This document shows positions 1 through 9,115 of a stretch of 9,115 bases of DNA, piece after piece (within the stretch, counting starts at the first letter, position 1; every line of letters begins with the position of its first letter). The stretch spans positions 1 to 9,115 of the forward strand of contig CDMY01000946.1 of assembly GCA_001179505.1 (NCBI GenBank), written 5' to 3'. The notes beneath the pieces are model-generated. The model made no database searches. It saw only the letters and a program-made list of their open reading frames with translations, and was not told the origin of the DNA. The position numbers and the translations under genes were made by a program. The DNA comes from Vitrella brassicaformis CCMP3155 (taxonomy: Eukaryota > Protista > Chromerida).

Positions 1-2321
1 GCGTGGACTTGGAGTGGGTGTATCTGATGAATGTCTGTGTGCGCACACCTGCGCATGCACGTTTGGACTTGGAGTGTGTGCATATGAGGAATGTCTCTGT
101 GCGCACACGCACGTGTCGACTTGGAGGGCTTGCGTAGGATGAATTTCTTTGTGCGCACACCTGCGCATGCACGTTTGGACCTGGAGTGTGTGCATATGAG
201 GAATGTCTCTGTAAGCAGGTGTGCGCACACGCACGTGTCGACTTGGATGGCTTGCATATGATGAATGTCTCGGTGCGCACACCTGCGCATGCACGTTCGG
301 ACTTGGAGTGTGTGTGTGTGTGTGTGTATATGCTGAATGTCTCGGTGCGCACACCTGCACATGTACGTTGGGACTTGGAGTGCGTGTATCTAATGAATGT
401 CTCTGTACGCAGATGTGCGCACACGCACGTGTCGACTTGGAGGGTTTGCATATGATGAATATCTGTATGCGCACACCTGCCCATGCACGTTTGGACTTGG
501 AGTGGGTGTATATGATGAATGTCTCTATGCGCACACCTGCGCATGCACGTTTGGACTAAGAGTGGGTGTATATGATGAATGTCTCTCTGCGCACACCTGT
601 GCATGCACGTTTGGACTAAGAGTGTCTTCATGCACGTTTGGACTAAGAGTGTGTGTATATGATGAATATCTCTGTGCGCATACCTGCGCATGCATGCGTC
701 GACTTGGAGTGGGTGTATATGATGAATGTGACTTGGAGTGTGTATATATGAGGAATGTCTCTATTCGCATACCTGCGCATGCACGCGTGGACTTGAAGTG
801 GGTGTATATAGGATGAGTGTCTGTATGCGCACACTGCGCATGCATGCGTCGACTTGGAGTGTGTGTATCTGATGAATGTCTCAGTGCGTACACCTGCGCA
901 TGCACGTTTGGACCTGGAGTGTGTGCATATGAAGAATGTCTCTGTGCGCACACGCACGTGTCGACTTGGAGGGCTTGCATAGGATGAATGTCTGTGTGCG
1001 CACACCTGTGCATGCACGTTTGGACCTGGAGTGTGTGCATATGAGGAATGTCTCCGTAAGCAGGTGTGCGCACACGCACGTGTCGACTTGGATGGCTTGC
1101 ATATGATGAATGTCTGTGTGCGCACACTGCGCATACACGTTTGGACTCGCACACCTGCGCATGCATGCGTGGACTTGGAGTGTGCGCATGCATGCGTGGA
1201 CTTGAAGTGTGTGTATATGATGAATTTCTCTGCGCAGATGCATGTGTGGGCTTTGAGTGTGTATATATGAAAAAATGTCTACGTGCGCACACTGCGCATG
1301 TACGTTTGGACTTGGAGTGTGTGTATGTGATGAATGTCTCAGTGCGTACACCTGCGCATGCACGTTTGGACTTGGAGTGGGTATATCTGATGAAGGTCTG
1401 TATGCGCACACCTGCGCATACACGTTTGGACTTGGAGTGGGTGTATATGATGAATGTCTCTTGGAGTGTGTGTATATGATGAACGTCTCTATTCGCATAC
1501 CTGCGCATGCACGCGTGGACTTGGAGTGGGTGTATCTGATGAATGTCTGTGTGCGCACACCTGCGCATGCACGTGTGGACTTGGAGTGGGTGTATATGAT
1601 GAATGTCTCAGTGCGTACACCTGCGCATGCACGTTTGGACTTGGAGTGCGTGTATCTGATGAATGTCTGTGTGCGCACACCTGCGCATGCACGTTTGGAC
1701 CGGGAGTGCGTGCATATGAGGAATGTCTCTGTGCGCACACGCACGTGTCGACTTGGAGGGCTTGCATATGACGAATGTCTGTGTGCGCACACCTGCGCAT
1801 GCACGTTCGGACTTGGAGTGTGTGTATAGGATGAATGTCCGTGTGCGCACACCTGCGCATGTACGTTTGGACTTGGAGTGTGTGTGTGTGTGTATATGAT
1901 GAATGTCTGTATGCGCACACCTGCACATGCACGTGTCGACTTGGAGTGGGTGTATCTGATGAATGTCTCTATGCGCACAGCTGCACATGCATGCACCCAG
2001 AGTGTGTGTATATGATGAATGTCTGTGTGCGCACACCTGCGCATGTACGTTTGGACTTGGAGTGTGTGTATATGATGAATATCTCTGTGCGCACACCTGC
2101 GCATGCATGCGTCGACTTGGAGTGTGTGTATATGATGAATGTGACTTGGAGTGTGTGTATATGATGAATGTTCGACGTGGAATGTGTGTATATGATGAAT
2201 GTCTGTATGCGCACACCTGCGCCTTTGGACTTCGAGTTTCTGTACATACTGAATGTCTGTGTGCGCACACCTGCGCATGCACATTTGGTCCTGGAGTGCG
2301 TGTATTTGATGAATGTTTCTG
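1..2321 (+). repeat. 60-bp tandem repeat (minisatellite/satellite) array, about 43 full or partial units, truncated by the left window edge
   Basis: Consensus GACTTGGAGTGTGTGTATATGATGAATGTCT(C/G)TGTGCGCACACCTGCGCATGCACGTTTG (60 nt). GAC(T/C)TGGAG-type anchors read at 6, 66, 118, 178, 240, 300, 372, 434, 494, 554, 614, 641, 701, 730, 790, 851, 911, 963, 1023, 1085 ... 1518, 1578, 1638, 1698, 1750, 1810, 1870, 1938, 2054, 2114, 2143, 2174, 2228, 2288. Spacing is mostly 60, with 52, 62, 72 and 27-31 nt variants. Units degrade toward 2321. Confidence 0.97.
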
Positions 2322-2972
2322 ATGCGAAGCGGACCCTTCGGATCGTGATTCTGCCCATCTGGGACGCAACGTGGAAGTATCGTGGCTGCTTCGAGGCACG
2401 CCTATCCGTCCGTCAGGTGCGCAGAGAGGCCACATGGATGAATGGATGGATGAATGTATGCATGACGCATATGTGTGCACACACGCCTGCCTGTCTATCT
2501 CGCCTATCTGTCCCTTCGCCACTGTGGGCTTCCCCGCAGCCCAGTGTCCGTGTCAGTCGCCCTTTATATGCAGTGCACAACCTGTGTCTATTCTGTGCCT
2601 GTGCCGTGCGCATGCGTAGAGAGAGATACATGCTTGTGTGACTGACTCGTGTGTATCCTCGCTATTCGCCTATGTTATGGTGCATTCACGGTGGATACAT
2701 GTGGGTATGACAAGGAGAAGTAGAGGAGAAGACGGAGATGCTCGTACACGCCAGTGTGTCTGTCTGCCGTGATGTGTTGTGTTTGCCATTGCTTGTCGCA
2801 GTAGTGTGTTCATGGAGCCACCGGCAGCCAGGCATACATGCAGTGCAAGTGAGGTCTATGTATGATGCATAGCCGATAGCCGACTGGTTGCTTCGTTTGT
2901 TGAGCTGCATGCATGATCGTCGATCACTGGCTGCTGGGGTTGACAAGCCCTTTAGCCGTACAGCTCGCTTAC

Positions 2973-3229
2973 CAGAAAGATCCGGCTTTGCCCAGCTTGA
3001 TTGCGTTGCGTATTCGCTTCATCGGCCTTCGGCAGCGTGTTTGCATCCTCGTGTTGCGTCGTTCGTGGACCTCGTGGACCCGTGTGCATCGTCGTGGTGT
3101 TCCGTGCGCGTGTGCATCGTCGTCTTCGTGTGCATCTTCGTCGTCGTGTTCATCTTTCAAGAGCTTATCTCCCACGTCACCCGTCGGAGCGAAGTCACCT
3201 TCCCCATCATCCCACTCGTGAGCCACACA
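2973..3229 (-). other. Possible exon with an acidic Asp/His-rich low-complexity segment
   Basis: Minus-strand ACGCAG acceptor (ending 3230) and GTAAGC donor (starting 2972) bracket one open frame CVAHEWDDGEGDFAPTGDVGDKLLKDEHDDEDAHEDDDAHAHG...AGSF. No family recognised. Confidence 0.25.
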
Positions 3230-3459
3230 CTGCGTGTCCGAGTGTGTGTCTCACTCGCGATCTAGAGCAGGCAGTGAGTCAGCTCTGTATTGAGACAGCC
3301 ACCCCCCGCCTCTCACTGTCTGTCTTTTGAACGGGCGGTGGCGCGAGCAGCCCCTCTCTTGTCCTCTTCCATTCGCCGCTACCCTACTTCGCCGTTGCTT
3401 ATACTCGACAGTCACAGATAAGCCACTCAGACAGGCCAGAGAGGAGCCGTTCGTATCAA

Positions 3460-3961
3460 TACGCACACGTGCGCACAGAGACATTCATCATATACGCACA
3501 CTCCTAGTCCAAACGTGCATGCGCAGGTGTGCGCACAGAGACATTTATCATCTACACACCCCGCAAGTCGACGCGTGCATGCGCAGGTGTGCGGACATAG
3601 ACATTCATCATATACGCACACTCCAAGTCGATGTGTGCATGCGACAGAGACATTCATCATATACGCACACTCCAAGTCGTCGCGTGCCTGCGCAGGTGTG
3701 CGCATACAGAAACATGCATCATATGCACGCACTCCAAATCACTGCGCACAGAAACATTCATCATATGCACACACTCCTAGTCCAAACGTGTATGCGCAGG
3801 TGTGCGCACAGAGACATTTATCATCTACACACACTGCAAGTCGACGCGTGCATGCACAGGTGTGCGCACATACACACACTCCACGTCGACACGTGCATGC
3901 CCAGGTGTACGCACAGAGACATTCATCATATACGCACATACTCCACGTCCAAACGTGCATG
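3460..3961 (-). repeat. Second array (~8 units) of the same 60-bp repeat in inverted orientation
   Basis: The plus strand reads CAAACGTGCATGCGCAGGTGTGCGCACAGAGACATTCATCATATACGCACACTCCAAGTC-like units, the reverse complement of the left-array consensus. The match ends at ...GTCCAAACGTGCATG (3961). The left edge is uncertain by about 10 nt. Confidence 0.95.
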
Positions 3962-4078
3962 TCGACATGTCCGCCATTTGCCCACCTCATGACCACGTAG
4001 ATGAAGTCTTGGTTTCGCCAGATTTCAAGCACGTCACAGAGGTTCCTATGGCTGCATCTTCAGCTTCTCGCACACACA
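3962..4078 (-). pseudogene. Protein kinase fragment (subdomains III/IV-V, CAMK-like hinge region), interrupted by the repeat array
   Basis: Minus strand 4050->3970 translates HRNLCDVLEIWRNQDFIYVVMRWANGG, resembling the eukaryotic kinase pattern H-P-N-I-V-x-L-x-E-V-F-E-x-x-x-x-I-Y-I-V-M-E-Y-A-x-G-G. The adjacent frame gives CVCEKLKMQP (4078-4049), which joins it if 2 nt were lost (CCACAT->CCAT); alternatively a CAG acceptor lies just upstream of the His codon. No HRD, DFG or APE motif was seen in the window. Recognised by eye only. Confidence 0.6.
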
Positions 4079-4730
4079 TGGGGCTGCAGGCGTCATGAGC
4101 CATCTGGTGGGTGACAGCCGGCGCCAGAGGATGGGCGAAAGGGGGGAGAGAGGGGGAGGCTGCGGGAAAATGTCATGTGCTATGGACAACTCCGGGGTGG
4201 CTGGTTGTGTGTCAGCATGCTGACTTGCAATGGATGGGTCCGCCTCGTCTTGAATTTGGATGGGCACTGAGGTGCAAAGACAACATCGATAATGGGAAAA
4301 ATTAGCGGACGGCTCCAGAGAAGAAGGAAGGCAGTCCGCATCAACGGAGAGGGGGAGGGGGACAGGGCAAGCGGCGTGGCCGTGTGTTGCTGCAGGGCGT
4401 ACAGACAGCTGACGGACCGGCACAATATCGACACAGGGCGGCCCGCCAGCCATCAACCAAGCTCTGCTGCCCACCCACCCAGCGGCCATAGTTAGACAGG
4501 GCCGACTGCACATGGCTGTTCGGCCAAGTCAGCAGCCGAAATAACGAAAAAGAGGTGGCCGGAGCAGCAGCAGAAGAGACTGGCTGGTCGCCTGGTGACG
4601 GCAGGCTGGGAGGCGAGGGCATGGGGAAGAGGGCCGAGCCTGGTCAGGAGGTGGCTCAAGCAAGGGCGCGCTGGACGTGACGAAGCAAAGACTCTCGGTT
4701 GCCATAGGTGTGCACGTCGGGAAAGAAGCT

Positions 4731-4745
4731 GTTGGTTGGTTGGTT
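4731..4745 (+). repeat. (GTTG)n short microsatellite
   Basis: GTTGGTTGGTTGGTT read directly. Confidence 0.8.
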
Positions 4746-5203
4746 ATTGTGTTTAACGAGACTCGTGTCTGTAACCTCGAAGGGATCCTGTCGTCTCACG
4801 CACTAAACTAGCAGCATGTACATGCAAAGCATGCACACGGCCTGTCTACCCCTCCCTACACTGGCACCGGCGGACAAACAGATGGCAACAGAGAGCACTG
4901 CCTGCCTTGTAGAACGTTGACAAACACCGATTCCGGCTACATACACAAGAACGGGCGCTGTCGCCCAGCAAGAGCCATGGCAAGTGTACAGCTGTGCGTT
5001 CCAGGCGGCAGGCAATTCCGCCCAAGCTCGCAGCTAAGCTCGCAGCGCATCATGGGACTAGGCCGGTGGCCACTCCGCCCTTCCGTGAATCCGTGCAGCA
5101 ATCCCGAATCGAAGGCACTCTTCCCTAGCCTGGTTCATACACCCCTCTGCTTCTTCTGCCCTGCTTCCAGATCTCTTCTCTCCGTTCGTCTTTTCTTGAA
5201 AAG

Positions 5204-5346
5204 ATGGCCTCGGTAAGCAAAGCACGATGCAAGAGGAAGGTGAGCGCAGACGAGGAGATGGAAAAAGCGTGTGTGCGCTCTGATGCTTGCATTCCTTCAT
5301 GCAGAAGGAGGAGCCAACTCACAGCACTGCACTCCCCTTTCGGCTG
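5204..5346 (+). CDS. Possible 5' extension of NTPase-nuclease gene: micro-exon 5204-5212 (MAS), intron 5213-5304, exon continuing from 5305 (KEEPTHSTALPFRL)
   Basis: AAAGATGGCCTCG|GTAAGC is a strong phase-0 donor. TTCATGCAG|AAG at 5304/5305 is a phase-0 acceptor in the same frame as ATG 5347. It would add 17 aa (678 aa total). Confidence 0.4.
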
Positions 5347-5560
5347 ATGACGGCGGCAGTGCTATGGGTTCTCTCCTGTGTCCTTGTGCCTGGAGCGGCC
5401 AGCACCGCGAGGTCAGCAGCCTTTCTCCATCCCCGAGGGTATCACAAGGCGACGCTGGGCAAGTGGCAGAGGGCAACGTCGGCACGTCGGCGCTTGCCTG
5501 TGCGTCCTGTTCGCATTACGAGCCCAAAGGCGACGACGTCAAGCAAGAAGAGAGAAGAGG
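5347..5560 (+). CDS. Exon 1 of NTPase-nuclease gene: signal peptide + basic transit-peptide-like segment
   Basis: MTAAVLWVLSCVLVPGAASTARSAAFLHPRGYHKATLGKWQRATSARRRLPVRPVRITSPKATTSSKKREE, then donor G|GTGAGC at 5561. The frame is open upstream to 5287. Confidence 0.65.
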
Positions 5561-7608
5561 GTGAGCGAAAGGAGGTTGGGGCGGAGAGGGGCACAGCTGG
5601 CGGGTGCCACACGTACGTCTGCATGCATTGGAGCCCTGCGTGCGTGCGTGTGTGTGTGTGTGTGTGTGTGCAGCTGAGCGAAGGGAAATTACCATTGCAG
5701 ACTTATTACGCCTCCAGCAACTCAAAGATCGGAGACCCCCAGTGGAGGGTGTGCCATCTATTAATCTTGGTCCAAGGGACCCTCCTGTCTTCATCGGCCG
5801 TGACGCGCAGCTGAAGGACGCGATGCAGAAGGTCATGCAGTGGTACGAGGCACGGCCTGAGGACTATGGCGACTCTTTTCGGATCCCCCCGATGTCGCTC
5901 ACTCGATATGGTACGCGTTCAAGGCGAGATGTGGCGAACATGAAAGTGCACTGCTCCTCTATTGTGCGTGTGTGCTCGCATTGCAGTGCGTGGAGGAAAG
6001 ACGCGCATGCTGAAGGAGATCGGGCAAGAGCTGCTCGCCAAGGGGATCCCTGCCATCTACGTGACCTTCAACGACATCACCACCGCCAGTCGCTGGGAGA
6101 GAGACAACGAACCGCCACCTTTACAGCGGCTGCTTTCGCGGATCGGCTGGGCGGTGGCCACCGATGAGGCGAGGGGGCTTGTGGACAACAATTTCAACAC
6201 GTGGACGGCAACGATGGACGTGTCGGAAGACACAGTGGCGGACTGGTTGGGTCAGCACGGTTGCGTGCTCTTAATTGACGAGCTGAACAAGCTGATTACC
6301 AACGTCCAAGGAGGCAAGCCTGGGGAGGCCGTGGCTGGCTTTCTCAAGGACAGCTTCATCGACAGACGGAACCGCTACCTCATCTTTTCCAGTCATTCTA
6401 CCGCTACGGGCAACAAGCTGGCCGTGTTCATTCAAAGCCCAAGTGATCGTCACGTCGTTCGGCCTAGCCTGCCAGTGATCACGACGCCAGACGAGGCCAC
6501 ATGCATCAACCAGGCTGCTAGGAAGGGAGCGGTCTGCTATCTTGGGCTGACACCCGCTCTGGTGCATGAAGCCTACAACGAGATGGGCGGCAGTGTTCAT
6601 GATTGCGCCAAGGATACCTTCAGCCGACTCGCGGCACCACCTCTCGATACAGCAACGGTGGAATGCGTCATTATGATGTCCCTCGAGGGGGACATGCGGT
6701 GGGTGGAGGGCCTTGCCGAGTGGTCACAGGCGCTGGATGCGTTTGTTGGTGGTCCAGTCGGCACGGACATCTCACACACCTGGCCCCCATGCTTCCTCGC
6801 GGCCGCCTGTGATCGCCTGTCTCGCGCTACCCGCACGGACATCACACTCGGTGTTCGTCAGGGAACGGGACTCATTCGCGATGGCCTCCGACAGCTGGCT
6901 GAGGCGGATGACCGCTCCGGCAAGCAGTGGGAGGGTGCTTGTCAGGCAGCCATCATCCAACGGATGCTGCAGAGCGACTTGATGGGTGTCCCGCGGCCTG
7001 GTCCGACCCTTTCTGACAAAGCCAGACAGCTGCTGCCCCCTTGCATTCTTGATGGTGCGTAAAACAGATGCACACACGGGCACAAGAGGTCCTCCCGGCT
7101 GTTGGCCAAACTTGTTGCCTCTCTGCGTGTGGGTCTGTCAGGACTGTGTTCATTCGGAGGCACTTTTGAGCCCACTGGTTTCGGAAGGCCTCTCATTCGG
7201 CCGGATCGCACCGCGGACATCCCGTATCTTCGCGAGCTGGTTGAACGGGAGGCGGCACGCAAGGGGCTTCATCAAGGCCAAACATCTCTCTTCGTGAGGC
7301 CCGCCGTGAGCGACTTCCCCGCGTATGATTTCTTTATCTTCATCTTGAACAACGGCCGGGTGGAGGAGATTTGGGGCTACCAGTGCAAGACAGGCAAGGA
7401 GAAACCCTCAGATGAGCAGACGCGCGCCCTGACCGATGAAGTGGATGTGTCAGTGTGGCTGAAGGGGGAGGCGGGATCGAGGCAGACTCGGTCGCAGTAT
7501 GGGTACATCATCGCGTCTCGAGCAGCCATTGAAGACTTGTTTGGCTTCAGTCTCAGGCGCACATGCCCCCTCCGCTGGCTGCTAGACCCGAGGGTGTGGG
7601 TTGACTAG
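5347..7608 (+). CDS. Crinkler/RHS-like P-loop NTPase (STAND/AAA+-like) + PD-(D/E)xK nuclease fusion with N-terminal signal/transit-like leader; join(5347..5560,5674..5910,5987..7054,7142..7608), 661 aa
   Basis: Three GT-AG introns (5561-5673 GTGAGC..TGCAG, 5911-5986 GTACGC..TTGCAG, 7055-7141 GTGCGT..GTCAG), all phase 1, splice four separate ORFs into one uninterrupted frame (1986 nt including TAG). Motifs: FIGR (5790-5801), Walker A-like RYVRGGKT (split by intron 2), IYVTF strand, Walker B VLLIDE (6265-6282), sensor-like YLIFSSH, LGLTPAL, nuclease GKQWE (6919-6933), P-x4-FPAYD (7300-7329), QCK (7381-7389). The true start may be upstream (ATG 5204 micro-exon). Confidence 0.85.
5648..5670 (+). 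repeat. (GT)n microsatellite immediately upstream of the intron 1 acceptor
   Basis: 23-nt perfect GT alternation directly followed by CAG at 5671-5673. Confidence 0.95.
5674..5910 (+). CDS. Exon 2 of NTPase-nuclease gene (pre-Walker A region with FIGR motif)
   Basis: Acceptor TGTGCAG ends at 5673 and donor G|GTACGC starts at 5911. Translation AERREITIADLL...PPVFIGRDAQLKDAM...MSLTRY. Confidence 0.85.
5987..7054 (+). CDS. Exon 3 of NTPase-nuclease gene (NTPase core, helical region, start of nuclease)
   Basis: 1068-nt open exon inside ORF 5962..7062, with acceptor TTGCAG (5986) and donor G|GTGCGT (7055). Contains GGKT, VLLIDE and GKQWE. Confidence 0.92.
7142..7608 (+). CDS. Exon 4 of NTPase-nuclease gene (PD-(D/E)xK-like nuclease core)
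   Basis: Acceptor GTCTGTCAG (7141). Translation GLCSFGG...VRPAVSDFPAYDFFIF...IWGYQCKTG...LDPRVWVD, stop TAG 7606-7608. A further donor at 7594 (GTGTGG) cannot be excluded. Confidence 0.88.
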
Positions 7609-8610
7609 CGGTGTCTGTCGGCGTGTATGTGTTTGTGTGCGTGCGTGTGTGGTGGGTCTGTGCGGCTGTTGGTGCACATTACGTGGGCAAATCGATGGGA
7701 TTTCTTTGGCTCGCGGGCACGCTTCATGTGTCAAGTGATGGAAATGGACTTGCATTTACCATGTTGCGAGGGCGGAAGCTGCCTTTCTCCGTCAGCCTCA
7801 GCAGTAGGTAATCGTACCAGAGGTCCATCCGACACACACGCCACCCCACTCTATTTCACCAGGCGCGCTAAGCTAAGAGGGAAAAAGCCAAAAACGTATG
7901 GATACATCGATAGAGAGACGCCATATTCTTGCTTTCTTTCAGTCCGTCAAGCACATACGTATATACACGTCACGGCAAGAATGACTGGTTCGGGTTTCTT
8001 ACCCTACGTACACATCTCAGGCCCACACACAGACACACACGCCGACAAGACACATGCAACAGCCACGCATCAACCGCCGAATCAGCCAGCCAACAGCCAA
8101 CCGACGCAACCAGGAAACGCACATGTGTGTGTCTCACCATCTCTGCACGCACACGCGTGAATCGGTGCATGAAGGAGGGCTGAATGTCTGCATTGTAATG
8201 TATTGCGGCGCAGCTATGTACGTCGGGACAGGCACATTGCACACACGGACATACACACTCACATTCTCACGCATGGCCGTCCTTCGTGTGCGCTGTACTG
8301 GTATGCTGCAGAGACGAAGTTGTGGATCAGGACCAGCCCAAGTTGAGCGTGCTCCACCTCGACGCGCCAAACTATAGCAGCATGAGACTGGGACGTGACG
8401 TAAAGATACATATGCACACATAGCGAATGGATGCATATCATACGTCCGTTTGTTTGTTTGGGCATCCATTCATTCAGACCTCATGCAGGGGCGGGCGAGC
8501 GGGCGTCCTCTGGGTTGGTCGTAACCAGGGACAGGCATGTCTGTCTAGGTATCTACTTGCACAGACAGATGTATGTATGTGTGTGGACGGCACACGCACA
8601 CAGGTCATGC

Positions 8611-8629
8611 TGTCTGTCTGTCTGTCTGT
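8611..8629 (+). repeat. (TGTC)n tetranucleotide microsatellite
   Basis: TGTCTGTCTGTCTGTCTGT read directly. Confidence 0.9.
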
Positions 8630-8728
8630 TTGCAGACAGATTTAACCTACCTACATGCATGTGTCTGTAGGTGTCTGTCTCCCAATGATTGAGTCGGTGA
8701 TTTCTCGGCTGTTTCTCCTCCTTTTCGG

Positions 8729-8983
8729 ATGAGGGAGCGTGTGTCGGACTACACCCAGCCCCCTCCAGCGACCCTCATCCCGCGAGACGGCGGCGGGCTC
8801 CCCTGTTGCGCATGCAACGCGAAAGGGAAGCCTGCGCTGTCCACATGCAGCCGAGGATGTGACTGCCGGGAGAACAAGCGCCTCTGCACTGACTGTGTCA
8901 ACTGCAAGCGCGGCACGAGCACGAATTTTGTGTATCCCGCGGCCCCAACCGTTTGCGATGATGATGTGCGAAAAGGCCGGTGA
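8729..8983 (+). CDS. Small protein or first exon with CXC-like (MSL2/tesmin-type) Cys-rich zinc cluster
   Basis: 84-aa ORF after a pyrimidine-rich leader. CCACNAKGKPALSTCSRGCDCRENKRLCTDCVNC has 9 Cys in 34 aa, spaced CC-x-C-x10-C-x3-C-x-C-x6-C-x2-C-x2-C, with an Asn 7 residues later. A possible donor G|GTGAGG at 8980 overlaps the stop, so the gene may continue. Confidence 0.55.
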   Translation: MRERVSDYTQPPPATLIPRDGGGLPCCACNAKGKPALSTCSRGCDCRENKRLCTDCVNCKRGTSTNFVYPAAPTVCDDDVRKGR

Positions 8984-9115
8984 GGACCTTTCCTGTAGTT
9001 AGCTGAATAGAGGATCTGCTGGGCGGTAAGTCCCAGAGTAAGAGTGCTTTTACTTTAATAAGACCGATGGACTGGCCAGTCAGTCAAAGTTGATTCTGTC
9101 CATGTATGGCATCAT

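Follow-up and report, generated by a model that had tools for sequence, protein, structure and literature searches.

A gene in the window, the 9,115-nucleotide stretch of contig CDMY01000946.1 of Vitrella brassicaformis CCMP3155 (GCA_001179505.1) analyzed here, was found to combine a leader resembling a plastid-import signal with a P-loop NTPase body and a C-terminal domain that is probably a nuclease. The window is eukaryotic nuclear DNA, and the gene is an expressed five-exon nuclear gene of V. brassicaformis, a photosynthetic alga related to the malaria parasites; it most likely encodes a protein of 678 residues. On balance, we lean slightly towards reading the product as a plastid-imported, NTP-gated nuclease from a family that is partitioned by exchange of first exons.

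The gene structure was obtained from the JGI transcript contig L001 (2389 nt, sample 3300017148), which matched the window with 100% identity in five blocks; the first four coincide with exons 1 to 4 of Table 1, and the fifth covers 7142-7817. Since L001 is fully identical to the window and maps across them, the three introns proposed in an initial annotation of this DNA are real and the gene is expressed. The splicing of the exon ending at 5560 to 5674, named there as a point to be checked, is present as a junction in L001. The leader segment had also been described as ending at intron 1. The GT donor at 5561 is indeed used in L001, but the intron that it opens is the second of the gene.

Searches with the window used its exons one at a time, and the full-length protein was read from the natural transcript only (L001:144-2177). 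Searches of the NCBI Vitrella proteins did not yield the gene.

Translation had originally been placed at the Met codon at 5347. This start was not borne out, as L001 contains an in-frame ATG at 5205 and an extra intron at 5213-5304. The ATG at 5205 is in a strong context, with A at -3 and G at +4, compared with C at -3 and A at +4 for the ATG at 5347. Paralogues conserve the motif LP..R[W/L], which the window gene encodes between the two ATGs and which immediately precedes the hydrophobic core, and an intron directly after the ATG was also observed in paralogue P0034. On the grounds of the stronger context, the upstream stop, the conservation of LP..R[W/L], and the intron of P0034, translation most likely starts at ATG 5205, 17 residues upstream, so that the protein begins MASKEE. 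With this numbering, the earlier Met becomes residue 18, Phe26 becomes Phe43, and two Glu are found at residues 5-6.

A different start is implied by the JGI gene call P0001, which begins at a GTG within exon 3, in a family whose gene models are often wrong at their ends. If it were correct, the leader would not be translated or not be used, and the protein would be cytosolic or nuclear like its leaderless sisters. However, the GTG call reflects a prokaryote-style choice of start, and no in-frame ATG separates the leader from the conserved block, exon 3 having its first Met only beyond the conserved F-I-G-R motif. The ORF of the leader is uninterrupted, splicing keeps it in frame, and five paralogues conserve it as protein sequence. 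We regard an unused leader as very improbable.

Table 1. Features of the gene and of its leader, in positions of the window.
Feature	Position	Strand	Basis or remark
Exon 1: 5' UTR (to transcript end) and Met-Ala-Ser codons	5061..5212	+	L001 bases 1-152, 100% match
Start ATG	5205-5207	+	Context aaagATGg; upstream in-frame stop in L001
Intron 1, GT..AG, phase 0	5213..5304	+	Gap between L001 blocks
Exon 2 (leader exon): residues 4-88 and first base of codon 89; includes 5347-5560	5305..5560	+	
Hydrophobic core of putative signal peptide, residues 20-31	5353..5388	+	Kyte-Doolittle
Phe43, putative +1 after Ser-Ala-Ala	5422..5424	+	Phe kept in 5/5 leader paralogues
Transit-peptide-like stretch, residues 43-88	5422..5559	+	46 residues, net charge +11
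Arg-Arg-Leu, residues 65-67, TEXEL-like	5488..5496	+	RRL in 4/5 leader paralogues
Intron 2, phase 1, with (GT)n run; junction of variable N-terminal module and conserved body	5561..5673	+	
Exon 3: I-T-I-A-D-L-L block, F-I-G-R motif, strand into P-loop	5674..5910	+	Aligns with all paralogues
Intron 3, phase 1, splits P-loop region	5911..5986	+	P0001: R-Y-V-R-G-G-K-T over junction
Exon 4: NTPase core, helical region, possible winged helix	5987..7054	+	
Intron 4, phase 1	7055..7141	+	P0001: I-L-D-G-L-C-S over junction
Exon 5, coding part: REase-like C-terminal domain; stop codon 7606-7608	7142..7608	+	
3' UTR to transcript end	7609..7817	+	L001 bases 1713-2389 = window 7141-7817

Outside the gene, the long ORFs at 186-4000 were discounted as possible neighboring genes, since they arise from a 60-bp satellite. 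No terminal inverted or direct repeats were found around the gene, so nothing marks this copy as mobile.

The leader occupies its own exon, as first proposed, with exon 2 ending five residues before the conserved body in the L001 mapping. The translation of 5347-5562 was identical to the peptide quoted in the initial annotation, including the hydrophobic core, SAA-F (Phe26), and the RRL in SARRRLP. The mean Kyte-Doolittle value of the core was 2.72 (12 residues from residue 20), while leaderless paralogues reached at most 1.63. In the putative signal peptide, Arg16 precedes the core, and with cleavage assumed directly before Phe43, the residues at -3 and -1 are Ser and Ala. Counted from ATG 5205, the n-region is long (17 residues) and includes the two Glu; the c-region is also long (11 residues) and includes one Arg. 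A mitochondrial presequence was considered as well and rejected, because the core is strongly hydrophobic.

The stretch behind the core is basic and poor in acidic residues. The count of 13 Lys/Arg and the richness in Ser/Thr reported earlier were reproduced for the 44 residues after Phe26 (13 Lys/Arg, 0 Asp/Glu, 9 Ser/Thr). Residues 43-88 together contain 13 Lys/Arg, 9 Ser/Thr, and two Glu, which are the last two residues. The description of the first 69 residues as acid-free holds when they are counted from the Met at 5347, with the first Asp/Glu at position 70, but does not hold from ATG 5205, given the Glu at residues 5-6. At the Asp+Glu frequency of the body (12.9%), an acid-free run of 69 residues has a probability of about 7e-5. 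The longest acid-free run in the full ORF is 80 residues, and the next longest is 27.

The charge pattern around the core could also be that of an uncleaved signal anchor, which would hold the protein in the ER or in the outermost plastid membrane with the body facing the cytosol. Under the positive-inside rule, a positive C-terminal flank favors a cytosolic C-terminus. Here the core starts at residue 20, after a 17-residue n-region whose net positive charge comes from the N-terminal amine only, and the C-terminal flank is strongly positive, in agreement with this topology. However, a core this short (about 12 residues) with Pro-Gly and small residues behind it has the build of a signal peptide that is cleaved. 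A positive flank follows the signal peptide in all bipartite plastid leaders, and an anchor would leave the conserved Phe without a role. We therefore consider an anchor improbable and retain the reading as a bipartite leader.

At least 18 distinct copies of the gene were found in Vitrella, and in the neighbor-joining tree the 12 Vitrella copies included formed one clade with 98% bootstrap. A homologous leader that aligns end to end was present in five cases: the window gene, P0002, P0170/P0028, P0029/P0174, and P0034. Its elements follow in one order, namely LP..R[W/L], the hydrophobic core, small residues, F-[L/M/I]-H, and an Arg-rich stretch with RR[L/A]. In P0002, the core was seen only when translation was begun nine codons farther upstream than annotated, at an in-frame ATG. 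The acid-poor stretch rich in Arg, Ser, and Thr measured 28-49 residues in these leaders. A leader private to the window gene was not supported, as the homologous leader occurs in five paralogues and in two clades; judged from these alignments, it is old and shared in the Vitrella family.

F-x-H and RR[L/A] were conserved in the leaders beyond the generic needs of a transit peptide. These motifs could be sites of processing, or they could be no more than a legacy of shared ancestry.

The other Vitrella copies start with a short Lys/Arg-rich exon carrying K-R-L-K-R, K-K-R-K-L-D, or K-R-P-Q-E, and by their sequence these starts look like nuclear localization signals. Each of the seven genes that were mapped (the window gene and six paralogue loci) has a phase-1 intron 4-16 residues ahead of the conserved block; in the paralogues, introns were placed by choosing the GT/AG pair with which the deposited protein is recovered. 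In the tree, a clade with 100% bootstrap mixes leader-type and Lys/Arg-type N-termini, and all members of a second clade (92%) are leader-type. The swapping of N-termini between paralogues at the same phase-1 intron, which had been suggested as a check, was thus observed, with both types of N-terminus in the 100% clade and the intron in 7/7 genes.

A further family member, P0076 (locus L008), likewise has a hydrophobic core at its start, followed by V-T-S / F and a basic stretch. Its sequence hints that the leader arrangement is not confined to Vitrella.

Import into chromerid plastids relies on a signal peptide and a transit peptide; the cleavage site is usually followed by Phe, a preference that is looser in Vitrella than in Chromera (PMC6668581). 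In the ASAFind method, the score is computed over the 20 residues that follow cleavage (PMC4329603). For the leaders, the Vitrella-specific ASAFind matrix from the supplement of PMC6668581 was applied with a threshold of 1, and the values for +1..+20 were summed by hand from the Phe. The scores were 2.07 for the window gene, 2.13 for P0002, 2.05 for P0170, 2.29 for P0029, and 2.31 for P0034.

Among the entries of the reference table in PMC6668581 that score at least 2.0, 76 of 77 are plastid proteins, and one of the 23 non-plastid entries with a score above 0 reaches 2.0, a comparison made with a matrix trained on these same references, which include few secretory controls. When cleavage was placed after Gly-Ala-Ala, so that no Phe is exposed, the value was 4.57, compared with 5.47 for the Phe site (same matrix, 25 positions). 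The bipartite anatomy of red-lineage plastid signals, which the initial annotation had recognized, is present in the leader, and the published transit-peptide score for Vitrella is passed. From these properties of the sequence, plastid targeting of the protein is likely.

The leader shares with the bipartite 'ASAFAP' signals (PMC4329603, PMC6668581) a putative signal peptide, the small residues at -3/-1, the Phe at +1, and the basic, hydroxylated, acid-poor stretch. It differs from them in its long n- and c-regions and in the additional conservation of F-x-H and RR[L/A]. The cargo also differs: in place of a metabolic or housekeeping plastid protein, the window gene would encode a putative nuclease of effector or transposon ancestry.

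The earlier comparison of RRL with the TEXEL motif was also sound, as R65-R66-L67 is located after the core; RRA replaces RRL in one of the five leaders. As in Toxoplasma TEXEL (RRLxx) and Plasmodium PEXEL proteins, the Arg-Arg-Leu is found within about 35 residues of the putative signal peptide. On this basis, the protein could instead be secretory or endomembrane, its basic pro-region being cut at RRL by an ASP5/plasmepsin-V-like Golgi protease before release to the exterior of the cell or to an organelle of the secretory system. Such a route would fit the role of a Crinkler effector, as the header in relatives is linked with delivery into other cells. Pepsin-family aspartyl proteases of Vitrella and Chromera are placed in apicomplexan phylogenies (PMC8540915); the tree of that paper includes these proteases and is accompanied by no functional data on them.

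Several features of the leader nevertheless speak against secretion. The Phe after the small residues is invariant in 5/5 leaders, and ordinary secretion does not require it. Scores of 2.05-2.31 for the acid-poor stretch are typical of the plastid references, and RRL is no rare string within an Arg-rich stretch. In comparison with TEXEL and PEXEL proteins, the conserved Phe at the predicted cleavage site, the transit-like composition, and the occurrence in a free-living phototroph are all different; we know of no host-export biology for the free-living Vitrella. Secretion with cleavage at RRL thus appears unlikely, though it holds a small real share of the probability, and plastid import remains our preferred explanation.

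The body of the protein carries an intact Walker A motif (G-G-K-T, 5992-6003) and an intact Walker B motif (D-E, 6277-6282), both nearly invariant in the family. Its structure was predicted with AlphaFold for the sequence of P0001, using 96 relatives, and the model reached a pLDDT of 91.3 and a pTM of 0.92. Foldseek searches of the PDB with this model returned AAA+/STAND NTPases at E-values from 1.6e-5 to about 7e-4 and 9-14% identity. The matches were the archaeal ATPase 2qen, CED-4, Apaf-1, plant NLRs, ORC/Cdc6, TnsC, and the AVAST5 filament, and the fold alignments to CED-4, ORC, and 2qen continued past the NTPase core, over about 390-450 columns. These results place the body among the AAA+/STAND-like P-loop NTPases.

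A helical region at residues 224-411 of the P0001 model contains a beta-hairpin at 307-321, and this middle region may include a winged helix.

At the level of sequence, no Pfam family was matched significantly by any exon of the window gene, PDB sequence searches found nothing, whether run with one exon at a time or with the profile of 96 sequences, and PADLOC and NCBIfam searches gave no match for the gene.

For the C-terminal domain (155 residues), the model had a pLDDT of 85.1 and an alpha-beta-beta-beta-alpha-beta arrangement. Asp (7327-7329), Gln (7381-7383), and Lys (7387-7389) are each conserved in at least 90% of the sequences. In the model, the Asp is placed just before strand 2 and the Q-x-K at the end of strand 3, which is the layout of PD-(D/E)xK nucleases. 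With only this domain as the query, Foldseek reported nothing below E = 1e-3; the best PD-(D/E)xK proteins (Hjc, MspJI, PaqCI, SPARDA, and DdmD) were weakly matched, at E-values of 0.07-0.6, and were scattered among unrelated ones. The modeled fold is suggestive, and the domain is probably a PD-(D/E)xK (REase) nuclease. The REase-like domain is encoded in all paralogue loci examined, and several deposited gene models stop short of it.

An exhaustive HMMER search collected 312 representative proteins at E <= 0.001. The proteins closest to the window gene were all named Vitrella brassicaformis CCMP3155, and the named members of the family came from Chromera, diatoms, and an aphelid. A profile search of a set of 5.8 billion proteins (8000 candidates) added three proteins, with no named relatives among the matches listed.

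The name Crinkler was absent among the named matches listed, most matches carrying no name. The ubiquitin-like header with LxLFLAK (PF20147) was not matched in any exon of the window gene, which has the hydrophobic leader instead. Among 38 distant relatives with long N-termini, P0063 from the diatom Nitzschia matched PF20147 at 29.6 bits, with a cut-off of 24.6, and P0059 (23.7 bits) and P0082 (21.4 bits) were just below the cut-off. SAP, WW, or BRCT domains were found in others of these 38 proteins. Judged from these domain matches, the window gene belongs to a family with Crinkler-headed members and itself carries no such defining header.

The designation of the protein as a Crinkler-type NTPase-nuclease was accordingly kept in part. 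The P-loop NTPase and the Crinkler header in the distant P0063 support it, whereas the gene lacks a header of its own and the nuclease fold is only suggestive. A literature search found no description of a Crinkler-type module behind an organelle signal.

According to Zhang et al. 2016, as cited in the review PMC5289972, the combination of NTPase, HTH, and REase is the commonest C-terminus of Crinklers. The Crinkler and CR (Crinkler-RHS-type) proteins treated in the review resemble the window family in having a P-loop NTPase, a helical region, and an REase-like domain. In both cases, a variable N-terminal module precedes a constant enzymatic body, and both have expanded in particular lineages (to at least 18 copies in Vitrella) and occur in free-living eukaryotes.

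They differ in the N-terminal module itself, which is a ubiquitin-like header with LxLFLAK in Crinklers and a signal peptide with a transit-peptide-like stretch in the window gene, and in destination, which is another organism in the former and, as presumed from its leader, the cell's own plastid in the latter. No named oomycete CRN was found among the matches listed for the window family. The review mentions a single CR header with a hydrophobic region, from Angomonas, and none with an organelle signal (PMC5289972).

With the STAND and AAA+ proteins (2qen/2fna, CED-4/Apaf-1, NLRs, ORC/Cdc6, Tn7 TnsC, and the AVAST5 defense filament), which are its best fold matches over about 310-450 columns, the window protein would share the logic of an effector domain controlled by a nucleotide switch. 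Unlike STAND proteins, it has no C-terminal repeat sensor (TPR, WD, or LRR) and carries the REase-like effector at the C-terminus.

In the mechanism that we propose, residues 1 to about 88 would act as a bipartite leader, as in algae with red-derived four-membrane plastids. The protein would enter the ER co-translationally, and we infer that removal of the signal peptide would then expose Phe43. The basic transit peptide would lead the protein across the inner plastid membranes and would itself be removed afterwards. In the stroma, the NTPase would gate the nuclease on plastid nucleic acid. Sister copies of the Lys/Arg type would presumably carry the same body and do the same job in the nucleus, and the family would be split between the two compartments through the exchange of its first coding exon or exons at the conserved phase-1 intron.

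A broader reading is put forward tentatively and is held to be less probable than not. A Crinkler-type family derived from a transposon or toxin would have been domesticated in a chromerid, and first-exon exchange would have generated a nuclear and a plastid set, the latter acting as an NTP-gated endonuclease on plastid DNA, with P0076 maybe an independent case. If this were true, its functions could be, for example, the control of plastid-DNA copy number, the removal of damaged or foreign DNA, or the elimination of plastid genomes at certain stages of the life cycle.

The transcript also corrected the gene model, and several models of paralogues were found to be too short.

Crinkler-type NTPase-nuclease modules are known as weapons or selfish elements in which an N-terminal header sets the destination of delivery. 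In the window gene, an organelle import signal seems to take the place of this header, and at the same intron its sister copies carry a start of nuclear type. If the protein is indeed located in the plastid, the family would be a clear natural case of an enzyme retargeted between genome-bearing compartments by exon exchange. It would also supply a candidate nuclease for the poorly known DNA-maintenance machinery of apicomplexan-related plastids and would add a further internal role for Crinkler relatives in free-living eukaryotes.

No NCBI Vitrella protein was recovered for the window gene (5061-7817), and the sole identical protein in the searched collection was a partial ORF called on a JGI transcript, with its start at an internal GTG. 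It is possible that the reference annotation lacks this gene or models it incorrectly. In both the window gene (5205-5304) and its paralogue P0034 (locus L004, 3001-3101), an intron immediately follows the first one to three codons, and the start codon thus lies on a mini-exon.

The deposited models of the paralogues P0034, P0002, and P0003 (loci L004, L005, and L006, respectively) all ended ahead of the REase-like domain, which was coded just 3′ of each of them. At L004, this domain is annotated as a gene of its own (199 residues). At L005, it runs through two reading frames, and either a single frame change or a short intron could account for this. The deposited start of P0002 probably also lies too far downstream, since an in-frame ATG nine codons 5′ of it provides this protein with a proper hydrophobic N-terminus.

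The features flanking the window gene are summarized in the table below. The long ORFs listed at 186-4000 were rejected as neighbouring genes and attributed to repeat artefacts, every one of them being located inside the arrays of the approximately 60-bp satellite. The Cys-rich ORF may represent an exon belonging to the next gene.

Features flanking the window gene (window coordinates)
Feature	Position	Strand	Remarks
Satellite, unit of ~60 bp	4-2326		about 38 copies
Same ~60-bp unit, inverted orientation	3469-3938		
Cys-rich ORF	8729-8983	+	84 codons; 3′ of the window gene

Further repeats were observed within and behind the gene. A (GT)n microsatellite (5646-5670) occupies intron 2 immediately 5′ of the acceptor site. 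At and beyond the 3′ UTR, there is a 24-nt GT/CA-rich inverted repeat, the arms of which (7616-7639 and 8024-8047) are 88% complementary and separated by 384 nt.

Three other paralogues, P0033, P0168, and P0169, were all located on a single Vitrella contig of 109,775 bp, suggesting a tandem cluster. The N-terminal extension of P0168 is long, Arg-rich, and different, and it might constitute a targeting signal of another kind.

A partial family member, P0076 (L008:141-1064, Logan SRR24390598), begins with a hydrophobic core followed by V-T-S, then F, and a basic stretch. Judged from its sequence, this N-terminus is a second plastid-type leader on the same body as that of the window gene, and it is possibly independent in origin from the Vitrella leaders.
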